Shown here: one piece after another, positions 1-58,383 of the stretch
How the letters are laid out: each line of letters begins with the position of its first letter
How positions within the stretch are numbered: position 1 is the first letter of the stretch
Assembly: GCA_002375205.1 (NCBI GenBank)
Contig: DFLL01000040.1
Coordinates: 1 to 58,383, forward strand
Source: Bacillales bacterium UBA3620
Lineage (GTDB): Bacteria > Bacillota_I > Bacilli_A > RF39 > UBA660
Direction of reading: 5' to 3'
Length of the DNA: 58,383 nucleotides
The notes under the pieces: generated by a model
What the model was told of the DNA's origin: nothing
Database searches by the model: none
The model's input: only the letters and a program-made list of their open reading frames with translations
Position numbers and translations under genes: made by a program

Positions 1-88
1 ATTTTAATTATTTTATATATAGAAAAAGAGATAACTTAGTTGTTACCTCTAATGTTTTTAATTATCTTATATTAATAATTAATTATAA

Positions 89-502
89 TTATCTTCCTCT
101 AATTGCAGTTCCTTTTGCTGGAACTTCATAACTTAAAATTTGATTTCCGTCTCTATCATTTCTAATGACATTATAACATTCTAATAACTCACATAGTTGA
201 CTTTCCGATAAAATTTTTGAACTACCATCTCTATAATAAAGTGGAACATATAAGCCTTGATATCCTATTGCATAAATAGTATTTTCTTTGATAACCGCTG
301 TTATGTTTTTACCTTTCAAATCGTTAACACTACAACCAAATATTATTTCTAATAATGCTATATCTTTCGGATATAAGACAGCTGTTCCAATTCTTCCATC
401 ATGACTGGTAATTGAAGCATATTTAGTTTTTGTTCCAAATTTGTCCTCATCATCCCCAATATTCTTAATTGTCCACTCTTCAAAATATAAACTATTTTCC
501 AT
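89..502 (-). CDS. hypothetical protein, 137 aa, family not recognised
   Basis: Intact ORF. AGGAGG lies 8 nt upstream of the ATG at 502. A TGATATAAT extended -10 lies at about 523-531 (minus strand). Confidence 0.5.
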   Translation of the reverse strand: MENSLYFEEWTIKNIGDDEDKFGTKTKYASITSHDGRIGTAVLYPKDIALLEIIFGCSVNDLKGKNITAVIKENTIYAIGYQGLYVPLYYRDGSSKILSESQLCELLECYNVIRNDRDGNQILSYEVPAKGTAIRGR

Positions 503-619
503 ATATAATACCTCCTAGAATTATTATATCACACTTTTTACTTTTTTTAATAACAACTATTGTTTTTGTATTTTGTTTACACTTTTTTATCTAAATCATA
601 ATTAAAAGATTTTTATACT

Positions 620-650
620 AGATATTTCTAATAAAGGTATTATCAAAGTA
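620..650. repeat. 31-bp exact repeat AGATATTTCTAATAAAGGTATTATCAAAGTA, copy A
   Basis: It is identical to 2414-2444. The surrounding ~150 bp are also similar (ATCTAAATCAT, TTACAC, TGATATAAT blocks). Confidence 0.9.
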
Positions 651-673
651 GAAATAACATAAGAAAAAGAATA

Positions 674-1225
674 CTAATATTTCTTTTCATAGTATTCTTC
701 TAGAGTTATTTTATTATTATATAATACAGAAGATATGTCTCCTATAAAGCGAAGATGCCATGGTTCATATGAATATTTAGTTATATCTTCTTTACCTTCT
801 GGGTATCTTAAAATAAATCCATATTTATATGCATTATTATGTATCCATTTAGTTTCTTCTAATTCTTCTACTTCATGTTCAATATAACACTTATTATCTT
901 TATATATACAAAAATCTATTGCTAATCCAGTTTGATGTTCTGATTTACCTGGTTCTGCTATTCTAGTGATAGCATAACTATATCCTTTATCTTTAACTAA
1001 TCTATTATATAAATTTTCTTGATAATCATAATCTCGATAACCACTTTCTATATCTATTTTATAATTATACTTTAATGCTTCTTTTTGTAATAATATAAAA
1101 GATTCATATGCTTTTTTATCTAATTTAATATTATCTTTATATTTACTATTAACTTCTACTAAATTATTTGGTATATGGGCTCTTGGTAAGGGATTGTCCT
1201 TATTTACAAGTATCTGATAATCCAT
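674..1225 (-). CDS. M15-family D-alanyl-D-alanine carboxypeptidase (VanY-like)
   Basis: VanY/M15B zinc-site motifs are present: SGYRDYDYQ, SEHQTGLAIDF, EPWHLRF. I prefer the ATG at 1225, which follows CCAGGAGGTAAT, over the track start at 1252. Confidence 0.8.
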   Translation of the reverse strand: MDYQILVNKDNPLPRAHIPNNLVEVNSKYKDNIKLDKKAYESFILLQKEALKYNYKIDIESGYRDYDYQENLYNRLVKDKGYSYAITRIAEPGKSEHQTGLAIDFCIYKDNKCYIEHEVEELEETKWIHNNAYKYGFILRYPEGKEDITKYSYEPWHLRFIGDISSVLYNNKITLEEYYEKKY

Positions 1226-1318
1226 AATTACCTCCTGGTGTATTATATTCAAAATAAAAGAAATAGATACTCTCTATCTATTCCTATAATTTTGTAATAT
1301 TAATATAAACATTAGTTT

Positions 1319-2287
1319 TTATAAATATAAAGTTGGTTTGGAAATTATTCTTTTTAAAGTTTTAGAACTTTCTTTTTTTTCTTCAATTACTTTTTCTAAC
1401 TCATTTTCAATATTATAATTATTACCATAGAAAACTAAAAAACTATTTAAGTATCTAATAACTTCTATAGATAAATCAATATTACCATTAAGTTCTATTA
1501 ATCTATCTAGAAATAAATCAGTTAAAAATAACCCTTCACAAGTTTTGCTATCTTCCCATAAAGATTCTCTACGACTTATTATTTCTCTTAAAACATCTTT
1601 ATCCTTTCCATATGATATAGATATCAGGTTATATCCTTTATCTAATAATCTTTCATTATCTAGACTAGGATCATCTGAAGTTATTATGACTCTATCAAAC
1701 ATATCAAAAAATTTTTCATAAGTTTTTTGTATGTACTTGCTTGATCCATTTATTATATCAAATTTATCAATAGCTATATTTAGTTTATCTATTCCCATTA
1801 TTTTTCGAAATCTACTTAAAACATCAAATGATAATTCTTTTATTCCATATGAACATTCAATTGTAGTATCATCAAACCTAAGATTATTAACTTGCTCATA
1901 TAGTTTCTGTAATAAATAATGCACTGATTCCATATCTGTTTCAAAATGTTTTTGAAATACTATAGGATAATTTTTTTTTATATAAAATAATATATTATTT
2001 GTAAAACGTAGTTCAGAAAGATAATCAAAAACCCTACCATCAAATATATCATTTGGTTCTTTGGCAAGGACTATAGCTGGGTCTGGACTATCATATATTG
2101 TTTGTTCTTTGCAGCCAAGACCTCTATTTTCTAAGCTGCATAAAACTGTACTTTTACCTACGCCTTTACCTCCTGTTAAAATAATCTTTGTCCTTGATGA
2201 ATTAAGAATATTATTTACTTCTTTATCTACAGGTTCTCTTACGAACTGTTCAGAATTAACTAAATTTCTTGCATTTATTTTTGACAT
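1319..2287 (-). CDS. P-loop NTPase, 322 aa, unassigned family
   Basis: Walker A is LTGGKGVGKST and a Walker B-like motif is LNIAIDKFD. A GGGAGG RBS and a TGATATAAT extended -10 (2315-2323) lie upstream. Confidence 0.6.
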   Translation of the reverse strand: MSKINARNLVNSEQFVREPVDKEVNNILNSSRTKIILTGGKGVGKSTVLCSLENRGLGCKEQTIYDSPDPAIVLAKEPNDIFDGRVFDYLSELRFTNNILFYIKKNYPIVFQKHFETDMESVHYLLQKLYEQVNNLRFDDTTIECSYGIKELSFDVLSRFRKIMGIDKLNIAIDKFDIINGSSKYIQKTYEKFFDMFDRVIITSDDPSLDNERLLDKGYNLISISYGKDKDVLREIISRRESLWEDSKTCEGLFLTDLFLDRLIELNGNIDLSIEVIRYLNSFLVFYGNNYNIENELEKVIEEKKESSKTLKRIISKPTLYL

Positions 2288-2413
2288 AATAAAACCTCCC
2301 TGTTAACTAATATTATTATATCATACTTTATTATATTTCTATTATTTTTTATAATATTTTACACCTTATTTACATTATTAATATCTAAATCATTACTTTA
2401 AAATATATATACC

Positions 2414-2444
2414 AGATATTTCTAATAAAGGTATTATCAAAGTA
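2414..2444. repeat. 31-bp exact repeat, copy B
   Basis: It is identical to 620-650 and sits upstream of the P-loop NTPase gene. Confidence 0.9.
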
Positions 2445-2491
2445 ACTTGCCCGCTTGACCCGCCACAGGCGGAATTAATATAGAAAATATA

Positions 2492-4573
2492 TTATAGTTT
2501 TGTAATATTAGGATGCCCTTTCATTAATTTCTTTATTCCTACTGGATGAGGAAAAGCTACGGTTAATATTGATTTATCTACTCCTACGATGATACCTTCG
2601 CCAAATTCTGTATGACTTATTCTTTCTCCTACTTCATAGTCTACAGTACTATCTATTTTCTTTTTAATGAAGTTAATAGCCTTCTTAATAGGAGTTTTTT
2701 CATCTATATCTAAATACTTTTTATCTATTTCCTCAATAAATCTACTAGGCATATTATGGGTAGTATTACCAAATAGCATTCTTGATTTAGCAGAAGTAAT
2801 AATTAGATCTTTCTTAGCTCTAGTAATTGCTACATAACAAAGTCTACGTTCTTCTTCTATTTCAGCATTACCTCCATAATTTATAGCATTATAATGTGGA
2901 AATATTCCTTCTTCCATGCCAACAATAAAGACATAGTCATATTCTAGTCCTTTTACCGAGTGAACAGTCATTAAACTTACTCTATCATTTCCTTCTTGAT
3001 GTTCTGACATATCACTAACTAATGATATTTCATCTAGAAAATCACTTAATGTAGCAGAACCATATTCTTCTTCATAACTCTTAGTAATAGATTTAAATTC
3101 ATTTAAATTTTCTAATCTTATTTCATCTTCTAGTAATTTAGATGATGAATATTCTTTTTTCATACCACTTTTATCTAAAATAGTATCTATTAATTCAGTA
3201 AGAGATAAATTCTCACTATCACTCGTTAATTCTTCTATTAACTTTTTAAATTCTAATTCTTTACCAGATGTTATAGCATCATAAAGTGATACTCCTTCTT
3301 CATTAGCAATACTAGTTAAATTATCTAATGTCTTCTCTCCTATTCCTCTTTTAGGAGTATTTATTACTCTTAAGAAACTTACATCGTCTTTATGATTATT
3401 TATTAGTCTTAAATAGCATAATAAATCTTTTATTTCTTTTCTATTATAGAAGTAGAAACTTCCTACGATACGATATTTAATATTTTTCTTTAGCATTTCT
3501 TCTTCAATAACACGAGACTGAGCATTAGTTCGATAGAGTACTGCTATATCTTCTTCTTTTATTCCTTTATCAATTAATTCTTTAATAGAATCCGCGACAA
3601 AGGATGCTTCTTCTTTCTCATTTTCAACAACTTTGTATTTGATTTTATTTCCTTCTTCGTTATTACTCCATAGGTTTTTATCTTTTCTTTCTTTATTATT
3701 CTTAATAACACAGTTAGCAGCATTTAATATGGTTTTAGTAGAACGATAATTCTCTTCTAAAAGGATTGTTTTTGCTTCAGGATAATCTTTTTCAAAGTTT
3801 AAAATGTTCTTATAATTAGCTCCTCTAAAGGCGTATATAGCTTGGTCATTATCTCCTACAACAAAAATATTTCGATATTTTGCTGATAGTAATTTACTAA
3901 ATGTATACTGAGCTTCATTAGTATCCTGATACTCATCTATTAAGATATATTTATATCTTTCTTGATATTCATTTAATAGATTAGGATAGTTTTTAAATAG
4001 TTTTATAGGTAAGACTAATAAGTCATCAAAGTCAACAGAATTACCATTTTTTAGTTTCTTTTGATATAAACGATATACTTCTACGACATTATGGTCAAAT
4101 TCTACTCTCGAAAAAGAATCTACTCCCATCATTTCATTTTTGGCAGAACTTATTTTATTTTTTATTTCTCTTGGATTATATAGTTCTTTAGATAAGTTTA
4201 AATCTTTTAATATTTTTTTTATTATTGTTAAGACATCATCACTATCGATGATAGTAAAGTTCCGATCATAACCAAGCAGACTATAATTATCTTTTAATAT
4301 TTTTAATCCCAATGAATGAAAGGTTGATATTTGAATATTATTAGCGGAACTTCCAATAAGTCTGTATACTCTATCCTTCATCTCTTTAGCAGCTTTATTT
4401 GTAAAAGTTATAGCTAATATATTATATGGAGAAACGCCATTTTCAATTAAATTTGCTATTCTACTTGTTAATACTTTAGTTTTACCAGAACCTGCTCCTG
4501 CTAGAACGAGCATTGGTCCATCAATATGATTTACTGCTTTTTCTTGCTGCCTATTTAATTCTTGTAATGTCAT
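2492..4573 (-). CDS. pcrA: ATP-dependent DNA helicase PcrA/UvrD family
   Basis: Motifs: AGAGSGKTKVLT Walker A, DEYQDTN, VGDNDQAIYAFRGA, and the C-terminal TVHSVKGLEYD. The ATG at 4573 follows GGTGG, and the upstream 27 codons of the track ORF look like run-on. Confidence 0.92.
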   Translation of the reverse strand: MTLQELNRQQEKAVNHIDGPMLVLAGAGSGKTKVLTSRIANLIENGVSPYNILAITFTNKAAKEMKDRVYRLIGSSANNIQISTFHSLGLKILKDNYSLLGYDRNFTIIDSDDVLTIIKKILKDLNLSKELYNPREIKNKISSAKNEMMGVDSFSRVEFDHNVVEVYRLYQKKLKNGNSVDFDDLLVLPIKLFKNYPNLLNEYQERYKYILIDEYQDTNEAQYTFSKLLSAKYRNIFVVGDNDQAIYAFRGANYKNILNFEKDYPEAKTILLEENYRSTKTILNAANCVIKNNKERKDKNLWSNNEEGNKIKYKVVENEKEEASFVADSIKELIDKGIKEEDIAVLYRTNAQSRVIEEEMLKKNIKYRIVGSFYFYNRKEIKDLLCYLRLINNHKDDVSFLRVINTPKRGIGEKTLDNLTSIANEEGVSLYDAITSGKELEFKKLIEELTSDSENLSLTELIDTILDKSGMKKEYSSSKLLEDEIRLENLNEFKSITKSYEEEYGSATLSDFLDEISLVSDMSEHQEGNDRVSLMTVHSVKGLEYDYVFIVGMEEGIFPHYNAINYGGNAEIEEERRLCYVAITRAKKDLIITSAKSRMLFGNTTHNMPSRFIEEIDKKYLDIDEKTPIKKAINFIKKKIDSTVDYEVGERISHTEFGEGIIVGVDKSILTVAFPHPVGIKKLMKGHPNITKL

Positions 4574-4680
4574 TATACCACCATCTTTCTTTATAATTTT
4601 ATCATTATTATATTTAGAAGTAAAGGTATAATAATCTTTTTTTAAAAAAAGCAAATGGTTAATTTCTTAACCATTTGTTT

Positions 4681-5889
4681 TTATATTTCTTCTTTTTTCA
4701 TTTTGCTGAAATAGTATACTGAGTAACCAATTGCTCCTAATCCTATTGCCCATGCAAGATATATTAAAGCATCTCCTGTTTTAGGTGATTCTGCCTCTTC
4801 TTCAATCTTACAATAGTAATATACATTTTTAGAGAAATTTTGCGGTTTGTCTTTATCAATTGTTATCTTGACAATATCATCATCACTAATTTTTTTACCT
4901 TCAGCATTTACTATATAACAACCATCTATTTTTGGTGAATCTTTTGTACTTTCGTATCCCGGATCTAGATTATTCTCTGTATATGCCGGTATTTCTTTTC
5001 CATCATCATCTTTTACCCTATCTGTGGTATCATAGTAATAGTAGTTAATAGTAGCATTATATTTATCTCCACATGTGTCATATTCAATATAATATAAGGC
5101 AGGTGCTAATAAACTATTTTTTTCTGTTCCATTTGCTTTCCATGCGACTTTAAATGGTGTAACTAGCAAATTGTCTTCATTGAAAATGTCTTTTTTAAAT
5201 ATATCTCTCTTTATTGTTACCCTACCTGTTTTAAATAAATCAAAACCAATATCTGTATTTTCCGGCAAGAATGATCCACTTGTTAAATTATTTATTGCAA
5301 CAGAATTAAAATCAACAGAAGCTCCACCCTCATCTATATCATCATTATCCCCATCCAGTCTAAACCATCTTCCATGCCATAAATAATCATATATGGCATC
5401 TTCTTTTTTTTCTTCATAAATAGTATATGATGATTCTCCTTTTTCCGTATCAAGACTTTTCTTTATTCCTTTGCTTATTACATTGGAACGCAATCTATAG
5501 TATTCTTCCAGGGTCATTGTATTCCCATTTGCACACTCTGCTTCTTTTCCATCTATAATAAAGCTTCCGTCTTCATAAGTTTTTTTTAGGCAAATTCTAC
5601 TTTTTATTATTTGAGAATTTCCCTCTGGTGCAGTTGCATTTTCAGGAATTACTGGAAAATATGTTGAACGATTAGTTGTATGCTTTGCAGTAGAAGATAA
5701 AGAATCAATTGTATCTAAAAAACCTGTATATTTCCCACTTTCATCTTTGTTAGGATTTGCACCATATATTTCACTAAAAAAATAATAATTCTTATGCTTT
5801 GTACATACTTTTTCTGCTTTTACCATTGTAGGTAACATTATACTTAAGAATGCAATTCCAAGTAAACTTGTTTTTTTTATTCCTTTCAT
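4681..5889 (-). CDS. cell-wall-anchored surface protein with an SPKTG sorting signal
   Basis: The N-terminus has a signal peptide (KKTSLLGIAFLSIMLPTMVKA). The C-terminus has SPKTGD, a hydrophobic stretch and a KMKKEEI tail, which is the sortase-substrate architecture. Confidence 0.75.
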   Translation of the reverse strand: MKGIKKTSLLGIAFLSIMLPTMVKAEKVCTKHKNYYFFSEIYGANPNKDESGKYTGFLDTIDSLSSTAKHTTNRSTYFPVIPENATAPEGNSQIIKSRICLKKTYEDGSFIIDGKEAECANGNTMTLEEYYRLRSNVISKGIKKSLDTEKGESSYTIYEEKKEDAIYDYLWHGRWFRLDGDNDDIDEGGASVDFNSVAINNLTSGSFLPENTDIGFDLFKTGRVTIKRDIFKKDIFNEDNLLVTPFKVAWKANGTEKNSLLAPALYYIEYDTCGDKYNATINYYYYDTTDRVKDDDGKEIPAYTENNLDPGYESTKDSPKIDGCYIVNAEGKKISDDDIVKITIDKDKPQNFSKNVYYYCKIEEEAESPKTGDALIYLAWAIGLGAIGYSVYYFSKMKKEEI

Positions 5890-6015
5890 TTTTTCCTCCT
5901 TCTATTATAAATTAATTATATAGCATTTTTTTAAATAATGCAATAGATTTATTAAAAGAAAAAAAAATAACTATTCAAAGATAGCTTTCACTATCTTAAC
6001 AATTATTTTTTATGA

Positions 6016-7029
6016 CTAATTATATTTATATAAATTGTCAACCGCTACTGCAGTTAATGTTTGTTCAGCAATTATTCCCTTTTTGTAAGCATAAAAAGCT
6101 GCCGCTCCAATCATAGCTGCATTATCTGTGCAATGCTCTATTTTTGGTATTGAAAGTTGAATGTTATTTTCTTTACACTCTTTTTCTAACCTTTCTCTTA
6201 ATCCTTTATTTGCAGATACTCCTCCTGCTACAATTAAATTAGAAACATGATATTCTTTTATGGCATGCATTGTTTTTTTTACCAATACAGATGTTACTCT
6301 TTCTTGAAAAGAGGCACAAAGATCTTCTTTGTTTATTTTGTTTCCCCTTTGTTCTTCGTTATGCACTAAATTTATTACTGCTGATTTTATTCCACTAAAA
6401 CTAAAATTATATGTATTGTCATTTAATGGATATGGCAAATCATAGTTGTCTTTTCCTATGTGAGCAAGCCTATCGACTTTAGGACCTCCAGGATATTCTA
6501 ATCCAATGATCTTAGCGACCTTATCATAACATTCTCCAATGGCATCATCTAGTGTTCCGCCTATCTTTTTAAATGAATAATCTTCTTGCATAAATATTAG
6601 TTCGGTATGTCCTCCACTTACTACTAGTGCTATTAGAGGAAACTGTAATCTTTTTTCCAAATTATTAGCATATATATGTCCAGCAATATGATGTACAGGT
6701 ATCAAAGGCTTACCAGTAACTAATGCTATTGTCTTTGCAGCTTGAACTCCTATCAAAAGACTTCCTATTAAACCTGGTCCATATGTTACACCTATAGCGG
6801 TTATATCATCTAAAGTGATTTTTGATTTTTGGAATAATTCTTCTAATACTATTGTTATATTTTCAATATGATTTCTACTGGCTATTTCCGGTACTACGCC
6901 ACCATAGCTCTTATGTATATCAATTTGACTTAAAACCACAGTGCTAATTTCTTCACAGCCATTTTTAATTATGCTCATACTTGTTTCATCACAGCTTGAT
7001 TCGATAGCAAGTATATATATATCTTTCAT
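6016..7029 (-). CDS. tsaD: tRNA N6-adenosine threonylcarbamoyltransferase TsaD
   Basis: The N-terminus ILAIESSCDETS and VPEIASRNH are typical of the Kae1/TsaD family. The gene sits in the tsaE-tsaB-rimI-tsaD context. Confidence 0.93.
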   Translation of the reverse strand: MKDIYILAIESSCDETSMSIIKNGCEEISTVVLSQIDIHKSYGGVVPEIASRNHIENITIVLEELFQKSKITLDDITAIGVTYGPGLIGSLLIGVQAAKTIALVTGKPLIPVHHIAGHIYANNLEKRLQFPLIALVVSGGHTELIFMQEDYSFKKIGGTLDDAIGECYDKVAKIIGLEYPGGPKVDRLAHIGKDNYDLPYPLNDNTYNFSFSGIKSAVINLVHNEEQRGNKINKEDLCASFQERVTSVLVKKTMHAIKEYHVSNLIVAGGVSANKGLRERLEKECKENNIQLSIPKIEHCTDNAAMIGAAAFYAYKKGIIAEQTLTAVAVDNLYKYN

Positions 7030-7383
7030 TTATATCACCTTTTTTTCCATGAGAATAGCATCTTCATCCCCATAGTAATATTTTCTAATAGCAACTTTTG
7101 TAAATCCCATTTTTTCATATAAGTGAATTGCTATTTTATTACTTTTCCTTACTTCTAACGTTATATTTATCACTTTATTGTTCTTTGCTATTTTGATTAA
7201 ATGCTTCATTATTTTAGTTCCGATATTATTATTTCTGTATTCTTCACAAACAAAGAAATAATCAATTTCGATTCTATCATATATTAAAGAATAGTTCATA
7301 TATCCAATAATTATATTATTGTCCAAATATTCTAATCTTTTAGAGAATTCTCTTTCATTTAAATTATCAATTTCTTTTATCAT
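7030..7383 (-). CDS. rimI: GNAT acetyltransferase, RimI-like
   Basis: It has a GNAT fold signature (ITLEVRKSNKIAIHLYEKMGF) and the conserved position between tsaB and tsaD. Confidence 0.75.
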   Translation of the reverse strand: MIKEIDNLNEREFSKRLEYLDNNIIIGYMNYSLIYDRIEIDYFFVCEEYRNNNIGTKIMKHLIKIAKNNKVINITLEVRKSNKIAIHLYEKMGFTKVAIRKYYYGDEDAILMEKKVI

Positions 7384-7960
7384 TTTTTTCCATTGCCTCT
7401 GGTAGTTTTAAATATATAGGATTTACTACATGGGGATTAATGCTTTCCAACCTCTTTGTGTATTTAATTATCTCTTCAATATCATAATTTTCTTCTTCTG
7501 TTATTACTAATGGATTATATTTTTTTATTATATTATCAACCTCATTCTTAGGTAAAAATTCTTCCAATATGTTATTATAATTTTTATCATACAATCCAAC
7601 ATAATAGTTGTTATGTTTTGCGTTAATTGTTGATAGTAAATATTCTCCATTTTTTCCTATTACTCTTGCTTTTAGAGATGTAATAGCTACTATTCTTATT
7701 TTTAATATATAAGCAAACATTTTGGCTATTGTAACGCCTATTCTTATTCCTGTAAATGAGCCTGGGCCATTTACTACTACTATTTCATTTACTTGTTTTG
7801 GTAAAATATTATTTGATTTTAATATGTCTTCTATGTATTTTGTAACATATATTGAATGCTCTCCTGGTATGTTATTATGAATTGTGGATAATACTCTTTC
7901 ATCTTTCAATAAAGAAATAAATACATCTGAAAGAGATGTATCTATAAATAAGCTTATCAT
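7367..7960 (-). CDS. tsaB: tRNA threonylcarbamoyladenosine biosynthesis protein TsaB
   Basis: YeaZ-like motifs IDTS...NGPGSFTGIRIG are present, and its ends overlap both neighbours in the operon. Confidence 0.85.
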   Translation of the reverse strand: MISLFIDTSLSDVFISLLKDERVLSTIHNNIPGEHSIYVTKYIEDILKSNNILPKQVNEIVVVNGPGSFTGIRIGVTIAKMFAYILKIRIVAITSLKARVIGKNGEYLLSTINAKHNNYYVGLYDKNYNNILEEFLPKNEVDNIIKKYNPLVITEEENYDIEEIIKYTKRLESINPHVVNPIYLKLPEAMEKNDKRN

Positions 7961-8406
7961 AATACGTCCTCACAGATGCTTCGATATTTTTCACCATGTG
8001 GAGTAAGAATAATAGTTCTCGTGTTTTCTCCAGTTATAATAAATTTAATATCAAGTCTCTCCTCTGGCAACTTGTCCTTTATCATTTCTGCCCATTCAAT
8101 AATTGTTACACCGCCTCTATCAAAATACTCCTCAATTCCCATCTCTTCTTCGAAATCTTCTAGACGATATACATCCATATGGTATAGCATCAATTCTCCT
8201 TGATATTCTTTTATTATGGTGAATGTCGGTGAAGTAATTTCTTCTATACCCAACCCGTGAGCAAAACCTTTTGTAAAAAGCGTTTTCCCGCTTCCCAAAT
8301 CACCATTTAAGCAAATAACCATATTAGGAAACTTTTCAGATTCTATATTTTGTGCAAGCGTAATTGTTTCATTTTCACTTTTAACTACTATTTTATATTC
8401 TTCCAT
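7957..8406 (-). CDS. tsaE: tRNA threonylcarbamoyladenosine biosynthesis ATPase TsaE
   Basis: It has the GDLGSGKT P-loop and SPTFTI motif. The ATG at 8406 follows AAGGTGA, and the track start at 8463 is probably run-on. Confidence 0.85.
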   Translation of the reverse strand: MEEYKIVVKSENETITLAQNIESEKFPNMVICLNGDLGSGKTLFTKGFAHGLGIEEITSPTFTIIKEYQGELMLYHMDVYRLEDFEEEMGIEEYFDRGGVTIIEWAEMIKDKLPEERLDIKFIITGENTRTIILTPHGEKYRSICEDVL

Positions 8407-8774
8407 CTTTTTCACCTTTCTCTTTTCACTTTTATTATAACAAAATCTAACTATAAAAGACAATAGGTTTTTTTAAATTATTTTGCTATGTATTTAATTG
8501 TTAGTGGTAAATGATATATATTGGCATATTCATCATTGAAATCAATCCCATGATTATTATCATATATATTGTTAGAGTTTATTCCACAAATTTTCGTTAT
8601 TTTTATGTTATAAGTGATTGTTTTAAAATGCAATAAGAAAGCTGATAAATTAGTATGCATAAAATATATATTACTTAAATTGTTTCATTTTTATTTTTTA
8701 TATTTATATTATAAATTCTTTTTCTATTTTGAAATATTATTTATCACTAACAACCTGGTACATAAAGAATAATT

Positions 8775-8807
8775 AAAAAAATAAAAGACTACATTTTGTT
8801 GTAGTCT
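8775..8807 (-). terminator. intrinsic terminator after htrA
   Basis: The minus strand has an 8-bp stem AGACTACA / TGTAGTCT followed by TTTTATTTTTTT. Confidence 0.7.
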
Positions 8808-9924
8808 ATTGTGTTTTTTCTAATAAAATAGAAGTATTATGTTCTTTTCCATTTCTATTGTATGTTATATTAATTGTTTCTCCTGGATTATGTTTATATA
8901 ATTCATATCTAAGTTCTGCCACAGATTCTATTTTTTCTTTATCTATCTTTGTAATTATATCTCCTTTTTTTAGTCCGGCTTTTTCAGCTGGAGATGTCGA
9001 TACAACTTCGAGTATTGCCACACCTTTTGTTACTTCTTCTGGTATTGTAATCCCCGCTTGCCATAAATAGAAACTATCTGTTATATCAAGCATGCTTATA
9101 CCAACATAAGGTCTTTTTATCGATTCTCCAGTTTCAATTATTTCAGCATAGTATAAAGCATCTTCTATAGGAATCGCAAAACCCATACCTTCAACACTAT
9201 ATGTGCTTGTTGCAGAAATTTTTTCTTGTGTTAGTTTCAATGATGTTACTCCTATTACTTCACCATTTATATTACATAGTGGTCCGCCACTGTTACCTGG
9301 ATTTAGAGCAGCATCAGTCTGTAATACTTTCATATAGTAATCTGAAGTTGAACCACTAAAGCTAACTTCTACTAAACGATCTTTTCCTGACAAAATTCCT
9401 TTTGTTACTGTTCCACTATAGGTATCTCCAAGTGGGGCGCCAACAGCAAATGTTGTATCACCAAGTTTTAAGTTTTCAGTATTTCCAATTGTAGCTATTT
9501 GTTTAATACTTTTCGAATTTGTTGTTAATACTGCTATATCTGCATATGTATCTCCACCTAAAATCTTTGTTTCTGCTTCCGAACTATCGCTAAATATAAT
9601 TTTAGCTGAATCTCCATTTGCTATTACGTGGTTGTTAGTCATTATATATGCAGTGTTTCCTTCCACTTTGTATACAAAACCTGTTCCAGATGATACTTGT
9701 GTCCCATTATTTGAAGTTATTATAGTAACCGTGGCATCATATACTTTTTCTACCGCACCTGATATACTATTTTCATTAACCGTATAATTGCCTCCAATTA
9801 CTTGTGGGAATGTTGAATTTCTACTTTCTAATTGCTTCATTACTAAGTATGACCAGATTGATCCAATTGCAAATGAAAAGACAATTAAAACCGAAATCAA
9901 AACTATATTTTTGTTTTTTTTCAT
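8806..9924 (-). CDS. htrA: HtrA/DegP-family serine protease with a PDZ domain
   Basis: It has an N-terminal TM segment, the trypsin-like catalytic motif GNSGGPL and a C-terminal PDZ-like region. The ATG at 9924 follows AGGTGA. Confidence 0.9.
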   Translation of the reverse strand: MKKNKNIVLISVLIVFSFAIGSIWSYLVMKQLESRNSTFPQVIGGNYTVNENSISGAVEKVYDATVTIITSNNGTQVSSGTGFVYKVEGNTAYIMTNNHVIANGDSAKIIFSDSSEAETKILGGDTYADIAVLTTNSKSIKQIATIGNTENLKLGDTTFAVGAPLGDTYSGTVTKGILSGKDRLVEVSFSGSTSDYYMKVLQTDAALNPGNSGGPLCNINGEVIGVTSLKLTQEKISATSTYSVEGMGFAIPIEDALYYAEIIETGESIKRPYVGISMLDITDSFYLWQAGITIPEEVTKGVAILEVVSTSPAEKAGLKKGDIITKIDKEKIESVAELRYELYKHNPGETINITYNRNGKEHNTSILLEKTQ

Positions 9925-9929
9925 ATTTA

Positions 9930-10853
9930 TCACCTACTTATTATTTCTATATAATTTTGTGGAAAGCCCATTCTGTCTAAAATTTTATTTATAGAAATAG
10001 AATCAACTTTTCCATCCAGCAATTCTATTTCATATTCTATTTCTTTCATCATTAATCTAAAATTTTTCTTATTTAACAATATTTTAAATATTATTATTAT
10101 TGAAAACGAATCATTTTTTCCATAAATGTATTCACCATCCATTTTAGGAATATTCATTATTTCGTGATAATTTGTATCAGGAATTACTCTTTCAGTTCTA
10201 TGTTCATAAACAATTTCTTCGTGTGCACACAAATTTCTATAATTCGATAATAGTATTAGTATATCGCTTAATACTTTGGGTGTAGTTCCAAAAACATTTG
10301 CAATTTCTACTTGGTCTTCTGTTTTTAGTATCGTAAAAAGTTCACAAACTATACCAAATGATAGTACCTTTACTGAAACCCATAAAGGAATATAACCATA
10401 ATTAGTTATATAATGCATAGTAGCATTGTGTGTAGTAGAATTTATTCTTATCTGCCTTTTCATCTTTTCTAATAAATCCTTTACCCTTCTTGTTTTTTCG
10501 TGATCTTGAGTAAAATTTTTAGGATTTAAATAATCATTTTCTTTGTAACCATATTTTTTTGATAGTTGATATGATATAACTGATTTTAATTCATTTTCAA
10601 TTATAAATATGTTTTTTAATAATATGTTTCTAAAGTTTCTATCGAATGTAAATAGTGCATATAATTCATCAAAAGTTACACCTGGTATAAATTTTTTTTC
10701 TTTGTTTTTTATAAAGAGTGTTCTATAGCCCATCAGGAAGAAATAATTTTCTCTCAATAATATTTCTTTAGCAAATTCTACATCTTCAATAATTAAATTC
10801 TTATCTTTTAGTATTTGGATTTGCTCATCTATTGTTTTAAAAGTTTTTTCCAT
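9930..10853 (-). CDS. Abi_2 (AbiD/AbiF-like) abortive-infection family protein
   Basis: The N-terminus (IDEQIQILKDKNLIIED...ILLRENYFFLMGY) and the internal NLCAH motif match my memory of the Abi_2 family layout. Confidence 0.7.
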   Translation of the reverse strand: MEKTFKTIDEQIQILKDKNLIIEDVEFAKEILLRENYFFLMGYRTLFIKNKEKKFIPGVTFDELYALFTFDRNFRNILLKNIFIIENELKSVISYQLSKKYGYKENDYLNPKNFTQDHEKTRRVKDLLEKMKRQIRINSTTHNATMHYITNYGYIPLWVSVKVLSFGIVCELFTILKTEDQVEIANVFGTTPKVLSDILILLSNYRNLCAHEEIVYEHRTERVIPDTNYHEIMNIPKMDGEYIYGKNDSFSIIIIFKILLNKKNFRLMMKEIEYEIELLDGKVDSISINKILDRMGFPQNYIEIISR

Positions 10854-10953
10854 AGTATCACACTCATTATTCTCATTAAATTATATCACAAAACAGATAA
10901 AATTGATACACTTTTTTTCTCATTTTTTGATATAATGTAATAGAGGTGATTTT

Positions 10954-11940
10954 GTGCCTAGTTCTGTTACACACAATTTTTTTAGTGCTGATGTCTATAA
11001 AAAATTAAATATTAATATTAAAGAATTAATAAAGCCATGTTATGATCAATATAAAATTTTTGCTCAAGGCCCGGACCCATACTTCTTTTTTGATTTTCAT
11101 TTAACTAAAAAATCAAAGGATGTAAATAAAATAAATATTGCTATGCAACATTCGCTAGTTAATAAACATTTTGTCTCTTTAATTAATTATATTAATGATA
11201 ATAATTATTATTCCGATTCAATGGTAATGTCATATTTATATGGACAAGTTTGTCACTACGTATTAGATACTACTTGCCATCCATTTATTATTTATTATAC
11301 TGGTATATATGACTCTAATAAACCAAATACATATAAATATAATGGCTTGCATGAGGAAATGGAATACTATATAGACTGCTATCTCATAAATAAGCGTGAA
11401 AAGATTCTTCCTAAAAAATATAAATCGTATCGTGAACTATTTAATAACATTTACTTTACTGATTCACTTAAAGATGTTATTGATAATGTTATGTCTGATG
11501 TTTATGGGTTTGATAATGTCAGTGAAATTTATTTAAAATCTTTATTTGATATGAAACATTTTTATAGGATATTTAATTATGATAGATTTGGAATTAAAAA
11601 AGTAATATATTGTGTAATGGACAAAATCTGTGGAAGCAAATTTGTAAGAAAAAAAGAACTTTCATTTCATATTAAATCCGAATCAAAATTATTTTACCTT
11701 AATGAAAAAAAAGGAAAATGGTATCACCCTTGCGACAAAAATGAAAGTTATAATTACACTTTCACTGAGTTATATAATATTGCCATTAAAAAAGCTTTAA
11801 TTATTATTAATAATATCGATAATATGTTAAATAGCAAAATAATTAATAACAAAATAATAGAAGAGTTATTTAAGAATTTAGATTACGGTACAGGAAAAGA
11901 CTGTAGTTTAAATTTGAAGTATAAATTTTTTAAATTTTAA
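10954..11940 (+). CDS. zinc-dependent phospholipase C-like family protein
   Basis: The N-terminal signature VTHNFF...IFAQGPDPYFFF is typical of this family. It starts at a GTG after GAGGTGA. Confidence 0.55.
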   Translation: MPSSVTHNFFSADVYKKLNINIKELIKPCYDQYKIFAQGPDPYFFFDFHLTKKSKDVNKINIAMQHSLVNKHFVSLINYINDNNYYSDSMVMSYLYGQVCHYVLDTTCHPFIIYYTGIYDSNKPNTYKYNGLHEEMEYYIDCYLINKREKILPKKYKSYRELFNNIYFTDSLKDVIDNVMSDVYGFDNVSEIYLKSLFDMKHFYRIFNYDRFGIKKVIYCVMDKICGSKFVRKKELSFHIKSESKLFYLNEKKGKWYHPCDKNESYNYTFTELYNIAIKKALIIINNIDNMLNSKIINNKIIEELFKNLDYGTGKDCSLNLKYKFFKF

Positions 11941-11950
11941 AAGGAATATA

Positions 11951-12364
11951 TTATTGTAATTTAAAATATATTCCTTTTTTTATTAATAAATTTGATGATT
12001 TATGGTCTTTTGGTACATATCCCCTCTTCAATAGTTCTTCAATTACTATCATGTTATAATTAGCAGCAAACAAAATATTTGTTAGAATAATCAATAATAT
12101 TGTAGAAATAATACCCACTAATGGAGGTAATATAAAAAACATAATTAATATAGTCACAGCTATCTCAGTGAAAAAAATAACTGAGAACATTTTATAGTTT
12201 TTCTTTTTTAGCGGATAAAAGAACCCCATATAAATCATTTCTTTAATAAATCCATAGTCACATTCTGCTGTCGGATTATTGTCATCATATTTTAAATATA
12301 TTTTTTCCACAGCATCGCCTCTATTCTTCATTTTAATTATACTATATATTTGTTTATTTTTCAA
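11951..12364 (-). CDS. hypothetical membrane protein
   Basis: Two predicted TM helices (FSVIFFTEIAVTILIMFFILPPLVGIISTILLIILTNILF). Its start overlaps the end of the upstream gene. Confidence 0.5.
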   Translation of the reverse strand: MKNKQIYSIIKMKNRGDAVEKIYLKYDDNNPTAECDYGFIKEMIYMGFFYPLKKKNYKMFSVIFFTEIAVTILIMFFILPPLVGIISTILLIILTNILFAANYNMIVIEELLKRGYVPKDHKSSNLLIKKGIYFKLQ

Positions 12365-13023
12365 TTGTTTTGAAAATAAATTTCAATGGCATTAGAAATT
12401 AATGCTACTAGCCTATCCTGATATGCTGATTGTCTTAATAGATAATTATCGTTAGGATTAGATATGAATCCGGCTTCTATAAGAATTCCTGGATAGTTTA
12501 TATGTTTATACATATAATAACTATTATCTTTTTTTGTATTTCGAACATTTGACATATTATTCTTTAAATAATTAGTTATTATCTCTGCAATTATTTTATT
12601 TTGTTCATTTTTGTTTGTATAAAAAATTTGTAATCCTCTCCACGAAGGATTTGTTGTTGCATTTAAATGTATTGATATAAACATATCTGGTTTTATTTGA
12701 TTTATATATTTTGCTCGATTATATAAATCACTTTTTTTCCTTCCCGTAGTTGTTGTAGATAAATCATAATCATCTTCTCTTGTTTGATATACTATAGCCC
12801 CCCTTGATGTTAACTGTTTCTCTAATTTTTTAGATAAAATTAAATTTAAATCTTTTTCAACTATATTACTGTTTTTAGCACCTGTGTCTATTCCACCATG
12901 CCCGCTATCCAAACAAATTATTCTTCCCGTAAGACTATAACTATTTATCATTGCATTAACTTTTGAAAAACAAATTGTTAAAAGAAAAAAACATGTTAGT
13001 ATTAATAGTTTATATTTATTCAT
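12361..13023 (-). CDS. cwlD: N-acetylmuramoyl-L-alanine amidase (Amidase_3, CwlD-like)
   Basis: Motifs: DSGHGGIDTGA, ISIHLNA, ILIEAGFISNP. The size and signal anchor resemble the germination-specific CwlD. Confidence 0.75.
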   Translation of the reverse strand: MNKYKLLILTCFFLLTICFSKVNAMINSYSLTGRIICLDSGHGGIDTGAKNSNIVEKDLNLILSKKLEKQLTSRGAIVYQTREDDYDLSTTTTGRKKSDLYNRAKYINQIKPDMFISIHLNATTNPSWRGLQIFYTNKNEQNKIIAEIITNYLKNNMSNVRNTKKDNSYYMYKHINYPGILIEAGFISNPNDNYLLRQSAYQDRLVALISNAIEIYFQNN

Positions 13024-13052
13024 AATTCACCTATTAATATATATGTTTTTTT

Positions 13053-14705
13053 TTACTCAAAATAACTTTCTCCTATAAATTCTCTTAAAATAGAAGTTTT
13101 TGGGATGTATTCACTCGGCACAGGCAGAAAACACTTGAGTAATTCCAACAATCTTTGAGCAATCTGATATTCAGGATCATCCTCTTTTATCATATATAAA
13201 AGAGGCTCAGCATAAATTTTTAAGGTCCCTAACTCGTAAGCTAAACTTGAATTAAATATTATATTTGCATTATCTTGGTAAGGAAAGACATATTTTTCCT
13301 CTCCTGCTCGAACTTTATGCCAGTTTTTTAAAGTTTCCGATGGCGAATATCCTCTCATTCTATTGTCTCTTACTATTCTTCTTAAAAGTCTTAAATCTGT
13401 CATACTTATTCTATTGTCATTATCTATATTTAAATATGTTAGCGGACTAATATATATTTTAAATTTATTTTTTGATGGTATATTAGTTAATATGCTTTCA
13501 TTTAATGCATGTAATCCCTCTATAATTAATATATCATTTGCTTCGAGTTTAATAGATCTTTTATATTCTTTTTTCCCTGTTAGGAAATTAAAAGTAGGAA
13601 CAGTCACTTTATTTCCTTTTAATAGTTTGCTTATTTGGTTATCAAATAATTTTATATCAATAGCTCTTATTGATTCAAAGTCTGGTTTCCCATCAGCACC
13701 AACTGGGGTTTCTTCCCTTTCGTGAAAGTAGTCATCAATTGATAAATGATTTGGATTTAATCCTAAACTTTTTAAATATAGTGATAATTTCATTGCAGTA
13801 GTTGTCTTTCCGGAGCTTGAAGGCCCTGATAATAAAATTATTTTGTAATTATCTTTGTTTAGGACTATTTCTTCTGCTATATTTAGTAATTTATAGTTTT
13901 GCATTATTTCCGATAATTGTATTATTTCCTTAGGGCCATTATTTACTATAAAATCGTTTAACTCTCCTAAGTTAGTAACTTTTATTTTTTCTCCCCAATC
14001 AGAATATTCTTCTATGGTATTAAAATAATCGCAATGATGAATATATTTTACTATTTTTCCATTATCATAAATGGAAGGAAATCTAACTACTACACCTTTA
14101 TCTTTTATTAATGTTAAATCAAAGTATTTTAATACTCTAGTAGAAAGAGGTAAATCGCCTATTACGTAGTTATAATTATCTTCAAGGATGTGCAATGTAA
14201 CTAAATTGTCGGTATTATAAAACAAAGTTTTAACCTTATCTATCCTTTTTATACTTTTAAAATAGTCTAAGGCCTCTGATTTTGTTGTTTCGATTTTTTT
14301 AAATGGTATATCTCTTTTTATTTTTTCTTTCATCATTTTTTTTATTTTTATTATTTCTTCATCAGATATTTTTTTATCAATTTTACAATAAATTCCTTTA
14401 TCAATTGAATGCTTTACTATTATTTCTGTATCCTTGCCTAATATATCTAAAGCACACAATTGAAATAAATATAGTAATCCCCTTTCATATGCTTTATTAC
14501 CGATATTTGTACTAATATCATATAATGAAAGCCTTCCTTTTCTTTCAAAGGTAAAATCATCATCAATTATTTTACCATTGTATTTGACTACTATTACATC
14601 AAAGTCATCTTTGTTTTTTAATGTTTGCAATACTTCTTTTAATTTAATCCCTTTTATATATTCTCTTTCTTCTCCATTATCCATAATTAATTTAATTGTT
14701 TCCAT
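13053..14705 (-). CDS. uridine kinase/phosphoribulokinase-family nucleoside kinase with an N-terminal TGS-like region
   Basis: It has the P-loop LSGPSSSGKTTT and the downstream ILIIEGLH motif. The roughly 550-aa architecture is common in Firmicutes. Confidence 0.7.
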   Translation of the reverse strand: METIKLIMDNGEEREYIKGIKLKEVLQTLKNKDDFDVIVVKYNGKIIDDDFTFERKGRLSLYDISTNIGNKAYERGLLYLFQLCALDILGKDTEIIVKHSIDKGIYCKIDKKISDEEIIKIKKMMKEKIKRDIPFKKIETTKSEALDYFKSIKRIDKVKTLFYNTDNLVTLHILEDNYNYVIGDLPLSTRVLKYFDLTLIKDKGVVVRFPSIYDNGKIVKYIHHCDYFNTIEEYSDWGEKIKVTNLGELNDFIVNNGPKEIIQLSEIMQNYKLLNIAEEIVLNKDNYKIILLSGPSSSGKTTTAMKLSLYLKSLGLNPNHLSIDDYFHEREETPVGADGKPDFESIRAIDIKLFDNQISKLLKGNKVTVPTFNFLTGKKEYKRSIKLEANDILIIEGLHALNESILTNIPSKNKFKIYISPLTYLNIDNDNRISMTDLRLLRRIVRDNRMRGYSPSETLKNWHKVRAGEEKYVFPYQDNANIIFNSSLAYELGTLKIYAEPLLYMIKEDDPEYQIAQRLLELLKCFLPVPSEYIPKTSILREFIGESYFE

Positions 14706-14816
14706 TTATTGCCTCCCTTTTATTTAATTTTATTATAGCATATTGCGATTTTTTTGTCATTATTTTTTTTGTATAAAGATATTGTCTATATACTATACTA
14801 TTAATGGGTGAAAAAA

Positions 14817-15401
14817 ATGAATCTAATTCCAACAGTTATTGAAAAAAACGAGATGGGCGAAAGAGCTTATGATATATATTCTAGGCTTCTAAAAGATAGA
14901 ATAATTATTTTAAATGGGGAAATAAATGATGCAACGGCAAATAGTATTGTAGCGCAATTGTTATATTTGGATAGCCTCAATAATGATGATATAAGTTTGT
15001 ATATAAATTCTCCTGGTGGAAGTATTACTTCTGGTATGGCCATATATGATACAATGAATTTTATTAAAAGTGATGTATCCACTATTTGTATTGGTATGGC
15101 TGCTTCTATGGCTGCATTTCTTTTAGCAACAGGAGAATGGGGCAAAAGATTTATTCTTCCTAATGCCGAAGTAATGATACATCAACCACTTGGTGGAGCT
15201 CAAGGACAGGCAACTGATATTAAAATTGCAGCAGAAAGAATTTTAAGGTTAAAAAGAAAATTAAATATGATATTATCTGATAGAACTAAAAAGGACGTTA
15301 ATACCATTAATTCTGACACCGAGAGAGATTATTTTATGGATTGCCACGAAGCCTTAGATTATGGAATTGTTGATAAGATATTAAAAAAGAGTTCAAATTG
15401 A
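14817..15401 (+). CDS. clpP: ATP-dependent Clp protease proteolytic subunit
   Basis: Motifs: [18 protein letters not shown], the catalytic GMAASMAA and MIHQPLGG. I prefer the ATG at 14817. Confidence 0.95.
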
Positions 15402-15410
15402 CCTCTTTTT

Positions 15411-16601
15411 TTATCTCAACTCACTATTACCCGTCTTTGTGTATCCCTCTACATAATTATCTGAAGACCACATTACATCTCTATTTTTAATAACATAACG
15501 ATAGTAAGCAATGGTTTCATAGTCACCTGATGGAGTAGAAGTTGTTATTTTATCAGATGCAAACTTAACATTTAATTTTAATGGTACATAATAAATATTA
15601 TTTTTATTACTATTGTATGATATAACATTTGAAGTATTAACTATAGTTATTTTTACATCAATATAAAATGTTCCTCTACGATAATATGGTGATAACTTAT
15701 AGGTGAAATTATTTGAGTTTAATGAATATTTTGAAATACTACTTGCAATACTATATTTTTCTTTATTCATTTCTGACTTATTTTCACTTATATAATTTTT
15801 TTCATCATTTTTATCAAAATATGCTACTTCTTTTAATTCAGAAAAATAATATTCTTTATTTGGAACCGTATTCAATTTTAAAGTATAAGTAATCTCATTA
15901 CCTTCTATAAAATCTGATGCTTTTATAACTCCTAATGTATAATATGTACTACTGGCAATTCCATAATATTCATATCTATTTTCTATATTATTTCCTGTCA
16001 CATTACCTTTATTCCATTTTGTATAACTAACTGTTTCTTTGACATACTCATAATATTTTGTTTTTTCATACGTGTCATTTGAATTATTACTTGATGAATT
16101 ATTATTGCTCTTTTCATTTAAATTATTATTATCTTTTTTGTTATTTTTTGAACTGCTTTTTTCATCTTTTTGTTTTTTTTCTTCCACACAATTTTTACAA
16201 TCTTTAAATAAAAATTTCTTTTTAATAGTATTTTCTTCTTGACCACATTTTAATGTCGTTGTTAATGTATAGTCACTTTTATTTCTAGTAATCTTTGAAA
16301 AGCTCTTTTTAATATCACAATTATTCTTTTTGTCTTCTGCAGATGATACTATTAAACCTTTGTCAATCATTTCTCCTAGTGTTACTTTTAGACTTTTCCC
16401 TTTTTCTAAAGGCAAATCAATTTCTTTATAATAGTTAGTTGCGACTGTTTCCATATTATTAATGTTATTTTTAAATGTGTCGGATAATTTTGTTCTTAAT
16501 GCTATTTTTGAAACTAACCAAATAATAATTAAAACAAAAACAAATATTATTATTATTTTAATAAATAGACCTAGCCAATTAATTTTTCTTTCTTTTTCCA
16601 T
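15411..16601 (-). CDS. membrane-anchored hypothetical protein with an N/S/K-rich linker
   Basis: It has a single N-terminal TM segment, a low-complexity stretch (KNNKKDNNNLNEKSNNNSSSNNSN) and a C-terminal beta-rich region. Confidence 0.5.
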   Translation of the reverse strand: MEKERKINWLGLFIKIIIIFVFVLIIIWLVSKIALRTKLSDTFKNNINNMETVATNYYKEIDLPLEKGKSLKVTLGEMIDKGLIVSSAEDKKNNCDIKKSFSKITRNKSDYTLTTTLKCGQEENTIKKKFLFKDCKNCVEEKKQKDEKSSSKNNKKDNNNLNEKSNNNSSSNNSNDTYEKTKYYEYVKETVSYTKWNKGNVTGNNIENRYEYYGIASSTYYTLGVIKASDFIEGNEITYTLKLNTVPNKEYYFSELKEVAYFDKNDEKNYISENKSEMNKEKYSIASSISKYSLNSNNFTYKLSPYYRRGTFYIDVKITIVNTSNVISYNSNKNNIYYVPLKLNVKFASDKITTSTPSGDYETIAYYRYVIKNRDVMWSSDNYVEGYTKTGNSELR

Positions 16602-16795
16602 AAAAACCTCCCTTTGGAGATAAATATTAACTGCCTTCTACAAGACAAATTATTAAGCAAAGAATTATTAATGAAAGTATAATTATTATATATTTTATCA
16701 ATCTTTCTATCTCTAATATAATGCTCATAATTTTCTTTTCTTCCGGCATAAAATATCTTCCCCTAAAATTGGCACTTATTATAGCATAGTAGTAA

Positions 16796-17059
16796 TTACT
16801 TGTCAAGTATTAAATAGACAATTGTGCATCCGTCATTATTATTATCTGTATGATATTTTAATACTTCTTTTCTTTTCTGTAATGTACTGTGCACTATTCT
16901 TTTTATCGTTCCAGTACCTTTCCCGTGTACTATTAATATTTTAGAATTTCCTAAAATTAAGTTTTCATTTAAAAAATCATTTGTAGCTACATAAGCACTC
17001 TGTGAATCAAATCCGTGTAGATCAATTCTGGGTAATCCCTTTAAAAATACATCTTCCAT
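16796..17059 (-). CDS. Smr-domain protein
   Basis: Smr motifs are present: IDLHG...VHGKGTGTIKRIVHSTL. Confidence 0.8.
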   Translation of the reverse strand: MEDVFLKGLPRIDLHGFDSQSAYVATNDFLNENLILGNSKILIVHGKGTGTIKRIVHSTLQKRKEVLKYHTDNNNDGCTIVYLILDK

Positions 17060-17065
17060 CTAAAT

Positions 17066-17094
17066 GTCGAGTAGATAATTCTCGACTCCACCTC
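17066..17094 (-). promoter_or_regulatory. SD (GAGGUGGA) followed directly by a 6-bp hairpin, placed between the SD and the AUG of the Smr gene
   Basis: The minus-strand RNA reads GAGGUGGA-GUCGAG-AAUUAUCUA-CUCGAC-AUUUAG-AUG. An in-frame TAG directly precedes the AUG, so the ORF cannot start further upstream. Confidence 0.55.
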
Positions 17095-17326
17095 TCTTTC
17101 TTGTGAAAGGTTTTGACTAATTACCCCTCACAGAATTACAGTGCTAACATCTTAGGAAAAAGCACCGTAGTTCGTTATTAATGAATTATAAATTGCATTA
17201 AATGTTTGTTACATATTTTTTATTATAGCATATAATTAATTTCTTTATCATTTATTTTTACAAAAAATTATTGTTAGAAATATGTAGCCATGATTCCAAC
17301 TTGTTTTTTTATTATTAATGATTAGA

Positions 17327-18565
17327 TTACTTTTCAATAGGTAATTTAATTTTTACAGTAGTTCCTTTATTTAATACTGAGTCATAAATAAGTGTTCCTC
17401 CATGGGCTTCAATTATTTCATTTGACAAAGCCACTCCCAAGCCAGTACCAGATGGCTTTGTTGTATAAAACATTTCTTTTACTTTTATTAGTGTATCACT
17501 AGACATTCCTATTCCATCATCTACTACAATTATTTCAATATAATTTGCTATTTTTTTTGTTTCTATTTTTATTGTCCCATTTTTTTCGATTGCTTCAGCA
17601 CTATTTTTTAAAATATTAACCAATACTTGTTTTAATCTGTCATAATCACCATTTATAAAGATGTTATTATTAGAATTATTATATAATATTTTTATTCCTC
17701 TAGTTTTACATATCATATTAAATGATTCATGTGTATCTTCTAACAAATCATTAATGCTTATTTTTTCTTTACTTATTTTTATTTTATTGAATTGAATAAA
17801 ATCTGTCATTATATTTAAACTTCTATCTATTTCTTCTTGCATTATTCTTATATATTTTTCTGATTTTTCCCTTTTATTTAAATCCATTATTTCTAAATAC
17901 CCTTTACATACCGCTAATGGATTTTTTATTTCATGTGTTAATTTAAACAATGCATTTTTCATTTTTTTATCTTTTTCTAATGATTTTATGGTAAAATTCA
18001 GTTTTTGTACCTTTTCTATTGTTTTAAATATATAGACTATAAAAAAAGTTATAGTATGATAAATAAATACTAATATTATTAATATAATAACATCATTTAT
18101 AGTTGCACCTGTTTCTAAAAAGAAATATTCAAAAGATAGAAAAAAGCCCTGAAGTACCGCTGTTGATAAAATAAAGTTATTTATCGATAATTTTTTTTTA
18201 TTTGCAAATAGATATAGTACGAAATATGAGAAATACTTTATGAAAGTTACTGCTAATAATAATTCTGAAATTTGATAGCAATAGATTATATTAATAAGAG
18301 ATAAAGAAAAGGCAAAAAAAGGTTTTTTCTTTATAAAAGATATAACAATTGGGATATTACAAAACAATAATATTTTATTGTTTGAAGTAATTATTCCAAA
18401 TCTCAGGCATAAATATAGTGATGTAAGTAATGCTAATTTTAATATTGAATCATTGCAGTTTTTTGAAATATTATCTTTGTATATGCTAAGTAAAAGATAT
18501 AACAATAATGGAAACGTTATAAATATTATATTTAATATGATATCTTTAAAAATTGTTATTTCCAT
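17327..18565 (-). CDS. orphan membrane sensor histidine kinase
   Basis: It has about six N-terminal TM helices, the HisKA H-box LTHEIKNPLA and the HATPase N/G boxes (NILKNSAEA, DDGIGM, GTGLGVA). No adjacent response regulator is present. Confidence 0.85.
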   Translation of the reverse strand: MEITIFKDIILNIIFITFPLLLYLLLSIYKDNISKNCNDSILKLALLTSLYLCLRFGIITSNNKILLFCNIPIVISFIKKKPFFAFSLSLINIIYCYQISELLLAVTFIKYFSYFVLYLFANKKKLSINNFILSTAVLQGFFLSFEYFFLETGATINDVIILIILVFIYHTITFFIVYIFKTIEKVQKLNFTIKSLEKDKKMKNALFKLTHEIKNPLAVCKGYLEIMDLNKREKSEKYIRIMQEEIDRSLNIMTDFIQFNKIKISKEKISINDLLEDTHESFNMICKTRGIKILYNNSNNNIFINGDYDRLKQVLVNILKNSAEAIEKNGTIKIETKKIANYIEIIVVDDGIGMSSDTLIKVKEMFYTTKPSGTGLGVALSNEIIEAHGGTLIYDSVLNKGTTVKIKLPIEK

Positions 18566-18608
18566 CTAAAAATCACCTCTTTCTAGAGATAATTATATAT
18601 GTTTATTT

Positions 18609-18635
18609 TGTCGATTTTTGTCGATTTTTGTCGAA
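18609..18635. promoter_or_regulatory. three tandem Spo0A-box-like heptamers at a 10-bp period (TGTCGAT, TGTCGAT, TGTCGAA)
   Basis: The sequence TTTTGTCGATTTTTGTCGATTTTTGTCGAAAAA lies immediately upstream of the -10 (TATAAT on the minus strand) of the kinase gene that starts at 18565. Confidence 0.55.
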
Positions 18636-18654
18636 AAAAATAACATTTTAAATG

Positions 18655-18969
18655 TTATTTTATATCATCAATATATTTCTTTATTTTTTTCGTATCCTGC
18701 CCAAGTATTATTTTTAACTGATCCTCATATTCAACTACACCTTTTGCGCCTAATTTTAATATTCCTTCTTTATTAGCTTTTGTTACATCCTTAAGTGTAA
18801 CCTTAAATCTTGACATTTCAGCCTCAGTATCAAGAATATTTTCTTTTCCTCCTAGCAATTCCACTAATTTATTTAATTCTATTTTTACATCTTTCTTACT
18901 CATTTTAATTATAGCTAGCGCAATAAAAACAAGCACTAAAATTATTATTATATACTGATATAATTCCAT
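18655..18969 (-). CDS. membrane-anchored PTS EIIB-like domain protein lacking the phospho-Cys
   Basis: An N-terminal TM segment is followed by LGGKENILD...MSRFKVTLKD...GAKGVV, which resembles the glucose-family EIIB fold. The CxTR cysteine position reads E-M-S-R. Confidence 0.55.
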   Translation of the reverse strand: MELYQYIIIILVLVFIALAIIKMSKKDVKIELNKLVELLGGKENILDTEAEMSRFKVTLKDVTKANKEGILKLGAKGVVEYEDQLKIILGQDTKKIKKYIDDIK

Positions 18970-19323
18970 ATACTTACCTTTTAAAATATAGTAAATTATC
19001 TTGAGAAGGCATTCTACTATATTTTATCCTTTCTTTATTTTTTATATTTTTTTTAATAAAGTATCCTAATAGCGTGTACTTTTTCCTCCTCTAATTTAAT
19101 TTTACTATTTTTTTTTAAAAAAATCTATTGAAATATTAATTTTTTATTTTTTTTATGATTTCTTTTTATGTAAAAGTGTTTAAAACATATTTTGATATCT
19201 TTTTAAGCAATTGTTGTTAATTATTTGTTTACTTCTTTGGCTTTTTTTATTTGAAGTAAGTGATTATAACGACAAATAATATTTCTTTTTTTTGAATGTT
19301 ATACTTGTATTGGTGGATAAGGT

Positions 19324-19932
19324 ATGAAAAGGAAGTTTTTGAATTTTTCGATGAAGAAAATCAAAGAAAAATATCCTGAATACACTGAAGATAAATTGGA
19401 AGAAATAGAGTATGGAATTGAATCTTTATATATACTTTTTACTAAAACTATTGTAATTTTTTTTCTTTCATATTTACTTGGGGTTATTAAAGAAGTATTT
19501 ATAATTTTAATATTCTATAATATTCTTAGAATGACTTGCTTTGGTTTACATGCAAAAACAAGTTTTCAGTGCTATATTATTTCTGGAGTTCTTTTTATTG
19601 GAGCGGGTTTTTTGTGTAAATATATTAATATTAATTACTATTTAAAAATAATTATTTCGTTATTATGTTTAATTAATATTATAATTTTTGCTCCAGCGGA
19701 TACATATAAGAGGCCTCTTATTAATAATAAAAAAAGAAGGAAATATAAAATATTATCCATTATAATAAGTCTAATATATTTTACTCTAATAATTTTATTT
19801 CATAATTATGGTTGGAATAATTATCTTTTCTTTGGACTTATTGATATAACAGTGGTGATTCATCCATTTACATACTGGATGTTTCAATTACCATACAATA
19901 ATTATAAGACATATGTCGATAAATATTATTAG
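19324..19932 (+). CDS. agrB: AgrB-family autoinducer-processing membrane protease
   Basis: It has a polytopic membrane profile and the AgrB-like motif RMTCFGLHAKTSFQC. agrD follows immediately. Confidence 0.85.
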   Translation: MKRKFLNFSMKKIKEKYPEYTEDKLEEIEYGIESLYILFTKTIVIFFLSYLLGVIKEVFIILIFYNILRMTCFGLHAKTSFQCYIISGVLFIGAGFLCKYININYYLKIIISLLCLINIIIFAPADTYKRPLINNKKRRKYKILSIIISLIYFTLIILFHNYGWNNYLFFGLIDITVVIHPFTYWMFQLPYNNYKTYVDKYY

Positions 19933-19964
19933 TATGGAAAAAGAATAAAAAGGAGGTATAGAAG

Positions 19965-20081
19965 ATGTTTGCTGCATTATTATCTTGGATTGGTTCATTA
20001 TCAGCTTCTGCTGGTACAAAAGCTTGTGTAGCTTGGTTTTCAGATGAACCTAAAATGCCAAAAAGTCTACTTAATAAATAA
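19965..20081 (+). CDS. agrD: AgrD autoinducing-peptide precursor, 38 aa (not in the ORF track)
   Basis: AAAGGAGGT lies 7 nt upstream of the ATG. The peptide is MFAALLSWIGSLSASAGTKACVAWFSDEPKMPKSLLNK. It has an amphipathic leader, a single Cys, and a DEPxxPKSL tail like clostridial AgrD. Confidence 0.85.
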   Translation: MFAALLSWIGSLSASAGTKACVAWFSDEPKMPKSLLNK

Positions 20082-20085
20082 TCAG

Positions 20086-20112
20086 AAAAGATCAGGGTCT
20101 CTGATCTTTTTT
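20086..20112. terminator. bidirectional intrinsic terminator between agrD and agrC
   Basis: A 10-bp stem (AAAAGATCAG / CTGATCTTTT) with a 5-nt loop. The A-rich 5' arm and T-rich 3' arm supply a U-tract on either strand. Confidence 0.8.
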
Positions 20113-21424
20113 ATTCTTCACTATTTATTATTGAAATCTTCTGGATATATAATTCATCTGTTATTTTATTACTCGAAATAATTCTTTTATTTTCACTTAA
20201 TATTCTTTTTACAAGTAATAATCCATGTCCTCTATTTTTTCCTTTAGTACTATATCTTTCTTTTCCAATTTTATTTTCATCTATGGTCCCTTGATAAGTA
20301 TTCGAAACAATTATTTCAACATTATTTTTTATTAGATATATTTCAATACCTAATTTCTTTTCTTCTGATAAAGAGCTTGCTTCAATAGCATTATCTAAAT
20401 ATACGCCTATTACTCTAGCCAAATCTTTAAAATGCTTTGTATCAAGTCTCCCTATAATAGAATTTTCAATTTGTTTTGAAATATTTACTGATACATTTAT
20501 TCCTTTTCTTTCGGCTTCCGAAACTTTATAATAGAAAAAGCCTTTTAAACCGTTTGATGGCAAATATTTAAACTTGGAGTATTTACTCATTTTACTATTA
20601 ACCTTATCACCCATAATACTATCAATGTATTCTATTATTTCGTTTTCTGTTTCTTTATCTTTTATTTTACACCTAATTGTTGTTAATTCATTTCTTGTTT
20701 CATGAATTAAAGTTCTTTGTTCTTCAATATCATCTTCATAATTCTTCATTATATCTAGAAGTTCATCATATCTTTTTAGTATATTATCATTTTCTATTTT
20801 TTGTTTAAATAAATTGAAAAATATAGTTATTAGAGTAGTAATTACAATTATATAGATAATTATGTTATTACTGAATTCAAATGTACTTATTAAACTGTAA
20901 AAGAAAAAGCCGATAGAAGAAAGAGTTAGTATTCCTATTAGCAATATTTTCTTGCTTGACGATATATTTATATTGATTATTTTTTTTAGTGGTTTTTTTA
21001 TTATATATGTTATTATAATCATCAAAATGCTAACTGATAAATTACATATTATTCCACCAGCCAAGACATTATAATAATATTCTTTTTCTATACCAAGAAT
21101 ATATAATGCACCAAGTAGTGTTAACAAATCTGGAACAATAAGTATGACAAGATATATTATTGCTGAAATAAGTGAATTACCAAAATTTCTGTTAAATACT
21201 AATTTGTATGTGAGCATAAAATCCATACAAAACAATACAGTTTTCATTGTTCCATTAAATTTCAGAAAAACAACTGTATATAGACATATTATACCTAATG
21301 AAATGAGAAGATTCTTAACTATATTTCTTTTGTTTATTTTGTAGTCAAAAACAATTACACCAAATCCATAAACAGATATAAACATTGCCGCGTTACTTAA
21401 AAATACTTTAAAAATCTCCGACAC
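20111..21424 (-). CDS. agrC: AgrC-like membrane sensor histidine kinase (GHKL, LytTR-partner type)
   Basis: It has 6-7 N-terminal TM helices, an H-box region (IHETRNEL) and C-terminal ATPase motifs (NAIEAS, GHGLLLV). It overlaps the upstream LytTR regulator gene. Confidence 0.8.
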   Translation of the reverse strand: MSEIFKVFLSNAAMFISVYGFGVIVFDYKINKRNIVKNLLISLGIICLYTVVFLKFNGTMKTVLFCMDFMLTYKLVFNRNFGNSLISAIIYLVILIVPDLLTLLGALYILGIEKEYYYNVLAGGIICNLSVSILMIIITYIIKKPLKKIININISSSKKILLIGILTLSSIGFFFYSLISTFEFSNNIIIYIIVITTLITIFFNLFKQKIENDNILKRYDELLDIMKNYEDDIEEQRTLIHETRNELTTIRCKIKDKETENEIIEYIDSIMGDKVNSKMSKYSKFKYLPSNGLKGFFYYKVSEAERKGINVSVNISKQIENSIIGRLDTKHFKDLARVIGVYLDNAIEASSLSEEKKLGIEIYLIKNNVEIIVSNTYQGTIDENKIGKERYSTKGKNRGHGLLLVKRILSENKRIISSNKITDELYIQKISIINSEE

Positions 21425-22130
21425 GGTTTTTCAACTCCTTTCTAGCAGATGGAGTTAATAAATTAGTGCTATCACCATTTTTAAAATGTATCGTAAATTT
21501 TGAATACTCTATGTGTTTTATGTTATCAACATTTACTATACAGGCTTTGTGTGTTTGATAAAACATCGGGCCTAAATCTTCTTTAAGTTTTACAATTGAT
21601 TTTGTAATAAATTTTTCATTACCATTTGTTAGATGAATAATACATTTATTTTGCATTGGTGCTTTTTCAATATAGTTAATTTCCTTAAACATGATTTTAG
21701 AATAAACATGATTATAAGAAAAATTTAGTGTCTTATTTCTATACATTTTCTGAAGAATATAATTTATTGTTTCTTCAAGTCTTTCTTGGTATCTATTATA
21801 TTTTGATATAAAATCAATAGCATTTAATCTTGAATAAAATATATCATTTTTGCATTCTGAATGTGCTGTAACAAAAATAATTGGGCTATCACTATCATCT
21901 TCTCTAATTTCTGATGCAATTTCTAATCCACTTACTATTGGCAATTCTATATCCAGAATATATATTTTGTTAGTAAATTCATCTTTTATTAATTCCTTAA
22001 ATATACTATTGTATTCTGAAAACTTTTCTATTTTATATTCCATTTCATAATTCATCATAACTTTTGTTATCGTTCTGCACATTCGTTCTAATCCTTGCGC
22101 GTAATCTTCACATACAACAAATTTTAACAT
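21408..22130 (-). CDS. agrA: LytTR-family response regulator (AgrA-like)
   Basis: It has a receiver domain (ILDIELP...) and a C-terminal LytTR DNA-binding domain (FYQTHKACIVNVDNI). Confidence 0.85.
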   Translation of the reverse strand: MLKFVVCEDYAQGLERMCRTITKVMMNYEMEYKIEKFSEYNSIFKELIKDEFTNKIYILDIELPIVSGLEIASEIREDDSDSPIIFVTAHSECKNDIFYSRLNAIDFISKYNRYQERLEETINYILQKMYRNKTLNFSYNHVYSKIMFKEINYIEKAPMQNKCIIHLTNGNEKFITKSIVKLKEDLGPMFYQTHKACIVNVDNIKHIEYSKFTIHFKNGDSTNLLTPSARKELKNRVGDF

Positions 22131-22149
22131 ACTTCCTCCATTTTTATAT

Positions 22150-24129
22150 TTAATTAGACCCTTCCAGTTCTTTAATCAAATCATAATAAATAATATCATT
22201 TGATATCTCAATAAGTTCTGTGGAGTGATCAACTCTCAAATTGATGTATTCTTCTGTTATGGGATCATTATTTATTGTGTATATTTCACCTTTTGGTGCA
22301 TTATAATAAATTTTTGATGTGACAAATGATCCATCACTAAATGTTACTAAATTATCTCCATCTTTTATATTCATTATATCATTTCCTAATGCGTATTTAC
22401 TTTTTATTCCTATCATATTTCCAAGTGTAGGTAAAACATCAATCATGCCAGTTGGCGTATTTATTTTAATATTAAAATTTTTTTCTTTTGTCCATATTAT
22501 AAATGGAACCTTTCTATTCAATTCATATTCATATTCATTAAAATTTATATATCCTTCATCTAATTCTGTCTTTATTTTATCATTTATAGGATCATAATTA
22601 TATAGTAAATTATATTCGTTAATATCAAGTCTAGCATCATGATCACCATAAATAACTAGAATACTATTTTCTAGTAATCCGGATTCTTCTAATTTTTCTA
22701 CAAATTCTCCAATTGCAGCATCTGCATAATGTACAGACCGAATATAATTTCCAAGTCTAGTATTATTAATATAGTTTCTTGTAATTGTCTCGTTATTAAT
22801 TGTCACATTTGTAGTTGTAGGATATTCTTCTGTTAACTCTAAATCACTAAATGGTGTGTGATTACTTAACATGATTAATAAGCTATAAAATGGGCCATTA
22901 TTTTCTTCTTTCATTTTTTTCATTATATCAATAGATTGTCTAAAAAACGATTTGTCTGAAAGACCCAATCCTATTTTTTCATCTATTATATATGAATCTT
23001 CACTATAAAATCTGTCATAACCAAGTGTTTTATGCATGATATTTCTATTCCAAAAATCCCCTTTATTTCCGTGCATACTATATGCGTAATAGCCTTTTTC
23101 TTTTAAAAGTTGTGGGATAGTAACATATTTTCTATCATAATAGTTTACAAAAACAGTTCCCCTATTTGATGGCAGAAGTGATGTATTAAAAGTAAACTCT
23201 GCATCGCTACTTGTTCCAACACCAACTTGTGAGTAAAAATTATTAAAGAAAATGCCTTCATTTGCTAATTTATTTAGGTTTGGGGTTACTTCTTTGTCAT
23301 TAAATTCTAAATTCATTGTAAAACTTTGTATGCTTTCTGCATGTATTACAATTATATTTTTTCCTTTAAATATGTCAGTAAATTCGTTATTTGTTTTTAA
23401 TGTTTTATTTTTTTCATAATATTCTTTCACTTTTCTATAGGCACTATCGTGACCAAATATTGAACTAATTCCAGGTGTTAGACTTTGTATTATGTCATCT
23501 ATTTGATATACATATGGGCCAAAATTTATAACAACTGATTCTCTATTCCACAATTTGTATAATCTTGAAAAGGCATTTGAAGGCATAATACATATTCCAA
23601 TTGATATTATAGATACAGATATTATGACTCCAATTTTTGATATTTTTTTTTCTTCCTTTTTTGTTCTATTATTTAGCTTTCGTTTATGAATATATATATA
23701 GAAAAATATTGGTTGCCAAAAATATATTATATCTATTGGTTTTAAGACATTTTCAAATACGGCATCACTAACATCTTTTACAAAAACTGTAGTTGCAAGA
23801 AGCGAAACGGAAGTAAAAGAACTATAATAGTGGTAATAAGCACTATTTGCAAAACATATCAATGTCATCAATGAAGTTAATATCATAAGATATTTTTTTC
23901 TTGATTTCTCCTTTTTTATTAAAAAAGTAAATAGAGCAAATATTAGAAGAACTCCAGCATCAACAAAAACCGCTGATAATCTTAATCCATTTTTTATAGT
24001 TATTAATCTAAGTAATATACCATTAATAGTGTTCGTAAGAACAAAAACGCTCAAATATAAATCTTTTTCTTTTAAAAATTTTAAAAAATTTTTTAGTTTG
24101 TTTTTTAATTTATTTTTCATAATTCTCAC
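22150..24129 (-). CDS. ltaS: lipoteichoic acid synthase family protein (LtaS, sulfatase domain)
   Basis: Five N-terminal TM helices are followed by an extracellular sulfatase domain (HAESIQSF, SSDAEFT, SNHTPF, YGDHD). Confidence 0.85.
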   Translation of the reverse strand: MRIMKNKLKNKLKNFLKFLKEKDLYLSVFVLTNTINGILLRLITIKNGLRLSAVFVDAGVLLIFALFTFLIKKEKSRKKYLMILTSLMTLICFANSAYYHYYSSFTSVSLLATTVFVKDVSDAVFENVLKPIDIIYFWQPIFFYIYIHKRKLNNRTKKEEKKISKIGVIISVSIISIGICIMPSNAFSRLYKLWNRESVVINFGPYVYQIDDIIQSLTPGISSIFGHDSAYRKVKEYYEKNKTLKTNNEFTDIFKGKNIIVIHAESIQSFTMNLEFNDKEVTPNLNKLANEGIFFNNFYSQVGVGTSSDAEFTFNTSLLPSNRGTVFVNYYDRKYVTIPQLLKEKGYYAYSMHGNKGDFWNRNIMHKTLGYDRFYSEDSYIIDEKIGLGLSDKSFFRQSIDIMKKMKEENNGPFYSLLIMLSNHTPFSDLELTEEYPTTTNVTINNETITRNYINNTRLGNYIRSVHYADAAIGEFVEKLEESGLLENSILVIYGDHDARLDINEYNLLYNYDPINDKIKTELDEGYINFNEYEYELNRKVPFIIWTKEKNFNIKINTPTGMIDVLPTLGNMIGIKSKYALGNDIMNIKDGDNLVTFSDGSFVTSKIYYNAPKGEIYTINNDPITEEYINLRVDHSTELIEISNDIIYYDLIKELEGSN

Positions 24130-24151
24130 TCATAGAAATTATATCATAAAA

Positions 24152-24177
24152 CAAAAAAAATGTGAATAAATCACATT
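24152..24177 (-). terminator. intrinsic terminator after rpmE
   Basis: The minus strand has an AATGTGA / TCACATT hairpin followed by a T-run of 8. Confidence 0.65.
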
Positions 24178-24385
24178 ATTTTTCATCTGTAAAGCCAAAT
24201 TTTTTATTAAATTTTTCTACTTGTCCCTTTTTAGAGCCTATATTTTGCTTTCCAGTATAAAATGGATGACAAGAAGAACAAACTTCAACTTGAATATTTT
24301 CTTTTGTAGACATTGTCTTGAATGTATTGCCACATGCACAAGTAACAGTTGCTTCTACATAATTTGGATGAATGTTTTTTTTCAT
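24176..24385 (-). CDS. rpmE: 50S ribosomal protein L31 (zinc-binding type A)
   Basis: The sequence MKKNIHPNY...CACGN...[12 protein letters not shown] is diagnostic. The ATG at 24385 follows GGAAGGAGAG. Confidence 0.93.
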
Positions 24386-24444
24386 TTTTCTCTCCTTCCG
24401 CCATGACAAAAAGTCATAGTAATAAAATTACGAAGTATATTATA

Positions 24445-25125
24445 TCAGGTATTTTTTATTTTTTCAATAATTATTTGTGAAATTTTTTCATAACCGCTAA
24501 AATTTGGAACAAATGATTCTTTACTATTAAAATATTTGGGATTGTTATTAAAGTAATCAGAAAGATTAATAAATTCATAATTGTATTTTTTACATAGTTC
24601 TTTTAATTTATAATTTGTGTAATTAAATATGTCATTATTTTTCTCAGTTATGTTGTAATATCCAAGTATAAATACATTTTGATGATGAAATGCATTAATG
24701 TATTCTAAAAGTTTGCTATAATTGTTTACCATATTATCTGAATATGTATATATGTTTTGGGTATTATTATTTAGTCTATAGTATAAATCATTCATTCCTA
24801 ATGATATTGTTATTATATCCGCCTTTTTAATTAGGTAATTGAGAGATTCATTATTTTTCCTTTCATTGTACTCAAGTATTTTTATTACATCAACAATTCT
24901 GTAATCACTGCTTGTGAAAGTATCATTATATTTTTTTAATAGATTATTATTTTTTAAGTAATCTCTAACGAAATCGTTATAACCATATGTCATTATTCCA
25001 ATACTGTCGACCCCTTTTGATAGCGAATCTCCTATCGTGAGATAGTATTTTTTTTTATCTGCTGTAACATTATATATATAATAGCATGATAAAAAAAGAA
25101 TTAATATCAATATTACCTTTTTCAT
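24445..25125 (-). CDS. SGNH/GDSL hydrolase family protein
   Basis: It has a signal anchor, the GDSLSKG block I motif and a later GMNDL block. Confidence 0.75.
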   Translation of the reverse strand: MKKVILILILFLSCYYIYNVTADKKKYYLTIGDSLSKGVDSIGIMTYGYNDFVRDYLKNNNLLKKYNDTFTSSDYRIVDVIKILEYNERKNNESLNYLIKKADIITISLGMNDLYYRLNNNTQNIYTYSDNMVNNYSKLLEYINAFHHQNVFILGYYNITEKNNDIFNYTNYKLKELCKKYNYEFINLSDYFNNNPKYFNSKESFVPNFSGYEKISQIIIEKIKNT

Positions 25126-25147
25126 ATTCCACCTACTTAAAGTATAT

Positions 25148-26398
25148 TTATATTAATTCTATTTTAGCACCTACTTTAGATAATTTTTCACAAATATTGT
25201 CATAGCCTCTTAGTATATATTTGATGTTGTCAATAGTGGTTGTTCCATCAGCGATTAATGCGCAGATAAGCATGGATGCTCCTCCTCTTAAGTCCGTTGC
25301 TGTTACATTTTTTCCTTGTAATGGTGTTGCGCCTTTTATTTTAGCTATCCTATTGTTTTTTACAATTATGTTAGCTCCCATTCTATTTGTATCGTATATA
25401 TTTTGAAATCTATTTTCATATATTGTTTCCTCAACTGTACTTATTCCCCGACACTGTGTTAAAAATGGTATAAATGGTTGTTGAAGATCGGTTGGAAATC
25501 CCGGATATGGTAATGTTTTTATATCAACTGCTTTATAGTTATCTGCAGCCGATATAGTTATATAATCATCTCCTATCGTCATATTAACACCAGCTTCTAT
25601 TAGTTTAGATGTTAATGCTTCTATATGGGAAGGAATTAACTTATTAATCGTTAAGTTTTCTCCTAAAAGAGAACCTATGATTACATATGTTCCAGCTTCT
25701 ATACGATCTGGTATTACTTCATGGAATGATTTATGTAAATAATCAACTCCCATAATTGTTATAACATTTGTTCCAGCACCTTTTATTTTTGCACCCATTG
25801 TGTTTAAAAATGTTGCTACATTGACAATTTCTGGTTCTTTAGCAGCATTTTCAATTATTGTCTTTCCTTTTGCCTTAACTGATGCGAGAATGGTATTTAT
25901 CGTTGCACCAACACTTGGCATATCAAGGTATATTTTAGAGCCTTTTAATTCTTTTGCATCAACAATATATCTATTATCTTCAATCGTAACTGTTGCTCCT
26001 AATGAACGATATGCTTTAAGTGTCTGGTCAATGGGTCTTTCTCCTATGGTACATCCTCCTGGAAAATACATCTCAACATGCTTAAATTTTCCTAATAAAG
26101 AAGCCATAAAATAATACGATGCTCTTAATTTTTGAGACATTTCTTCCGGTATTTCCTTATTTTCAATTTTAGATGAATCAATGGTAACAGTGTCATTTGT
26201 TCTTTCAATTTTTGTATTTAAATATACTAATATTTCTTCTAGTGAATCGATATCAGATATATTGGGAATATTACTGATTTTGACAATTTCATCGCAAAGA
26301 ATAGCTGCGGGAATTAACGCTACTGCGCTATTTTTGGCACCACTAATGCATATTTCACCACTCAATTTATGTTTTCCTTCAATTTTTATTTTTGCCAT
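25148..26398 (-). CDS. murA: UDP-N-acetylglucosamine 1-carboxyvinyltransferase
   Basis: MurA hallmarks are present: ISGAKNSAVALIPA, GCTIGERPID, and a C-terminal LRGGAS-containing region. Confidence 0.93.
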   Translation of the reverse strand: MAKIKIEGKHKLSGEICISGAKNSAVALIPAAILCDEIVKISNIPNISDIDSLEEILVYLNTKIERTNDTVTIDSSKIENKEIPEEMSQKLRASYYFMASLLGKFKHVEMYFPGGCTIGERPIDQTLKAYRSLGATVTIEDNRYIVDAKELKGSKIYLDMPSVGATINTILASVKAKGKTIIENAAKEPEIVNVATFLNTMGAKIKGAGTNVITIMGVDYLHKSFHEVIPDRIEAGTYVIIGSLLGENLTINKLIPSHIEALTSKLIEAGVNMTIGDDYITISAADNYKAVDIKTLPYPGFPTDLQQPFIPFLTQCRGISTVEETIYENRFQNIYDTNRMGANIIVKNNRIAKIKGATPLQGKNVTATDLRGGASMLICALIADGTTTIDNIKYILRGYDNICEKLSKVGAKIELI

Positions 26399-26496
26399 GG
26401 ACGACTCCTCTCGATACTTCTACTAATTTTATTTTAATCCTTAAAGAACTTTTAGTCAATTCATAATATCTTTTTTGACAGATTATTTGACACGAA

Positions 26497-27030
26497 TTAT
26501 CTAAAAAGATAATTTATAGCTAAAATTAGTAGTATTATGCCACCAGTTAAGGTAGATAATTTCCCATATTTAATATTAAGCTTATTTCCAATATTTAATC
26601 CAAGTAATGTGAAGAAAAAACTCATCACAGAAAAAATTACATTTGAAGCTAAGTAATTATTTGTTATTGCTGGAAGACTAATACCAGTAGTCATACTATC
26701 CAAACTTACCGTAAGGCCAAATAATAGATATCCGGGTATATTAAAAAAAATTTTTTTTTCGCTTTCTTTGAAATATTCTAGTACCATTTCCATAGCTATT
26801 ATAATGAATATTATTCCAACTACAATGTTTGTATTAAATGATATTTTTTTAAATAAATAGTCTCCTATTACTAGTCCAACGAAAGGCATAACAAAATGAA
26901 ATATGCCTACTATTAATGAAAGAATAAATTTATCTTGTTTTTTTATACCCTGAGTTCCGTATATTAAAGATAAAGAAAAAGCGTCCATTGATAGACTAAA
27001 CGCTATTATAATAATTGTTATTATATTCAA
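26497..27030 (-). CDS. MntP/YtaF-family (DUF204) membrane protein
   Basis: It has the duplicated SMDAF/SLD motif and six TM helices. Its position next to spoIIR makes the sporulation paralog YtaF plausible. Confidence 0.65.
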   Translation of the reverse strand: MNIITIIIIAFSLSMDAFSLSLIYGTQGIKKQDKFILSLIVGIFHFVMPFVGLVIGDYLFKKISFNTNIVVGIIFIIIAMEMVLEYFKESEKKIFFNIPGYLLFGLTVSLDSMTTGISLPAITNNYLASNVIFSVMSFFFTLLGLNIGNKLNIKYGKLSTLTGGIILLILAINYLFR

Positions 27031-27062
27031 GATATCACCTATATAAATATATGCTATTCGAT

Positions 27063-27587
27063 CTAAATTATTTTATTTATTTTTTCTATTATCCACGATC
27101 TGTATTCTATGCTATTTGTTTTTTTTAAATCAACTAAACACAAGTTAGGAAACAAAACGCACCACCAATTGTCTCCTTCCGCCTTTCCTATGCTTATTAC
27201 AATTGATTCATAATATCCTTCATTATATTTAATTCCTTTATATTCTTTTTTAGGAAAATAGTTATATCCATAATTTACTGTATATGGCATATCGTAGTTG
27301 CCTTCATCAAATATTTTCTCTATATTTTTTTTTATACTTGGAATGTTGTCTTTAATTATCTTTCTAGCATCATCGAGGCTTACTTCATCTTTTATTAAAG
27401 TATACGTATTATTTTCTAAGTATTCCTTTACTTTCAATTTCATGTTTTGATCAATTGCTGAATTACTATTTGGAATTATCCTTAGTCTTAATGCATTGTC
27501 TGGTATAATTATTGTATCTTCTTTTTGAATTTTGAACATTGATATTGAAATAATTATTGTCAATATGATAATTACTATTTTTTTCAT
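27063..27587 (-). CDS. spoIIR: stage II sporulation protein R
   Basis: SpoIIR signatures are present: LRLRIIPNSNSAIDQNMKLKV and WWCVLFPNLC. The ATG at 27587 follows AAGGAGTGA. Confidence 0.88.
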   Translation of the reverse strand: MKKIVIIILTIIISISMFKIQKEDTIIIPDNALRLRIIPNSNSAIDQNMKLKVKEYLENNTYTLIKDEVSLDDARKIIKDNIPSIKKNIEKIFDEGNYDMPYTVNYGYNYFPKKEYKGIKYNEGYYESIVISIGKAEGDNWWCVLFPNLCLVDLKKTNSIEYRSWIIEKINKII

Positions 27588-27640
27588 AAAAAATATCACT
27601 CCTTCTATTTCATTATGAGTGATATTTTATAATTTTATTC

Positions 27641-28780
27641 TTATTTTATAATATTAATTATTATTTGATAAATGCTATCTCCATCGTGTTCTTCAATAGA
27701 TGCCTGATAACCTGCTGCTTTCATATCTTCTAGTGTATCTTTAGCTAATCTAATAGCAGTTGCCATTTTAATTTTCGATAAATTATCTTGTTTGTCTTTA
27801 TTTTTTTCTTTGCTAGAATCCATATAATTATCTTCCTTTTTTTCTTTGCTAAAATTATTTATTACTGGTTCAACTAAATTTAATTCATTTTTATTTTCTA
27901 AATTGATTGAAGTTTCTGTCGGTATATTTTCTATATTATTATCTTCTTTTGTAGTTAAATTATTTAAATCTATAAAATCAACATTATTTGTTTGAGTATA
28001 AATATTTGGATTATTGTTTTCATTGTCTCTTGCCTCAGGTAATTTTACTTCTTCAATTGGAGTTTCTTTTGATTCTGAAACTATATTTTCTTTTATTTCT
28101 GGAATAGTGCTTTCTCTTATTTCTGAAATTTCCACTTTTGGATTTGGTTCTAAATCTTTATCTTGTTCAGCATTCATCCCAATTATACTTTTAATATAGT
28201 TATCTGTATCTCTAACATTCATTCTTTCTGTTATTATTTTATTTAATACTTCTTTTTGTTTCGTTTCATCTTTCACTTGTAATAAGCATCTTGCATGCCT
28301 TTCTGATATTAAATTATTCATAAGAGCAGCTTGCACTTCATTTGTTAGAGTTAGAAGGCGCATTTTATTAGCAATTGTTGACTGCCCTTTTCCCATTCTT
28401 TTCGAAAGTTCATCCTGAGTAAAACCTCCCATATCTAATATTTTTTTGTATGATTTGGCCTCTTCAATTGCAGATAAATCTTTTCTTTGAATATTTTCAA
28501 TTAATGCAAGTTCGGCACTTGTTTGATCGTCCATTTGTCCTATTACTGCAGGCACTTCTAATACTCCTGCTAGTTGAGCAGCTTTATAACGACGTTCTCC
28601 TGCTATTATTTCATATTTATTACCTAAATCTCTTAAAATAAGTGGTTGTATTATTCCATGCTCTTTTATTGAGGCAGCAAGTTCATTTAGAGCTTCTTCA
28701 TCAAATGTAAGCCTTGGTTGAAATCTATTTGGAATGATGTCAGATAAACGCACCATTACAATTTCTTTATTAATTCTCAT
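27641..28780 (-). CDS. noc: ParB-family nucleoid occlusion protein (Noc-like) with a long low-complexity insertion
   Basis: It has ParB N-terminal boxes (IIPNRFQPR, IAGERRYKAA), an HTH region, and the expected position downstream of rsmG. About 135 aa of E/N/K-rich sequence precede the last domain. Confidence 0.8.
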   Translation of the reverse strand: MRINKEIVMVRLSDIIPNRFQPRLTFDEEALNELAASIKEHGIIQPLILRDLGNKYEIIAGERRYKAAQLAGVLEVPAVIGQMDDQTSAELALIENIQRKDLSAIEEAKSYKKILDMGGFTQDELSKRMGKGQSTIANKMRLLTLTNEVQAALMNNLISERHARCLLQVKDETKQKEVLNKIITERMNVRDTDNYIKSIIGMNAEQDKDLEPNPKVEISEIRESTIPEIKENIVSESKETPIEEVKLPEARDNENNNPNIYTQTNNVDFIDLNNLTTKEDNNIENIPTETSINLENKNELNLVEPVINNFSKEKKEDNYMDSSKEKNKDKQDNLSKIKMATAIRLAKDTLEDMKAAGYQASIEEHDGDSIYQIIINIIK

Positions 28781-28903
28781 ACTTTATTCCCTCTTTTCAT
28801 TCTATAATCTACAATTCTCTAAATTAATAATACTATATTTTTTGTTTTTTTACAAGCGATTTAAATTAATTAAAAATAATATTGTTTATTTTTTTAAGAT
28901 ATC

Positions 28904-29605
28904 TTAGATATCCCTTTTTATAATTTCTGAGTATCTTCTAGGATATATTGGATTTGTTACTTCAATTTTTTTGTATTTTATTAAAGTTCTAAGTGATTCT
29001 TCTATTGGAAGATTAAAGATAATTCTATCTTCTTCAATGATGGAAAGTTTTTCATAATAATTATTAATGTTTTTTTCCTCACTTTCAGTATTAGACTTCA
29101 TTGCAATAAAATTTCCATTTACTTTAACTAAAGGAATTCCATACTCTAATAAATATTTAATGGGTGCCACTGCTCTTGCAGTTACAATATCAAATAGTTC
29201 TCTATGACTTTTTGCATATTCTTCTATCCTAGTATTAATTATTTTCACATTACTTAGTTTTAATTTTTCTTTAACTATGTTTAGAAAATTACATTTTTTA
29301 CCATTAGATTCAATTAATGTTATATTAGCATCAGAAAAACATATAGCAAGCACTAATCCAGGAAATCCTGCACCAGATCCTAAATCGCAAATACTTTGAT
29401 TATTTATTTCTATTATTTTAGCAATAGTCAAACTATCATAAAAATGTTTTAAATAGACGTCCGATTCTTCTATTATCCTTGTTAAATTATATTTTGAATT
29501 TTCTTCTTTCAGAATTTGATAATAGTCTTCTAGTTTTGTTAAACTATTTTTTTCAATTTTTATACCTAATTTATTTATTTCTTTGATAAACCTTTCTTTA
29601 TTCAT
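28904..29605 (-). CDS. rsmG: 16S rRNA (guanine527-N7)-methyltransferase
   Basis: It has the SAM-binding motif DLGSGAGFPG and conserved synteny after mnmG. Confidence 0.9.
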   Translation of the reverse strand: MNKERFIKEINKLGIKIEKNSLTKLEDYYQILKEENSKYNLTRIIEESDVYLKHFYDSLTIAKIIEINNQSICDLGSGAGFPGLVLAICFSDANITLIESNGKKCNFLNIVKEKLKLSNVKIINTRIEEYAKSHRELFDIVTARAVAPIKYLLEYGIPLVKVNGNFIAMKSNTESEEKNINNYYEKLSIIEEDRIIFNLPIEESLRTLIKYKKIEVTNPIYPRRYSEIIKRDI

Positions 29606-31436
29606 TATGCTTCCTCTTTAAATAAACTAATAGTATTGATATATCAGATGGATTTACCCCACTTATTCTTAGAGCCTGTCCAATGCTGATTGGTCTTACT
29701 TCTTTTAGTTTTTGTCTTGCTTCACTGGCCAAATTGGGCACTTTGTCATAGTCTATATTATCTGGTATTTGTTTTTCTTCATTTTTTAATGCTTTTTCAG
29801 CTTCTCTTTCAACTTTTTTGATATATCCTTCATATTTGATTTGTATTTCTACTTCATCAATAATTTCCTGTGGATATATTAAACCTAGATTTAGGTCCTT
29901 TATTATTTGTTTTAGATTGGTGGTTGGGTTTTTTAAATATTCATAAACTGTTATTGTCCTTCTCTTTTTCTCTGTATCCACAGTTATTTTGATTTGTTTT
30001 AATTTATTAGTTAATTCTGCAATGTCTTTCTTTTTCTGAATGAACTTTTCATATTTTTCTCCTGTTATTAAACCAACTTGATGTCCATATTCTCTTAGTC
30101 TTAAGTCACTATTATCATGCCTTAGTAGAAGGCGATATTCTGCTCTAGATGTTAACATTCGGTATGGCTCTTTAGTTCCCTTTGTTACTAAGTCATCAAT
30201 TAGTACACCTATATAAGCTTCATTTCTTTTTAATATTAGTGGCTCTTTTCCTTCTAATTTAAGTGAGGCATTTATACCTGCTATTAGTCCTTGGCATGCG
30301 GCTTCTTCATATCCACTTGTTCCGTTTATTTGACCGGCAGTAAAAAGATTTTTTAGTATTTTTGTCTCTAAATTAGGTTTTACTTGTGTTGGATATATGG
30401 CATCATATTCTATAGCATAAGCATATTTTAAAATCTTTGCTTTTTCTAGTCCGGGAAGTGAATGTACCATTTGATCTTGAATGCTTCTAGGCATACTTGT
30501 TGAAAAACCTTGGATATAGATATCATCATAATATTTGCTTTCGGGTTCTAAAAATAGTTGATGCTTTTCTTTATCACTAAATCTTACTATTTTATCCTCG
30601 ATTGACGGGCAATATCTTGGACCGACTCCGGTTATATCATCTAATCCGCCATACATACTTGACTTAGATAAGTTATCTATTATTATTTTCTTTGTTTCTT
30701 CTGTTGTATATATTAAATAGCATGGTTCTTGATTATCAATATCGTATTTTGGTTTATTTGTGTGTGAAAAAGTATAATATTCCTTATCTCCGTCTTCACG
30801 TTTTGTCTTAGAAAAATCTATACTTTTTTTTTCGATACGAGGGGGAGTTCCAGTTTTTAATCTCAATATATTAAAACCATATTTTTTTAAATTATCTGAT
30901 AAATGTAATGATGGTCTTTCATCATGAGGTCCACTTCTCGTCCTAGTACTTCCTATTAAAATGTCCGATTTTAAATATGTCCCAGTTGTTAATATGACAA
31001 TATTACTTGTGATATTTTCACCATTTTCTAGTATTACTCCTTTAACAGTATTATCCACTACTAAAAGATTCTCGACCATGCTTTCTCTGATACTTAGGTT
31101 TTTTTCGTTTCTTAATACTTTTAGCATTTCTTTAGGATATGTGACTTTATCAGCCTGAGCTCTTAACGATTTAACTGCAGGGCCTTTAGCATAGTTTAAC
31201 ATTTTCATTTGAAGAAGAGTTTTATCTGCTACTTCGCCCATTATGCCACCTAAGGCATCTATCTCTCTTACAATTATTCCTTTAGCTGTTCCTCCTATTG
31301 AAGGATTACAAGGCATTGTTGCAATATTATTTACATTTCCTGTTACAAGAAGGGTTTTATGTCCTTTTCTAGATGAGGCTACGGCCGCTTCACAACCAGC
31401 ATGTCCTCCTCCTACAACTATTATTTCAAAATTCAT
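29598..31436 (-). CDS. mnmG: tRNA uridine 5-carboxymethylaminomethyl modification enzyme MnmG
   Basis: It has the FAD motif VVGGGHAGCEAA and PRYCPSIEDK, and a typical length. Confidence 0.95.
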   Translation of the reverse strand: MNFEIIVVGGGHAGCEAAVASSRKGHKTLLVTGNVNNIATMPCNPSIGGTAKGIIVREIDALGGIMGEVADKTLLQMKMLNYAKGPAVKSLRAQADKVTYPKEMLKVLRNEKNLSIRESMVENLLVVDNTVKGVILENGENITSNIVILTTGTYLKSDILIGSTRTRSGPHDERPSLHLSDNLKKYGFNILRLKTGTPPRIEKKSIDFSKTKREDGDKEYYTFSHTNKPKYDIDNQEPCYLIYTTEETKKIIIDNLSKSSMYGGLDDITGVGPRYCPSIEDKIVRFSDKEKHQLFLEPESKYYDDIYIQGFSTSMPRSIQDQMVHSLPGLEKAKILKYAYAIEYDAIYPTQVKPNLETKILKNLFTAGQINGTSGYEEAACQGLIAGINASLKLEGKEPLILKRNEAYIGVLIDDLVTKGTKEPYRMLTSRAEYRLLLRHDNSDLRLREYGHQVGLITGEKYEKFIQKKKDIAELTNKLKQIKITVDTEKKRRTITVYEYLKNPTTNLKQIIKDLNLGLIYPQEIIDEVEIQIKYEGYIKKVEREAEKALKNEEKQIPDNIDYDKVPNLASEARQKLKEVRPISIGQALRISGVNPSDISILLVYLKRKHNE

Positions 31437-31444
31437 TTTTTCAC

Positions 31445-32791
31445 CTACTTTCCTAAACAGAATCTACTAAATAATTCATCCAACAATTCATCTGTATATG
31501 TCTCTCCTATTATCTCTCCAAGAGATTTCCAAGCATCTTTTAAATCTAATTCAACAATATCGATTGGGCTATCATTTTTTATTTCCTTAATGGCATCATT
31601 TATGTATCCTAAAACTTTATTAAGAATTGAAATACTTCTAGCATTTGATAAATATGTCATATTATTTATTTGGAGTTCCCCAACTGAGAATAATTCTTTT
31701 ATTTTATCTTTTAATTTGTTAATACCAATGTTTTCCTTTACTGATATTTCGATAAAATTATCTAATTCTTTTTTATTTAAAACATCTTCTAAGTCTACTT
31801 TGTTTACAATTATTATTTTCTTTTTATCTTTTAATTTTTCCAATAATTCTCTTTCATCATTCAACAATTCCTCGTTATTATTTAACATGAATAACACTAA
31901 ATCTGAAGTATTTATCATATTAAGGCTTTTTTCTACACCTATTTTTTCTACCTCATCTTCTGTAGAACGGATACCAGCTGTATCAATAATATTTAGTATG
32001 ATTCCGTCTAGTATTATTTTTCCTTCTATTATGTCTCTTGTGGTACCAGGAATACAAGTAACTATAGCTTTTTCTTCTTCCAAAAGAGAGTTTAAGAGAC
32101 TACTTTTACCAACATTAGGTCTACCTATTATAGCCACATTAATTCCTTCTTTTAGTACTTTACTGTCATTTGATTTTTTTAAAATTTCTTCTAATTCTTG
32201 TTTAAATTTACTTATATTTGGTAATAATTTATCGTTTGTTAATACTTCAACATCTTCATATTCTGGATAGTCAATATTTACTTCGATATTGCTGATTATC
32301 TGTATTAATTCATTTCTTAAATCTTTTATTAAATTAGAAGCTTCACCAGTTAGAGTATTAATTGATATTTTTCTTGCTTTATCTGATTCAGAAGATATCA
32401 AATCCATGGTTGCTTCTGCTTCTAGCAAGTCTATTCTTCCATTTAGAAAAGCTCTTTTTGTAAATTCTCCGGGTTCGGCAAGCCTTGCTCCATTATTAAG
32501 AAGAACTTCTAAAATTTTGTTTGTAACTGCTATTCCACCATGGCAATTTATTTCGACAACATCTTCTCTTGTAAATGTCTTTGGGGATTTCATTACGCTT
32601 ACCAATACTTCATCAATTTTATCTTCTTTATCCATTACAAAACCATAATGAATAGTATGTGTACTTACTTTTGTTAAATCCTTAGTGAATACTCTGCTTA
32701 CTATTTCAATGGCATCAACTCCACTTAATCTTATAATTGATATAGCTCCTAGTCCGACGGTGGTAGAAATTGCTACTATTGTATCTTCCAT
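31445..32791 (-). CDS. mnmE: tRNA modification GTPase MnmE
   Basis: It has the G-domain motifs GRPNVGKSSLLN and DTAGIR, and the C-terminal CLGK. Confidence 0.95.
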   Translation of the reverse strand: MEDTIVAISTTVGLGAISIIRLSGVDAIEIVSRVFTKDLTKVSTHTIHYGFVMDKEDKIDEVLVSVMKSPKTFTREDVVEINCHGGIAVTNKILEVLLNNGARLAEPGEFTKRAFLNGRIDLLEAEATMDLISSESDKARKISINTLTGEASNLIKDLRNELIQIISNIEVNIDYPEYEDVEVLTNDKLLPNISKFKQELEEILKKSNDSKVLKEGINVAIIGRPNVGKSSLLNSLLEEEKAIVTCIPGTTRDIIEGKIILDGIILNIIDTAGIRSTEDEVEKIGVEKSLNMINTSDLVLFMLNNNEELLNDERELLEKLKDKKKIIIVNKVDLEDVLNKKELDNFIEISVKENIGINKLKDKIKELFSVGELQINNMTYLSNARSISILNKVLGYINDAIKEIKNDSPIDIVELDLKDAWKSLGEIIGETYTDELLDELFSRFCLGK

Positions 32792-33014
32792 CTAATACTC
32801 CTTCTTTCTCGTCAATATTTTATCACAATAGCTCTAAAAAAGAAACTATTTGTTCTCGTTTTTTTCTTCTTTTCAAATTCTTTATATTATATTCTGTAAC
32901 ATAAATTGATACTTTTGTAAATCTTTATCATAATTATGTTTTTTTATATAATTTAATTTTTTTTTTGACAATTTTAATTATAAATTATTATTTTTCGTAA
33001 CTGTCTTTCAAAAT

Positions 33015-33040
33015 ACAAAAAAGCCCTAAATACAAGGGCT
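33015..33040 (-). terminator. intrinsic terminator after jag
   Basis: The minus strand reads AGCCCTTGTATTTAGGGCTTTTTT. Confidence 0.7.
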
Positions 33041-33052
33041 CTTCTTTCATTT

Positions 33053-33661
33053 TTATTGTTCTTTTAATTTAATTACAACTTTTCTATTTGGCTCTTCTCC
33101 AATTGATTCAGTATAAACGTATTTATCATCTGCTAATGCTTCATGTACTAATCTTCTTTCATATGAATTCATGCTATCCATTGTAACTTCTGTCTTTGTT
33201 TTATATGCTTCTCTTGCTAATTTTTTGGCTAAATATGTAATATTTCTTGCTCTCTTTTCTTTGTAATTTCCAACATCTAACACAATGGATAGTGGTCTAC
33301 TTAATTTAGTATTTACCATTTGTCTAATTAGAAGCTGAAGGGCTGCAACGTTTTTTCCATTTTTGCCAATTAATATTGCATTATTTTCAGAAAATATTGT
33401 TACTGAAATACTTTCTTCTCTCCTTCTTACTTCAAGATTTCCTCCAGCATTCATTTTCTTGATTATTTCACTCACATTTTCCTTTATATATGAAATAATT
33501 TCATTCATATTTAAAGCTTCTATTTTAACTGTTTTTTTTAATATCCCCGATTTATCTTCAACATTATTTACTACAAGGTCCTCTCTTGCTATTTTTAATT
33601 CCTCAAGGGCCAATTCAATAGCTGCCTCTTTTGTTTTTCCCTCATAATAATACTTGTTCAT
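33053..33661 (-). CDS. jag: Jag/KhpB RNA-binding protein (KH plus R3H)
   Basis: It has an R3H region (MNSYERRLVH) and synteny with yidC. Confidence 0.88.
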   Translation of the reverse strand: MNKYYYEGKTKEAAIELALEELKIAREDLVVNNVEDKSGILKKTVKIEALNMNEIISYIKENVSEIIKKMNAGGNLEVRRREESISVTIFSENNAILIGKNGKNVAALQLLIRQMVNTKLSRPLSIVLDVGNYKEKRARNITYLAKKLAREAYKTKTEVTMDSMNSYERRLVHEALADDKYVYTESIGEEPNRKVVIKLKEQ

Positions 33662-34602
33662 TACTTCTTTGCCTTCTTTCTTTCTACCATCTTATTTTGA
33701 AAAATAGTAAACGCTGATGATGATATCCAATATAATCCTAATGCTACCGGTAAACTAAATGAAGCAAATACTATCATAGCTAGCATAAAGTAGATTGTTC
33801 CCTTCATTTGAGCTGCCATAGCAGTCTGATCTTTTAATGTTTTCTTAAATGATAAATATGTTGTTCCTAATATGATTAGTAAAAATAATACATATATATA
33901 CCATCTACCAGACATTATTCCGTGAGATATAGTCGTTCCCATATCTAATCCTAAAAATTTATTTTCAAATATAACTGGAGTTCTATTTATTGCTTCTAGA
34001 TAAGCAAATAATAAAGGTATTTGAACAAATGATAATAGACAACTAGATAATGGATTTATTTTGTTTTTTTGATAAATAGCCATCATTTCTTGGGCTTTCA
34101 TCTTTTGGTCATTTTCATCTGTCTTATCTTTATATTTCTTTTCCAATTTGTCTATTTCTGGTTTTACAGCATTCATCTTCTCAGATTGCATAGCAGTCTT
34201 TCTTGTTAATGGATACATTACTAATCTTATTACTATACAAGATAATATGATTGCCAATCCATTAGCTAACCCTTTGCTTAATCCAATCTTTCCAAGTACT
34301 ACACCAGTATTTATTAAAATCCATGCTAGAGGTTTTACAAATATAGTTGTCCATAAACCTTCATACTCTGAAAAAGGTTTAAATTCAGTACATTTTGGTA
34401 GTTCATCTATATTTACTCCATTATCTTCATATAGTTTTATTACATCCTTATTAGTAGGTCTGCATACTATATTTTCAGTAAGTGCCTTACCGGTTTCTTC
34501 ATATTTTACTACTTTTTTATCTTCTCCTACTAACTGTTTTGTACACCCAGTAAGTAAGAATACAGACAATACTATTAATAGTATTTTTATACTTTTCTTC
34601 AC
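33661..34602 (-). CDS. yidC: membrane protein insertase YidC/SpoIIIJ (lipoprotein type)
   Basis: It has the lipobox LLTGC and a conserved Oxa1 core (MQSEKMNAVKPEIDKLEKKYK, INPLSSCL). Confidence 0.92.
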   Translation of the reverse strand: MKKSIKILLIVLSVFLLTGCTKQLVGEDKKVVKYEETGKALTENIVCRPTNKDVIKLYEDNGVNIDELPKCTEFKPFSEYEGLWTTIFVKPLAWILINTGVVLGKIGLSKGLANGLAIILSCIVIRLVMYPLTRKTAMQSEKMNAVKPEIDKLEKKYKDKTDENDQKMKAQEMMAIYQKNKINPLSSCLLSFVQIPLLFAYLEAINRTPVIFENKFLGLDMGTTISHGIMSGRWYIYVLFLLIILGTTYLSFKKTLKDQTAMAAQMKGTIYFMLAMIVFASFSLPVALGLYWISSSAFTIFQNKMVERKKAKK

Positions 34603-34931
34603 TTTTTATCACCTATATTTTTTATTAGCATTAACAATTCCTTTTCTATATCAAGATACGTTAATTCTAATAATCCTTTCCTAATAATTATAACATAATC
34701 ATAACTACTTTGCATACTATTTTTATTATTATCGATAATGTTTTTTATCCTTCTTTTTATTTTGTTTCTAATTACTGCTTTTCCAGTCTTCTTAGGGATT
34801 GATATTCCATATCTATTTTTATTATTGTTTTTACGATAATAGATACTGAAATTATTGCTCTTTATCTTTTTACCTTTATTTATTATTTCAGTATATTCCC
34901 TTGATGACTTTATGATATCTTCTTTCTTCAT
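34599..34931 (-). CDS. rnpA: ribonuclease P protein component
   Basis: It is basic, carries the KAVIRNKIKRRIK motif, and sits downstream of rpmH. Confidence 0.88.
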   Translation of the reverse strand: MKKEDIIKSSREYTEIINKGKKIKSNNFSIYYRKNNNKNRYGISIPKKTGKAVIRNKIKRRIKNIIDNNKNSMQSSYDYVIIIRKGLLELTYLDIEKELLMLIKNIGDKK

Positions 34932-34961
34932 ACTATAAAAAAAGAAAAAAAGAAAACAAAA

Positions 34962-35084
34962 TTATGCACATAATTTTTTTCTTTTTTTAGTTCTTCTATT
35001 CTTCAAAACATTACCTTTTACTCTTGCAAAGAAACCATGCTTTTTAGCTTTTTTTCTGTTATTAGGTTGATAAGTTCTTTTCAT
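34962..35084 (-). CDS. rpmH: 50S ribosomal protein L34, 40 aa (not in the ORF track)
   Basis: The translation is [47 protein letters not shown] lies 9 nt upstream. Confidence 0.88.
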
Positions 35085-35204
35085 AATTAAAACACCTCCA
35101 TGTCAAATGCTCTTTTATTATATAGTTTAATTTAGTTTCTGTCAATAATTTTCTAACTATTTTTTTAATTATACATTGTTCTAGGTATTGTAATCGCCAC
35201 TATT

Positions 35205-35255
35205 GTTGCACTTCATATTTAAATTAATCATAGTTGCACTTCATATTTAAATTAA
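35205..35255 (+). repeat. two exact 23-bp direct repeats GTTGCACTTCATATTTAAATTAA, 28 bp apart
   Basis: The copies are at 35205-35227 and 35233-35255. A degenerate third copy (CATATTTGACATTTTAAATTAC) overlaps the -35. Confidence 0.9.
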
Positions 35256-35260
35256 CATAT

Positions 35261-35289
35261 TTGACATTTTAAATTACATTTAATATAAT
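35261..35289 (+). promoter_or_regulatory. consensus sigma-A promoter: TTGACA, 17-nt spacer, TATAAT
   Basis: TTGACA is at 35261-35266 and TATAAT at 35284-35289, about 25 nt upstream of the ATG at 35314. Confidence 0.75.
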
Positions 35290-35313
35290 ATATGTTATTT
35301 GAGGAGAAATACT

Positions 35314-35964
35314 ATGAATAAAAATTTAGTTAATAAATATAAAAAAGAATTGACAGCATATACTTTTCCGGAAAGTAAATACTATATGCTTATGAATGAA
35401 AAGTCAAAAAAAAATGAGGTACTTAATGAAGTCTTTAATAGAAATGTCTTTGCAAACACTCCTAGTGACTATTATATGAACAATGGTAAAATTATATATT
35501 ATAATTCTTTAAAAGAGGTAAATAATAATATAATTGAGTGGATTGAAATTTTTAGCATGAAAGCTAGCCTTACAGATAATGAACGAAATATTTATTCATT
35601 ATATGTAGAAACGTTAAATAAAATAATTGATGAGATTAAAACTTATGCTAGACTATGTACATTAAAATATAATCTTAAATTTGCTATTGATGATACTATT
35701 AATTGTACTCTAGTTAAAACATATATTGGTATATTATGGGAGAGAAAACTTAAAATTAATAATAAGCTCAGAATAATAATAGAAAACGAATCATCTCTTT
35801 GCTATACTGATTATATAGATGAACTATTGAAAATACGTGATATCTACAGTACCAAACTACTTTGTATGGAAGATGAATGTGAAGAAATATATGATGAATT
35901 TAGAAATATAGTTAGAGAAATACTAAACGTTAAAAAAATAGTTAAAAAGAAAGGAAATACATAA
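35314..35964 (+). CDS. hypothetical protein, 216 aa, family not recognised
   Basis: The ATG at 35314 follows GAGGAG. It lies directly downstream of the consensus promoter at 35261-35289. Confidence 0.55.
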   Translation: MNKNLVNKYKKELTAYTFPESKYYMLMNEKSKKNEVLNEVFNRNVFANTPSDYYMNNGKIIYYNSLKEVNNNIIEWIEIFSMKASLTDNERNIYSLYVETLNKIIDEIKTYARLCTLKYNLKFAIDDTINCTLVKTYIGILWERKLKINNKLRIIIENESSLCYTDYIDELLKIRDIYSTKLLCMEDECEEIYDEFRNIVREILNVKKIVKKKGNT

Positions 35965-35968
35965 AAAA

Positions 35969-36337
35969 ATGGAAATCGAGCAAAATATATTAAAGGAAAT
36001 TGCAATTGAATATTTTGATATTGGTGATGAAGAAAAATTTAATAATGACTGGAAAAACTTTATTTACTGCTACGAAAGAATGAGAAATTGTTCATGTGTT
36101 AAAGCTAAAGATTTATATAGTTTTATTGATGCATTATATCTTGTTGCTTCTGATATAGCTAGCGACGATTTTTTTAAAACAACTGTGGATTTGTATGGAA
36201 ATAGATTCTATAATTATGCGGAAAAACATAAATCATTAGAAGATATGGTTGATGATGCTTTATATAGAATATATGATGAAGATGCTATTCCTAGTTTATC
36301 AGAGCAATATATTCGCATTAAGAAGCTTGAAAGATAG
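35969..36337 (+). CDS. hypothetical acidic protein, 122 aa
   Basis: It starts 4 nt after the upstream stop and is followed by a terminator-like hairpin with a T-run at about 36349-36390. Confidence 0.5.
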   Translation: MEIEQNILKEIAIEYFDIGDEEKFNNDWKNFIYCYERMRNCSCVKAKDLYSFIDALYLVASDIASDDFFKTTVDLYGNRFYNYAEKHKSLEDMVDDALYRIYDEDAIPSLSEQYIRIKKLER

Positions 36338-36513
36338 TACAGCTAAAATAAGAGACTACTGAAATTAGACTCTTATTTTTTTTAAAGACTTATGTTTCAA
36401 TAAATATAAGTAACTTAGTAGGATAGAAAAAAGAAGAAAAATCTCCAAAATACTATTTCATTTTTTTTCTTTTTTTGATAGAATTATATATGAGGAAATA
36501 AAGGTGACAGTAT

Positions 36514-37326
36514 ATGGGAAAAGTTATAGCAATCGTAAACCAAAAAGGTGGTGTGGGAAAGACCACTACTAGTATAAATTTAGCAGCATCTCTTGGTGCT
36601 TTGAATAGAAAAATATTATTGATTGATTTAGATCCACAGGGAAATGCCACTACTGGTGTTGGTATAGATAAAGGTGATATAATAAATAGTATTTATGAAG
36701 TACTTACTAAGAAAGCTAGTATAGAAACTGCTATTATAAAAACAAAAAGCAAAAATTTAAGTATTGTTCCCGCTTATCTAAATCTTGCTGGTGTTGATAT
36801 GGAACTTATTGAGTTAGAAAGGAAAGCAAAAGATGCTGGTCAAAGATTTAATAGGGTAACAAGATTAAAGGAAGAAATAAATAAAATAAAGGATAATTTT
36901 GATTTTATTTTAATAGATTGTCCTCCTTCTCTTGGAATATTGACTACAAATGCACTTGCTGCTTCTAACTCTGTTCTTATACCCGTACAGTGTGAATATT
37001 TTGCTTTAGAGGGTATTATGCAACTTATTAATACGATAATGCTCGCTCAAAGAAAAGTTAATCCTAGTCTTGATATAGAGGGAGTTCTTCTCACGATGTT
37101 CTCCAACACTAACTTAGGTGTCGAAGTCATTGAAAGTATTAAAGGATTTTTTAAAGAGAGAGTATATGATACAATTATTCCAAGATTAGTTAGACTAGCT
37201 GAAGCTCCATCTCATGGTAAACCAATATTAGAATATGAACCTAGAAATAAAGGAACTATTGCTTATTTAAATTTAGCAAAGGAGGTTATTGAAAGAAATG
37301 GAACAAAAGAAGAAAGCGTTGGGTAG
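36514..37326 (+). CDS. soj: chromosome partitioning ATPase ParA/Soj
   Basis: It has the deviant Walker A KGGVGKTTT and DCPPSLG, and is followed by parB. Confidence 0.93.
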   Translation: MGKVIAIVNQKGGVGKTTTSINLAASLGALNRKILLIDLDPQGNATTGVGIDKGDIINSIYEVLTKKASIETAIIKTKSKNLSIVPAYLNLAGVDMELIELERKAKDAGQRFNRVTRLKEEINKIKDNFDFILIDCPPSLGILTTNALAASNSVLIPVQCEYFALEGIMQLINTIMLAQRKVNPSLDIEGVLLTMFSNTNLGVEVIESIKGFFKERVYDTIIPRLVRLAEAPSHGKPILEYEPRNKGTIAYLNLAKEVIERNGTKEESVG

Positions 37327-38179
37327 GGGGCTTGAAGAATTATTTTCTACTGAAGTATTAGACTTTGATACTTTTGAAAATAATGTTATTGAGACCGCTA
37401 GTGAAAGTGATATTAAAGAAATTCCTGTTAGTGAAATTAGGCCTAATCCTTATCAGCCAAGAAAATCTTTTAACGAGGATGCTTTAAAGGAATTATCGGA
37501 GTCTATAAAGAATTATGGCGTATTTCAGCCTATTATTGTAAAAAAATCTATTAAAGGATATGATTTAATTGCTGGGGAACGTAGACTTAGAGCTAGTAAA
37601 CTTGCTGGATTAGAAAAGATTCCTGCGATTGTAAAAGAATTTACTGATGAAGAAATGAGAGAAATATCTCTACTAGAAAATTTACAAAGAGAGAATTTAA
37701 CCGCCATTGAACTTGCTTGGGCATATAAAGGTATCATTGATAACTTGGATATTAGACAAGAAGATCTTGCTCAAAAGATTGGTAAAAGTAGAGCACACGT
37801 TACAAATATTTTGGGGCTTCTTAATTTACCTGATTCTGTTCAAAAAATGGTACTTAATAATGAGATATCAATGGGTCATGCGAGAGTTCTTAGTAAAATG
37901 GATAATCCAGAAGAAGTTAAACATCTGGCTAATAGAATTGTCAATGAAAATTTAAGTGTTCACGATATTGAAGTTATCAGTAGAGAAGAAGAAATAAAGA
38001 AAAGAGTTCCGGTCACAAGGAGAAGTACTAATAATAATGATTATTCTTCTGTCGAGAAAGAAATGAAGGAAGTACTTGGCACTAGAGTTAAAATTGATAA
38101 TAAAAAGATTAATATTTATTTTGAAAACGTAAATGATTTAAATAGAATTTTGGAAATCATGAATATCGAAATTAAGTAG
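37298..38179 (+). CDS. spo0J: chromosome partitioning protein ParB/Spo0J
   Basis: Motifs: LGRGLEELF, IRPNPYQPRK, IAGERRLRASKLAG and an HTH region. I prefer the ATG at 37298 over the TTG at 37289. Confidence 0.92.
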   Translation: MEQKKKALGRGLEELFSTEVLDFDTFENNVIETASESDIKEIPVSEIRPNPYQPRKSFNEDALKELSESIKNYGVFQPIIVKKSIKGYDLIAGERRLRASKLAGLEKIPAIVKEFTDEEMREISLLENLQRENLTAIELAWAYKGIIDNLDIRQEDLAQKIGKSRAHVTNILGLLNLPDSVQKMVLNNEISMGHARVLSKMDNPEEVKHLANRIVNENLSVHDIEVISREEEIKKRVPVTRRSTNNNDYSSVEKEMKEVLGTRVKIDNKKINIYFENVNDLNRILEIMNIEIK

Positions 38180-38422
38180 TCTAGTGCTACTTTTTCTTTT
38201 TGATTACATATTGTTAACTATATTTATTTGATATATTATTTTTTATCTTTAGGAAATACTTTACTATTTAGATATTTGAAAAATGTTATTATTATAATGC
38301 TTGCAGTAAGTTCAACTTAGAAGAATTTTTTATCGATTTTTGTCTTACTTAATTGTTTGCAAAATCACTAGGCAGTATATTATAATATTCTTGTAAGAAG
38401 AACAGAAAGGTGAGGTGGTATT

Positions 38423-38635
38423 GTGCAAGGAAGAGTTAAGTGGTTCAACAACGACAAAGGTTATGGCTTCATAGATTACCCAAACGGCGAAGATATTTTC
38501 GTACACTACTCTGCTATTAAGCAAGATGGATACAAGACTTTATCAGAAGGTCAAATTGTTAATTTTGATTTGATTGAAACTGCTAAAGGCTTACAAGCTA
38601 TCAATGTAATAGCGGAAGCAAATGTAAAGGCTTAA
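38423..38635 (+). CDS. cold-shock protein (CspA family)
   Basis: It has the RNP motifs KGYGFI and VHYS, and a GTG start after AAGGTGAGGTGG. Confidence 0.92.
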
Positions 38636-38704
38636 TTCGATAAAAAATACATAAGACAGCTAGAAGTACTTAAGCTATCTTATTTTTTTATATATGGAGG
38701 TTTT

Positions 38705-39352
38705 ATGAAGTATATTAAAAAAATATTATTGTCTATTAGAGAAATTCTTCTTGTTATGATTATTCAATATATATTACTCTTTGGATGTATTCTTTTATTT
38801 GGCTTGGATAAATCGATTATTCTTGGTACGATTATTTTATCTATATTTGAACTTATCTATATATTTATTAAGTTAAAGAATATTAAACTTTCTTTTAAAC
38901 ATAACTATTTTCCTTATATGCTACTAGGAATATCAATATCTATTATTTATAATATGATTATCTTTAAACTAGGTATTAAATTTGATATAACTAGTATTCC
39001 ATTAATATTAGATATTATCGCTTCTGGTATTATTGGTCCAATATTTGAAGAAATTCTATTTAGATATAGTCTTATTAATAAACTAGCTAAATTTAATAAT
39101 AATACTTTATGTATAATAATATCTTCCTTTATATTTGCTATATGCCATAATGGAATTACTACCATAGTATATGCATTTATTATTGGTCTATTTAATTCTT
39201 ATTATTATATTAAAAAGAAAGATATACTAGTACCTATTATTATTCATATATCCGCGAATATCGTCTCTTCATTCTTATTTAATTTTAATCCTTATATATT
39301 AATACTTGGTATTATTTTATTTGGAATTGGTATCTCTACTAGTAGAAAATAA
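38705..39352 (+). CDS. CPBP-family intramembrane metalloprotease (CAAX protease/Abi PF02517 type)
   Basis: It has the EEILFRY motif, later FAICHN and HISAN histidines, and is polytopic. Confidence 0.8.
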   Translation: MKYIKKILLSIREILLVMIIQYILLFGCILLFGLDKSIILGTIILSIFELIYIFIKLKNIKLSFKHNYFPYMLLGISISIIYNMIIFKLGIKFDITSIPLILDIIASGIIGPIFEEILFRYSLINKLAKFNNNTLCIIISSFIFAICHNGITTIVYAFIIGLFNSYYYIKKKDILVPIIIHISANIVSSFLFNFNPYILILGIILFGIGISTSRK

Positions 39353-39367
39353 ATATTTAAATATATT

Positions 39368-39400
39368 GGTCTATCAACAGTATTGTTGATAGACCTTTTT
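39368..39400 (+). terminator. intrinsic terminator after the CPBP protease gene
   Basis: A perfect 12-bp stem (GGTCTATCAACA / TGTTGATAGACC) with a 4-nt loop, followed by TTTTT. Confidence 0.85.
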
Positions 39401-39503
39401 AGTTAACTTTATTATTTTGTATTGACTCTCTATTTATTTTATGATAAAGTTTTTGTGCTAAGAATTTGAAAGAAAAAAATTAATTTTTTGGAGGTATTTT
39501 GGT

Positions 39504-40367
39504 ATGAATGAATTACAAGTTATTAGTAATCAAGAAATTGAGAAAATGATTTTTGAAGTAAGAGGTAAGTTTGTTATGTTAGATAGTGATATAGCAAATC
39601 TTTATCATGTAGAAACAAAGAGAGTAAATGAAGCTGTTAAAAATAATTTAACAAAGTTCCCTGAGCGTTATTCCTTTAAACTTACTGATGAAGAATCAAA
39701 AAATCTTTTGGTCGAAAATTTCGACCAAAAAAAAGAAACTCGAGGAGGCAGATATAAAAATCCAAGAGTGTTTACAGAAGAAGGTGCTTTAATGCTCAGT
39801 ACTGTACTTAAAAGTAAATAAGCTATTAATACTAGTATTGCTATTACTGATGCTTTTGTTGCTATGAAGAAGTATATCTCTTCTAATCTAATAGAACAAA
39901 GATTTATTAATAATATGGTATTAGAACATGATAATGATATTAAACTACTTAAAGAATCTTTTTCAAAATTTGATAGTATGAGTAATGAGATATTTTATGA
40001 AGGACAGATATATGATGCTTATTCATTATTATTGGATATAATAAATAGTTCTAAAGAAAGTATTATAATTATCGATAATTTTGCTAATAAGAAATTATTT
40101 GATTTACTATCTAAAACTAATAAGGAAATAACTGTTTATAGTAAAAATATCGATGAAGATCTAATTAATAAATATAAGAAGCAATATAATAACGTTACTT
40201 TAATACATAATGATAGTTACCATGATAGATTTATTATTATTGATAATAAAACATTATATCACTGTGGATCTTCATTTAAAGACTTGGGTACTAAATGTTT
40301 TTGTATTAGTAAAATTGAAAATCAAGAATTAATTAGAGATATGTTATCTATTATAAAAAGCAAATAA
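39504..40367 (+). pseudogene. ORF6N-family paralog copy 1, interrupted by an in-frame TAA at 39819-39821
   Basis: The two track ORFs (39504-39821 and 39864-40367) are collinear and in frame with the intact copies 2 and 3. The sequence reads ...VLKSK*AINTSIAITDAFVAMKKY... Confidence 0.7.
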
Positions 40368-40385
40368 TAATTGGAGGTATTTGGT

Positions 40386-41255
40386 ATGAATGAGTTACAA
40401 GTAATTGATAATATTAAAATTGAAGATATGATTTATGAGATAAGAGGTAAGTTTGTTATGTTAGATAGTGATATAGCAAACCTTTATCACGTTGAAACAA
40501 AAAGAGTAAATGAGGCTGTAAAAAATAACCCCAAAAAATTTCCAGAACAGTATTCTTTTATATTATCTAGTGATGAATATAAATCTCTAAGGTCGAAAAT
40601 TTCGACCTTAGAAGTAAAAAATACTGGTAAAGGGCATTATAGAAAATATTTACCAAGGGTTTTTACTGAAGAAGGATGTTTAATGCTTGGAACTGTTCTG
40701 AAAAGTGATGTTGCAGTGAATACCACATTACTTGTAATTGAAGCTTTTGTCGCTATGAAGAAGTATATCTCTTCTAATCTAATAGAACAAAGATTTATTA
40801 ATAATATGGTATTAGAACACAATGAACGAATCAGATTATTGGAAGATAATTTTAATAAAAAATCTTTTAGTAATGAAATATTCTATGAAGGACAAATATA
40901 TGATGCTTATTCATTATTATTGGATATAATAAATAGTTCTAAAGAAAGTATTATAATTATCGATAATTTTGCTAATAAGAAATTATTTGATTTACTATCT
41001 AAAACTAATAAGAAAGTAACAGTATATAGTAAAAATATTGATGAAGAACTAATTAATAAATATATGAAACAGTATAATAACGTTACTTTAATACATAATG
41101 ATAGTTACCATGATAGATTTATTATTATTGATAATAAAACATTATATCACTGTGGATCTTCATTTAAAGACTTGGGTACTAAATGTTTTTGTATTAGTAA
41201 GATAGAAAATCAAGAACTAATTAGAGATATGTTATCTATTATAAAAAGCAAATAA
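40386..41255 (+). CDS. ORF6N-domain protein (KilA-N-related DNA-binding N-terminus) with a C-terminal HDRFIIID...GSSFKDLG module, copy 2
   Basis: ORF6N-like motifs are present: VMLDSDIANLY...KRVNEAVKNN..FP and LPRVFTEEG. The ATG at 40386 follows GGAGG. Confidence 0.75.
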   Translation: MNELQVIDNIKIEDMIYEIRGKFVMLDSDIANLYHVETKRVNEAVKNNPKKFPEQYSFILSSDEYKSLRSKISTLEVKNTGKGHYRKYLPRVFTEEGCLMLGTVLKSDVAVNTTLLVIEAFVAMKKYISSNLIEQRFINNMVLEHNERIRLLEDNFNKKSFSNEIFYEGQIYDAYSLLLDIINSSKESIIIIDNFANKKLFDLLSKTNKKVTVYSKNIDEELINKYMKQYNNVTLIHNDSYHDRFIIIDNKTLYHCGSSFKDLGTKCFCISKIENQELIRDMLSIIKSK

Positions 41256-41273
41256 TAATTGGAGGTATTTGGT

Positions 41274-42149
41274 ATGAATGAGTTACAGGTAATTGACAAC
41301 ATTAAAATTGAAGATATGATTTATGAGGTAAGAGGGAAGCAAGTTATGCTAGATTCTGATTTGGCAAAAATTTATCATTGTAAGAATGGCACAAAAGAGA
41401 TTAACCAAGCAGTTAAAAGAAATATAAATAGATTCCCTGAAGAATTTTGCTTTCAACTCTCAGAAGACGAATACTCACTTTTGAAGTCACAATTTGTGAC
41501 TTCAAAAAATAAAGGTCGCGGTGGAGTTAGAAAACTACCATATGTTTTTACCGAACATGGAGTGATTATGCTTTCTAGTGTAATAAAAAGTGATGTTGCT
41601 GCTAAAACTAATGTAGCAATAATTAATGCTTTTATAAAAATGAAAAAGTATGTTTCTTCTAATTTATTGGAACAAAGGTTTATTAACAATATGGTATTAG
41701 AACATGATAATGATATTAAACTACTTAAAGAATCTTTTTCAAAATTTGATAGTATGAGTAATGAGATATTTTATGAAGGACAAATATATGATGCTTATTC
41801 ATTATTATTAGATATATTAAATAGTTCTAAAGAAAGTATTATAATTATCGATAATTTTGCTAATAAAAAGTTATTTGATTTACTATCTAAAACTAATAAG
41901 GAAGTAACTGTTTATAGTAAAAATATTGATGAAGAACTAATTAATAAATATATGAAACAGTATAATAACGTTACTTTAATACATAATGATAGTTACCATG
42001 ATAGATTTATTATTATCGATAAAAAAGTATTATATCACTGTGGATCATCATTTAAGGATCTAGGTACTAAATGCTTTTGTATTAGTAAGATAGAAAATCA
42101 AGAACTAATTAGAGATATGTTATGTAGTATTAGTCTAAATAACAGGTAA
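41274..42149 (+). CDS. ORF6N-domain protein with a C-terminal HDRFIIID...GSSFKDLG module, copy 3
   Basis: It matches the canonical ORF6N pattern: VMLDSDLAKIY, INQAVKRNINRFPEEFCFQLSEDEY, LKSQFVTS, LPYVFTEHGVIMLSSV. Confidence 0.8.
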   Translation: MNELQVIDNIKIEDMIYEVRGKQVMLDSDLAKIYHCKNGTKEINQAVKRNINRFPEEFCFQLSEDEYSLLKSQFVTSKNKGRGGVRKLPYVFTEHGVIMLSSVIKSDVAAKTNVAIINAFIKMKKYVSSNLLEQRFINNMVLEHDNDIKLLKESFSKFDSMSNEIFYEGQIYDAYSLLLDILNSSKESIIIIDNFANKKLFDLLSKTNKEVTVYSKNIDEELINKYMKQYNNVTLIHNDSYHDRFIIIDKKVLYHCGSSFKDLGTKCFCISKIENQELIRDMLCSISLNNR

Positions 42150-42195
42150 TTTAATAAAGTAATATTAAAGAAGCACTGCTAGTAACAGTGGTCTT

Positions 42196-42438
42196 TTATT
42201 CTTTAAAAAAGTCATCTATTTTCTTATTTAATATTAGAGATAATTTATATACTAATGTTAGTGAACAGTTTTTTCTACTGTCACCTGGTGACTCTAATCT
42301 TTTTAAATAATCAGGACTAACATCTAGAATTTCTGCTAAATCCATTAATTTAAGTCCTTGTTCTTTTCGATATTTTTTAATATTTTTACATATTATTTCT
42401 CTATAATTATGATTAAATCCATCTATTTCTTTTATCAT
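42196..42438 (-). CDS. XRE-family helix-turn-helix transcriptional regulator, 80 aa
   Basis: It has a Cro/C1-type HTH (IKKYRKEQGLKLMDLAEILDVSPDYLKRLE) and lies 3 nt downstream of the preceding ORF. Confidence 0.8.
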   Translation of the reverse strand: MIKEIDGFNHNYREIICKNIKKYRKEQGLKLMDLAEILDVSPDYLKRLESPGDSRKNCSLTLVYKLSLILNKKIDDFFKE

Positions 42439-42441
42439 TTA

Positions 42442-43044
42442 TTATTCCTTTATTTCTTCCACAATACTAGCAGTCCCCTCAAATAAATACTCATATATAG
42501 GATTATCAGTATTACTTTGATTCCAATACAATATAGCCTTTTCTTTCTTTTTATTTAAAGAAATACTCTCTCTTAATATGTAATTAGCATCACCTTTAAA
42601 TATTTTACCAGTTAATTCTAATTTAAATATTCGATATTCTTTTTTATTAGTTCTATTAAATATATCTATCCAGGTAGATAATTCTTCTAGTGATTTAGTA
42701 ACAAATAAACATTTTAATCTAGAAGGTAAATCTATATTAATTTCTTTTCTGACTTCTTCAATAATTAATTCTCTTGTTATAAAAGCATCATTACTTATTG
42801 TCTTTAATACAGTATTTAAATCATTAATAGAATTAAAATTTAACTTTCTATTATTAAACATATTTAATAATATTTGATTAGCATCTAAATTATCATTATT
42901 CTTATATTCACTATCATAGATACTATAATAAAAATAATTATATTTATCAGTAGTAATTATATCTCCAATATTTAATTCATTATTAGTACATATATGATAA
43001 TAATATTCTTTATTTACTTCTTTCAAAGTACTACCTTCTTTCAA
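42442..43044 (-). CDS. hypothetical protein, ~195-200 aa, start uncertain
   Basis: It is an intact ORF with TTG starts only. The TTG at 43026 follows GAAGGT, whereas the TTG at 43044 has no SD. No family was recognised. Confidence 0.45.
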   Translation of the reverse strand: MKEGSTLKEVNKEYYYHICTNNELNIGDIITTDKYNYFYYSIYDSEYKNNDNLDANQILLNMFNNRKLNFNSINDLNTVLKTISNDAFITRELIIEEVRKEINIDLPSRLKCLFVTKSLEELSTWIDIFNRTNKKEYRIFKLELTGKIFKGDANYILRESISLNKKKEKAILYWNQSNTDNPIYEYLFEGTASIVEEIKE

Positions 43045-43128
43045 TAGTTATTATAGCAAAATAATATATAAATAACTAGATTTTTTTAGGTATATTTGCT
43101 ACAATTAAGATAGATAGGTGATTGATAA

Positions 43129-45765
43129 ATGGAAACTATACTAAAAAATAATGCTGAACTAATAAGTGATACTCAAATTTATGAAAATTTAAGAAGAACT
43201 TCTAAAAAGGGATTAATATCATTAATTAATAAAAATCAATTAATCGACTTAGCACTAAAATATTTTGGTGTTTATGATGATAATCATACTTTAATGGGAT
43301 ATACTTGTCCTTATAGTGGAAGACTTATTACTGATTTTTCAGAGTTAGAATTAGAGCATATAATACCAATATCATCTAATGGTGGTACTGCTTTATTTAA
43401 TTGTATTCCAGCATCAAAAGAAGTTAACGGGTTCAGAGAAAAAAGTAACAAAAATCTAATTGAATGGTGGGCAAATAGTAAATATTGGGATAGTGATGCT
43501 CCAAAAAGATTAGAAAAATTAGTTAATTATATTCTAGATGGATATAAAATTGTTTTTAAAGAATATACAGCAGAAGAAGTGGAAACATCATATTTATCTA
43601 TGAACATCAATGGTAATATTCTAAAAGATGATGATGATTTAACAATTGGTAAATTGAAAAAGAAGAAAATTGATAAAGAAAGAAAAATTCAATCCTATCT
43701 AGGATTCTTAAATCAATGTATTGCTCAATTGAATAATAACAATATTGATACAAATCAAATAAGTGACAAAATAGAAAGTCTTGAAGCAAACAATATTTTT
43801 CAGGATATTGATAGATATACATTATTCCAAAATATTTTACAAAAATGTATTAAAGAGAGAATTAATGAAAATGACAGAAGTTATTTAAGATATTCATTAA
43901 ACCTTGACATAATGAAACTAATGAAATCTATATCTTCTAGTAATAAGGGTGAAATTTATAATGAAATAAGCAATAGACTTACAAATATAGAAACCTTATT
44001 AAATAAAAATAATCTTAGTTTAATCGACTATTTTGAAAGTTTAACCGATATCTCTGACAATAATATTATTTATAAAAACATTTCAGAGATTAGTGATGAA
44101 AATATAAATATATTTATAAAAAAAATAAAAGTTGTTTTTTCATCAAAAGTAAATATTTTTATTGAAATGCTTAATAATGGTAATAGCAATGTATTAATGT
44201 ATAGAAATAATGAAACTTTTAATGGGCATCCTAATATTCCTATTGGAACTTTTTGGAGTCATAATCGCACCTTTATATTATCCAAGCTTAATGATAGTGA
44301 TATTGTTGCAAAGCAATTAATTAATGAGTGGAATTTTAGTAATGATTTGGAAGCAAAAACTAAGGTTTTTATTGAAATGCTTAATAATGGTAATAGCAAT
44401 ATATTAATGAAAAGAAATAATGAAACTTTTAATAGACATCCTAATATTCCTATTGGAAAGTTTTGGGAAACTAATCGTGACTTCATAGTGTCTAAACTTA
44501 AAGATAGTGATACTGTTGCAAAGAAAATAATTAGCGAGTGGAATTTTAGTAATGATTTGGAAGCAAAAACTAAGGTTTTTATTGAAATGCTTAATAATGG
44601 TAATAGCAATATATTAATGAAAGGAAATAATGAAACTTTTAATAGACATCCTAATATTCCTATTGGACAGTTTTGGAGTTCTAATCGCGAGTTCATAGTG
44701 TCCAAACTTATAGATAGTGATACTGTTGCAAAGAAATTAATTAATGAGTGGAACTTTAGTAATGATTTGGAAGCAAAAACTAAGGTTTTTATTGAAATGC
44801 TTAATGATGGTAATAGCAATATATTAATGCAAAGAAATAATGAAACTTTTAATGGGCATCCTAATATTCCTATTGGATCTTTTTGGAGTAATAATCGTAA
44901 TTTTATAGTGTCTGAACTTAAAGATAGTGATACTGTTGCAAAACAATTAATTAATGAATGGAATTTTAGTAATGATTTAGAAGCAAAAGCTAAGGTTTTT
45001 ATTGAAATGCTTAATGATGGTAATAGCAATATATTAATACAAAAAAACAATGAAACTTTTAAAGGACATCCTAATATTCCTATTGGACAGTTTTGGAGTA
45101 CTAATCGCGACTTCATAGTGTCTAAACTTAAAGATAGTGATACTGTTGCAAAACAATTAATTAATGAATGGAATTTTAGTAATGATTTAGAAGCAAAAAC
45201 TAAGGTTTTTATTGAAATGCTTAATGATGGTAATAGCAATATATTAATACAAAAAAACAATGAAACTTTTAATGGGCATCCTAATATTCCTATTGGATTC
45301 TTTTGGAGTAATAATCGCCCCTTTATATTATCCAAGCTTAATGATAGTGATATTGTTGCAAAGCAATTAATTAATGAGTGGAATTTTAGTAATGATTTGG
45401 AAGCAAAAACTAAGGTTTTTATTGAAATGCTTAATAATGGTAATAGCAATATATTAATGAAAGGAAATAATGAAACTTTTAATAGACATCCTAATATTCC
45501 TATTGGACAGTTTTGGAGAACTAATCGTGATTTTATATTATCCAAACTTTTTATTGTATTAAAAGATAATGCTTTTCATGATAAGGCACGTCAAACTGTA
45601 TTAAATTATTATAAAGTAAACAGTATTGAAGAATATTATCAAAAGCAAGAAGCCAAAAAGAAAAAATCATCTGAGGTAAAAAAGTTAAGAAAAATAAAAG
45701 CAGAACTAGAAAATTATCAAGATTCATTAGAAATTGATCAAAAGGATAATAGAAAGAGAGCATAA
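43129..45765 (+). CDS. HNH endonuclease-domain protein fused to a 6.7x tandem 70-aa repeat array (HA-domain-like)
   Basis: The HNH-like motif is CPYSG...ELEHIIPISSNGGTALFNCIPASKEVN. The repeats have an exact 210-bp period. Confidence 0.8.
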   Translation: METILKNNAELISDTQIYENLRRTSKKGLISLINKNQLIDLALKYFGVYDDNHTLMGYTCPYSGRLITDFSELELEHIIPISSNGGTALFNCIPASKEVNGFREKSNKNLIEWWANSKYWDSDAPKRLEKLVNYILDGYKIVFKEYTAEEVETSYLSMNINGNILKDDDDLTIGKLKKKKIDKERKIQSYLGFLNQCIAQLNNNNIDTNQISDKIESLEANNIFQDIDRYTLFQNILQKCIKERINENDRSYLRYSLNLDIMKLMKSISSSNKGEIYNEISNRLTNIETLLNKNNLSLIDYFESLTDISDNNIIYKNISEISDENINIFIKKIKVVFSSKVNIFIEMLNNGNSNVLMYRNNETFNGHPNIPIGTFWSHNRTFILSKLNDSDIVAKQLINEWNFSNDLEAKTKVFIEMLNNGNSNILMKRNNETFNRHPNIPIGKFWETNRDFIVSKLKDSDTVAKKIISEWNFSNDLEAKTKVFIEMLNNGNSNILMKGNNETFNRHPNIPIGQFWSSNREFIVSKLIDSDTVAKKLINEWNFSNDLEAKTKVFIEMLNDGNSNILMQRNNETFNGHPNIPIGSFWSNNRNFIVSELKDSDTVAKQLINEWNFSNDLEAKAKVFIEMLNDGNSNILIQKNNETFKGHPNIPIGQFWSTNRDFIVSKLKDSDTVAKQLINEWNFSNDLEAKTKVFIEMLNDGNSNILIQKNNETFNGHPNIPIGFFWSNNRPFILSKLNDSDIVAKQLINEWNFSNDLEAKTKVFIEMLNNGNSNILMKGNNETFNRHPNIPIGQFWRTNRDFILSKLFIVLKDNAFHDKARQTVLNYYKVNSIEEYYQKQEAKKKKSSEVKKLRKIKAELENYQDSLEIDQKDNRKRA
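44146..45549 (+). repeat. in-frame 210-bp tandem repeat, 6 full copies plus 1 partial
   Basis: Unit starts are at 44146, 44356, 44566, 44776, 44986, 45196 and 45406. Each encodes K(T/A)KVFIEMLN(N/D)GNSNIL...IPIGxFWxxNRxF...EWNFSNDLEA. Confidence 0.95.
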
Positions 45766-45767
45766 TT

Positions 45768-45968
45768 ATGGAGAATAATATTTATAATTTAGATGATTAT
45801 TATAAAGCATTAAAATTACAGGATGATTATGAAAAAGATGTTATTGATGAAGATGAAATATCTTTAGAAGAATATGATGAATTAATTAAACTTTATAAAA
45901 TACAGATAAGAAAACTTGCTGATGATATTAATTATAGGATTAAATTATTACAAAGAGGTGATAAGTAA
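45768..45968 (+). CDS. small acidic coiled-coil protein, 66 aa
   Basis: It starts 2 nt after the upstream stop, and its stop overlaps the next start (TAATG). Confidence 0.5.
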   Translation: MENNIYNLDDYYKALKLQDDYEKDVIDEDEISLEEYDELIKLYKIQIRKLADDINYRIKLLQRGDK

Positions 45969-46420
45969 TGTTAGAAAGTGTTTATTATTATTTAAAAGAA
46001 TTTGGATTTAATGATAAAGAAATTGATTTTTTTGAAGATGAAAATGAGGATATGTTTTCTACTAATAACATTGAAATAGAAAAGAATATTAATTTTTTAT
46101 TTGAAAAAGGATTAGAACATGAAGAAGTACTTGATGTTATTAGAAAAAATCCTGATATGCTTACTGTTAAAAATAATAGATTGGAAGCTTATGACAAGAT
46201 ATTTAATAATGAATTAGATATGGATAATGATATGATTAAAAAATTAATTATATCTTACCCTGATACTTATGTAGAAAGCCCTATTGATTTACAAAATATT
46301 ATTAATTATTTAAAAGAAAAAAAATATGATAAAGAATATATTAAAAATTTAATAATTGATAATCCTAAAATTATTAGTATGGATTTATCTGAATTTGAAA
46401 AAGAAATAATACTTAAATAG
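45968..46420 (+). CDS. helical-repeat protein resembling mTERF repeats, 150 aa
   Basis: Four ~30-aa units follow the pattern (F/Y)L.E.G(F/L)...I...I...P.(M/I)(L/I): YLKEFGFNDKEI, FLFEKGLEHEEVLDVIRKNPDMLTV, MIKKLIISYPDTYV, YLKEKKYDKEYIKNLIIDNPKIISM. Confidence 0.5.
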   Translation: MLESVYYYLKEFGFNDKEIDFFEDENEDMFSTNNIEIEKNINFLFEKGLEHEEVLDVIRKNPDMLTVKNNRLEAYDKIFNNELDMDNDMIKKLIISYPDTYVESPIDLQNIINYLKEKKYDKEYIKNLIIDNPKIISMDLSEFEKEIILK

Positions 46421-46428
46421 GAGTTATT

Positions 46429-47421
46429 ATGAAAAGAGAATTATTTGAGAAAAGAAAAGAAGAATTTAAGAAAATTGTTTTAGAAGAAGGTAATTTGCCT
46501 AAAGTTGGTATGCGTAAATTTTCTGATAGAGATGACGCTAGAATATGGTTTAACAAGATATATAATTCAAGTTTGTTTAAAGATTTTATTGGTGAAATAA
46601 ATAATATTTTAAGTAATTATGGATTAATGGTATTAGATGATAAAGCTAAAGAGGAAGAATTTCTTGAGACAATTAATATAATTGGAAGAATACCTTTTAA
46701 AGGTGAATTATATTTTTCTGACAATGATGAAATGTATATGTGGTATTTTAATCATAAAGTTAAAAATCCTTCTTTTGAAACTATAGTACACAATAATTTA
46801 AAAGAATATCAAGATTTTGATTTAGCTACTGAATGGTCTAATATAAAAAAAGAGTTTATCTATACAATTAAATTAATAAAAAGAATACCAGAACATGGAG
46901 AGTGTTTTACACAAAATGGTATTGATATTAGGGTAATATATGATAAACTTCAAACTTTTGATCCGCAGTTTATAGAAAAATTATTGTTACATCTTCAAAC
47001 ATATAATAAAAAGGGTTTATCTTCTGAAGATAGAGAAAAAGAATTTTTAGAATGTGTATCAAAATTAGGTTATATACCATTTCTTCAAGAAGCAAGATTC
47101 TCTGATAAAACAGATATGTTTACTTGGTATAATAAATATAGGTTAAAGATAGTTAATTTTGAATTAGAAGTACAAAGAAGAATAAAAGTAGATAAGCCAA
47201 TTAGAAAAATTAATATATATTTGGTTCCAAATTTTAAAACTAGAGGTGGAAAGTTTTATACAGTATGTTCTAATGAAGGTGAAATTTTAGATTTATCTGG
47301 AATATTCACATATGAAGAAATGAAAGAAAAGGATAATACTTTTGCTAAAAGGGGCGGAATTATCTTAAAACAAGATGAAGAATTAGATACTGTAAATATT
47401 GTGAAAGGAAAAATTAAATAA
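46429..47421 (+). CDS. protein with four degenerate helicase-associated (HA)-like repeats, 330 aa
   Basis: Four repeated units are visible: FKKIVLEEGNLPKVGMRKFSDRDDARIWFNKIY, FLETINIIGRIPFKGELYFSDNDEMYMWYFNHK, FIYTIKLIKRIPEHGECF...IRVIYDKL, FLECVSKLGYIPFLQEARFSDKTDMFTWYNKYR. Confidence 0.55.
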   Translation: MKRELFEKRKEEFKKIVLEEGNLPKVGMRKFSDRDDARIWFNKIYNSSLFKDFIGEINNILSNYGLMVLDDKAKEEEFLETINIIGRIPFKGELYFSDNDEMYMWYFNHKVKNPSFETIVHNNLKEYQDFDLATEWSNIKKEFIYTIKLIKRIPEHGECFTQNGIDIRVIYDKLQTFDPQFIEKLLLHLQTYNKKGLSSEDREKEFLECVSKLGYIPFLQEARFSDKTDMFTWYNKYRLKIVNFELEVQRRIKVDKPIRKINIYLVPNFKTRGGKFYTVCSNEGEILDLSGIFTYEEMKEKDNTFAKRGGIILKQDEELDTVNIVKGKIK

Positions 47422-47699
47422 TGAAAATAAATGCATTAGATAATAATGGTAAATCTAAAGAATATGATGTTATTCTTACTTACTATAGCGATGAATATAA
47501 TAAGAACTATATTGTTTATACTGATGATGTCTATAATGACAAAGAGGAACTAAATATATATATTAATGAATATACTGATAATCCGGAAGTGATTTCTAAA
47601 CCTATTCAAGATAAAGCTGAATATACAAAAGTAAAGACTGCTGTTAATGAATTACTTTTAATTATGAAAAATGAAAGTGATAAATTGGAAACAAATTAA
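47421..47699 (+). CDS. DUF1292-like small acidic protein
   Basis: The pattern (D.NG...EY.V...Y..E....Y.VYTDD) resembles DUF1292. Its start overlaps the upstream stop (TAATG). Confidence 0.5.
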   Translation: MKINALDNNGKSKEYDVILTYYSDEYNKNYIVYTDDVYNDKEELNIYINEYTDNPEVISKPIQDKAEYTKVKTAVNELLLIMKNESDKLETN

Positions 47700-47720
47700 T
47701 AAAGGAATGGTATTTACATC

Positions 47721-48353
47721 ATGAAAATAGTAAATAAAGTGAATAGAAGTAATATAAATAGCCTTCTAGTTAACGAAGGTCAGAGTAAAATGAGTGAATC
47801 TATGATAGAATTTGCTAAGTCTATACCTGAAATAAATAAAGTAGAGGATTTAAAAGTATTAGATAGATTGTTTTATGAATATTTTACAAGAGATAAGAAT
47901 ACTAAAAAATTTGAATCTATTGCAGAACAAATTTTTGATAGAAAAACTTTTTCTGGATGTTCTGATATAGGATTAGCTATATCTCCACTACTTAGACATA
48001 AGGGGATACCTACCGTATATGTTGAAAGTGCTAGTATAGAATGGATAAAAGATATACAAGAAGATAATGAAAATAAAGAACTAATGAAAGGACATATCTT
48101 TTTAGAAATATACTTAAATAACAAATGGTACTTATATGATCCTACTTTTCATTTGGTATATGATAATTATGATTATAATAATTTATGCCTACCAAGAAAT
48201 TATTATGTATTTGCTAAAGCAATGAATTCATTTGATTTAGATGTACATAGTGTTAAAGATGAAAAAGAATTAGCTACTAATGTACTTAAAGATTTTGATA
48301 TTTCAACTTACACTAATCCAAATTATAAAGAATATAATTTGAAAAAAAAATAA
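47721..48353 (+). CDS. transglutaminase-like cysteine-protease-fold protein
   Basis: A candidate Cys-His-Asp triad sits in the canonical context: FSGCSDIGLA...LLRHKGIPT, KGHIFLEIYLNNKWYLYDPT. Confidence 0.6.
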   Translation: MKIVNKVNRSNINSLLVNEGQSKMSESMIEFAKSIPEINKVEDLKVLDRLFYEYFTRDKNTKKFESIAEQIFDRKTFSGCSDIGLAISPLLRHKGIPTVYVESASIEWIKDIQEDNENKELMKGHIFLEIYLNNKWYLYDPTFHLVYDNYDYNNLCLPRNYYVFAKAMNSFDLDVHSVKDEKELATNVLKDFDISTYTNPNYKEYNLKKK

Positions 48354-48426
48354 ATAAGATGGTATCATACTTATCTAAATAAATGAATTAATCTTTAAAG
48401 TATGAATATTTTACATACTAGAGTTT

Positions 48427-48460
48427 AAAAGAAGATATTGATGAAAAAATATCTTCTTTT
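48427..48460 (+). terminator. terminator-like hairpin after the transglutaminase-like gene
   Basis: A 12-bp AT-rich stem (AAAAGAAGATAT / ATATCTTCTTTT) with a 10-nt loop. Confidence 0.5.
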
Positions 48461-48550
48461 AATGTTAAAATAAATAAGAAAAAAAGAGATGGTTTTATTA
48501 TTTACTTTTAGAGTAATTTATTATACAATTATCTTAAGGAAAGGGATATT

Positions 48551-49840
48551 ATGGAGAGATATACACTACTGCCTGCGGACTCTTATGTTGTTATTAATAA
48601 GACTATTCTTCATGATGAAGATAGAAAGATACTTACTAATTTATATCTTCCTGTAATAGGTACTGATGCTATTATGCTATATTTCTCTTTATGGTCTGAT
48701 TTAGATAATAGTGAGATTATTAGTAATGATTATTCTCATCAAAAACTAGTATCTAATCTTAGAATGACGATTAGTGAAATAGAGACGGTGAGACATAAAC
48801 TAGAGGCTATTGGTCTTATTAAAACTCTTGTTAAAGAAGGTAATACGAATAGTTATATATATGAGTTATATTCTCCCGCTAGTGCCCATGAATTTTTATC
48901 CCATCCAATACTTAATATTGTACTATATAGTAACATAGGTAAGAATGAATATGATAATATTATTAAGGCTTTTAAATTACCTAGATTTAATACGAGTAAT
49001 TATATAGATATTACAAAGAATTTTAATGATGTATTTGAAAGTGTTAATATGACTTCTTATGATTTATCTCTAGAAGATATTCGTAAGTATAATAAATTAA
49101 AACTTAATATTAATAGTAATTTTGATTTTAATTTCTTAATTAGTTCAATGCCTAAAAATATTGATACCTCTAGAGTATTTACGAAAGAGATTAGAGAACT
49201 TATTATTAACTTATCTTTTATATATGATATTGATGCTGTTAAGATGTCAAATATTATTAAGGGATGTTTTAATGAAAGAGGTACGATTAATAAAGAAGAA
49301 CTTAGAAAGAGTGCAAGAAACTACTATCAATTTGATAATGGTGGAGTTCTTCCAACAATAATTGATAATAGTCAACCAGAGTATTTAAGGAAACCTATTG
49401 GTGATACTTCGAAAAGAGCTAAGATGATATATACATTTGAAACTATATCTCCAAGAGAATTTCTTATTAATTTAAATAAAGGTAGTGATCCTACGAGAAG
49501 AGATCTTAAACTAGTAGAGGATTTACTAATTGATTATAAATTAAAACCAGGAGTAGTTAATGTTCTTATTGACTATATGCTAAGTGTCAATGAAAAAAAA
49601 TTAACTAGAGGACTAGCAGAAACTTTGGCTGGAGAATGGCAAAGACTTGGTATTGAGACTGTTGAAGAAGCTATGAATGTATGTGAGAAAGAGTTTAAGA
49701 AAAGAAATAAAAAGTCTACGGTTAATAAAGATATTAAAAATGTAAAAACTCCTGATTGGTTTGATAAAGAAATATCTAAAAATAAAGTAAGTGATGGAGA
49801 AGAGAATCAATTAGAGGAACTTTTAAAGGAGTATAAATAA
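48551..49840 (+). CDS. dnaB: replication initiation and membrane attachment protein (Bacillus-type DnaB, DnaD-like domains; not the helicase)
   Basis: The N-terminus (YTLLPADSYVVINKTIL...LTNLYLPVIGTDAIMLYFSLW) and length fit. dnaI follows with a 1-nt overlap. Confidence 0.78.
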   Translation: MERYTLLPADSYVVINKTILHDEDRKILTNLYLPVIGTDAIMLYFSLWSDLDNSEIISNDYSHQKLVSNLRMTISEIETVRHKLEAIGLIKTLVKEGNTNSYIYELYSPASAHEFLSHPILNIVLYSNIGKNEYDNIIKAFKLPRFNTSNYIDITKNFNDVFESVNMTSYDLSLEDIRKYNKLKLNINSNFDFNFLISSMPKNIDTSRVFTKEIRELIINLSFIYDIDAVKMSNIIKGCFNERGTINKEELRKSARNYYQFDNGGVLPTIIDNSQPEYLRKPIGDTSKRAKMIYTFETISPREFLINLNKGSDPTRRDLKLVEDLLIDYKLKPGVVNVLIDYMLSVNEKKLTRGLAETLAGEWQRLGIETVEEAMNVCEKEFKKRNKKSTVNKDIKNVKTPDWFDKEISKNKVSDGEENQLEELLKEYK

Positions 49841-50751
49841 TGAAAGGTGTTAAAGAGTTAATAAAAGAACAAAATAGATTTACTAATATTGAACTAGAGA
49901 AATACTTTGATGAAGAATTAAAAGATGATACTTTTAAAAAAGTTGTTAGTAAATGTAAACTTCCTAAAGAAGAACTAATTAAATATACTTCTTTATTTAA
50001 AGATAGTGCCTGTGAATTAAAAAGATGTAGTACTTGTAAAAATATCTTAGAATGTAAAAATAGTGTTACAGGACATGTCTATTATCCTAGTGTAGAAAAT
50101 GATAACATCGTATTTTCATATGTTTCTTGTAAATATAAGAAAAAATTAGATAAGGATAATAAGTATAAAGAAAATATAATATCTTTTGATATGCCAAGGG
50201 AGATAATGGATGCTTCGATGAAAGATATATATACTGATGATAAGAATAGATTAGAAGCGATTAAATGGCTTACGACTTTTATTAAAAAATATGAATCTGA
50301 TAATAATATAAAAGGATTATACTTGACAGGAAACTTTGGATGTGGTAAAACATATATAGTGGCTGCAACTTTTAATGAAATTGCTAAAAAGGGTAAAAAG
50401 GTAGCTATCGTATATTATCCGGAGTTTTTAAGAAGATTAAAAGAAAGCTTTTCTGATGACTATAAAGTGGTATTTGATAGTGTTAGAAAAAGTGACTTAT
50501 TACTTCTTGATGATATAGGAGCAGAGACTGTTACTAATTGGAATAGAGATGAAGTACTTGGTACAATCTTACAATATAGAATGCAAGAGAAGTTACCAAC
50601 ATTCTTTACATCTAATTTAACTATTAAAGAGCTAGAAGAACATTTAATTGGTAATGATATTGATGGTAAAGTTAAAGCTAGAAGAATAATAGAGAGAATT
50701 AAATATTTGACTGATAATATAGAAATGATTGCGGAAAATAGAAGAAAGTGA
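49840..50751 (+). CDS. dnaI: primosomal helicase loader DnaI
   Basis: It has an N-terminal Cys-rich zinc module (CSTCKNILECKN), the AAA+ Walker A GNFGCGKTY and the Walker B LLLLDDIG. Confidence 0.88.
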   Translation: MKGVKELIKEQNRFTNIELEKYFDEELKDDTFKKVVSKCKLPKEELIKYTSLFKDSACELKRCSTCKNILECKNSVTGHVYYPSVENDNIVFSYVSCKYKKKLDKDNKYKENIISFDMPREIMDASMKDIYTDDKNRLEAIKWLTTFIKKYESDNNIKGLYLTGNFGCGKTYIVAATFNEIAKKGKKVAIVYYPEFLRRLKESFSDDYKVVFDSVRKSDLLLLDDIGAETVTNWNRDEVLGTILQYRMQEKLPTFFTSNLTIKELEEHLIGNDIDGKVKARRIIERIKYLTDNIEMIAENRRK

Positions 50752-50760
50752 GGAATAAAA

Positions 50761-51072
50761 ATGGAGAAGAAAGATTACGGATTTAAATTTAATCCAGATG
50801 GTAGTAGTGAAACAATACTACACGATGCTAATAATGGTAATGCTAAAGTGGTTATTAAGGGTGATGATGGTGATCTTAAAATGCCAGAAAATTATACTTT
50901 AGCAAACAATTCTGCTGGGGCAAAAGTGAGAAAGATGTCAAAAGTAAAAGAATTTGCTACTGGTAACCCTAATGTCGGTAAAGGGTCTGCTGGATTTGTT
51001 GGTGTTATAACTCTTGCTATTATTATTGCTATAGTGGGAGCAGTTATTGCATTTTTTTCACTTAAATACTAA
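50761..51072 (+). CDS. small tail-anchored membrane protein, hypothetical
   Basis: It has a C-terminal TM helix (FVGVITLAIIIAIVGAVIAFFSL), and AGGAATAAAA precedes the ATG. Confidence 0.45.
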   Translation: MEKKDYGFKFNPDGSSETILHDANNGNAKVVIKGDDGDLKMPENYTLANNSAGAKVRKMSKVKEFATGNPNVGKGSAGFVGVITLAIIIAIVGAVIAFFSLKY

Positions 51073-51098
51073 TTTATTTATACAAGGAGGGGTAGCCT

Positions 51099-54023
51099 AT
51101 GCTTACTGCTTTAGAAGTTAAATCTAGTTATTCTATTTTAAGTAGTTTAAACTTGATTGATATGCTAACGGAAAAAGCTAAAAGTATGGGCTATTTTTCT
51201 TTAGCTATAACGGACTCTAATAATATGTTTGGTGTCTATGAATTTTATTTGTCTTGTAAGAAGAATGGTATTAAACCTATTATTGGTATAGAAATAGAAA
51301 GCATTAATAATAGGTATATCTTACTTGCTAAGAATAATAATGGATATAAGAATTTAATTAAGATATCCACAATTGTATCAGAAAGAGATATTGATATTAA
51401 TGATTTAAATACTTATAAAGATGATCTTATTTTAATTATGCCTTTTAGCAATTTTAATGAAGATATATTTAATGTATTTGAAGATAGTTTTATAGGATAT
51501 AGTACACTAGAAGAAAGAAAAATTATAGATACTACTAAGAGAAAAATATTTATAAATGATGTCTCTTATATAGACAAAGATGACTATAAATATTTGGATT
51601 ATTTATATATGATTAGAGATGATAAGAGACTAGGAGAGGTAGAACTTGGTACTCATAAGAACAAGCATTTACTTAGTATAGAAGAATATGAAAATTTGGT
51701 TGATAATGATACTTTACAGAATATGAAATATATAAGTGATAAATGCACAGTTACATTAGAATACAAAGAAGGACTTCTTCCTATCTATGATAAAGATATT
51801 GATTCTTATGAATACTTAACTAATTTATGTAATAAGGGATTAAATAAAAGGCTTAATGGTAATGTTACGAAAGAATATTCAGACAGGCTTAAGTATGAAC
51901 TAGATGTTATTAAAAAAATGGGGTTTTGTGATTACTTTTTAGTAGTATGGGATTATGTTAAATATGCTAAATTTAATGATATCTTAGTAGGTCCTGGAAG
52001 AGGATCTGCTGCGGGAAGTCTTGTTAGTTATTCAATTGGTATAACAGATGTAGATCCTATTAAATATGATTTGTTATTTGAAAGATTTTTAAATCCAGAA
52101 AGAGTTACTATGCCCGATATTGATGTTGACTTTGATAGTATAAAGAGAAATCAAGTAATAGATTATGTTACGAATAAATATGGTGAAAAGAAAGTAGCGG
52201 GTATTATTACTTTTAATACACTGGGAGCTAAACAAGTTATTAGAGATCTAGGAAGAGTCTTTAATATTAGTCAGCCTATTATCGATGATATTGCAAAGGG
52301 TATTATTACAAAAGATTTAAAAAGTTCTTATGTAAAAGACTCAAGATTTTATAACTTAATTAATACGAAAGATGAATATAAAAGACTCTTTAAGATTGCT
52401 CTAAAACTAGAAGGTCTTCCTAGACATATATCTGTACATGCTGCGGGTGTCGTTATGAGTAATACGGATATCGATAATATTATTCCTTTATATAAAAATC
52501 AGTTAGGTATATATACTACAGCTTTTTCAAAGGATTATTTAGAGCCTTTAGGCTTACTTAAAATGGACTTTTTAGGACTAGACAATCTTACTCTTATTAG
52601 TAATGTTATAGATGAAATAAAAAAGACTGAAAAGATTAATATTAGTTTTGATAGAATACCAATGAATGATAAGAAAGCATTAGAGGTCTTTTATAATGTG
52701 GATACAGATGGTATCTTTCAATTTGAATCTCCTGGTATGAAGAGATTTTTGGAGAAATTAAAGGTAAAAACTTTTGATGATATATCGCTTGCTCTTGCTT
52801 TATATAGACCTGGACCCATGGATAATATTGATACTTTCATAAGAAGAAGAGAAGGAAAAGAAAAGATCGATTATATTCATCCAGATTTAGAAGAAATACT
52901 ATCTCCGACTTATGGAGTTATTGTATACCAAGAACAGATTATGCAAATTGTTAGAAAGATGGCTGGTTATTCTTTTGGAGAAGCTGATGTACTAAGAAGA
53001 GCAATGTCAAAGAAAAAAGAAGAGATATTACTAAAAGAAAAACCTAAGTTTATCGAAGGTTCTATTAAGAATGGATATCCTGAAGAAATAGCTATAAAGG
53101 TATATGATATGATCCTTAAATTTGCTAATTATGGTTTTAATAAATCACACTCAGTAGCTTATGCTATTATAGCTTATAAAATGGCTTTTATTAAAGCATA
53201 CTTTCTTAAATACTTTATATGTGGATTACTTAGTAATGCTATTGGTAACGAGTATAAAACTAATACTTATTTAAATAGAGCTAGAAAAGCTGGTATTAAA
53301 ATTTTAAGTCCTTCTGTTAATGATAGTAGAAGTTTATATTATGTAGATGAAAGTGGAAATATAAGATGCCCTTTATCAATTATTGCAAGTGTTGGTACAT
53401 CTATATCTAATGACATTATTAAAGAAAGAGAAAAAGGATTATTTACTGATTTTTGTGACTTCGTAGTTAGAATGAATAAAAGTGGTGTTAATAAAAGAGT
53501 TCTTACTAATTTAATTAATGCTGGTGCTTTTCCATTCGAGCATAATAAAAGATCACTTAATGAAGCATTAGATAATGTTCTTAATTATGCTGAGATAGCT
53601 AGTGATATGTCTCTTATCGAAGTAGAAAAGCCTGTTATTGAAGAATATCCTGAGTATGATAAGAATGAACTTATTAATCTAGAACTTAAGGGGGTGGGAT
53701 TTTATTTAACAGAACATCCTATTAGTAAATATAGAGAAGGATATATTATTACTTCTATGAATATAAATAATTATTTTGATAAGAATATTAAACTAGTAGT
53801 TATGATTGGTAAGATTAGAGAGACCACGACGAAGAATAATGATGTTATGGCTTTTATTAAAGGTAATGATGAATATGGTGATATTGATTTAACAGTGTTT
53901 CCTAGTACATATAAAAGATTTAATAATATTAAAGAAGGGAATATTATAGAAATACTTGGTAGAGTAGAAAAAAGATATGATAAATATCAGGTAATTGTTA
54001 ATAATATTAAAGTATTAGAATAG
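51099..54023 (+). CDS. dnaE: DNA polymerase III alpha subunit DnaE (short, 974-aa form)
   Basis: It has a PHP domain N-terminus (SYSILSS...[10 protein letters not shown]), the polymerase core ([27 protein letters not shown]), an HhH region and an OB fold. Confidence 0.93.
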
Positions 54024-54033
54024 GAGAAAATTT

Positions 54034-54606
54034 ATGAATAAAGGTGTATTTATAGTAGTATCAGGACCATCTGGAGTAGGTAAAGATACTCTCATAGATG
54101 AACTAGTAAAAGAAGAATATGGTATATATTCAGTATCGATGACCACTAGAAAAAGAAGAGAGGGTGAAGTAGAAGGAGAAGACTACTTCTATAGAGATAT
54201 TGATACTTTTGAAGATTATATTAAGAATGATAAATTCTTAGAATATGCTAAATATAATAATAACTATTATGGTACTTTAAAAGACTTTGTCTTTGATAAA
54301 ATAAATATGGGAATCAATGTCTTTGCTAATATCGACGTACAAGGTGCTCTTCAGATAAAAAAAGTATTTCCAGAAGCTGTTAGTATCTTCATTATGCCTC
54401 CATCATTTGAAGAGTTAGAAAAGAGACTTAGAAATAGAAATACTGATTCAGAAGAAGATATTATTAATAGACTCAATATTGCTAAGAATGAAATTACTTA
54501 TAAAGATAAATATGACTACACAGTTATCAACAATACTGTGGATAAAGCAGTAATAGACATTAAAAATATTATTGATAACGAAAAAAAGAAAATCAATACC
54601 GATTAG
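54034..54606 (+). CDS. gmk: guanylate kinase
   Basis: It has the P-loop [20 protein letters not shown] and YYGT motifs. Confidence 0.92.
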
Positions 54607-54626
54607 TTTGGTATTGATTATTATTT
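54591..54626 (+). terminator. hairpin overlapping the gmk stop codon
   Basis: A 10-bp stem (AATCAATACC / GGTATTGATT) with a 9-nt loop, followed by ATTATTT. Confidence 0.55.
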
Positions 54627-54682
54627 AACCACTTCGCTTCCCGAAAAGATATTTTGTTTCTCCATTGTCTTCTAGAAGAATA
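54621..54682. repeat. left arm of an imperfect inverted repeat bounding a 1.3-kb segment
   Basis: TTATTTAACCACTTCGCTTCCCGAAA compares with the reverse complement of 55905-55930, TTATTTAACCGCTTCGCTACCCAAAA. Similarity is looser further in, and the arm ends in the palindrome TCTTCTAGAAGA (54668-54679). Confidence 0.7.
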
Positions 54683-54785
54683 ACAATTAATCATAATGAA
54701 TACATAGTTCAAAAATAGATTTCCTTGAAAGTCTTAATTTTATTTATTATAAAAACCACTTTAATAATTAATTATCACAATTAAT

Positions 54786-55226
54786 TTAAAAAAACTTCAT
54801 TATAATAATTATAATAGCCAATATTACAAAAAATCTTACAATCCAATGCCTATCCTTTGAAGCCATAGCTCCTTCAGGTCTGGCATTCTTTGGATTTCTA
54901 ACATAATATAGTACTATTGACTCTGGAGGATAGTCAGAAAGAATCTGATATTTATATTTCTTACCATTACACTCATAGTTATATACACAAATTTTCTGCC
55001 TATATTCAGCACTTCTATAATCACTTTTATTAATATACGATTTCACATAATAAGCACTAACTACATGTCCAAGTTTAATTGCCTTTGCTTTTGCTTTTTC
55101 TTGCTTACCTGGAAGCATATCAAGATTTTCTCGAATAATACACCAAACAAAAGTAATTACTGCAGAAGCAAAAACATAAGGAAAATATTCCATCCAATTT
55201 TGACTAATCCATTTAAAAACATTCAT
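54786..55226 (-). CDS. hypothetical two-TM membrane protein (DUF3592-like layout)
   Basis: N- and C-terminal TM helices flank a beta-rich middle. AAAGGAGGTAAAAA precedes the ATG. Confidence 0.5.
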   Translation of the reverse strand: MNVFKWISQNWMEYFPYVFASAVITFVWCIIRENLDMLPGKQEKAKAKAIKLGHVVSAYYVKSYINKSDYRSAEYRQKICVYNYECNGKKYKYQILSDYPPESIVLYYVRNPKNARPEGAMASKDRHWIVRFFVILAIIIIIMKFF

Positions 55227-55408
55227 TTTTTACCTCCTTTTTCTATTGTAATTATATCATTTAATATTATTTTTTTCAATATGATTAAAAGAAAATCAAT
55301 ATCGATTAATTTTGATATTTATTTTATACATCTGTATGCTTTTTTGAAATTGATAAACCATTATATTTAAAGGCTTTATAAGTAAAATAAAAATATGTCT
55401 AAAATTGT

Positions 55409-55436
55409 ATTGACATAGTTATTATAAATGATATAA
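55409..55436 (+). promoter_or_regulatory. near-consensus sigma-A promoter with an extended -10: TTGACA, 16-nt spacer, TGATATAAT
   Basis: TTGACA is at 55409-55414 and TG-A-TATAAT at 55428-55436. Confidence 0.7.
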
Positions 55437-55443
55437 TGTTTGA

Positions 55444-55452
55444 TGTGGATAA
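55444..55452 (-). promoter_or_regulatory. perfect DnaA-box consensus (TTATCCACA on the minus strand) at the predicted transcription start
   Basis: TGTGGATAA begins 8 nt after the -10 hexamer. Confidence 0.6.
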
Positions 55453-55540
55453 CACTTATGGTGTTCTCTCCTCTTTTTGTAATAGAAGGGAGGGGTGATT
55501 GTATGCTGAAGAAACCAACTTGTAAAGGGGGTTTAAGTAA

Positions 55541-55618
55541 GTGGAACTTGTTTTGGCTTATGCTATAACAGTACTAATTCTTCTTGCTGTAATAAGTAAG
55601 AATAATCATACAAAATAA
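55541..55618 (+). CDS. candidate 25-aa hydrophobic peptide (type I toxin-like): (M)ELVLAYAITVLILLAVISKNNHTK
   Basis: A GTG start lies 9 nt after AAAGGGGG. The peptide is a single TM helix with a polar basic tail. It lies inside a transcript defined by a consensus promoter and long 5'/3' complementarity. An overlapping 21-codon ORF (55503-55568) has a stronger SD. Confidence 0.3.
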   Translation: MELVLAYAITVLILLAVISKNNHTK

Positions 55619-55718
55619 AAAGGGGCACCCAGGGGGTGCCTCCATATCAACTATGGAGAGAACACCTTGAAAAAATAGGTGTTATCCACATTTTTATTAT
55701 GGATAAATTTCTCTTTCC
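55613..55718 (-). ncRNA. candidate ~105-nt antisense RNA, convergent with the small-ORF transcript
   Basis: On the minus strand, TTGCTT (55748-55753), a 17-nt spacer and TATAAT (55725-55730) form a promoter. A GC-rich hairpin (55622-55643) followed by UUUUUAUUUU on the minus strand would terminate the transcript. Confidence 0.25.
55682..55690 (+). promoter_or_regulatory. perfect DnaA-box consensus TTATCCACA
   Basis: It is an exact 9-mer. A one-mismatch box (TTATCCATA on the minus strand) lies at 55698-55706. Confidence 0.6.
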
Positions 55719-55857
55719 AAATACATTATATGATTATTTTATAAAAAAAGCAAGTAGTTATACTTGTTTTTCTCATTATTGATATCTATTTTACATTTTG
55801 AGAAAGATTTATTTTACAAAATAAGAAAAAATTTATCTATCTAGTATCATATCTTGA

Positions 55858-55930
55858 TAGAAGAATTCTTCTACTAATGGGTTATGGAAAAATAACGAAG
55901 TTATTTTGGGTAGCGAAGCGGTTAAATAAA
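55858..55930. repeat. right arm of the inverted repeat
   Basis: See the left arm. It contains the 16-bp palindrome TAGAAGAATTCTTCTA (55858-55873). Confidence 0.7.
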
Positions 55931-56030
55931 TGTAAAATATTACCAAAGAATGACTATTATTTTATATCTAAATATCTTGAAAAATATATGTTTTTAGTAT
56001 ATACTTATATTAACAAAAAGGAGATAGTAT

Positions 56031-56789
56031 ATGAAGAGTAGTAGGATTATGAAAATATTCGAACAATATGTTAGAAAATATGATATGAATAATGTTAATA
56101 TTAAATCTAGATATTTTCACTCTCTTAAAGTAATGGAAATAGCTAAAGAACTTGCTACAGGTCTTGGTATATTTACTGAAGAAGAGATAGCAGTTATAGA
56201 ACTAATATCTCTATTCCATGAATTAGCTAATTTTTCTAAGACTCCTAATTATAGAATAAATGAAGATGATGATGATATTAGTGAAAGATCGCTTGATATA
56301 TTATTTAATAAAGGAATTATTAGAGATATAACGAAAGATACTACATATGATGATATTATTAAGATGGCTATATATGGTATTGATAAAAATGGATTTCCTA
56401 GAGATATTGATGAAAAAACTAAACATATTTGTGCTATTGTAAAGGATGCTCATAACTTAGATTCTTTTAGATTATTTGTTAATTATCCTTATGTAGATAC
56501 TAGAATAAGTGAGTATCCAAAAGCACTCGTTTATAATGATTTTAAGAAGTTTAAGACTATTAATAACAAGGTATGTGAAAATAATTCAGATAGTGTATTA
56601 GCACTACTTTCTAAGATGTATTCGTTTAATTATAAATATTCTTATTATTTACTTAAACAAAATGATTATGTGGCTAAGTTATTTGATATGCTTACTTTTG
56701 AGAATGATGATACAGAAAAGTTTTTTAAACAACTTACAATGGTATTAAATAACTATATTGATAAAAGGATAGGTGCTGTATATGCTTGA
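56031..56789 (+). CDS. HD-domain-like protein (degenerate HD motif)
   Basis: It has [15 protein letters not shown] and LFHELANF helices typical of HD-superfamily hydrolases. AAAGGAG precedes the ATG. Confidence 0.5.
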
Positions 56790-58383
56790 TAAAAAATATA
56801 ACCACTTAGAAGTGGAAAAAGATAAATATAATATATGGAAAGAAAAGGGTTATTTTACTTCGAATGATATGAGTAAAGAACCTTTTTGTATTGTTATTCC
56901 TCCTCCTAATGTTACGGGTAAATTACATTTAGGTCATGCTTGGGATACTAGTTTACAAGATATTTTAATTAGATATAAGAAGATGCAAGGATTTGATGCT
57001 GTATGGATTCCAGGTATGGATCATGCTGGTATTGCTACGCAAGCTAAAATTGATAAGAAACTTAGGAGTGAAGGAATAGATCCACGAAGTATGGACAGAG
57101 AAGAATGGCTTAAAGTTGCTTGGTCTTGGAAAGAAGAATATGCCGAAAACATTCATAAACAGTGGGCTAAGTTAGGTCTTGCTCTAGACTATACTAAAGA
57201 GAGATTTACTTTAGATGAAGGATTATCTAATGCTGTTAAAAAAGTATTTGTAGATTTATATAACAAAGGCTTAATTTACAGGGGAGAAAGAATAATTAAC
57301 TGGGATCCTGCTGCTAAAACAGCTTTATCTAATGAAGAAGTTATCTATAAAGATGTCGAAGGAGCCTTCTATCATGTTAAATATATGATTGAGGGAGAAG
57401 ATGGCTACTTAGAAGTTGCTACGACTAGACCTGAGACTTTATTTGGTGATACTGCTGTTGCTGTTAATCCAGAAGATAATAGATATAAGGAATATATTGG
57501 TAAGAATGTTATTTTACCTTTAGTTAATAAAAAGATACCAGTAATAGCAGATGAGCATGCTGATATGGAGTTTGGTACTGGTGTAGTTAAGATTACTCCT
57601 GCTCATGATCCTAATGACTTTGAAGTTGGTAATAGACATAATTTAGAGAGAATTATTGTTATGAATACTGATGGTACAATGAATGAGAATGCTGGTAAAT
57701 ATAATGGATTAGACAGGTTTGAATGTAGGGATAAAGTAGTAGAAGATTTAAAAGAAGAAGGACTACTAATAAGTATTGAACCTATTAGTCATAATGTTGG
57801 TTTCTCCGAGAGAAGTGATGTTATGATAGAACCTTATTTATCTAAACAATGGTTTGTTAAGATGAGACCACTAGCAGATAGAGTTCTTGCTAATCAGAAA
57901 AATAAGGATACAAAAGTTAACTTTGTTCCTAGTAGATATGAAAAGACTATGAATCACTGGATGGAAATTACTTATGATTGGTGTATATCGAGACAATTAT
58001 GGTGGGGTCATAGAATTCCTGCTTGGTATAAAGGTGATGAAGTATATGTTGGAGTGGAAGCTCCTAATGGTGATGGATGGGTACAAGACTCTGATGTACT
58101 TGATACTTGGTTTTCATCAGCCTTATGGCCATTTAGCACTTTAGGTTGGCCGGAAGATACCGAATTACTTAGAAGATATTATCCTAATAATGTACTTGTT
58201 ACTGGTTATGATATTATTCCTTTCTGGGTTAATAGAATGACATTCCAAGGATTAGAATTTTTGGGTATTAGACCATTTAAAGATTGCTTAATTCATGGAC
58301 TTATTATAGATAAACAAGGTAGAAAGATGAGTAAGAGTCTAGGTAATGGAATAGATCCGATGGATGTAATTGAAGAGTATGGA
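56782..58383 (+). CDS. valS: valine--tRNA ligase, N-terminal 534 codons (runs off the window end)
   Basis: It has [14 protein letters not shown] (HIGH motif), [16 protein letters not shown] and [11 protein letters not shown] (KMSKS). It is absent from the ORF track because no stop codon falls in the window. Confidence 0.93.

What the first reader, a model, noticed from the sequence alone, without database searches (positions are those of the whole stretch)
39706..41507. Each ORF6N paralog carries a long perfect palindrome at the same internal position, maintained with different sequences
Seen in sequence:
- Copy 1 has TTTTGGTCGAAA-A-TTTCGACCAAAA (39706-39730), with 12-bp arms.
- Copy 2 has TAAGGTCGAAA-A-TTTCGACCTTA (40588-40610), with 11-bp arms.
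- Copy 3 has TTTTGAAGTCACA-ATT-TGTGACTTCAAAA (41479-41507), with 13-bp arms.
- All three lie in the segment encoding the family motif (L)(K/R)S(Q/K)(F/I)(V/S)T(S).
- Copies 2 and 3 encode related peptides (RSKIST, KSQFVTS) with entirely different palindromes.
- Copy 2 uses TCG twice, plus ACC and AGG. By eye these codons are rare in this AT-rich genome. Copy 3 uses GTG for Val.
- Copy 1 keeps the same core palindrome as copy 2, but the current ORF reads it in a different frame (VENFDQ).

Inference: symmetry that is preserved despite sequence turnover and frame change suggests selection on the DNA or RNA structure rather than only on the peptide. Possible roles are an autoregulatory operator for these DNA-binding proteins, a cruciform or recombination site driving the mosaicism, or an mRNA hairpin.
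Basis: partly seen in the sequence, partly recalled or inferred. Interest (0 to 1): 0.65.

Follow-up and report, generated by a model that had tools for sequence, protein, structure and literature searches.

The report
Binding-site palindrome hidden inside ORF6N genes
Each of three neighbouring candidate anti-phage genes carries, inside its own coding sequence, a perfect 25-29 bp DNA palindrome that is kept as DNA rather than as protein and whose bases track the protein's own DNA-reading helix, so it is most likely the protein's own binding site; I found no published description.

Summary
The window holds four perfect palindromes with arms of at least 11 bp, and three are these (39706-39730, 40586-40612, 41479-41507; chance expectation 0.27).

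In 107 distinct homologs, the mean perfect stem at this codon is 10.3 bp against 3.2 bp after synonymous-codon resampling. Stems of 10 bp or more occur in 58% of genes against 0.02% of controls.

Pairing is 94% Watson-Crick with no G.U tolerance. Symmetry stops abruptly after position 13. The element is read in two reading frames and also occurs in non-coding DNA.

The encoded peptide lies in the one low-confidence loop of a winged-helix-like domain, which is followed by a coiled coil and a PLD-fold domain (PADLOC PDC-S05, E 1e-92).

In 144 genes, helix residue 49 predicts stem base 3 (R->C 77/78, N->A 63/64). Residue 45 predicts base 4 (Q->A 91/98, E->G 24/26, R/K->C 15/15). This holds in both frames and across at least 12 and 24 independent switches.

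Best reading, confidence 0.7: the palindrome is the cognate DNA site of the gene's own ORF6N dimer. Autoregulation is inferred, not shown. The peptide-only and mRNA-hairpin readings are rejected. No literature description was found.

The parts
39706..39730 (.). Palindrome of copy 1, TTTTGGTCGAAA-A-TTTCGACCAAAA (12+1+12). Read in the shifted frame as LLVENFDQK.
   Evidence: The core GTCGAAA is the one predicted from helix residues E45 and N49.
40586..40612 (.). Palindrome of copy 2, TCTAAGGTCGAAA-A-TTTCGACCTTAGA (13+1+13). Read as SLRSKISTLE.
   Evidence: It has the same inner core and the same helix as copy 1, but different outer arms and a different reading frame.
41479..41507 (.). Palindrome of copy 3, TTTTGAAGTCACAA-T-TTGTGACTTCAAAA (14+1+14). 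Read as LLKSQFVTSK.
   Evidence: The core GTCACAA is the one predicted from helix residues Q45 and R49.
39504..40367 (+). ORF6N/PDC-S05 paralog 1. In this assembly it is split by an in-frame TAA at 39819-39821 into 39504-39821 (ORF6N domain) and 39864-40367 (C-terminal part).
   Evidence: Pfam PF10543, E 1.3e-27. Position 39819 reads G (GAA) in four independent metagenomes and in L001.
40386..41255 (+). ORF6N/PDC-S05 paralog 2 (289 aa).
   Evidence: Pfam PF10543, E 5.5e-28. C-terminal domain 93% identical to copy 3.
41274..42149 (+). ORF6N/PDC-S05 paralog 3 (291 aa): winged-helix-like ORF6N domain, coiled coil (residues 107-159), PLD-fold domain (residues 164-290, motif HDRFIIID...GSS).
   Evidence: Pfam PF10543, E 5.4e-32. 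PADLOC PDC-S05, E 1.1e-92. AlphaFold2 pLDDT 79. Foldseek matches TrmBL2, NucT and Zucchini.
39615..39647 (+). Copy 1 segment encoding the predicted recognition helix TKRVNEAVKNN.
   Evidence: Sequence, helix from the models, covariation.
40497..40529 (+). Copy 2 segment encoding the predicted recognition helix TKRVNEAVKNN, identical to copy 1.
41391..41423 (+). Copy 3 segment encoding the predicted recognition helix TKEINQAVKRN (residues 40-50).
   Evidence: H40-49 in both models. Residues 41, 42, 45 and 49 are the best non-palindrome-encoded predictors of stem positions 7, 4, 4 and 3.
41508..41543 (+). Copy 3 segment encoding the basic Gly-rich loop NKGRGGVRKLPY (residues 79-90) just after the palindrome. 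Its residues covary with the outer stem bases.
   Evidence: Residue 86 against position 10, MI/H 0.87; residues 82-90 against positions 8-10. pLDDT is below 50 at residues 76-84. Physical linkage is not excluded.
39422..39450 (+). Promoter-like hexamers (TTGACT-17-TAAAGT with a TG) upstream of the three-gene row. No palindrome lies here.
   Evidence: This is a consensus match only.
42174..42190 (+). Terminator-like hairpin after copy 3.

Best explanation
Each palindrome is the cognate double-stranded DNA site of the ORF6N domain encoded by the same gene.

The protein is a predicted dimer: a winged-helix-like domain, a long coiled coil and a PLD-fold domain. Each subunit would place helix 40-49 in one half-site, about one DNA turn apart. 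Helix residues 41, 42, 45 and 49 would read stem positions 7, 4 and 3. The basic loop encoded just after the palindrome possibly reads the outer bases. Because both half-sites are read by identical subunits, any change of specificity has to appear on both arms, which produces the 'compensatory' pattern.

The site is written into the stretch that encodes a structurally permissive loop. The family's signature peptide (L-R/K-S-Q/K-I/F-V-T-S) is therefore largely the translation of a DNA site, and the site can be read in another frame (FLVKNFDQK, or LLVENFDQK in copy 1).

In this locus the three paralogs have three different half-sites on a near-identical effector domain.

Shown here: DNA-level conservation, frame independence, and helix-to-base covariation.

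Inferred: physical binding, and its consequence. My best guess for the consequence is negative autoregulation by a roadblock about 205 nt into each gene.
For: (1) Not the peptide. Synonymous-codon resampling of 107 distinct genes gives a mean stem of 3.2 bp against 10.3 bp observed. Stems of at least 10 bp occur in 0.022% of controls against 58% of genes. Rare codons are used.

(2) DNA, not sense RNA. Of 1339 stem pairs, 1257 are Watson-Crick, 20 are G.U, 35 are A.C and 27 are other mismatches. Rfam has no match.

(3) The symmetry profile looks like a footprint, not like hairpin stability. Positions 1-7 and 10-12 are 92-99% symmetric, positions 8-9 are 83-86%, and symmetry then drops to 56%, 39% and 31% at positions 14-16.

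(4) Code. In 144 pooled genes, R49 goes with C at position 3 in 77/78 and N49 with A in 63/64. Q45 goes with A at position 4 in 91/98, E45 with G in 24/26, R45 with C in 13/13, K45 with C in 2/2 and L45 with T in 2/2. These are compatible with textbook side-chain/base pairings (Asn/Gln-A, Arg/Lys-G, Glu-C; established knowledge).

(5) Those residues sit on one face of the predicted recognition helix and are the top predictors among all columns not encoded by the palindrome.

(6) Frame independence. Six metagenomic shifted-frame genes (FLVANCDQK, FLVTNCDQK) with C at position 3 all have R49; the five with G at position 4 have E45 and the one with A has Q45. Copies 1 and 2 of this window share one helix and one core but translate the core differently.

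(7) Phylogeny-aware count on a tree built without the helix and palindrome regions. All 12 residue-49 switches coincide with the predicted base change, and 24 of 29 residue-45 switches obey the rule. The rule predicts position 4 in 94% of genes, against 72% for the nearest relative.

(8) Dimer-type architecture. Foldseek matches TrmBL2/TrmB over the whole length (E 5e-7), and the domain alone matches the winged-helix-like Dachshund/Ski fold.

(9) The element works outside translation. Non-coding copies lie next to ORF6N genes (L011, L020, L043, L017, L109), and 16 of 18 agree with the neighbouring gene's residue 49 at position 3.

(10) Co-resident paralogs never share a half-site (0 of 26 pairs), although the C-terminal domains of true tandem paralogs are 84-99% identical in five of six pairs.
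Against: No binding experiment exists; everything here is comparative.

The helix-coding segment and the palindrome are only 60-110 nt apart. Modules could therefore be swapped as one block by recombination, and the number of truly independent events may be smaller than the tree count suggests.

This window has no copy of the site in its promoter region, so classical promoter occlusion does not apply here.

In loci with upstream arrays, position 4 of the upstream sites often does not match the neighbouring gene's helix.

Near-perfect symmetry over 12-13 consecutive positions is more than most operators show.

A dispersed intergenic family with the same core has outer stems that vary while staying complementary, and it sits at gene ends like terminators. 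Hairpin formation therefore matters in at least that context.

The covariation cannot tell a dimer on linear duplex from a monomer on each arm of an extruded hairpin or cruciform.

Exceptions to the code exist, for example Q45 with C at position 4 when residue 42 is T.
Confidence: 0.7

Rival explanations
1. A structural hairpin or cruciform (single-stranded DNA or RNA) acts on its own, independently of the ORF6N protein. It could be a pause site, an antisense terminator, an mRNA stability element or a replication-linked hairpin.
For: Perfect stems with compensated changes are the classic signature of structure. The copy 1 and copy 2 palindromes read as terminator-like on the minus strand. A dispersed intergenic family with the same core has variable but complementary outer stems, A/T-run flanks and gene-end positions, with 10 convergent against 1 divergent gene pairs. 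An RNA contig from the source sample ends 2 nt past the copy 2 dyad (depth 2.5, not interpretable).
Against: It does not explain why stem bases 3, 4 and 7 are predicted by residues on one face of the protein's recognition helix, in both frames and across many switches. G.U pairs are not tolerated on the sense strand. Symmetry is highest at positions 10-12 and lower at 8-9, the reverse of what stem stability alone predicts. The stems are AT-rich, and on the sense strand an A-run follows, so they are not sense terminators. Rfam has no match.
Confidence: 0.1
2. The site is mainly a target address. The ORF6N domains of these defence-type proteins recognise the equivalent palindromes that invading phages carry inside their own ORF6N/Bro-N genes. 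The copy inside the host gene is a by-product or a self-control device.
For: The protein matches the defence candidate PDC-S05, and one PDC-S05 representative protected E. coli in a preprint. The same palindrome type is present in 34 of 38 ORF6N genes on viral contigs and in Bro-N genes. Tandem paralogs carry different specificities on a homogenised PLD-fold domain. The locus sits next to another candidate nuclease cassette (notes only).
Against: No target, cleavage or defence phenotype is known for this architecture. The PLD motif is HxR rather than HxK. The tested PDC-S05 representative carried a RhuM domain and may differ from this protein. Self-targeting would need an unexplained immunity. 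The palindrome is also present in phage-borne and other ORF6N genes whose role is not known to be defensive.
Confidence: 0.1
3. A self-perpetuating quasi-palindrome. Intramolecular template switching during replication copies one arm onto the other, so a palindrome stays perfect and drifts in sequence without any function.
For: It would explain the unusual perfection (48 of 107 genes have 13 of 13 pairs), the appearance of double changes in one step, and perfect palindromes in stop-ridden non-coding relics.
Against: It cannot explain the position-fixed presence across Bacilli, Treponema, Bacteroidia and viral contigs at the cost of rare codons. It does not explain the conserved bases (GTC at 5-7, TTG at 10-12, AA at 1-2) in non-coding copies, nor the coupling to helix residues. 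It may well contribute to the perfection alongside selection.
Confidence: 0.05
4. A recombination or cassette-exchange site that drives the mosaicism of the paralog array.
For: The three paralogs are mosaic and metagenomes show many chimeric joints between them. Palindromes can be recombinogenic (general knowledge). A few joints lie next to the copy 1 palindrome (40547 to 39699/39706).
Against: The identity switches in the three-way alignment lie at about column 395-400, the end of the ORF6N domain, and inside the coiled-coil region, not at the dyads. The recurrent metagenomic joints 39619/40499 to 41415 fall in or near the helix-coding region. Contig ends near palindromes are expected assembly artefacts. 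Solitary ORF6N genes carry the palindrome too.
Confidence: 0.04
5. The palindrome is a by-product of the conserved peptide motif and codon usage.
For: The fixed first and second codon positions of L-R-S-Q-I-V-T-S are partly self-complementary (S/T, Q/V); this follows from the sequence itself.
Against: Codon-resampled controls fail by three orders of magnitude. The same DNA is conserved in a different reading frame and in non-coding DNA.
Confidence: 0.01

Closest known systems
Phage lambda O protein and the ori-lambda iterons inside gene O (general knowledge)
   Same: The binding sites of a DNA-binding protein lie inside that protein's own coding sequence, in a part that encodes a tolerant linker. 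The sites have dyad symmetry and are read by a dimer's N-terminal domain.
   Different: In lambda this is one replicon's origin with four iterons. Here it is a family-wide feature at one fixed codon of a domain, usually a single perfect palindrome, readable in two frames.
parS inside parB/spo0J, and operators inside transcribed or coding DNA (purR operator O2, lacO2 in lacZ, galOI in galE) (general knowledge)
   Same: A cis site is embedded in a coding sequence, in some cases in the binder's own gene. Such sites are used for autoregulation or loading.
   Different: Those are single, species-specific cases with imperfect symmetry. They do not shape a family's signature motif and show no co-varying reader/site pairs. 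This window's parB has no parS match.
TrmB/TrmBL2 archaeal regulators (PDB 5bpi, 5bqt, 3qph)
   Same: Foldseek aligns the whole chain (E 5e-7). The architecture is an N-terminal winged-helix-type domain, a long dimerising helix and a C-terminal PLD-like fold.
   Different: There is no sequence similarity. The N-terminal domain here is ORF6N, with the Dachshund/Ski DHD fold as its best match. TM-scores are only about 0.3 because the domain orientations differ. TrmB genes are not known to embed their sites.
PADLOC candidate defence family PDC-S05
   Same: Full-length HMM match, E 1.1e-92. Tandem, fast-changing paralogs in a variable locus.
   Different: PDC-S05 is a candidate class with no known mechanism. 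The one tested representative had a RhuM domain. Nothing published mentions an internal palindrome.
Compensated RNA or DNA hairpins (terminators, REP elements, attC sites)
   Same: Perfect stems whose two arms change together. A dispersed intergenic relative behaves like terminator or REP hairpins.
   Different: There is no G.U tolerance, conserved bases remain inside the stem, symmetry ends sharply at position 13, and the stem bases are coupled to a protein helix.

Membership tests
ORF6N domain (Pfam PF10543) | Match to the Pfam model above its gathering score (27.8 bits) | tested here: met
   97.5, 110.4 and 96.3 bits for copies 2, 3 and 1.
PADLOC PDC-S05 (candidate single-gene defence) | Full-length match to a PDC-S05 model | tested here: met
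   PDLC04869, E 1.1e-92, residues 4-286 of 291.
PADLOC PDC-S05 (candidate single-gene defence) | Confers phage resistance | not testable with these tools
   One representative, with a RhuM domain, reduced plating of T7 and T5 about 1000-fold in a preprint. This architecture is untested.
PLD/Nuc superfamily | PLD fold | tested here: met
   Foldseek: NucT 6ehi (E 1e-6, TMt 0.55) and Zucchini 4ggj (E 5e-6).
PLD/Nuc superfamily | Catalytic HxK(x)4D motif | tested here: not met
   The motif is H-D-R-F-I-I-I-D, with Arg in place of Lys. D243, R244 and D249 are invariant and H242 nearly invariant in 45 homologs. Catalytic status is unknown.
Dimeric-repressor operator | Dyad-symmetric site with half-site centres about one DNA turn apart | tested here: met
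   Odd-centred palindrome. Helix-linked positions 3-7 lie on each side of the dyad, so the centres are about 9-11 bp apart.
Dimeric-repressor operator | Site bases co-vary with recognition-helix residues | tested here: met
Dimeric-repressor operator | Site overlaps or adjoins the regulated promoter | tested here: not met
   Each site lies about 205 nt inside its gene, and no copy lies in 39353-39503. Some related loci have sites about 50 nt upstream of the start codon.
Dimeric-repressor operator | Physical binding by the protein | not testable with these tools
   Needs EMSA, DAP-seq or a co-structure.
Intrinsic terminator | GC-rich hairpin followed by a T-run on the transcribed strand | tested here: not met
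   On the sense strand an A-run follows. Only the minus-strand reading of copies 1 and 2 fits the pattern scan.
Curated structured RNA (Rfam 15) | Match to any covariance model | tested here: not met
   No match up to E = 10 in 39300-42300.
Sense-strand RNA hairpin | G.U pairs tolerated more than A.C or other mismatches | tested here: not met
   20 G.U against 35 A.C and 27 other mismatches among 1339 pairs.

The most novel reading that the evidence does not exclude
ORF6N and Bro-N domains are natural reader/site cassettes. Every gene carries, about 60-110 nt downstream of the segment encoding its recognition helix, the palindrome that this helix reads through a simple residue-to-base code (position 49: N/R for A/C; position 45: Q/E/R,K/L for A/G/C/T).

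In tandem PDC-S05 arrays such as this one, the diversified cassettes would form a repertoire of sequence-specific sensors on a constant PLD-fold effector. They would be aimed at the equivalent palindromes that phages carry in their own ORF6N/Bro-N genes, and the self copy would provide autoregulation or immunity.
Probability: 0.15. Interest if true: 0.92.

Novelty: new variant of a known kind. Interest (0 to 1): 0.85.

Why it matters
First, it would mean that the best-conserved 'protein motif' of a large Pfam family (ORF6N, and apparently Bro-N) is mostly the translation of a DNA site. That changes how such motifs, and the codon usage and synonymous conservation around them, should be read.

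Second, it offers dozens of natural reader/site pairs with an apparently simple residue-to-base rule. That gives a directly testable recognition code and a possible source of orthogonal DNA-binding parts.

Third, it gives a first handle on the mechanism of a widespread, uncharacterised candidate defence family (PDC-S05).

Fourth, it shows one way a regulator and its site can stay together through horizontal transfer and recombination: by being written on the same roughly 120 nt.

Tried and rejected
- **Whole-genome tools:** I could not count ORF6N genes or extra palindrome copies in the rest of the genome.
- **Rfam:** permissive threshold, nothing found.
- **PDB by sequence:** no homolog.
- **Shifted-frame pattern in viral contigs:** 0 matches. 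The metagenome scan supplied them instead.
- **Promoter-region copies in this window:** none.
- **parS inside this window's parB, as a local analogue:** none.
- **Micro-evolution test:** four ruminant metagenomes held close variants, but none had a variant inside the copy 1 or copy 3 palindromes, so single versus double changes could not be scored.
- **Breakpoint mapping:** contig-level joints are many, but they do not centre on the dyads, and contig ends near palindromes are likely assembly artefacts.
- **Expression and roadblock:** only two short RNA contigs at depth 2-3. One ends 2 nt past the copy 2 dyad. This is not interpretable from contigs.
- **Upstream arrays as matching operators:** position 3 agrees with the neighbouring gene's helix in 16 of 18 sites, but position 4 does not agree consistently.
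- **Peptide-only explanation:** rejected.
- **Protein-internal coevolution as the cause of the helix/base correlation:** rejected by the shifted-frame genes.
Full report
**1. The observation**

The three palindromes are in the sequence.
- Copy 1: 39706-39730, 12+1+12.
- Copy 2: 40586-40612, 13+1+13, two pairs longer per arm than reported.
- Copy 3: 41479-41507, 14+1+14, because the A and T flanking the centre also pair.

In copies 2 and 3 the dyad centre is the first base of the I/F codon. The whole 58-kb window (26% GC) contains four perfect palindromes with arms of at least 11 bp. Three are these, and Markov-1 simulations give 0.27 per window. The codons that build them are rare in this window's own long ORFs: TCG 5.1%, ACC 7.4%, GTG 7.2%, TTG 8.6% and AGG 12.8% of their families.

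**2. The genes**

Three co-oriented genes, separated by 18 nt, match Pfam ORF6N (E 1e-27 to 5e-32). The full-length protein matches the PADLOC defence candidate PDC-S05 (E 1.1e-92).

The AlphaFold2 model of copy 3 (45-sequence alignment, mean pLDDT 79) shows three parts:
- a confident N-terminal alpha/beta domain with helices 27-33 and 40-49;
- a long helix, residues 107-159;
- an alpha/beta domain, residues 164-290.

Foldseek aligns the whole chain to the dimeric archaeal DNA-binding proteins TrmBL2/TrmB (E 5e-7). It aligns the C-terminal domain to the PLD-family nucleases NucT and Zucchini. The HKD motif is H-D-R-x4-D here. The ORF6N domain alone best matches the winged-helix-like Dachshund/Ski fold (TM about 0.55, probability 0.99-1.0).

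The palindrome encodes residues 69-78 (LLKSQFVTSK). These lie in the only low-confidence stretch of the domain, with pLDDT below 50 at residues 76-84 (77-83 in the domain-only model).

The C-terminal ~600 nt of the three genes are nearly identical. The ORF6N part is diversified, and the palindrome with its 3' flank is the most divergent stretch.

Copy 1's in-frame TAA (39819) reads GAA in four independent ruminant metagenomes and in the sister genome L001. Copy 1 is therefore not a decaying gene.

**3. Is it more than the peptide?**

I collected 80 loci from genome contigs: gut and rumen Bacilli or 'Tenericutes' MAGs, termite Treponema, and Bacteroidia.
- In 109 ORF6N copies, the longest perfect hairpin of the whole domain-coding stretch lies within 3 nt of the homologous codon in 82%. 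The median stem is 12 bp.
- I resampled synonymous codons with the family's own usage, 500 times per gene over 107 distinct genes. This gives a mean stem of 3.2 bp against 10.3 bp observed. Stems of at least 10 bp occur in 0.022% of controls against 58% of genes.
- The arms covary: TCA..TGA, TCG..CGA, TCC..GGA, TTT..AAA, TTC..GAA, AGG..CCT, AAG..CTT, CGG..CCG.
- A whole subfamily reads the same core GGTCAAAA-N-TTTTGACC one base out of frame, as FLVKNFDQK. Copy 1 (LLVENFDQK) belongs to it.
- In several loci the element also occurs in stop-ridden non-coding DNA next to the gene (L011, L020, L043, L017, L109). In others it is duplicated in frame (L028, L078, L044).

**4. DNA or RNA, hairpin or duplex?**

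Of 1339 stem pairs in 103 genes, 1257 are Watson-Crick. G.U pairs (20) are rarer than A.C (35) and other mismatches (27). That argues against a sense-RNA structure. Rfam has no match.

Symmetry is 92-99% at positions 1-7 and 10-12, falls to 83-86% at positions 8-9, and then drops to 56%, 39% and 31% at positions 14-16. This is a profile with two tight patches and a sharp edge. It looks more like a protein footprint than like stem thermodynamics. Bases AA (1-2), GTC (5-7) and TTG (10-12) are conserved even in non-coding copies.

**5. The link to the protein**

Earlier notes of this scan claimed that helix residues predict the site, so I tested this independently.

I compared every alignment column with every variable stem position. 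Setting aside the residues the palindrome itself encodes, the best predictors are:
- residue 49 for position 3 (MI/H 0.91; the next best column scores 0.61);
- residues 42 and 45 for position 4 (0.71 and 0.57);
- residue 41 for position 7;
- residue 86 for position 10 (0.87).

Residues 41, 42, 45 and 49 lie on one face of helix 40-49.

I then pooled 144 genes from genome contigs, an independent set of viral contigs and metagenome contigs:

| Helix residue | Base on left arm, top strand | Count |
|---|---|---|
| R49 | C at position 3 | 77/78 |
| N49 | A at position 3 | 63/64 |
| Q45 | A at position 4 | 91/98 |
| E45 | G at position 4 | 24/26 |
| R45 | C at position 4 | 13/13 |
| K45 | C at position 4 | 2/2 |
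| L45 | T at position 4 | 2/2 |

 These pairs are compatible with the textbook contacts Asn/Gln-adenine, Arg/Lys-guanine, Glu-cytosine and hydrophobic-thymine (established knowledge).

In the usual frame, positions 3 and 4 also determine motif residues, so the correlation could have been protein-internal. To break that confound I searched metagenome contigs for shifted-frame palindromes with C at position 3. The six ORF6N genes found (FLVANCDQK, FLVTNCDQK) all have R49. The five with G at position 4 have E45, and the one with A has Q45.

I built a tree from the 78 domain columns outside the helix and the palindrome region. On it, residue 49 switches 12 times, each time together with the predicted base change. 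Residue 45 switches 29 times, and 24 of those obey the rule. The rule predicts position 4 in 130/139 genes, against 104/144 for the nearest relative.

In this window:
- copies 1 and 2 have helix TKRVNEAVKNN, which predicts G4 A3, and the observed core is GTCGAAA;
- copy 3 has helix TKEINQAVKRN, which predicts A4 C3, and the observed core is GTCACAA.

L001's extra paralog also obeys the rule.

**6. Paralogs**

In 26 same-locus pairs, none share a half-site. The mean difference is 4.0 of 13 positions, against 3.5 for random pairs. The C-terminal domains of true tandem paralogs are 84-99% identical in five of six pairs. The three half-sites here differ at 4-6 of 13 positions. The pattern is diversified reader-plus-site modules on a homogenised effector.

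**7. Mechanism**

Best-supported reading: the palindrome is the cognate duplex site of the gene's own ORF6N dimer. Helix 40-49 reads positions 3-7 in each half-site, about one DNA turn apart.

Shown: DNA-level selection, frame independence and helix-to-base covariation.

Inferred: physical binding and its consequence. I propose negative autoregulation by a roadblock about 205 nt into each gene. I also propose that placing the site next to the helix-coding segment keeps reader and site together during the frequent recombination seen among paralogs.

Caveats:
- There is no site in this operon's promoter region.
- Upstream arrays elsewhere match the neighbouring gene at position 3 (16/18) but not consistently at position 4.
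- The covariation cannot distinguish linear duplex from extruded hairpin arms.
- The perfection of the symmetry may owe something to template switching.
- Linkage of helix and site could inflate the count of independent events.

**8. Wider occurrences, outside the finding**

The same palindrome sits in Bro-N genes, encoding ...EGSQLVTNCDQLK....

A dispersed intergenic family has 49 copies among the fetched loci, mostly on termite-gut contigs. Its core is CAGTTGGTCGCAAnTTGCGACCAACTG, with perfect stems of 13-27 bp whose outer parts vary but stay paired. It has A/T-run flanks and gene-end positions. No ORF6N gene lies nearby. This shows that hairpin formation matters in some contexts and keeps the structural rival alive.

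**9. Literature**

Only 12 papers in the library mention ORF6N. Six combine Bro-N with 'palindrome', and judged by title and abstract none concerns an intragenic site. PDC-S05 appears only in surveys, apart from one preprint in which a RhuM-domain representative protected E. coli against T7, T5 and T4.

The closest known situations are lambda O/ori-lambda, parS in parB, and intragenic operators such as purR O2, lacO2 and galOI (general knowledge). This case differs in four ways: it is family-wide, it sits at a fixed codon, it is frame-independent, and it co-diversifies with its reader.

**10. Limits**

RNA evidence is limited to two short contigs. Nothing here is experimental.

Noticed in passing
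window 39819-39821: Copy 1's in-frame TAA reads GAA (T>G at 39819) in all four independent ruminant metagenomes laid on it and in the sister genome L001. The split of copy 1 is therefore strain-specific or an assembly error, not family decay.
   Followed up: yes
L087-L160 (metagenome contigs, mostly Ga0123355/Ga0209755): A dispersed intergenic hairpin family, 49 copies among the fetched loci and several per contig, shares the ORF6N core: CAGTTGGTCGCAAnTTGCGACCAACTG. It has perfect stems of 13-27 bp with variable but complementary outer parts and A-run/T-run flanks. It lies mostly 3-40 nt after gene ends and between convergent genes. No ORF6N gene lies nearby.
   Followed up: partly
L155:365-1228 (+), L129:5244-6092 (-), also L082, L139, L124, L157: Bro-N domain genes (PF02498) carry the same palindrome TTGGTCACAAnTTGTGACCAA, encoding ...EGSQLVTNCDQLK...DGKFY.
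   Followed up: partly
L033, L047, L054, L061, L076 (upstream ORF6N copy in frame with the gene at 1501): Proteins of 400-440 aa carry two tandem ORF6N domains in one chain. Each domain-coding segment has its own, different palindrome.
   Followed up: no
L020 1186-1476, L011 1177-1472, L043 1330-1479, L017 35-154, L109 5590-5720: Arrays of 2-4 different family-type palindromes lie in stop-ridden DNA 50-320 nt upstream of ORF6N genes. Some look like relics of coding sequence (NLRSQIATSS*TKGGG). The orthologous position in L011 and L020 carries different perfect palindromes.
   Followed up: partly
window 40372-40601: A 230-nt RNA contig with 0 differences, from a metatranscriptome of the same sample as the best DNA holder, covers the start of copy 2 and ends 2 nt past the palindrome's dyad. 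Depth is 2.5 and these are contigs, not reads, so it is not interpretable. It is at most evidence that copy 2 is transcribed.
   Followed up: no
window 41293-41320 and 40405-40432: Near-consensus sigma-70-type hexamers (TTGACA-16-TATGAT, 11 of 12; TTGATA-16-TATGAT) lie inside the first 50 nt of copies 3 and 2. The region as a whole has no excess of such matches (29 found against 27 expected).
   Followed up: no
window 39704-39732, minus strand: On the antisense strand the copy 1 palindrome is followed by TTTTTTGATT and scores as an intrinsic-terminator-like site. Copy 2's palindrome scores as well.
   Followed up: no
L001 682-2740: The sister genome (copy 3 region 99% identical) has a different paralog complement. 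It lacks this window's copy 2. It has another paralog (ALKSKFSTSK) and a chimeric fragment with two palindrome-type motifs (LKSKILTSK, SRSQIAAL).
   Followed up: partly
window 18637-18661: The only other perfect palindrome with arms of at least 11 bp in the window is AAAATAACATTT-T-AAATGTTATTTT. Its sequence is unrelated to the ORF6N type.
   Followed up: no

What the first reader, a model, noticed from the sequence alone, without database searches (positions are those of the whole stretch)
43129..45765. HNH nuclease fused to an array of near-identical 70-aa repeats whose substitutions cluster at a few positions
Seen in sequence:
- An HNH-type motif (CPYSG...ELEHIIPISSNGGTALFNCIPASKEVN) sits at the N-terminus of an 878-aa ORF.
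- From codon 340 onward there are 6 complete and 1 partial head-to-tail copies of a 70-aa unit. The period is exactly 210 bp, with unit starts at 44146, 44356, 44566, 44776, 44986, 45196 and 45406.
- The units are almost identical at the DNA level. The amino-acid differences are concentrated around the invariant core IPIG-x-FW-xx-NR-x-F.
- Unit position 35 reads T/K/Q/S/Q/F/Q across the seven copies. Positions 38-39 read SH/ET/SS/SN/ST/SN/RT. Position 42 reads T/D/E/N/D/P/D. Positions 19-20 and 27 show smaller variation.
- Non-adjacent repeats share blocks. R1 and R6 share FILSKLNDSDIVAKQ. R3 and R7 share ILMKGNNETFNRHPNIPIGQFW. This implies intragenic recombination.

Inference: the F..L...G...P...G.FW..NR pattern resembles the helicase-associated (HA, PF03457-type) helical module. 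A conserved scaffold with a few hypervariable residues per unit is the same design logic as TALE or PPR arrays. Fusion to a nuclease suggests modular recognition of a nucleic-acid target. I know of no characterised HNH-HA-array protein.
Basis: partly seen in the sequence, partly recalled or inferred. Interest (0 to 1): 0.85.

Follow-up and report, generated by a model that had tools for sequence, protein, structure and literature searches.

The report
Nuclease with hypervariable repeat recognition array
An uncultured gut bacterium encodes a DNA-cutting enzyme fused to seven near-identical 70-residue modules that differ almost only at a few exposed positions, which looks like a natural, fast-evolving "programmable" targeting array of a kind not yet described, although its target has not been shown.

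Summary
ORF 43129-45765 (878 aa) has a Cas9-type HNH motif followed by seven 210-bp units.

Substitutions cluster at unit positions 19-20, 35, 38, 39 and 42. At codons 35/38/39/42 dN is 0.92, against dS 0.22 and dN 0.045 elsewhere. The same columns are the most variable within 15 other lineages (P<=1e-5).

In an AlphaFold model (pLDDT 89) each unit is helix, beta-hairpin, two helices. The variable residues sit just before the hairpin and on one face (i, i+3, i+4, i+7) of the helix after it. They are mostly His, Gln, Ser and Asn.

The repeat is rare (117 clusters among 1.84 billion). It has no Pfam model and no structural match. It also occurs fused to SF2 helicases and to mTERF. Membership of the HA family (PF03457) was tested and not met.

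The gene sits in a conserved cassette: acidic mTERF-like protein, small acidic protein, a 330-aa protein with related repeats, and DUF1292. In other genomes the cassette lies next to large serine recombinases, and in one it lies inside an element that splits a PBP gene and also carries AbiE.

Best reading: a nuclease aimed by a modular, diversifying recognition array, probably for nucleic acid, in a conflict or defence cassette. Target and activity are untested.

The parts
43129..45765 (+). Whole gene: 878-aa HNH nuclease with repeat array
   Evidence: ORF. 41 homologues share the same N-terminal domain followed by repeats.
43129..44145 (+). Conserved N-terminal domain (aa 1-339): short N-terminal helices, HNH core, then a helical domain of unknown role (aa ~110-339)
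   Evidence: 16-sequence alignment at 50% mean column identity. AlphaFold model pLDDT 75.5. The only structural or sequence matches are HNH domains.
43306..43452 (+). HNH (beta-beta-alpha-metal) nuclease motif, aa 60-108: CPYSG...LEHIIP...LFNCIP...EVN
   Evidence: Pfam PF13395 HNH_4, E 4e-5, 23.9 bits against cut-off 22. Profile hit to PDB 4h9d, E 8e-4. C60, P61, Y62, G64, H77, N91 and N100 are invariant. PHROG HNH / endonuclease VII families, E 8e-6.
44146..45405 (+). Repeat units 1-6, exactly 210 bp (70 aa) each
   Evidence: Each unit is modelled as helix A, short helix, beta-hairpin, helix B, helix C.
45406..45627 (+). Repeat unit 7 (aa 760-833), complete, with the ancestral longer second half (LF..LKD....D.AR..VL.Y)
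   Evidence: Unit HMM match 760-833, the best-scoring unit. Same second half as in all units of P0010-P0015.
44248..44271 (+). Example (unit 1) of the main hypervariable patch: codons 35, 38, 39 and 42 of the unit. It recurs every 210 bp; codons 19-20 and 27 of each unit are the secondary patch.
   Evidence: Per-codon counts. dN 0.92 against 0.045 elsewhere. Top-ranked columns family-wide. Mapped to the N-cap and the i+3, i+4, i+7 face of helix B.
45628..45765 (+). C-terminal long helix and basic tail ending RKRA
   Evidence: Modelled helix at model residues 497-530. C-terminal [RK][RK]x[AVM] is conserved across most homologues.
45768..45968 (+). Acidic 66-aa protein (net charge -7), cassette member
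   Evidence: A similar 66-78-aa acidic ORF lies directly downstream of the nuclease gene in 6 of the 10 other loci examined (L002, L005, L006, L008, L009, L017). 70- and 72-aa ORFs occupy the same position in L019 and L020. No family hit.
45968..46420 (+). mTERF-like 150-aa protein, very acidic (net -16), cassette member
   Evidence: Pfam PF02536, E 1.6e-10, 40.9 bits against cut-off 23.1. Adjacent to the nuclease gene in L002-L011 and in L017, L019, L020 and L021. Charge.
46429..47421 (+). 330-aa protein with four degenerate repeats related to the array unit plus a conserved C-terminal domain; cassette member
   Evidence: 56-60% identical across loci. hhalign of short-type units against its repeats: 89.8%, E 1.8e-6. 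HMM i-E 1.4e-6.
47421..47699 (+). DUF1292 protein (92 aa), cassette member
   Evidence: Pfam PF06949, E 1e-5. Follows the 330-aa gene in 8 loci. Unannotated 96- and 94-aa ORFs occupy the same position in L019 and L021.

Best explanation
**Shown**
- The gene encodes a Cas9/McrA-type HNH nuclease domain with all catalytic residues.
- It is followed by seven copies of an unnamed 70-residue alpha/beta module.
- The modules are kept nearly identical by recombination between units.
- Four to six residues per module are under diversifying selection. These are the loop before the hairpin, the residue capping helix B, and the i+3, i+4, i+7 face of helix B.
- These residues are polar, differ from unit to unit, and turn over between close strains.

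**Inferred**
- Each module is a reading head, and the array as a whole chooses the substrate on which the nuclease acts.
- The substrate is most likely DNA or RNA, because the same module is also fused to SF2 helicases and to mTERF.
- Unit gain, loss and conversion, together with substitutions at the variable positions, re-programme specificity.
- The long C-terminal helix may pair two molecules.
- The co-transcribed acidic partners (66-aa protein, mTERF-like protein) may restrain or assist the nuclease.
- The cassette lies beside serine recombinases in two genomes. In one of them it lies inside an inserted element that also carries AbiE. In the window it lies beside a candidate defence gene cluster. 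It therefore most likely serves genetic conflict: defence against, or competition between, mobile elements.
For: - **HNH:**
- **Repeat anatomy:**
- **Diversifying selection in the window:**
- **Same hypervariable columns elsewhere:** in 15 independent lineages their mean rank is 13 against 37.5 expected, P<=1e-5, and diversity is 0.76 against 0.33.
- **Strain variants:** all 8-10 residue differences lie in the array. The isolated ones are at unit positions 35, 39, 20 and 20. The other cassette parts are conserved: N-terminal domain 92-94% and mTERF 95-97%.
- **Unit-to-unit diversity:** 20 distinct variable 'words' in 22 units of four close relatives.
- **Residue make-up:** variable positions are enriched in His 4.6x, Gln 3.1x and Ser 2.7x, and depleted in hydrophobics.
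- **Other architectures:** the same repeat occurs in SF2 helicases (P0046, P0052, P0057, P0109), in an mTERF fusion (P0081), and with the nuclease domain preceded by an N-terminal extension (P0063).
- **Module swapping:** the same N-terminal nuclease module carries different repeat types in sister proteins.
- **Cassette synteny:**
- **Mobile-element cargo:** in L019 the cassette and AbiEi/AbiEii lie in a ~10.5-kb insertion that splits a PBP gene and ends in a serine recombinase. In L021 it lies next to TnpV and a serine recombinase. In the window it lies next to PDC-S05 paralogues.
Against: - No binding or cleavage has been measured.
- The array has net charge about 0 and its partners are acidic, which is not what a classical DNA-binding protein looks like.
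- No known nucleic-acid-binding fold matches the unit.
- The inter-unit geometry of the model is uncertain (pTM 0.54). I could not inspect coordinates, so the claim that the variable residues share one face rests on helical periodicity.
- No PADLOC defence model matches.
- No relatives were found in viral contigs.
- Several loci lie among housekeeping genes.
- Some strain differences could be short-read assembly chimeras between units.
Confidence: 0.55

Rival explanations
1. The array is a sensor for proteins, for example phage proteins, rather than for nucleic acid. Binding would switch on the HNH domain, which then cuts DNA non-specifically, as in abortive-infection sensors with repeat domains.
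For: - Diversifying selection on exposed polar residues fits protein recognition equally well.
- The array is uncharged and the partners are acidic.
- The cassette travels with AbiE on a mobile element.
- No DNA-binding fold was detected.
Against: - The same repeat is fused to SF2 helicases and to mTERF, which are nucleic-acid enzymes or binders.
- There is no NTPase switch domain of the kind usual in such sensors.
- A hairpin followed by a helix with variable i, i+3, i+4, i+7 positions is a typical groove-reading layout (comparison from general knowledge of zinc fingers).
Confidence: 0.2
2. The protein is a lineage-specific housekeeping factor for RNA or DNA processing. It would work with the mTERF-like, 330-aa and DUF1292 proteins on a fixed cellular substrate such as rRNA or tRNA precursors or the replication origin region.
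For: - The window locus lies between parAB and dnaD/dnaI/dnaE near rnpA-rpmH.
- The helicase version of the repeat sits after rplS-trmD-rimM.
- The partners are strongly conserved.
Against: - A fixed substrate does not explain unit-specific hypervariability, turnover of variable residues between 92-94% identical strains, or variable unit number.
- The cassette occupies different genomic sites and is cargo of a serine-recombinase element.
- Some genomes hold two or three copies.
Confidence: 0.1
3. The repeat is simply a diverged helicase-associated (HA, PF03457) domain, so this is an ordinary HNH protein with HA repeats. This concerns ancestry and is compatible with the best explanation.
For: - The motif resembles HA by eye: helix, G-x-x-P, then G-x-[FW]-[WV]-x-x-[NQ]-[RK].
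- The repeat is found in helicases.
- Sister proteins with the same nuclease module carry repeats that hit PF03457 below threshold (17.8 and 22.9 bits against 28.4).
- The best BFVD match of the array is a giant-virus helicase, E 0.016.
Against: - No unit hits PF03457 at E<=10, and neither does the full protein.
- hhalign of the unit profile against the HA-like repeats gives 0.2-3.5% probability.
- The unit contains a beta-hairpin.
Confidence: 0.3
4. The pattern is an artefact. Either short-read assembly of a tandem repeat produced chimeric units, or a diversity-generating retroelement writes the variable codons.
For: - Exact inter-unit matches of up to 143 bp could mislead an assembler.
- One relative has only 3 units and another has five identical units.
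Against: - Four assemblies give the same 7-unit protein.
- More than 100 family members from many samples show the same design.
- The reading frame and the scaffold are under purifying selection (dN/dS about 0.2).
- There is no extra copy of the unit that could serve as a template repeat in the 58-kb window.
- Variable codons differ at all four bases.
Confidence: 0.03

Closest known systems
TALE, BurrH and MOrTL repeat arrays (and PUF/PPR arrays)
   Same: - Tandem, almost identical units are homogenised at the DNA level.
- Variation is confined to a few fixed positions per unit.
- Unit number varies between relatives.
- The variable positions are polar and exposed.
   Different: - The unit is 70 aa and alpha/beta (three helices plus a hairpin), not a 33-36-aa helical hairpin.
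- There are four to six variable residues per unit, not one or two.
- No sequence or structure similarity was found.
- No binding code is known.
- It is naturally fused to a nuclease.
C2H2 zinc-finger arrays
   Same: - A beta-hairpin is followed by a helix whose N-cap and one face carry the variable residues. Here these are i, i+3, i+4, i+7; zinc fingers use -1, 2, 3, 6.
- Several specificity residues per unit suggest that each unit reads more than one base.
   Different: - There are no zinc ligands.
- The unit is 2.5 times larger, with two further helices.
- It is bacterial.
- The resemblance is one of layout only, drawn from general knowledge, and was not tested by structure comparison of a single unit.
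Cas9/IscB-type and stand-alone HNH nucleases (Pfam HNH_4; Gme HNH nicking enzyme 4h9d)
   Same: - The HNH core has its catalytic His and two Asn.
- From my recollection of the SpCas9 sequence, the spacing His +14 Asn +23 Asn is the same as H840/N854/N863.
   Different: - There is no RuvC domain, no guide-RNA apparatus and no CRISPR array.
- Targeting would be done by a protein array.
Helicase-associated (HA, PF03457) repeats
   Same: - Repeats of about 60-70 aa occur in tandem at the C-terminus of helicases.
- The motif pattern is similar.
- Sister nucleases carry HA-like repeats that score below threshold.
   Different: - The Pfam model does not detect the unit.
- The profile-profile link is absent.
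- HA itself has no established function or code.
Organellar helical-repeat proteins fused to nucleases (PPR-SMR, PRORP, FASTK/OPR-RAP)
   Same: A modular repeat array that selects a nucleic-acid substrate is joined to a nuclease-type domain (general knowledge).
   Different: - Those proteins are eukaryotic, organellar and act on RNA, with different repeats and nuclease folds.
- They are conserved housekeeping factors, not fast-evolving mobile cargo.

Membership tests
HNH_4 / beta-beta-alpha-metal nucleases (PF13395) | Profile score at or above Pfam's gathering score | tested here: met
   23.9 bits against 22 on aa 1-339. Exactly 22.0 on the full protein. 14 of 36 homologues also match.
HNH_4 / beta-beta-alpha-metal nucleases (PF13395) | Catalytic His and the Asn/Asn metal-site residues present and conserved | tested here: met
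   H77, N91 and N100 are invariant in 36 sequences. They align to the DH...N...N of PDB 4h9d.
HNH_4 / beta-beta-alpha-metal nucleases (PF13395) | Beta-beta-alpha fold | tested here: inconclusive
   The model has strands 55-59, 73-77 and 92-96 and helix 102-105. Foldseek finds only Cas9 HNH and 4h9d, but weakly (E 0.2, probability up to 0.72).
HNH_4 / beta-beta-alpha-metal nucleases (PF13395) | Metal-dependent nuclease activity | not testable with these tools
   Needs biochemistry.
Helicase-associated domain (HA, PF03457) | Profile match to PF03457 | tested here: not met
   No hit for the full protein or a single unit at E<=1. None of 39 diverse units hits at E<=10. Only two sister proteins with other repeats score, and below threshold.
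Helicase-associated domain (HA, PF03457) | Profile-profile link to HA-like repeats | tested here: not met
   hhalign probability 0.2% and 3.5%.
Helicase-associated domain (HA, PF03457) | Occurrence in helicase proteins | tested here: met
   The repeat is present in SF2 helicases P0046, P0052, P0057 and P0109.
TALE-like / PUF / PPR code arrays | Near-identical tandem units with variation confined to fixed positions | tested here: met
TALE-like / PUF / PPR code arrays | Homology or shared fold (alpha-solenoid of 33-36-aa helical hairpins) | tested here: not met
   No Pfam hit. The unit is 70 aa and alpha/beta. No Foldseek match at E<0.8 in the PDB.
TALE-like / PUF / PPR code arrays | Sequence-specific nucleic-acid binding with a unit-by-unit code | not testable with these tools
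   Needs SELEX or a structure.
Known anti-phage defence systems (PADLOC-DB 2.0) | Match of any cassette protein to a defence model | tested here: not met
   No hit for the nuclease, the 66-aa protein, the mTERF-like protein or the 330-aa protein. Only the upstream ORF6N paralogues match candidate PDC-S05.
Diversity-generating retroelement targets | Nearby template repeat and reverse transcriptase | tested here: not met
   No further copy of the unit in the 58-kb window. A reverse transcriptase was not searched for exhaustively.
mTERF (PF02536), for the neighbouring 150-aa gene | Profile score above the gathering score | tested here: met
   40.9 bits against 23.1, E 1.6e-10. All 23 homologues that span the full query carry PF02536.

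The most novel reading that the evidence does not exclude
The 70-residue module is a new protein scaffold for programmable nucleic-acid recognition. Residues 19-20, 35, 38, 39 and 42 of each unit spell a readable code for a few bases, and unit order spells the target. On this reading the protein is a natural counterpart of engineered TALE or zinc-finger nucleases. Mobile elements of gut Bacillota would use it, with its acidic mTERF-like and small partners as regulators or inhibitors, as a protein-guided immune or inter-element warfare system. It would re-target through repeat shuffling rather than through guide RNAs.
Probability: 0.3. Interest if true: 0.93.

Novelty: new variant of a known kind. 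Interest (0 to 1): 0.8.

Why it matters
- **A possible new recognition scaffold.** Modular repeat proteins with a readable code (zinc fingers, TALEs, PUF, PPR) are few, and each became a tool. This is a candidate fifth scaffold. It comes already joined by nature to a nuclease and, in relatives, to helicases.
- **Clear signatures of selection.** The specificity positions show diversifying selection, and there is a ready comparative data set of more than 100 arrays with different variable residues.
- **A different route to re-targetable immunity.** If the cassette is a defence or inter-element weapon, prokaryotes would have a protein-guided route to re-targetable immunity alongside RNA-guided ones.
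- **Bacterial mTERF.** The cassette also places mTERF-like proteins in bacteria, where a recent survey reports none (PMC12977773). They sit in a defined genetic context that can be tested.

Tried and rejected
- **HA assignment.** I scanned the full protein, single units, 39 diverse units and 36 homologues against Pfam. I ran hhalign against the HA-like repeats of sister proteins. Neither linked the unit to HA.
- **Structural neighbours of the array.** Nothing below E 0.8 in the PDB. The best BFVD match is a pithovirus helicase at E 0.016.
- **Sequence search of the unit profile against the PDB.** Only chance-level hits: COMMD1 at 0.07 and PadR at 0.13.
- **Structural neighbours of the N-terminal model.** Only weak HNH matches. 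The helical domain at aa 110-339 stays unassigned.
- **Defence, NCBIfam and PHROG libraries.** No family matches the array or its partners. The many small 'hits' to the array, such as ApoC-I, have no significant single stretch. They are sums over repeats and were disregarded.
- **Viral contigs.** No relatives of the nuclease module. The unit alignment was too variable for that tool.
- **Diversity-generating retroelement or silent cassettes.** No extra unit copy in the window.
- **Literature.** Searches for HA domains, bacterial mTERF, TALE-like screens and repeat-guided defence found no description of this family. The VIPR systems (10.64898/2026.04.26.720920) share the logic of a scaffold with hypervariable positions, but they are RNA pentanucleotide repeats and are unrelated.
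- **Promoter scan.** Uninformative at 26% G+C: 69 sites found against 62 expected.
- **Model coordinates.** I could not obtain them, so the spatial clustering of variable residues across units was not checked.
Full report
**1. The observation**

ORF 43129-45765 (+) encodes 878 aa. Tandem Repeats Finder reports a 210-bp period, 6.6 copies, 90% matches and no indels at 44156-45549.

The blocks shared by non-adjacent units are exact 143-bp DNA matches, between units 1 and 6 and between units 3 and 7. This supports recombination within the gene.

One correction is needed. Unit 7 is a full unit (HMM match aa 760-833, the best-scoring of the seven). Its second half (LF..LKD....D.AR..VL.Y) is the form found in every unit of distant homologues. 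Units 1-6 carry a shorter derived second half.

**2. Is the clustering of substitutions real?**

Among the units, the mean synonymous difference is 0.20 per site and the non-synonymous difference 0.085. Codons 35, 38, 39 and 42 have dN 0.92. The 64 codons outside 19, 20, 35, 38, 39 and 42 have dN 0.045 at dS 0.215.

Thirteen of 34 minimal amino-acid state changes fall in these four codons (binomial 2e-8). Those columns were picked after looking at this protein, so I tested them elsewhere.

- I aligned 168 units from 19 family proteins to a unit HMM. Within-protein diversity ranks columns 19, 35, 38, 39 and 20 first, and column 42 seventh.
- In the 15 lineages outside the window's own clade, the six columns have mean rank 13 of 74, against 37.5 expected (permutation P<=1e-5). 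Their diversity is 0.76, against 0.33 for the rest.
- The pattern is visible by eye in windows around the invariant FW.

The refutation test that the variable columns might be no more variable than the synonymous rate therefore fails. They are about four times more variable.

**3. Micro-evolution**

Three proteins from other assemblies are 99% identical to the window's. All of their 8-10 differences lie inside the array. Unit 4 is replaced by a copy of unit 5, and the isolated changes sit at unit positions 35, 39, 20 and 20.

Over 22.6 kb the window and contig L015 differ at 70 bases. Seventeen are in the array, 50 are in the tandem ORF6N paralogues and 3 are elsewhere.

Relatives whose N-terminal domain is 92-94% identical, and whose neighbouring mTERF gene is 95-97% identical, have 4-6 units and almost wholly different variable residues. 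There are 20 distinct 'words' in 22 units.

Part of this could be assembly chimerism between units, so long reads are needed.

**4. The nuclease**

- Pfam HNH_4 matches aa 60-108 (23.9 bits, cut-off 22).
- A 16-sequence profile of the N-terminal domain hits the solved Gme HNH nicking endonuclease 4h9d (E 8e-4), with CxY.G...DH..P...N...N aligned.
- C60, P61, Y62, G64, H77, N91 and N100 are invariant in 36 homologues.
- The AlphaFold model (pLDDT 75.5) has the expected strands and helix. Its only structural neighbours are Cas9 HNH domains and 4h9d, and these are weak.
- Residues 110-339 form a conserved helical domain with no match.

**5. The repeat unit**

An AlphaFold model of aa 337-878 is confident locally (pLDDT 89) but less so globally (pTM 0.54). 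I mapped its secondary structure onto the sequence. Each unit reads as follows:

- helix A (FIEMLN);
- a short helix;
- a loop (positions 18-20);
- a beta-hairpin (21-25 and 28-34, turn at 26-27);
- position 35 as the N-cap;
- helix B (36-47, starting with the invariant FW and carrying N40-R41);
- helix C.

The variable residues are therefore the loop before the hairpin, the hairpin turn, and positions i, i+3, i+4 and i+7 of helix B. The last four form one helical face. I could not obtain coordinates, so clustering in space across units is inferred and was not measured.

Family-wide, these positions are enriched in His (4.6x), Gln (3.1x) and Ser (2.7x) and depleted in hydrophobic residues.

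**6. What family is the repeat?**

No Pfam, NCBIfam, PADLOC or PHROG model describes it. No PDB sequence or structure matches it.

An exhaustive profile search of 1.84 billion representative proteins finds only 117 with E<=0.001. Many of these are fragments. The full-length ones show several other architectures:

- SF2 helicases (ResIII/DEAD/Helicase_C) with C-terminal repeats;
- a fusion to mTERF;
- the nuclease domain preceded by an N-terminal extension (P0063);
- repeat-only proteins.

Proteins with the same N-terminal nuclease module can instead carry other repeats. Two of these give sub-threshold HA (PF03457) scores. The window's unit itself is not linked to HA, either by HMM or by profile-profile comparison.

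**7. Genomic context**

The window is chromosomal and close to the replication-origin gene set (jag, yidC, rnpA, rpmH, parA, parB; then dnaD-like, dnaI-like, dnaE). G+C is 26%. The closest named records are uncultured Firmicutes, Bacilli and Erysipelotrichaceae genomes from rumen and gut.

Downstream genes are packed with gaps of at most 21 bp, and no terminator-like site lies on the + strand before 48353.

| Gene (window) | Size | Key feature | Conservation across related loci |
|---|---|---|---|
| Small acidic protein, 45768-45968 | 66 aa | Net charge -7 | Similar 66-78-aa acidic ORF directly downstream in 6 of the 10 other loci examined; 70- and 72-aa ORFs at the same position in L019 and L020 |
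| mTERF-like protein, 45968-46420 | 150 aa | Net charge -16 | Adjacent to the nuclease gene in L002-L011 and in L017, L019, L020 and L021 |
| 330-aa protein, 46429-47421 | 330 aa | Four degenerate repeats related to the array unit | 56-60% identical across loci |
| DUF1292 protein, 47421-47699 | 92 aa | Pfam PF06949 | Follows the 330-aa gene in most loci |
| Transglutaminase-like protein, 47721-48353 | 210 aa | Sub-threshold Pfam hit | Not found in the other loci |

Sources. The four repeats of the 330-aa protein are related to the array unit (hhalign 89.8%, E 1.8e-6).

The cassette occupies different sites in different genomes.

- **L019:** together with AbiEi/AbiEii, it lies inside an insertion of about 10.5 kb that splits a penicillin-binding-protein gene. 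The two fragments align to residues 1-415 and 429-634 of an intact orthologue, and the insertion ends with a large serine recombinase.
- **L021:** it abuts TnpV and a serine recombinase.
- **L020:** it is near KilA-N/HTH genes.
- **The window:** it follows four ORF6N-family genes. The one scanned matches the PADLOC candidate system PDC-S05 (E 6e-93).

Some genomes carry two or three copies.

**8. Interpretation**

Shown:
- an intact HNH nuclease module;
- a rare, unnamed repeat whose units are homogenised except at a defined, exposed, polar patch under diversifying selection;
- rapid turnover of that patch and of unit number;
- reuse of the repeat by helicases and mTERF;
- a conserved cassette that lies beside recombinases and, in one genome, inside an inserted element.

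Inferred:
- the patch is a binding surface, and each unit is a reading head;
- the ligand is nucleic acid (about 0.55-0.6 in my estimate), with the array positioning the nuclease;
- the acidic partners regulate or inhibit it;
- the biological role is genetic conflict.

The main rival is that the array senses proteins. A fixed housekeeping substrate is hard to reconcile with the variability and mobility. Artefact and retroelement explanations are unlikely.

**9. Comparison with known systems**

In logic it resembles TALE, PUF and PPR arrays and, in local layout, C2H2 zinc fingers. In fold and sequence it matches none of them. The nuclease is of the Cas9/IscB HNH type but has no RNA-guide apparatus.

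I found no description of this family in the searchable literature. I classify it as a new variant of a known kind, namely modular repeat recognition arrays joined to an effector. There is a realistic chance (about 0.3) that it is a truly new programmable protein-guided nuclease system.

Noticed in passing
window 45968-46420: A bacterial mTERF-like protein: PF02536, 40.9 bits against cut-off 23.1. It is unusually acidic (net -16 in 150 aa) and always lies next to the nuclease gene. A 2026 survey states that mTERF genes are absent from bacteria (PMC12977773). One relative of the repeat family (P0081) fuses the repeat to mTERF in one protein.
   Followed up: partly
window 39504-42149: Four tandem ORF6N-family genes, two of them truncated. 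The full-length one scanned (41259-42149) matches the PADLOC candidate defence system PDC-S05 (E 6e-93). Between the window and a 99.7% identical contig (L015), 50 of the 70 base differences lie here, which suggests conversion among paralogues.
   Followed up: partly
window 46429-47421: A 330-aa protein with four internal degenerate repeats (pattern EF..x..G.IP....FSD..DM..WY). They are distantly related to the array unit (hhalign 89.8%). A strongly conserved C-terminal domain of unknown function follows. The protein is 56-60% identical across loci in which the nuclease proteins are only about 30% identical.
   Followed up: partly
L019:6435-16984: An insertion of about 10.5 kb splits a PBP2x-type gene. 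It carries AbiEi/AbiEii, the whole nuclease cassette and several small ORFs, and it ends with a large serine recombinase. This is reminiscent of gene-interrupting excisable elements in spore-formers.
   Followed up: partly
window 45628-45765 and homologues: The extreme C-terminus is conserved across the family as a basic motif ([RK][RK]x[AVM], here RKRA) after a long predicted helix. It may be a docking peptide or a dimerisation element. No explanation was found.
   Followed up: no
window 42196-43044 (- strand): A divergently oriented pair, DUF2441 (E 7e-40; PHROG families at E 3e-19) and a small HTH_3 regulator, lies directly upstream of the nuclease gene. It has the look of a two-gene accessory or toxin-antitoxin-like module.
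   Followed up: no
window 34599-36337: The jag-yidC-rnpA(-rpmH) cluster is followed not by dnaA but by two ORFs without any Pfam hit (35299-35964 and 35969-36337), and then by parA and parB.
   Followed up: no
window 44259-45545 (- strand): A 428-aa ORF on the opposite strand of the array is a shadow of the repeat: the same stop-free frame is repeated every 210 bp. It is not evidence of a second gene.
   Followed up: partly
protein P0027 (locus L020:2547-5573): A homologue has five consecutive 103-aa units with identical residues in the 26-residue window around the FW motif, that is, no variable residues there. It is either a very recent expansion or a collapsed or duplicated assembly.
   Followed up: no
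proteins P0028-P0033 and P0038 (for example L021:9001-11046): Sister nucleases with a different repeat of about 125 aa show variation at the equivalent place (LG-x-[FY]-x-x-x-[IL]). The design of a variable helix start seems to recur in a second repeat type.
   Followed up: no

Follow-up and report, generated by a model that had tools for sequence, protein, structure and literature searches.

Among the closest described systems are single-chain restriction enzymes that combine a sensor and a nuclease (type IV or modification-dependent, END-type PLD), in which specificity comes from a DNA-sensing domain distinct from the nuclease domain to which it is fused (PMC12191111). Some END-type PLD nucleases are fused to HA domains, which are reported to bind DNA and to occur joined to nucleases in defence enzymes (PMC12191111). 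The locus described here lies in a stretch of 58,383 nucleotides (the window), and its first gene, g1, has a comparable architecture; one g1 relative (L036) carries six canonical HA domains, and the neighbourhood also resembles a defence island. However, the nuclease of g1 is of the HNH_4 type and not PLD or PD-(D/E)xK, its sensor consists of 2-10 near-identical tandem repeats with hypervariable residues, it has four conserved partners (g2-g5, including an mTERF protein), and no PADLOC model matches.

Near-identical tandem repeats with a few fixed hypervariable positions are also typical of TALE, BurrH/Bat, PPR and PUF proteins. The number of TAL effector-type repeats shifts by recombination, as in the g1 array, and TALENs join an engineered array to a nuclease, a fusion that is natural in g1. 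Unlike the 33-36-aa helical hairpins of such proteins, the g1-family repeats have 70-105 aa in a helix/beta-hairpin/helix arrangement, are unrelated to them in sequence or fold, and have seven variable positions per repeat instead of two; DNA binding and a recognition code are putative in g1. The HNH domain of Cas9 (HNH_4, PF13395) and the Gme HNH nickase (PDB 4h9d) share the beta-beta-alpha-metal core with g1 and are its best local fold matches, although g1 has no RuvC domain, guide-RNA apparatus or CRISPR array, has Glu in place of the Asp before the catalytic His, and just reaches the Pfam threshold. Eukaryotic mTERFs (human MTERF1/3/4 and those of plants) are the relatives of g3, which at about 150 aa covers only part of the 314-position Pfam model and, unlike them, comes from bacteria, is strongly acidic and invariably has the HNH-repeat nuclease as its partner. 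Finally, a colicin-type HNH toxin gene is directly trailed by its immunity gene. Like such pairs and type II toxin-antitoxin modules, the locus has a nuclease gene followed by a small acidic gene (g2), with a second acidic partner (g3) adjoining, and is carried on mobile islands; unlike them, g1 is large, has a repeat array and lacks secretion or translocation domains, while the module shows no sequence similarity to Im or antitoxin families and includes the extra genes g4 and g5.

Layout of the locus

Six densely packed plus-strand ORFs are present, as described in the original prediction, most of whose domain calls also hold in Pfam, repeat and fold searches. The features, with the basis of each in brackets, are as follows.

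42196-42438, minus strand: HTH_3 protein in the left flank
42442-43044, minus strand: DUF2441 protein (E 7e-40)
43045-43128, plus strand: intergenic leader from which the module and the DUF2441/HTH pair diverge (sequence read directly)
43129-45765, plus strand: g1, predicted HNH nuclease of 878 aa (ORF list, HNH_4, homologues, AF2, Foldseek)
43300-43467, plus strand: HNH (beta-beta-alpha-metal) catalytic core of g1, residues 58-113 (invariant residues, PHROG and PDB matches)
44128-45600, plus strand: array of seven 70-aa repeats, g1 residues 334-824 (TRF, HMM domain matches, entropy, pN/pS)
45768-45968, plus strand: g2, acidic helical protein of 66 aa, net charge -7.5, starting 2 nt after g1 (ORF list, homologues, charge)
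45968-46420, plus strand: g3, strongly acidic mTERF-family protein of 150 aa, net charge -16, pI 4.4 (ORF list, Pfam mTERF, 3m66, linkage)
46429-47421, plus strand: g4, 330 aa, of which residues 1-256 (approximately) form four HA-like helical repeats and 257-330 a C-terminal beta domain (ORF list, homologues, AF2, Foldseek)
47421-47699, plus strand: g5, acidic DUF1292-family protein of 92 aa, coupled to g4 by a TAATG overlap (ORF list, Pfam, linkage, charge)
47721-48353, plus strand: g6, transglutaminase-like protein of 210 aa (ORF list, Transglut_core below cut-off, locus comparison)
48425-48462, plus strand: AT-rich hairpin with a 15-bp stem, 3' of g6 (sequence, RNAfold -15.5 kcal/mol)

Two junctions, g2/g3 and g4/g5, are TAATG overlaps, whereas g1/g2, g3/g4 and g5/g6 are gaps of 2, 8 and 21 nt, all as first read. 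A clear purine-rich ribosome-binding site precedes each of g1-g5, with g6 as the exception; that of g1 is AGGTGA at 43116-43121, inside the leader. A promoter scan of the leader gave no result above the shuffle expectation, so the promoter position is presumptive. The hairpin, earlier placed at 48427-48460, was missed by a G+C-based terminator scan and is probably, from its sequence and folding, a transcription terminator ahead of dnaB.

The locus was originally taken for a six-gene unit. The conserved module instead comprises five genes, g1-g5 (43129-47699), because g6 is missing from the syntenic sister locus L046 and from all other loci compared. Positions 47703-48344 represent a clean single-gene insertion relative to L046, with otherwise identical synteny. 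On this comparison, g6 is a strain-specific passenger outside the module, with which it is probably co-transcribed. Its proposed transglutaminase fold stands on Cys, His and Asp motifs seen by eye, whereas the Transglut_core score is below the Pfam cut-off (18.8 bits versus 23, E 2e-3).

On the left, the supposed pair of XRE regulators turned out to be one HTH_3 and one DUF2441 protein. The ORF6N triplication does have three copies, but the first is broken into two ORFs (39504-39821 and 39864-40367). On the right, housekeeping genes resume as expected, with the Firmicutes helicase loaders DnaB (DnaB_2 type) and DnaI.

Distribution and contexts of g1-g5

By comparing 47 related loci, among which many of type B belong to one element family and the truly independent contexts number about 10, the HNH-repeat, mTERF-like, HA-repeat and DUF1292-like genes were found to co-occur in many genomes and surroundings, as the suggested module would have it. 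Of the 31 testable loci, 30 have g1 and g3 side by side, and 14 of 21 contain both g4 and g5. The genes are tightly spaced throughout and occur in two orders; in type-B loci g3 lies upstream of g1. In L005 and L028 the sole shared accessory DNA is the g3-to-g5 block (77% identity over 4.7 kb), which is placed differently relative to a PBP gene and thus behaves as a discrete unit.

The hosts are uncultured gut and rumen Firmicutes. Type-B modules lie inside a 10.5-kb serine-recombinase element beside AbiEi/AbiEii, and the L004 module is flanked by TnpV and a recombinase. PDC-S05/ORF6N genes adjoin the module in the window, L028 and L011, and PDC-S01 and PDC-S04/Fic do so in L023, PDC families being only candidate defence genes in PADLOC. 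Mobile or defence-like genes (AbiE, serine recombinases, PADLOC candidates) thus recur in the accessory surroundings that had been proposed. No recognisable prophage surrounds the module, and no relatives were found in phage, plasmid or IMG/VR collections.

We hypothesize that g1-g5 form one conserved, horizontally mobile conflict module, most likely restriction-like and directed against invading DNA; we hold this reading tentatively, at a probability of about 0.4. In broader terms, it would probably be a new nuclease system, either selfish or directed against invaders. The cassette is previously undescribed; no PADLOC model and no paper was found that covers it.

PADLOC assigned none of the module genes to a known system, in agreement with the original prediction, so a defence role has no support from homology. 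The copy in the window lineage is stable on the chromosome, which speaks against a mobile module: its synteny is conserved, and the module is a resident near the replication origin that is not visibly mobile.

The module of the window and of its sister strains lies between parAB and dnaB-dnaI-dnaE, near the GC-skew switch. This position would also suit a lineage-specific complex with a housekeeping role in DNA or RNA transactions close to the origin (for instance in ending transcription, in managing replication forks or in repair), in analogy to organelle mTERF, as would the true mTERF relationship of g3 and the DUF1292 family of g5, whose other members are known as Firmicutes housekeeping genes. 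We regard such a function as very improbable. The module occurs at only 10 loci in 185,579 species genomes, its chromosomal position varies by lineage, and it is found on integrative elements. Two loci each are present in two MAGs (uncultured Bacillales SRR12081298_bin.74 and uncultured Clostridia SRR8387717_bin.32), and the L033 copy is pseudogenised. Moreover, the arrays are hypervariable, and a conventional DNA-binding mTERF would not be as acidic as g3.

The g1 nuclease and its repeat array

The g1 protein starts with its HNH domain, continues with a conserved helical region in the middle (about residues 124-333) and the array of seven repeats, and ends in a basic tail, so the proposed combination of HNH domain and repeat array is borne out, with HNH_4 exactly at the gathering cut-off (22.0 bits). 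All 41 homologues come from metagenomes or MAGs. In a Foldseek search with the AF2 model (pLDDT 77), the Cas9 HNH domain (probability 0.84) and the Gme HNH nickase gave the best local matches. The catalytic core contains a CPYSG motif, E76-H77, N91 and N100, and C60, P61, Y62, G64, H77, N91 and N100 are invariant in sets of 27 and 35 homologues. The 14- and 9-residue spacing of His77, Asn91 and Asn100 is also that of H840, N854 and N863 in SpCas9. Matches to endonuclease VII/HNH families in PHROG are weak (E ~1e-4), and the 4h9d HNH was matched at E 0.06. Read from its sequence, the HNH active site is intact, and g1 would accordingly be expected to act as a nuclease.

Tandem Repeats Finder detected a 210-nt period with 6.6 copies and 90% match, equal to the seven 70-aa units. 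By entropy, positions 24-26, 41, 44, 45 and 48 of each unit are hypervariable; these seven residues cluster around the beta-hairpin and the invariant Phe-Trp. At these codons pN/pS is 1.75, versus 0.19 elsewhere. In an independent lineage, with positions mapped a priori, the homologous positions are hypervariable too (1.27 versus 0.54). All 8-10 differences between g1 alleles that are 99% identical fall within the array, and 4 of 4 independent single substitutions hit hypervariable positions. Among homologues that share 81% identity or more, the repeat number varies between 3 and 7, and within one element family it varies between 2 and 9.

In the restriction-like reading, g1 would be the effector, a Cas9-type (HNH_4) endonuclease joined to a C-terminal HA-type array that would serve for target recognition. 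Seven residues per repeat appear to be under diversifying selection and whole repeats to be gained, lost and converted, so that specificity would change fast, as in an arms race. The array ligand may be a protein, although DNA is favoured. HA was not detectable in the 70-aa repeat of the window by Pfam or profile comparison, an observation that goes against an HA-type array there. The arrays are roughly neutral and not basic, and the N-terminal part of g1 is acidic, as are many homologues overall; a DNA-binding array has no electrostatic support.

The same charges would fit a defence system whose hypervariable array senses an invader protein, comparable to TPR/LRR in STAND/Avs-type systems, and then frees the HNH domain. 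Protein-binding repeats, too, typically show hypervariable patches on a rigid scaffold, and a g3-like domain is joined to a BspA-type LRR domain in P0194. On the other hand, the array slot of L036 is filled by canonical HA domains, described as DNA-binding (PMC12191111), and Pfam and PADLOC searches of g1 and the module proteins revealed no NTPase or switch domain. A protein sensor is distinctly unlikely in our assessment.

The block occupies different chromosomal sites, and a homing-endonuclease-like core is present in an HA-array protein encoded beside it in L036. Among homing endonucleases, HNH enzymes with modular DNA-binding extensions are common, and a selfish cassette of this type, in which the array guides the HNH domain to a specific chromosomal site and so spreads its own locus, would also agree with the weak PHROG matches. 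Five conserved genes are, however, atypical for homing genes; the module is not within introns, inteins or conserved target genes, its synteny in the window lineage is stable, and fast-changing recognition residues would ruin homing-site specificity. We consider homing improbable.

The partners of g1

Homologues of g2 lie directly 3' of g1 in 18 of the 21 loci with enough flank, and no family match was obtained in Pfam, PADLOC, PHROG and other family searches. The mTERF-like nature suggested for g3 was confirmed by Pfam (40.9 bits versus a cut-off of 23.1, E 1.6e-10) and by the human MTERF3 structure 3m66 (E 1.9e-8), and its profile pulls out plant mTERFs. Although mTERFs have been stated to be absent from prokaryotes (PMC12977773), these matches and the linkage indicate that g3 is a true bacterial mTERF relative and an obligate partner of g1. 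The proteins had been grouped as nucleic-acid-type helical repeat proteins; this holds only in part, since g3 is a genuine mTERF relative, but g2, g3 and g5 are acidic and the arrays about neutral, and because of this acidity nucleic-acid binding by g2, g3 and g5 is doubtful.

Within the restriction-like module, g3 and the acidic g2 would most likely bind g1 and, on self DNA, hold it inactive or properly targeted, in a role likened to that of an immunity or regulator protein. An inhibitory function of these partners would equally be expected if g1 were a nuclease toxin and g2 and/or g3 its immunity protein, in an addiction cassette that stabilises the carrier island or integrative element and is not anti-phage. 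The small acidic gene directly after g1 recalls colicin-type HNH/immunity pairs, acidic g3 always adjoins g1 (upstream in type-B loci), and the 10.5-kb element lies beside AbiE, itself a toxin-antitoxin system. Such a cassette would need neither a 2-10-repeat array under diversifying selection nor the conserved g4-g5 pair; moreover, g2 is absent from the intact modules L004, L007, L012, L018 and L036, and no recognisable mobile element surrounds the module in the window lineage. We judge addiction unlikely. A defence, exclusion or selfish function of g1-g5, as originally suggested, is putative.

In the restriction-like reading, g4 and g5 would be a conserved, optional accessory pair, probably adding DNA or target binding. 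The 174 homologues of g4 are all about 330 aa long and about 58% identical. Neither a Pfam match nor a PDB sequence match was found for g4. Its predicted fold (AF2, pLDDT 85) nevertheless bears out the four HA-like repeats, matching HA-array helicases in BFVD (Foldseek E 7.7e-5 to 1.7e-3) and, at E 1.5e-2, a phage protein that bears the name 'Helicase associated domain'. DUF1292 membership of g5, also foreseen, exceeds the Pfam cut-off (26.8 bits versus 24). In other loci g5 is always 3' of g4 with the same overlap, and most of its homologues have a net charge of -8 to -14.

Layout and distribution of the gene module

In this work, all six plus-strand ORFs of the original prediction were found at positions 43129-48353, and the junctions between them read as had been proposed: gaps of 2, 8 and 21 nt at the first, third and fifth junctions, and TAATG overlaps at the second and fourth. 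Shine-Dalgarno-like motifs ahead of the module genes were read directly from the sequence. The hairpin expected after the last gene is also present (15 bp, AT-rich, -15.5 kcal/mol), and was missed by a G+C-based terminator scan. Most of the domains first called by eye were upheld by profile searches, which place HNH_4 in g1, mTERF in g3 and DUF1292 in g5. The features of the region are as follows.

39504-42149: three tandem ORF6N-domain genes that match PDC-S05, a candidate family in PADLOC (E 6e-93)
42196-43044, minus strand: divergent two-gene cassette encoding an 80-aa HTH_3 protein and a 200-aa DUF2441 protein
43129-45765, plus strand: g1, predicted HNH nuclease with an array of 70-aa repeats
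43129-47699, plus strand: g1 followed by g2 (66 aa), g3 (150 aa, mTERF), g4 (330 aa, four repeats) and g5 (92 aa, DUF1292)
47721-48353, plus strand: g6, transglutaminase-like gene
48425-48462: AT-rich hairpin

The window is a Firmicutes chromosome with 25 % G+C, in which minus-strand rnpA, yidC, jag, mnmE, mnmG and rsmG run up to a GC-skew switch near 35 kb, and parA, parB, a CPBP protease gene, the ORF6N genes and the module follow. The right flank starts with the housekeeping genes that had been predicted, namely dnaB (of the DnaB_2 type) and dnaI, and dnaE comes next. On the left, the supposed divergent pair of XRE regulators turned out to be one HTH_3 protein and one DUF2441 protein, and the ORF6N triplication holds as three copies, of which the first consists of two separate ORFs (39504-39821 and 39864-40367). 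One ORF6N copy occurs in the syntenic locus of a sister strain (L046), and three occur in L028, 4.3 kb from its module. The sister strain also keeps the HTH gene (L046 8726-9900), there paired with an unrelated 300-aa protein without a family match. The position has the look of a site where toxin-antitoxin or Abi-type genes are exchanged. In the stretch from minus-strand rnpA to plus-strand parA-parB (~34900-36500), both GC and AT skew change sign at about 35 kb. This switch has no dnaA-dnaN pair; it holds two unannotated ORFs (35299-35964 and 35969-36337), where the sister strain has asnA.

Homologues of g1 number 41 in a collection of 5.8 billion proteins, all derived from metagenomes or MAGs and none with a functional name. 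Altogether, 47 related loci were gathered by exact-protein look-ups, one scan of 185,579 species genomes and one metagenome scan. The species-genome scan gave only 10 loci, all from uncultured gut or rumen MAGs of Bacilli, Erysipelotrichaceae, Clostridia or 'Firmicutes', and two of these MAGs carry two loci apiece (uncultured Bacillales SRR12081298_bin.74 and uncultured Clostridia SRR8387717_bin.32). The metagenome scan gave 26 loci. The ORFs of the loci were labelled with jackhmmer profiles built from the window genes, with the following result.

Occurrence of the module genes and their neighbours among the related loci
g3 adjoining g1: 30/31 testable loci (in the remaining one, L033, the module has decayed)
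g2 present: 18/21 testable loci
g4 and g5 present: 14/21 testable loci
g6 and the DUF2441 gene: window only, among the loci labelled

Chance adjacency of the module genes is ruled out by this conservation. The order g1-g2-g3-g4-g5 is found in the window, L011 and L023, and the order g3-g1-g2-g4-g5 in L005, L014-L017 and L028-L042; minimal forms consist of g1 and g3, sometimes with g2, and in L003 g5 and a g4-like gene lie upstream of g1. The spacing is tight in every locus, and the g4/g5 overlap is conserved. Besides housekeeping genes, L005 and L028 share only the block from g3 to g5 (77 % identity over 4.7 kb), and its position relative to a PBP gene differs between them. Both the linkage of these genes and their mobility as a block are thus observed.

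The last gene, g6, was considered as an operon member and rejected, being absent from all other loci and a clean 642-bp insertion relative to L046. The sister strain, whose g1 is 83 % identical, retains the synteny of the window from parAB to dnaB-dnaI-dnaE, yet its g5 is followed directly by dnaB; window positions 47703-48344, corresponding to g6, are inserted there between flanks that are otherwise ~91 % identical. As for the proposed Cys-His-Asp transglutaminase fold, the motifs GCSD, GHIFLE and YDPT are visible by eye, but the Transglut_core score (PF01841, 18.8 bits) is below the cut-off of 23. The PDB held no sequence match for g6.

From the co-occurrence, the g6 insertion and the block shared alone between L005 and L028, it follows that the conserved, transferable unit is g1-g5 (43129-47699). 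The original interpretation is supported in part: the predicted module is real, and PADLOC assigned no known system to the block, as had been anticipated, but its extent is five genes and not six. We hypothesize, with a probability of about 0.4, that g1-g5 is a restriction-like conflict module, and we infer with it any phenotype that the genes would confer. A lineage-specific housekeeping complex near the origin, as the adjacent dnaB, dnaI and dnaE might suggest, seems very improbable.

The predicted g1 nuclease and its hypervariable array

The HNH_4 profile (PF13395) matches window g1 at the border of its cut-off (22.0 bits, cut-off 22), and the L004 homologue reaches 27.1 bits. The HNH core lies within the first 150 residues, where C60, P61, Y62, G64, H77, N91 and N100 are invariant in sets of 27 and 35 homologues. 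The spacing of the His-Asn-Asn residues (14 and 9 residues) is the one seen for H840, N854 and N863 in SpCas9. The AF2 model (pLDDT 77) has a beta-beta-alpha core with strands 73-77 and 92-96 and then a helix at 110-115, and beyond it a conserved helical region to ~residue 333, followed by seven repeats. In a whole-chain Foldseek search against the PDB, the Cas9 HNH domain was matched locally (probability 0.84, E 0.26), as was the Gme HNH nickase, and nothing significant was found beyond such local HNH matches. The PHROGs search likewise gave matches to the HNH core only. By profile, catalytic residues and modelled fold, g1 is a predicted nuclease with an intact active site.

The tandem repeat of g1 has a 210-nt period with 6.6 copies at 90 % identity, that is, seven 70-aa units, each modelled as helix, short helix, beta-hairpin, helix and helix. 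A 428-aa minus-strand ORF inside these repeats (44259-45545) was rejected as a gene, being a mirror by-product of the repeat periodicity. Among homologues at least 81 % identical, the repeat number is 3, 4, 5, 6 or 7, and it ranges from 2 to 9 in the element family that carries the type-B loci, in which g3 lies upstream of g1. Variation within window g1 is concentrated at repeat positions 24-26, 41, 44, 45 and 48, in the motif IGxFWxxNRxF, and in the model these positions lie beside the beta-hairpin and at the start of the next helix. The pN/pS ratio (Nei-Gojobori) was 1.75 at the seven variable codons, which had been picked after inspection of the data, and 0.19 at the other 63; two independent checks were therefore run. 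In the distant type-B lineage, which has 105-aa repeats and for which the positions were mapped in advance, the ratio was 1.27 versus 0.54. Moreover, alleles 99 % identical to window g1 carry 8-10 amino-acid differences, all inside the array; one block of differences arose where repeat 4 was converted to resemble repeat 5, and all four independent single substitutions (K444Q, S518T, G499R and G779R) fall at hypervariable positions. The net charge of the g1 arrays ranges from -3 to +2.5 per repeat and is uninformative as a test of DNA binding.

The diversifying evolution of the array is observed, and its pattern is that expected of a recognition surface in an arms race. Near-identical tandem repeats, few hypervariable positions and a variable copy number are shared with TALE-like arrays. 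This part of the module is the most interesting one: the scaffold stays fixed, yet alleles that are 99 % identical already differ in repeat number and at the seven variable positions of the repeats, as is typical of the evolution of programmable recognition modules. The array could supply a new modular binding scaffold that is naturally joined to a nuclease.

Possible HA-type repeats in g1 and g4

The helicase-associated (HA) domain is described as one that binds DNA and that confers specificity on defence nucleases to which it is fused (PMC12191111). In the window, a PF03457 scan of g1, its repeats and g4 gave no HA match even at E <=10, and PDB profile searches with the g1 repeat and with g4 returned no HA chain. 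Comparisons by hhalign of the g1 repeat with the g4 repeat, the HA repeats of L036 and L004-type repeats all gave probabilities <5 %, one of them with poor segmentation. On the other hand, the L036 homologue of g1 shares the N-terminal HNH part and the middle region with window g1 and carries six canonical HA domains in the array position (PF03457, E 2e-92), and the L026 homologue is also above the HA threshold (E 2e-8). From these two homologues, the array slot of the g1 family is, at the level of domain matches, an HA-type slot, and the 70-aa unit of the window would be an HA domain that has diverged strongly, or else a unit that replaces it in function. The island of L036 contains a second nuclease-plus-HA-array gene, 400 nt upstream of the g1 homologue: a 559-aa protein (L036 6631-8307) in which six canonical HA domains (PF03457, E 1e-104) surround a central homing-endonuclease/Vsr-like core.

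The 330-aa protein g4 is far more conserved than g1, with 174 homologues that are all ~330 aa long and ~58 % identical. Its model (pLDDT 85) has four repeats, each of a helix, a short beta-bridged loop and two helices, with the consensus R..EF...I..L..IP...E..FSDG.DMR.WY, and a C-terminal beta domain. Whole-chain Foldseek against the PDB gave nothing significant for g4. Against BFVD, the model matched giant-virus helicases and type III res-subunit proteins (E 7.7e-5, 2.3e-4, 6.1e-4 and 1.7e-3) and a phage protein named 'Helicase associated domain' (E 1.5e-2); to judge from their names, the giant-virus proteins probably align to g4 through HA arrays. The originally proposed HA-like repeats are thus not demonstrable from the window sequences themselves, but the idea is supported by the fold matches of g4 and by the L036 and L026 homologues.

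In the restriction-like module, g1 would be the HNH effector that cleaves, its HA-type array would pick the target, and g4-g5 would be an optional accessory pair. The ligand of the array may differ from this reading: in a system of the same kind, the array could instead sense an invader protein, which we consider rather doubtful. A bolder proposal is that g1 is a natural 'TALEN-like' enzyme, in which HA-derived repeats read DNA modularly through ~seven hypervariable residues per repeat and direct the fused HNH nuclease, the recognition code being re-programmed by repeat shuffling and point changes, with a prokaryotic mTERF as dedicated regulator. We regard it as speculative and fairly unlikely; modular DNA reading by the array, if it proves true, would make this a recognition system of a categorically new kind, with a new protein-DNA code.

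Acidic partners and the defence and mobile-element context

The g3 protein scores 40.9 bits against mTERF (PF02536, cut-off 23.1) and matches human MTERF3 in the PDB (3m66, E 1.9e-8), as well as MTERF1 and MTERF4 chains. When 1.84 billion representatives (50 % identity) were searched exhaustively with the g3 profile, 58 proteins, mostly of ~150 aa, scored below E 1e-10, and the hits from ~E 1e-14 to 1e-5 include plant mTERFs (Turnera, Rhamnella, Diphasiastrum). In a 2026 paper, mTERFs are said to be absent from prokaryotes (PMC12977773). Judged by these sequence matches, g3 is a genuine mTERF relative and a bacterial mTERF family exists. This compact branch offers a way to study both how the family arose and a possible role without nucleic-acid binding. 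Its net charge of -16 (pI 4.4; family median -5.4) would argue against classical nucleic-acid binding through a basic concave surface. A 413-aa metagenomic protein (P0194, ENA) combines a g3-like mTERF domain (residues 1-145, E 1e-34) with a BspA-type leucine-rich-repeat region, which hints that the bacterial mTERF module can couple to other repeat sensors.

The g5 protein matches DUF1292 (PF06949) at 26.8 bits (cut-off 24) over model positions 2-74/75, and the NCBIfam PRK13678 models only below their cut-offs. Like g3, g2 and g5 are acidic (-7.5 and -8.5), as are most homologues of the three, and the charge of the g1 arrays and of g4 is about neutral. A fusion of g2 to the C-terminus of g1 was looked for in the loci without g2, and none was found. 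Since g2 and g3 are acidic, they are better candidates for nuclease-binding immunity or regulator proteins than for DNA binders, and g3, together with g2, would act as an obligate partner, either holding the nuclease back or guiding it. Inhibition by acidic partners could also serve an addiction or toxin-immunity cassette, in line with the near-constant g1-g3 pairing; we consider this alternative unlikely.

In PADLOC-DB v2.0.0 (E <=0.1), no match was found for g1-g4 or g6, and g5 had only a marginal CARF_TM match (E 6e-3). An Rfam search of the whole window returned no RNA family and hence no non-coding RNA partner. The literature searches gave no paper that connects a module of this kind with mTERF, HA arrays or DUF1292. 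Each part can be recognised (HNH_4, mTERF, HA-type repeats and DUF1292); neither PADLOC v2 nor the searchable literature describes their combination, the nuclease-fused hypervariable array or a bacterial mTERF as partner. Under the conflict-module reading, g1-g5 adds a variant to the known 'sensor plus nuclease' conflict systems, and as a defence or conflict system it would have a component set unseen before (HNH, hypervariable HA-type array, mTERF and DUF1292). Its hosts, uncultured Firmicutes of gut and rumen with low G+C, are a group whose immunity genes have been poorly sampled. Through the module, the orphan domains HA and DUF1292 also gain a functional context.

In independent settings, the module recurs beside defence, candidate defence or mobile genes. 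The window, L028 and L011 have ORF6N/PDC-S05 genes next to it; in L023 it is adjoined by PDC-S01 (DUF4143 ATPase) and PDC-S04/SoFic; in L003 by KilA-N and an HTH gene; and in L004 it is followed by TnpV and a serine recombinase. The type-B module lies inside a 10.5-kb element (L005 7436-17983, also in L006, L016, L017 and L042) that has AbiEi/AbiEii at one end and a large serine recombinase at the other, and that also contains four small ORFs. The element splits a PASTA-domain PBP gene at ~codons 420-433 and may be compared to the recombinase-excised intervening elements of sporulation genes, of which it is reminiscent. A phage or plasmid origin was rejected, as no relatives were found in GenBank phages, PLSDB plasmids (tblastn) or IMG/VR. 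A homing-type selfish nuclease would be in keeping with a block found at different chromosomal sites, and seems improbable for a conserved cassette of five genes. A decayed type-B module occurs at L033 9977-14081, with g1, g4 and g5 in fragments and g3 undetectable, which shows pseudogenisation as a route of module loss.

Follow-up and report, generated by a model that had tools for sequence, protein, structure and literature searches.

A candidate type I toxin-antitoxin-like cassette in uncultured rumen Bacilli

Layout of the cassette

The window (the whole stretch of 58,383 nucleotides analysed) comes from an uncultured sheep-rumen bacterium. The same study deposited sheep-rumen metatranscriptomes, with accessions SRR873450-SRR873465, SRR1206249, SRR1138694, SRR1138697 and SRR1138702 (PMC4158751). 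Near its right end is a cassette of ~430 bp (about 55323-55753) that is also present in related rumen Bacilli MAGs. It contains two short overlapping ORFs between two convergent promoters. The features are:

55323..55409 (no strand): upstream conserved stretch, kept with the cassette at unrelated loci (alignment A4)
55410..55437 (+): promoter of the candidate toxin mRNA; TTGACA at 55410-55415, 16-nt spacer, extended -10 TGATATAAT at 55429-55437; 12/12 match to the consensus
55444..55695 (+): predicted toxin mRNA, ~250 nt, with a 5'-on-3' fold-back; ends placed according to promoter and U-run positions
55444..55471 (+): 5' arm; block A TGTGGATAACAC at 55444-55455, TTAT loop, block B GGTGTTCTCTCC at 55460-55471
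55488..55568 (+): leader ORF; SD GGGAGGGG at 55488-55495, ATG at 55503, 21 codons (55503-55568); overlaps the toxin start
55524..55618 (+): candidate toxin ORF; SD AAAGGGGG at 55524-55531, GTG at 55541, 25 codons, product MELVLAYAITVLILLAVISKNNHTK
55607..55612 (+): CAUACA; predicted partner UGUAUG at 55500-55505, which includes the leader AUG (RNAalifold helix, columns 69-74/178-183)
55612..55640 (-): antisense terminator; stem 55640-55624, U-run 55623-55612 reaching the toxin stop codon
55612..55718 (-): predicted ~105-nt antisense RNA with four hairpins; fold z -4.2
55655..55695 (+): 3' arm; block B' GGAGAGAACACC at 55655-55666, loop, block A' GTGTTATCCACA at 55679-55690, TTTTT at 55691-55695
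55725..55753 (-): antisense promoter, read from the sequence; -35 TTGCTT at 55753-55748, 17-nt spacer, -10 TATAAT at 55730-55725

A first-pass annotation of this DNA had described a type I toxin-antitoxin (TA)-like module here and had listed five sequence features, all of which are present, with offsets of at most 1 nt. The plus-strand promoter (TTGACA, a 16-nt spacer and a -10) matches the consensus at 12/12 positions and has an extended -10, and its coordinates had been given 1 nt too low. The 25-codon GTG ORF for a small hydrophobic peptide (55541-55618) and the overlapping 21-codon ATG ORF with a strong SD are as described. The complementarity of the 5' and 3' ends in two 12-bp blocks followed by TTTTT was recovered as two repeats, I5 (17 nt, 94%) and I22 (12 nt, 100%); block A is complementary to A' and block B to B'. 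A hairpin with a U-run on the minus strand only had also been noted, and the sole terminator call between 55000 and 56200 is this one (minus strand only, hairpin 55624-55640). Finally, the minus-strand promoter (TTGCTT, 17 nt, TATAAT) is conserved in every homolog.

The window contains four promoters with a 12/12 match, versus 0.23 expected by chance. In the one that precedes the candidate toxin mRNA, none of 9 homologs departs from the -35 core TTGAC or from ATGATATAAT. The mRNA is predicted to start at about 55443-55445, and its 3' end on the plus strand is not a canonical terminator. The antisense promoter has a -35 that matches the consensus at only 3 of 6 positions, and the promoter scanner omitted it. 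Across the homologs, its -10 is invariant, its -35 is TTGCTT, TTGCAA or TTGATT, and its spacer is always 17 nt, of variable sequence. Judged by consensus, the stronger of the two promoters is that of the toxin, at 12/12 plus TG; the -35 of the antisense promoter matches at just 3-4 of 6 positions. In known systems, the antitoxin promoter is usually the stronger of the pair, and we counted the order seen here against the type I TA reading.

Distribution and genomic context

Our comparison set is about nine distinct homologs from one narrow clade. The cassette occurs at two unrelated loci, the gmk-HD interval and an ABC-transporter/rpsT locus; at the latter, contig L034 has two tandem copies. 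When the loci are compared, homology is limited to about 55323-55753. It starts at 55323-55342 and ends at the antisense -35, and the flanks are unrelated. The genes that adjoin the cassette differ between loci and show no relation to each other. The cassette is missing from L005, L042/43 and L028, despite 92-97% identity of the flanking proteins, and several contigs end within it, as is typical of repeats. The cassette is a mobile unit of variable copy number: it is found at two loci, once as a tandem pair, and is missing in close relatives. In relatives, the gmk-HD interval carries TOTE and SocA_Panacea genes; this interval is a site that hosts conflict genes.

The conserved stretch upstream of the toxin promoter holds a palindrome, ATACAnnTGTAT; this palindrome is deleted in a diverged group of homologs, which we will call subfamily 2. 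We also considered a three-gene module that would include the divergent upstream gene (146 aa here), and rejected it: the genes found at this position in the different contexts are not related to one another, and L013 lacks one altogether. A blastn search of the cassette against phage and plasmid collections gave no match. Scans of IMG/VR viral contigs with four patterns (one for the arms, one for the antisense core and two back-translated from the peptide) also found nothing, so the cassette is not common prophage cargo.

We asked if the cassette could be a DNA-level element instead of an RNA gene, either a MITE-like inverted repeat or a cluster of DnaA boxes. Inverted repeats do flank this multi-copy element, but conservation reaches past the repeats to the two promoters, and we rejected MITE or transposon ends on these grounds. 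As for DnaA, both A arms are perfect TTATCCACA boxes, a third box at 55698-55706 has 1 mismatch, three of the four perfect boxes of the 58 kb lie within 1.2 kb here, and the GC-skew switch is ~20 kb away. But all homologs have a degenerate 5' box (TTAACCACA). Of the two perfect boxes and one near-perfect box in the cassette, homologs retain just the 3' box (with losses in L034b, L029 and L036), and its position is also constrained by an antisense hairpin. A DNA-level element would leave the coding signature and the strand-specific wobbles (see below) unexplained, and we consider it very improbable.

Coding signal and RNA structure

The pattern of substitutions indicates that the 25-codon ORF evolves as coding sequence. 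Codon positions 1, 2 and 3 of the toxin frame hold 9, 4 and 15 variable columns, a bias that is absent from every other frame. All three substitutions in the L004 ORF are synonymous, and CGT and CGC encode the same arginine in L036 and L029. In subfamily 2, the ORF starts with TTG and its product is MELVTAYALTILVIIALIKL, which keeps MELV.AYA.T along with a helix in which I, L and V are swapped. Across 18 codons, the window and subfamily 2 share 67% nucleotide identity and 11 residues; of the 7 residues that differ, 6 are I/L/V swaps. The starts of both ORFs, and their SDs, are conserved; the toxin SD AAAGGGGG sits 9 nt 5' of the GTG. The hydrophobic helix has 16-17 residues, in a peptide of 25 amino acids (20 in subfamily 2). 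The first-pass annotation had matched the peptide to no known toxin, and Pfam and NCBIfam agree: for both peptides, at E<=10, the only match was a chance match to CcmD, and there was no known toxin family. Among strains of one species we found S19C, V17G and L14R in the peptide and, in L013, a frameshift. They might be signs of relaxed constraint and not of selection against a toxic product.

The peptide might instead be a non-toxic small membrane protein, with a regulatory or accessory role, whose gene is tuned by a cis-antisense RNA. The ORF is coding and its product is hydrophobic, while toxicity itself is only presumed. A perfect consensus promoter would suit a highly expressed small protein, and strains tolerate the substitutions and the frameshift. 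But characterised housekeeping small membrane proteins are found in operons with partner genes, and this cassette is an orphan that stands independent of its neighbours, varies in copy number, has a tandem duplicate, and occupies a hotspot of conflict genes. Furthermore, its predicted mRNA combines sequestration of the SD with a leader ORF, a fold-back and, in either subfamily, a weak start other than ATG, and type I toxin mRNAs are defined by such features (PMC8594479). We think that a non-toxic protein is unlikely.

The predicted mRNA is strongly folded (-97.9 kcal/mol and z = -8.6 for 261 nt of the plus strand), with its 5' end closed on its 3' end. The ortholog in L004 has the same predicted fold-back (z -4.8). 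No other exact copy (0 mismatches) of either arm occurs in the 58 kb. The 3' arm is nearly invariant across all homologs, and the only change in block B is one added T, found in L013 and L034a. Every copy other than that of the window shows one mismatch and one wobble in block A. Because the arms are invariant, covariation is uninformative for or against the 5'/3' pairing; the anti-SD and 5'-3' long-distance interactions expected of a type I mRNA are seen in the predicted folds.

Block B carries an anti-SD, CUCUCC at 55466-55471, and can alternatively pair with the leader SD; RNAalifold calls this pairing. When the 3' arm was blocked in folding, the probability of leader-SD pairing rose in all seven homologs that we tested (in L010, from 0.28 to 0.92), and the predicted fold of the nascent transcript likewise closes the leader SD. 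The folding models support a switch in which block B moves onto the leader SD. The switch is weakest in the window copy, where folding predicts a closed leader SD whatever the state. The leader SD and ATG are retained in all homologs, but the leader peptide (12-21 codons) is not conserved. Subfamily 2 has the leader and the toxin ORF fused in one frame. The predicted CAUACA/UGUAUG helix is retained in both subfamilies, with U.G wobbles, and CAUACA is non-coding in subfamily 2.

At the sequence level, the minus strand holds a putative cis-encoded antisense gene with its own promoter and terminator. Its RNA would be the complement of the last ~80 nt of the mRNA, with a predicted end at the toxin stop codon, and would overlap the toxin ORF by no more than 2 codons. 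Since this RNA complements the whole 3' arm of the mRNA, it carries a copy of the 5' arm. Its predicted fold is largely kept in homologs: hairpin 2 and the terminator appear in six of six folds and hairpin 1 in five of six, while hairpin 3 is variable. Substitutions in the hairpins are tolerated, as wobbles, only on the minus strand. Specifically, hairpins 1 and 2 are 100% paired there, and their U.G and G.U pairs correspond to C.A and A.C on the plus strand. The stem of the terminator has a compensatory change, from G-C to A-U, between the subfamilies, and the U-run on the minus strand is retained. We also noticed, by eye, that the terminator loop (ACCCCCU) is complementary to the toxin SD (AGGGGGU), with just 5 bp in subfamily 2. 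A long RNAduplex search for pairing outside the overlap returned diffuse, uninformative duplexes.

Do these features reflect a pair of structured RNAs, non-coding or dual-function, with small ORFs that are secondary or incidental? The very stable fold (z -8.6) would fit, as would the RNA-level elements being better conserved than the peptide's tail, the conservation of CAUACA even where it is non-coding, and L013, which retains all of the RNA features despite its frameshifted ORF. However, a third-position bias, together with replacements among I, L and V only at 67% nucleotide identity, is hard to explain without translation, and two pairs of SD and start codon are conserved. Nor is there an Rfam match: no family in Rfam 15 reached its gathering score anywhere in the window. 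The first-pass annotation had named membership of a known structured RNA family, 6S RNA for one, as a refuting test of its reading, and this test was negative. At E<=10, no antitoxin family was found within 55200-56050; the best match was suhB/mmgR at chance level (21 bits versus the 41 required, E = 0.09). We rejected 6S RNA and the known antitoxins given these results, and we consider an RNA pair with incidental ORFs to be quite unlikely.

Proposed mechanism and comparison with known systems

We propose that the cassette is probably a self-contained type I TA-like system, from a family that has not been described before. The first-pass reading of a type I TA-like module is supported, in that every structural element is backed by about nine distinct homologs. 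We also counted in its favour that the architecture agrees with how such systems are defined in the literature. A type I system is characterised by an mRNA of 150-400 nt that encodes a peptide of 20-60 amino acids, by SD/anti-SD pairs and by 5'-3' interactions, and in Gram-positive bacteria the antisense RNA is at the 3' side (PMC8594479). The predicted mRNA of ~250 nt and the hydrophobic peptide of 25 or 20 amino acids are within these ranges.

In our proposal, the consensus promoter would produce a ~250-nt mRNA that folds back, with blocks A and B of its 5' end paired to the 3' end. In this mRNA, the leader ORF, with its strong SD and ATG, would overlap the weak GTG or TTG start of a single-helix peptide of 20-25 residues, the presumed toxin. 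The convergent promoter would produce the ~105-nt antisense RNA of four hairpins, which would end at the minus-only terminator at the toxin stop codon. By binding the 3' arm, the antisense RNA would displace the 5' arm; the freed CUCUCC would then shut the leader SD and block translation, as with SR4 on bsrG. RNase III would probably act on the RNA duplex as well. An SD-closing hairpin would form in the nascent transcript as well, which would keep translation off during transcription. If the antisense RNA were lost, the peptide would be made and would damage the membrane.

The cassette resembles bsrG/SR4, txpA/RatA, bsrE/SR5 and yonT/SR6 of Bacillus subtilis in its Gram-positive host, its convergent genes, and its predicted ~100-nt antisense RNA on the 3' end of an mRNA for a short hydrophobic peptide. 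SR4 binds at the 3' end of the bsrG mRNA, extends the sequestration of its SD, and promotes its decay by RNase III (PMC3834814; PMC6562991); we predict the same logic for the cassette, with 3' binding that remodels the 5' SD region. But the cassette has no relationship to this group by sequence, Rfam or Pfam, and its peptide is shorter (20-25 amino acids). The antisense RNAs of this group overlap the 3' part of the toxin ORF, whereas the cassette's reaches the stop codon only. We did not find a leader ORF, extensive 5'/3' closure, or an antisense RNA that copies the 5' arm described for those systems. There is also no Rfam, Pfam or NCBIfam match to place the cassette with TxpA/RatA, BsrE-G-H or YonT.

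From enterobacteria, hok/sok (with its mok leader and fbi fold-back) and ldr/rdl are similar in that a leader ORF with a good SD lies over the toxin start and a fold-back keeps the full-length mRNA inert. However, Sok targets the 5' leader, inside the mRNA, while the cassette's antisense RNA would target the 3' arm, from a gene at the 3' end, and in a Gram-positive host. Furthermore, there is no match to the Hok or Ldr families, and the cassette's leader is fused in frame in subfamily 2. The resemblance to Hok/Sok is only in the logic of leader ORF and fold-back.

Fst/RNAII (par) and SprA1/SprA1as are Gram-positive systems with an antisense RNA on the 3' side that does not cover the ORF (PMC8594479), and with a small toxin that has a hydrophobic helix and a short basic tail, as in the cassette. 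Unlike the cassette, they pair functionally outside the overlap, at the 5' translation-initiation region. In the cassette, the repeat is inverted, so that its antisense RNA is identical to the 5' arm of the mRNA, not complementary to it. We found no match to an Fst model, and no Rfam match to RNAII at E<=10. In aapA1/IsoA1 of Helicobacter pylori, whose toxin has ~30 amino acids, a 5'-3' long-distance interaction and metastable hairpins are reported to keep the nascent and full-length mRNAs untranslated (PMC5416894, PMC6733600), much as we propose here. But the region that IsoA1 overlaps is the 5' part together with the ORF (PMC8594479), its host belongs to the epsilonproteobacteria, and there is no sequence relationship.

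In the literature, we found no type I TA system described for uncultured, AT-rich rumen Bacilli. If confirmed, the cassette would add a type I TA family in these bacteria, as well as a Gram-positive 3'-antisense system that also uses a leader ORF and 5'/3' fold-back. It would also mark the gmk-HD interval as a strain-variable hotspot of conflict and TA genes. An antisense RNA that mimics the 5' end would make a compact switch, of about 360 nt between promoters, and a possible RNA device. Tentatively, and with more doubt than confidence, we suggest that this is a new Gram-positive type I family with a logic that has not been described before. The antitoxin RNA would mimic the 5' end of the mRNA and compete for its 3' arm, which would flip the 5' anti-SD so that it covers the SD of a leader like that of hok/mok. 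More speculatively still, the perfect DnaA boxes in both arms might link expression to replication status. Such a family would join the leader coupling and fold-back of the enterobacterial systems to the 3' antisense control of the Bacillus systems.

A candidate type I toxin-antitoxin cassette

Comparison of homologs supports the first-pass annotation's reading of a type I toxin-antitoxin-like locus between the guanylate kinase gene (gmk) and the gene for an HD-domain protein. We consider a new cassette of this type to be the best explanation for the ~430-bp unit, and probably the correct one. The annotation had described a consensus promoter, two overlapping small ORFs (a leader and a putative toxin), two 12-bp pairings between the transcript's ends followed by TTTTT, and a convergent minus-strand promoter with a hairpin that is followed by a U-run only on that strand. 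Every one of these elements was recovered:

55410-55437, plus strand: promoter, with TTGACA (55410-55415), a 16-nt spacer, and TGATATAAT (55429-55437); 12/12 match to the consensus, with an extended -10
55503-55568, plus strand: leader ORF, 21 codons, ATG start
55541-55618, plus strand: putative toxin ORF, 25 codons, GTG start
55624-55640, minus strand: predicted antisense terminator, a GC hairpin; the sole terminator-like site in 55000-56200

There are four 12/12 promoter sites in the window, versus 0.23 expected from shuffles. Both small ORFs have a G-rich Shine-Dalgarno sequence (SD) 7-9 nt 5' of the start. The 5' arm (blocks A, 55444-55455, and B, 55460-55471) and the 3' arm (B', 55655-55666, and A', 55679-55690) are perfectly complementary in both 12-nt blocks, which were found as inverted repeats I22 and I5 (I5 extends to 17 nt, 94%). 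The window contains one copy of the cassette, and neither arm occurs exactly (0 mismatches) elsewhere in it. We folded the 261-nt plus-strand RNA, as the annotation had suggested, and obtained -97.9 kcal/mol (z = -8.6), with the 3' end closing on the 5' end directly ahead of UUUUU. This 3' end of the predicted mRNA has no canonical terminator.

The antisense promoter has a perfect -10, which is invariant in homologs, and a -35 that matches at just 3/6 positions in the window, which is why the promoter scanner did not list it. The -35 varies (TTGCTT, TTGCAA, or TTGATT), and the spacing stays at 17 nt even when the spacer sequence differs. By appearance, the toxin promoter is stronger than the antitoxin promoter. 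The predicted antisense RNA (~105 nt, four hairpins) should end at about the toxin's stop codon, so that it covers the 3' arm of the mRNA and not the ORF. The U-run after the terminator stem is present on the minus strand only.

The annotation had also allowed for a known structured RNA. Rfam gave no matches at the gathering score across the whole window and only chance-level matches at E<=10 in 55200-56050; no tRNA genes were found in the window either. Since no curated model (Rfam, Pfam, or NCBIfam) matches the peptide or the RNAs, we place the cassette in a functional class only.

Conservation of the ORFs and the antisense gene

Relatives were gathered via gmk, via homologs of the downstream HD-domain protein, and by one metagenome scan with a pattern taken from the most conserved stretch. 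The cassette copies among them amount to roughly nine distinct sequences, all within a single narrow clade. The host lineage consists of uncultured "Bacillales/Bacilli" MAGs with ~26% GC, and contigs identical to the window are present in sheep-rumen metagenomes (SRR873603 and SRR873610; PMC4158751). Searches of phage, plasmid, and IMG/VR collections did not find the cassette.

The substitution pattern marks the 25-codon ORF as genuinely coding. Between the window and L004 (a related rumen contig), all three substitutions within it are synonymous. Across all copies, the variable columns in the toxin frame number 9, 4, and 15 at codon positions 1, 2, and 3, and the other two frames have no such bias. 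In the diverged subfamily 2 (L032 and L034b, one of two tandem copies), the first 18 codons are 67% identical in nucleotides; the product MELVTAYALTILVIIALIKL shares 11 residues with MELVLAYAITVLILLAVISKNNHTK, and six of the seven others are I/L/V exchanges. The start codon, which lies 8-9 nt 3' of a conserved A(A/G)GGGGG, is GTG in the window-like subfamily 1, TTG in subfamily 2, and ATG in none. Conservation does not extend to the peptide's basic tail.

Within one species, strains differ by S19C, V17G, or L14R in the peptide. L14R puts an arginine in the middle of the helix (L011:1092-1488), and in L013 (L013:723-1110) a 12-to-10-nt replacement (a 2-nt deletion) causes a frameshift that destroys the toxin ORF. 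Both variants may be inactivated. Despite the frameshift, L013 retains both promoters, both arms, the antisense gene, and all RNA features. So we also considered that the cassette might be an RNA pair that is mainly non-coding or has a dual function; given the codon pattern across the copies, this seems quite improbable. The peptide variants and the frameshift could equally reflect relaxed constraint or selection acting against a peptide that does harm. That the ORF encodes a non-toxic small membrane protein under antisense control is unlikely, if somewhat less so than the RNA pair.

For the leader ORF, the comparison indicates that initiation itself is conserved and not the peptide, as expected of a mok-type coupling ORF. 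The GGAGG-type SD and the ATG are invariant, whereas the product ranges from 12 to 21 codons and shows non-synonymous changes. Owing to a 5-nt difference, the leader ATG of subfamily 2 is in frame with the helix, for a 31-aa product.

Conservation in the antisense gene fits an RNA made from the minus strand. Most of its predicted architecture persists in the folds of six homologs: the terminator and hairpin 2 always form, hairpin 1 does so in five, and hairpin 3 is variable. Read from the minus strand, 8 sequences keep hairpins 1 and 2 100% paired, with one constant U.G pair and two lineage-specific U.G/G.U pairs; read on the plus strand, these positions are C.A and A.C mismatches. The identical T-to-C change recurs in two further partial copies. 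The terminator stem has a compensatory change (G-C to A-U) between subfamilies.

Predicted end-to-end pairing and a possible SD switch

As the arms hardly vary, covariation is uninformative about the 5'/3' pairing. In all homologs but the window's, block A pairs with one mismatch and one wobble. The predicted pairing draws on the folding energy, on the arms' location exactly at the predicted transcript ends, and on 24 complementary bases that are conserved between subfamilies whose overall identity is just ~74%. RNAalifold also suggests that CUCUCC in block B pairs alternatively with the leader SD, and that UGUAUG (with the leader AUG) forms a conserved helix with CAUACA (at the toxin ORF's 3' end).

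Being complementary to the 3' arm, the predicted antisense RNA repeats the A-hairpin-B sequence of the mRNA's 5' end, so that it and the 5' arm would be rivals for pairing with the 3' arm. We used partition-function folding to compare the free full-length mRNA with the mRNA whose 3' arm is blocked, in seven homologs. Blocking raised the predicted pairing of the leader SD in all seven.

Predicted pairing probability of the leader SD (free mRNA, then 3' arm blocked)
Window: 0.82, 0.99
L004: 0.42, 0.61
L010: 0.28, 0.92
L013: 0.79, 0.85
L034a: 0.90, 1.00
L034b: 0.59, 0.92
L032: 0.67, 1.00

In predicted folds, the nascent 5' part of the mRNA has the same closure of the leader SD, and in the window's copy the leader SD is closed in all states. 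In experiments with Bacillus subtilis, the antisense RNA SR4 extends SD sequestration on bsrG mRNA, followed by decay initiated by RNase III (PMC3834814; PMC6562991). We infer that the cassette may use an SR4-like mechanism.

The cassette as a discrete unit, and known systems

Between contexts, homology spans only ~55323/55342 to 55753 and stops at the antisense -35. The divergent genes 5' of the cassette are mutually unrelated.

Contents of the gmk-HD interval
Window: cassette and a 146-aa gene
L009-12 and L004: cassette and a 303/307-aa gene
L004 (same contig as L033): additionally a TOTE AEP-helicase and a DUF4143 ATPase
L013: cassette alone
L029 and L036-40: cassette beside a 135-aa gene
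L005 (gmk 92% identical) and L028: no cassette
L042/43 (HD protein 97% identical): no cassette; a DUF3137 gene in its place
L014-20 (more distant): no cassette; SDR and SocA_Panacea genes instead

A second locus adjoins an ABC transporter, with one copy in L032 (where rpsT is adjacent) and two in tandem in L034.

The gmk-HD/valS interval (54606-56031) is a strain-variable hotspot: across the window, L004, L005, L009, L013, L014, L017, L028, L029, and L042, it may be empty or may hold a TOTE AEP-primase/helicase with a DUF4143 ATPase, SocA_Panacea, DUF3137, or SDR genes, or several orphan ORFs. The window's 146-aa ORF (54786-55226, minus strand) has hydrophobic N- and C-terminal segments and is read divergently, with an 11/12 promoter at 55279-55251. 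Neither Pfam nor NCBIfam matches it, and it is missing from relatives, where unrelated genes occupy the position. About 70-90 nt 5' of the toxin promoter (55323-55409) accompanies the cassette at both loci; it holds the palindrome ATACAnnTGTAT and then a T-run, and the palindrome is deleted in subfamily 2. Independent short-read contigs (L029:1, L036-L040:1, L041:1, and L034:1) begin or end within the cassette, five of them at the identical base, as expected at repeats if those genomes hold further copies of its 5' half.

Both A blocks are also perfect DnaA-box 9-mers, TTATCCACA (55444-55452, minus strand; 55682-55690, plus strand), and the whole 58 kb has only four perfect boxes. However, in homologs the 5' box is TTAACCACA, with the 3' box mostly retained, and we think it very improbable that the cassette is a DNA-level element (DnaA-box or MITE-like). 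A 1-mismatch box (55698-55706, minus strand) follows the box in the 3' arm, and a further perfect box lies at the 3' end of gmk (54537-54545, minus strand). The sole chance match of the metagenome pattern, L035:1287-1452 (Ga0180082_1004016), packs three perfect DnaA boxes into 166 nt; it probably represents an origin, or a cluster of DnaA boxes, from some unrelated organism.

Elsewhere in the window, GC skew and gene orientation switch together at ~34900-35300, which is an origin-type neighbourhood. To its left are rpmH (34962-35084), rnpA, yidC, jag, mnmE, and mnmG; to its right are two unassigned genes (221 and 122 aa) and then parA and parB. Two outward-facing 12/12 promoters are nearby (35117-35145, minus strand; 35261-35289, plus strand). 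In this region, rpmH is not adjoined by dnaA/dnaN, and perfect DnaA boxes are absent.

The toxin-antitoxin reading is testable, and it is consistent with existing knowledge of type I systems. The cassette has the same layout as the Gram-positive type I systems with a 3' antisense RNA (PMC8594479). As in Fst/RNAII and SprA1/SprA1as, the antisense RNA leaves the ORF uncovered; unlike in those systems, it has no complementarity to the mRNA's 5' end. The leader ORF and fold-back are similar to those of hok/sok and can be likened to aapA1 as well. We class the cassette as a putative new family-level variant of the type I class and as a member of no named family.
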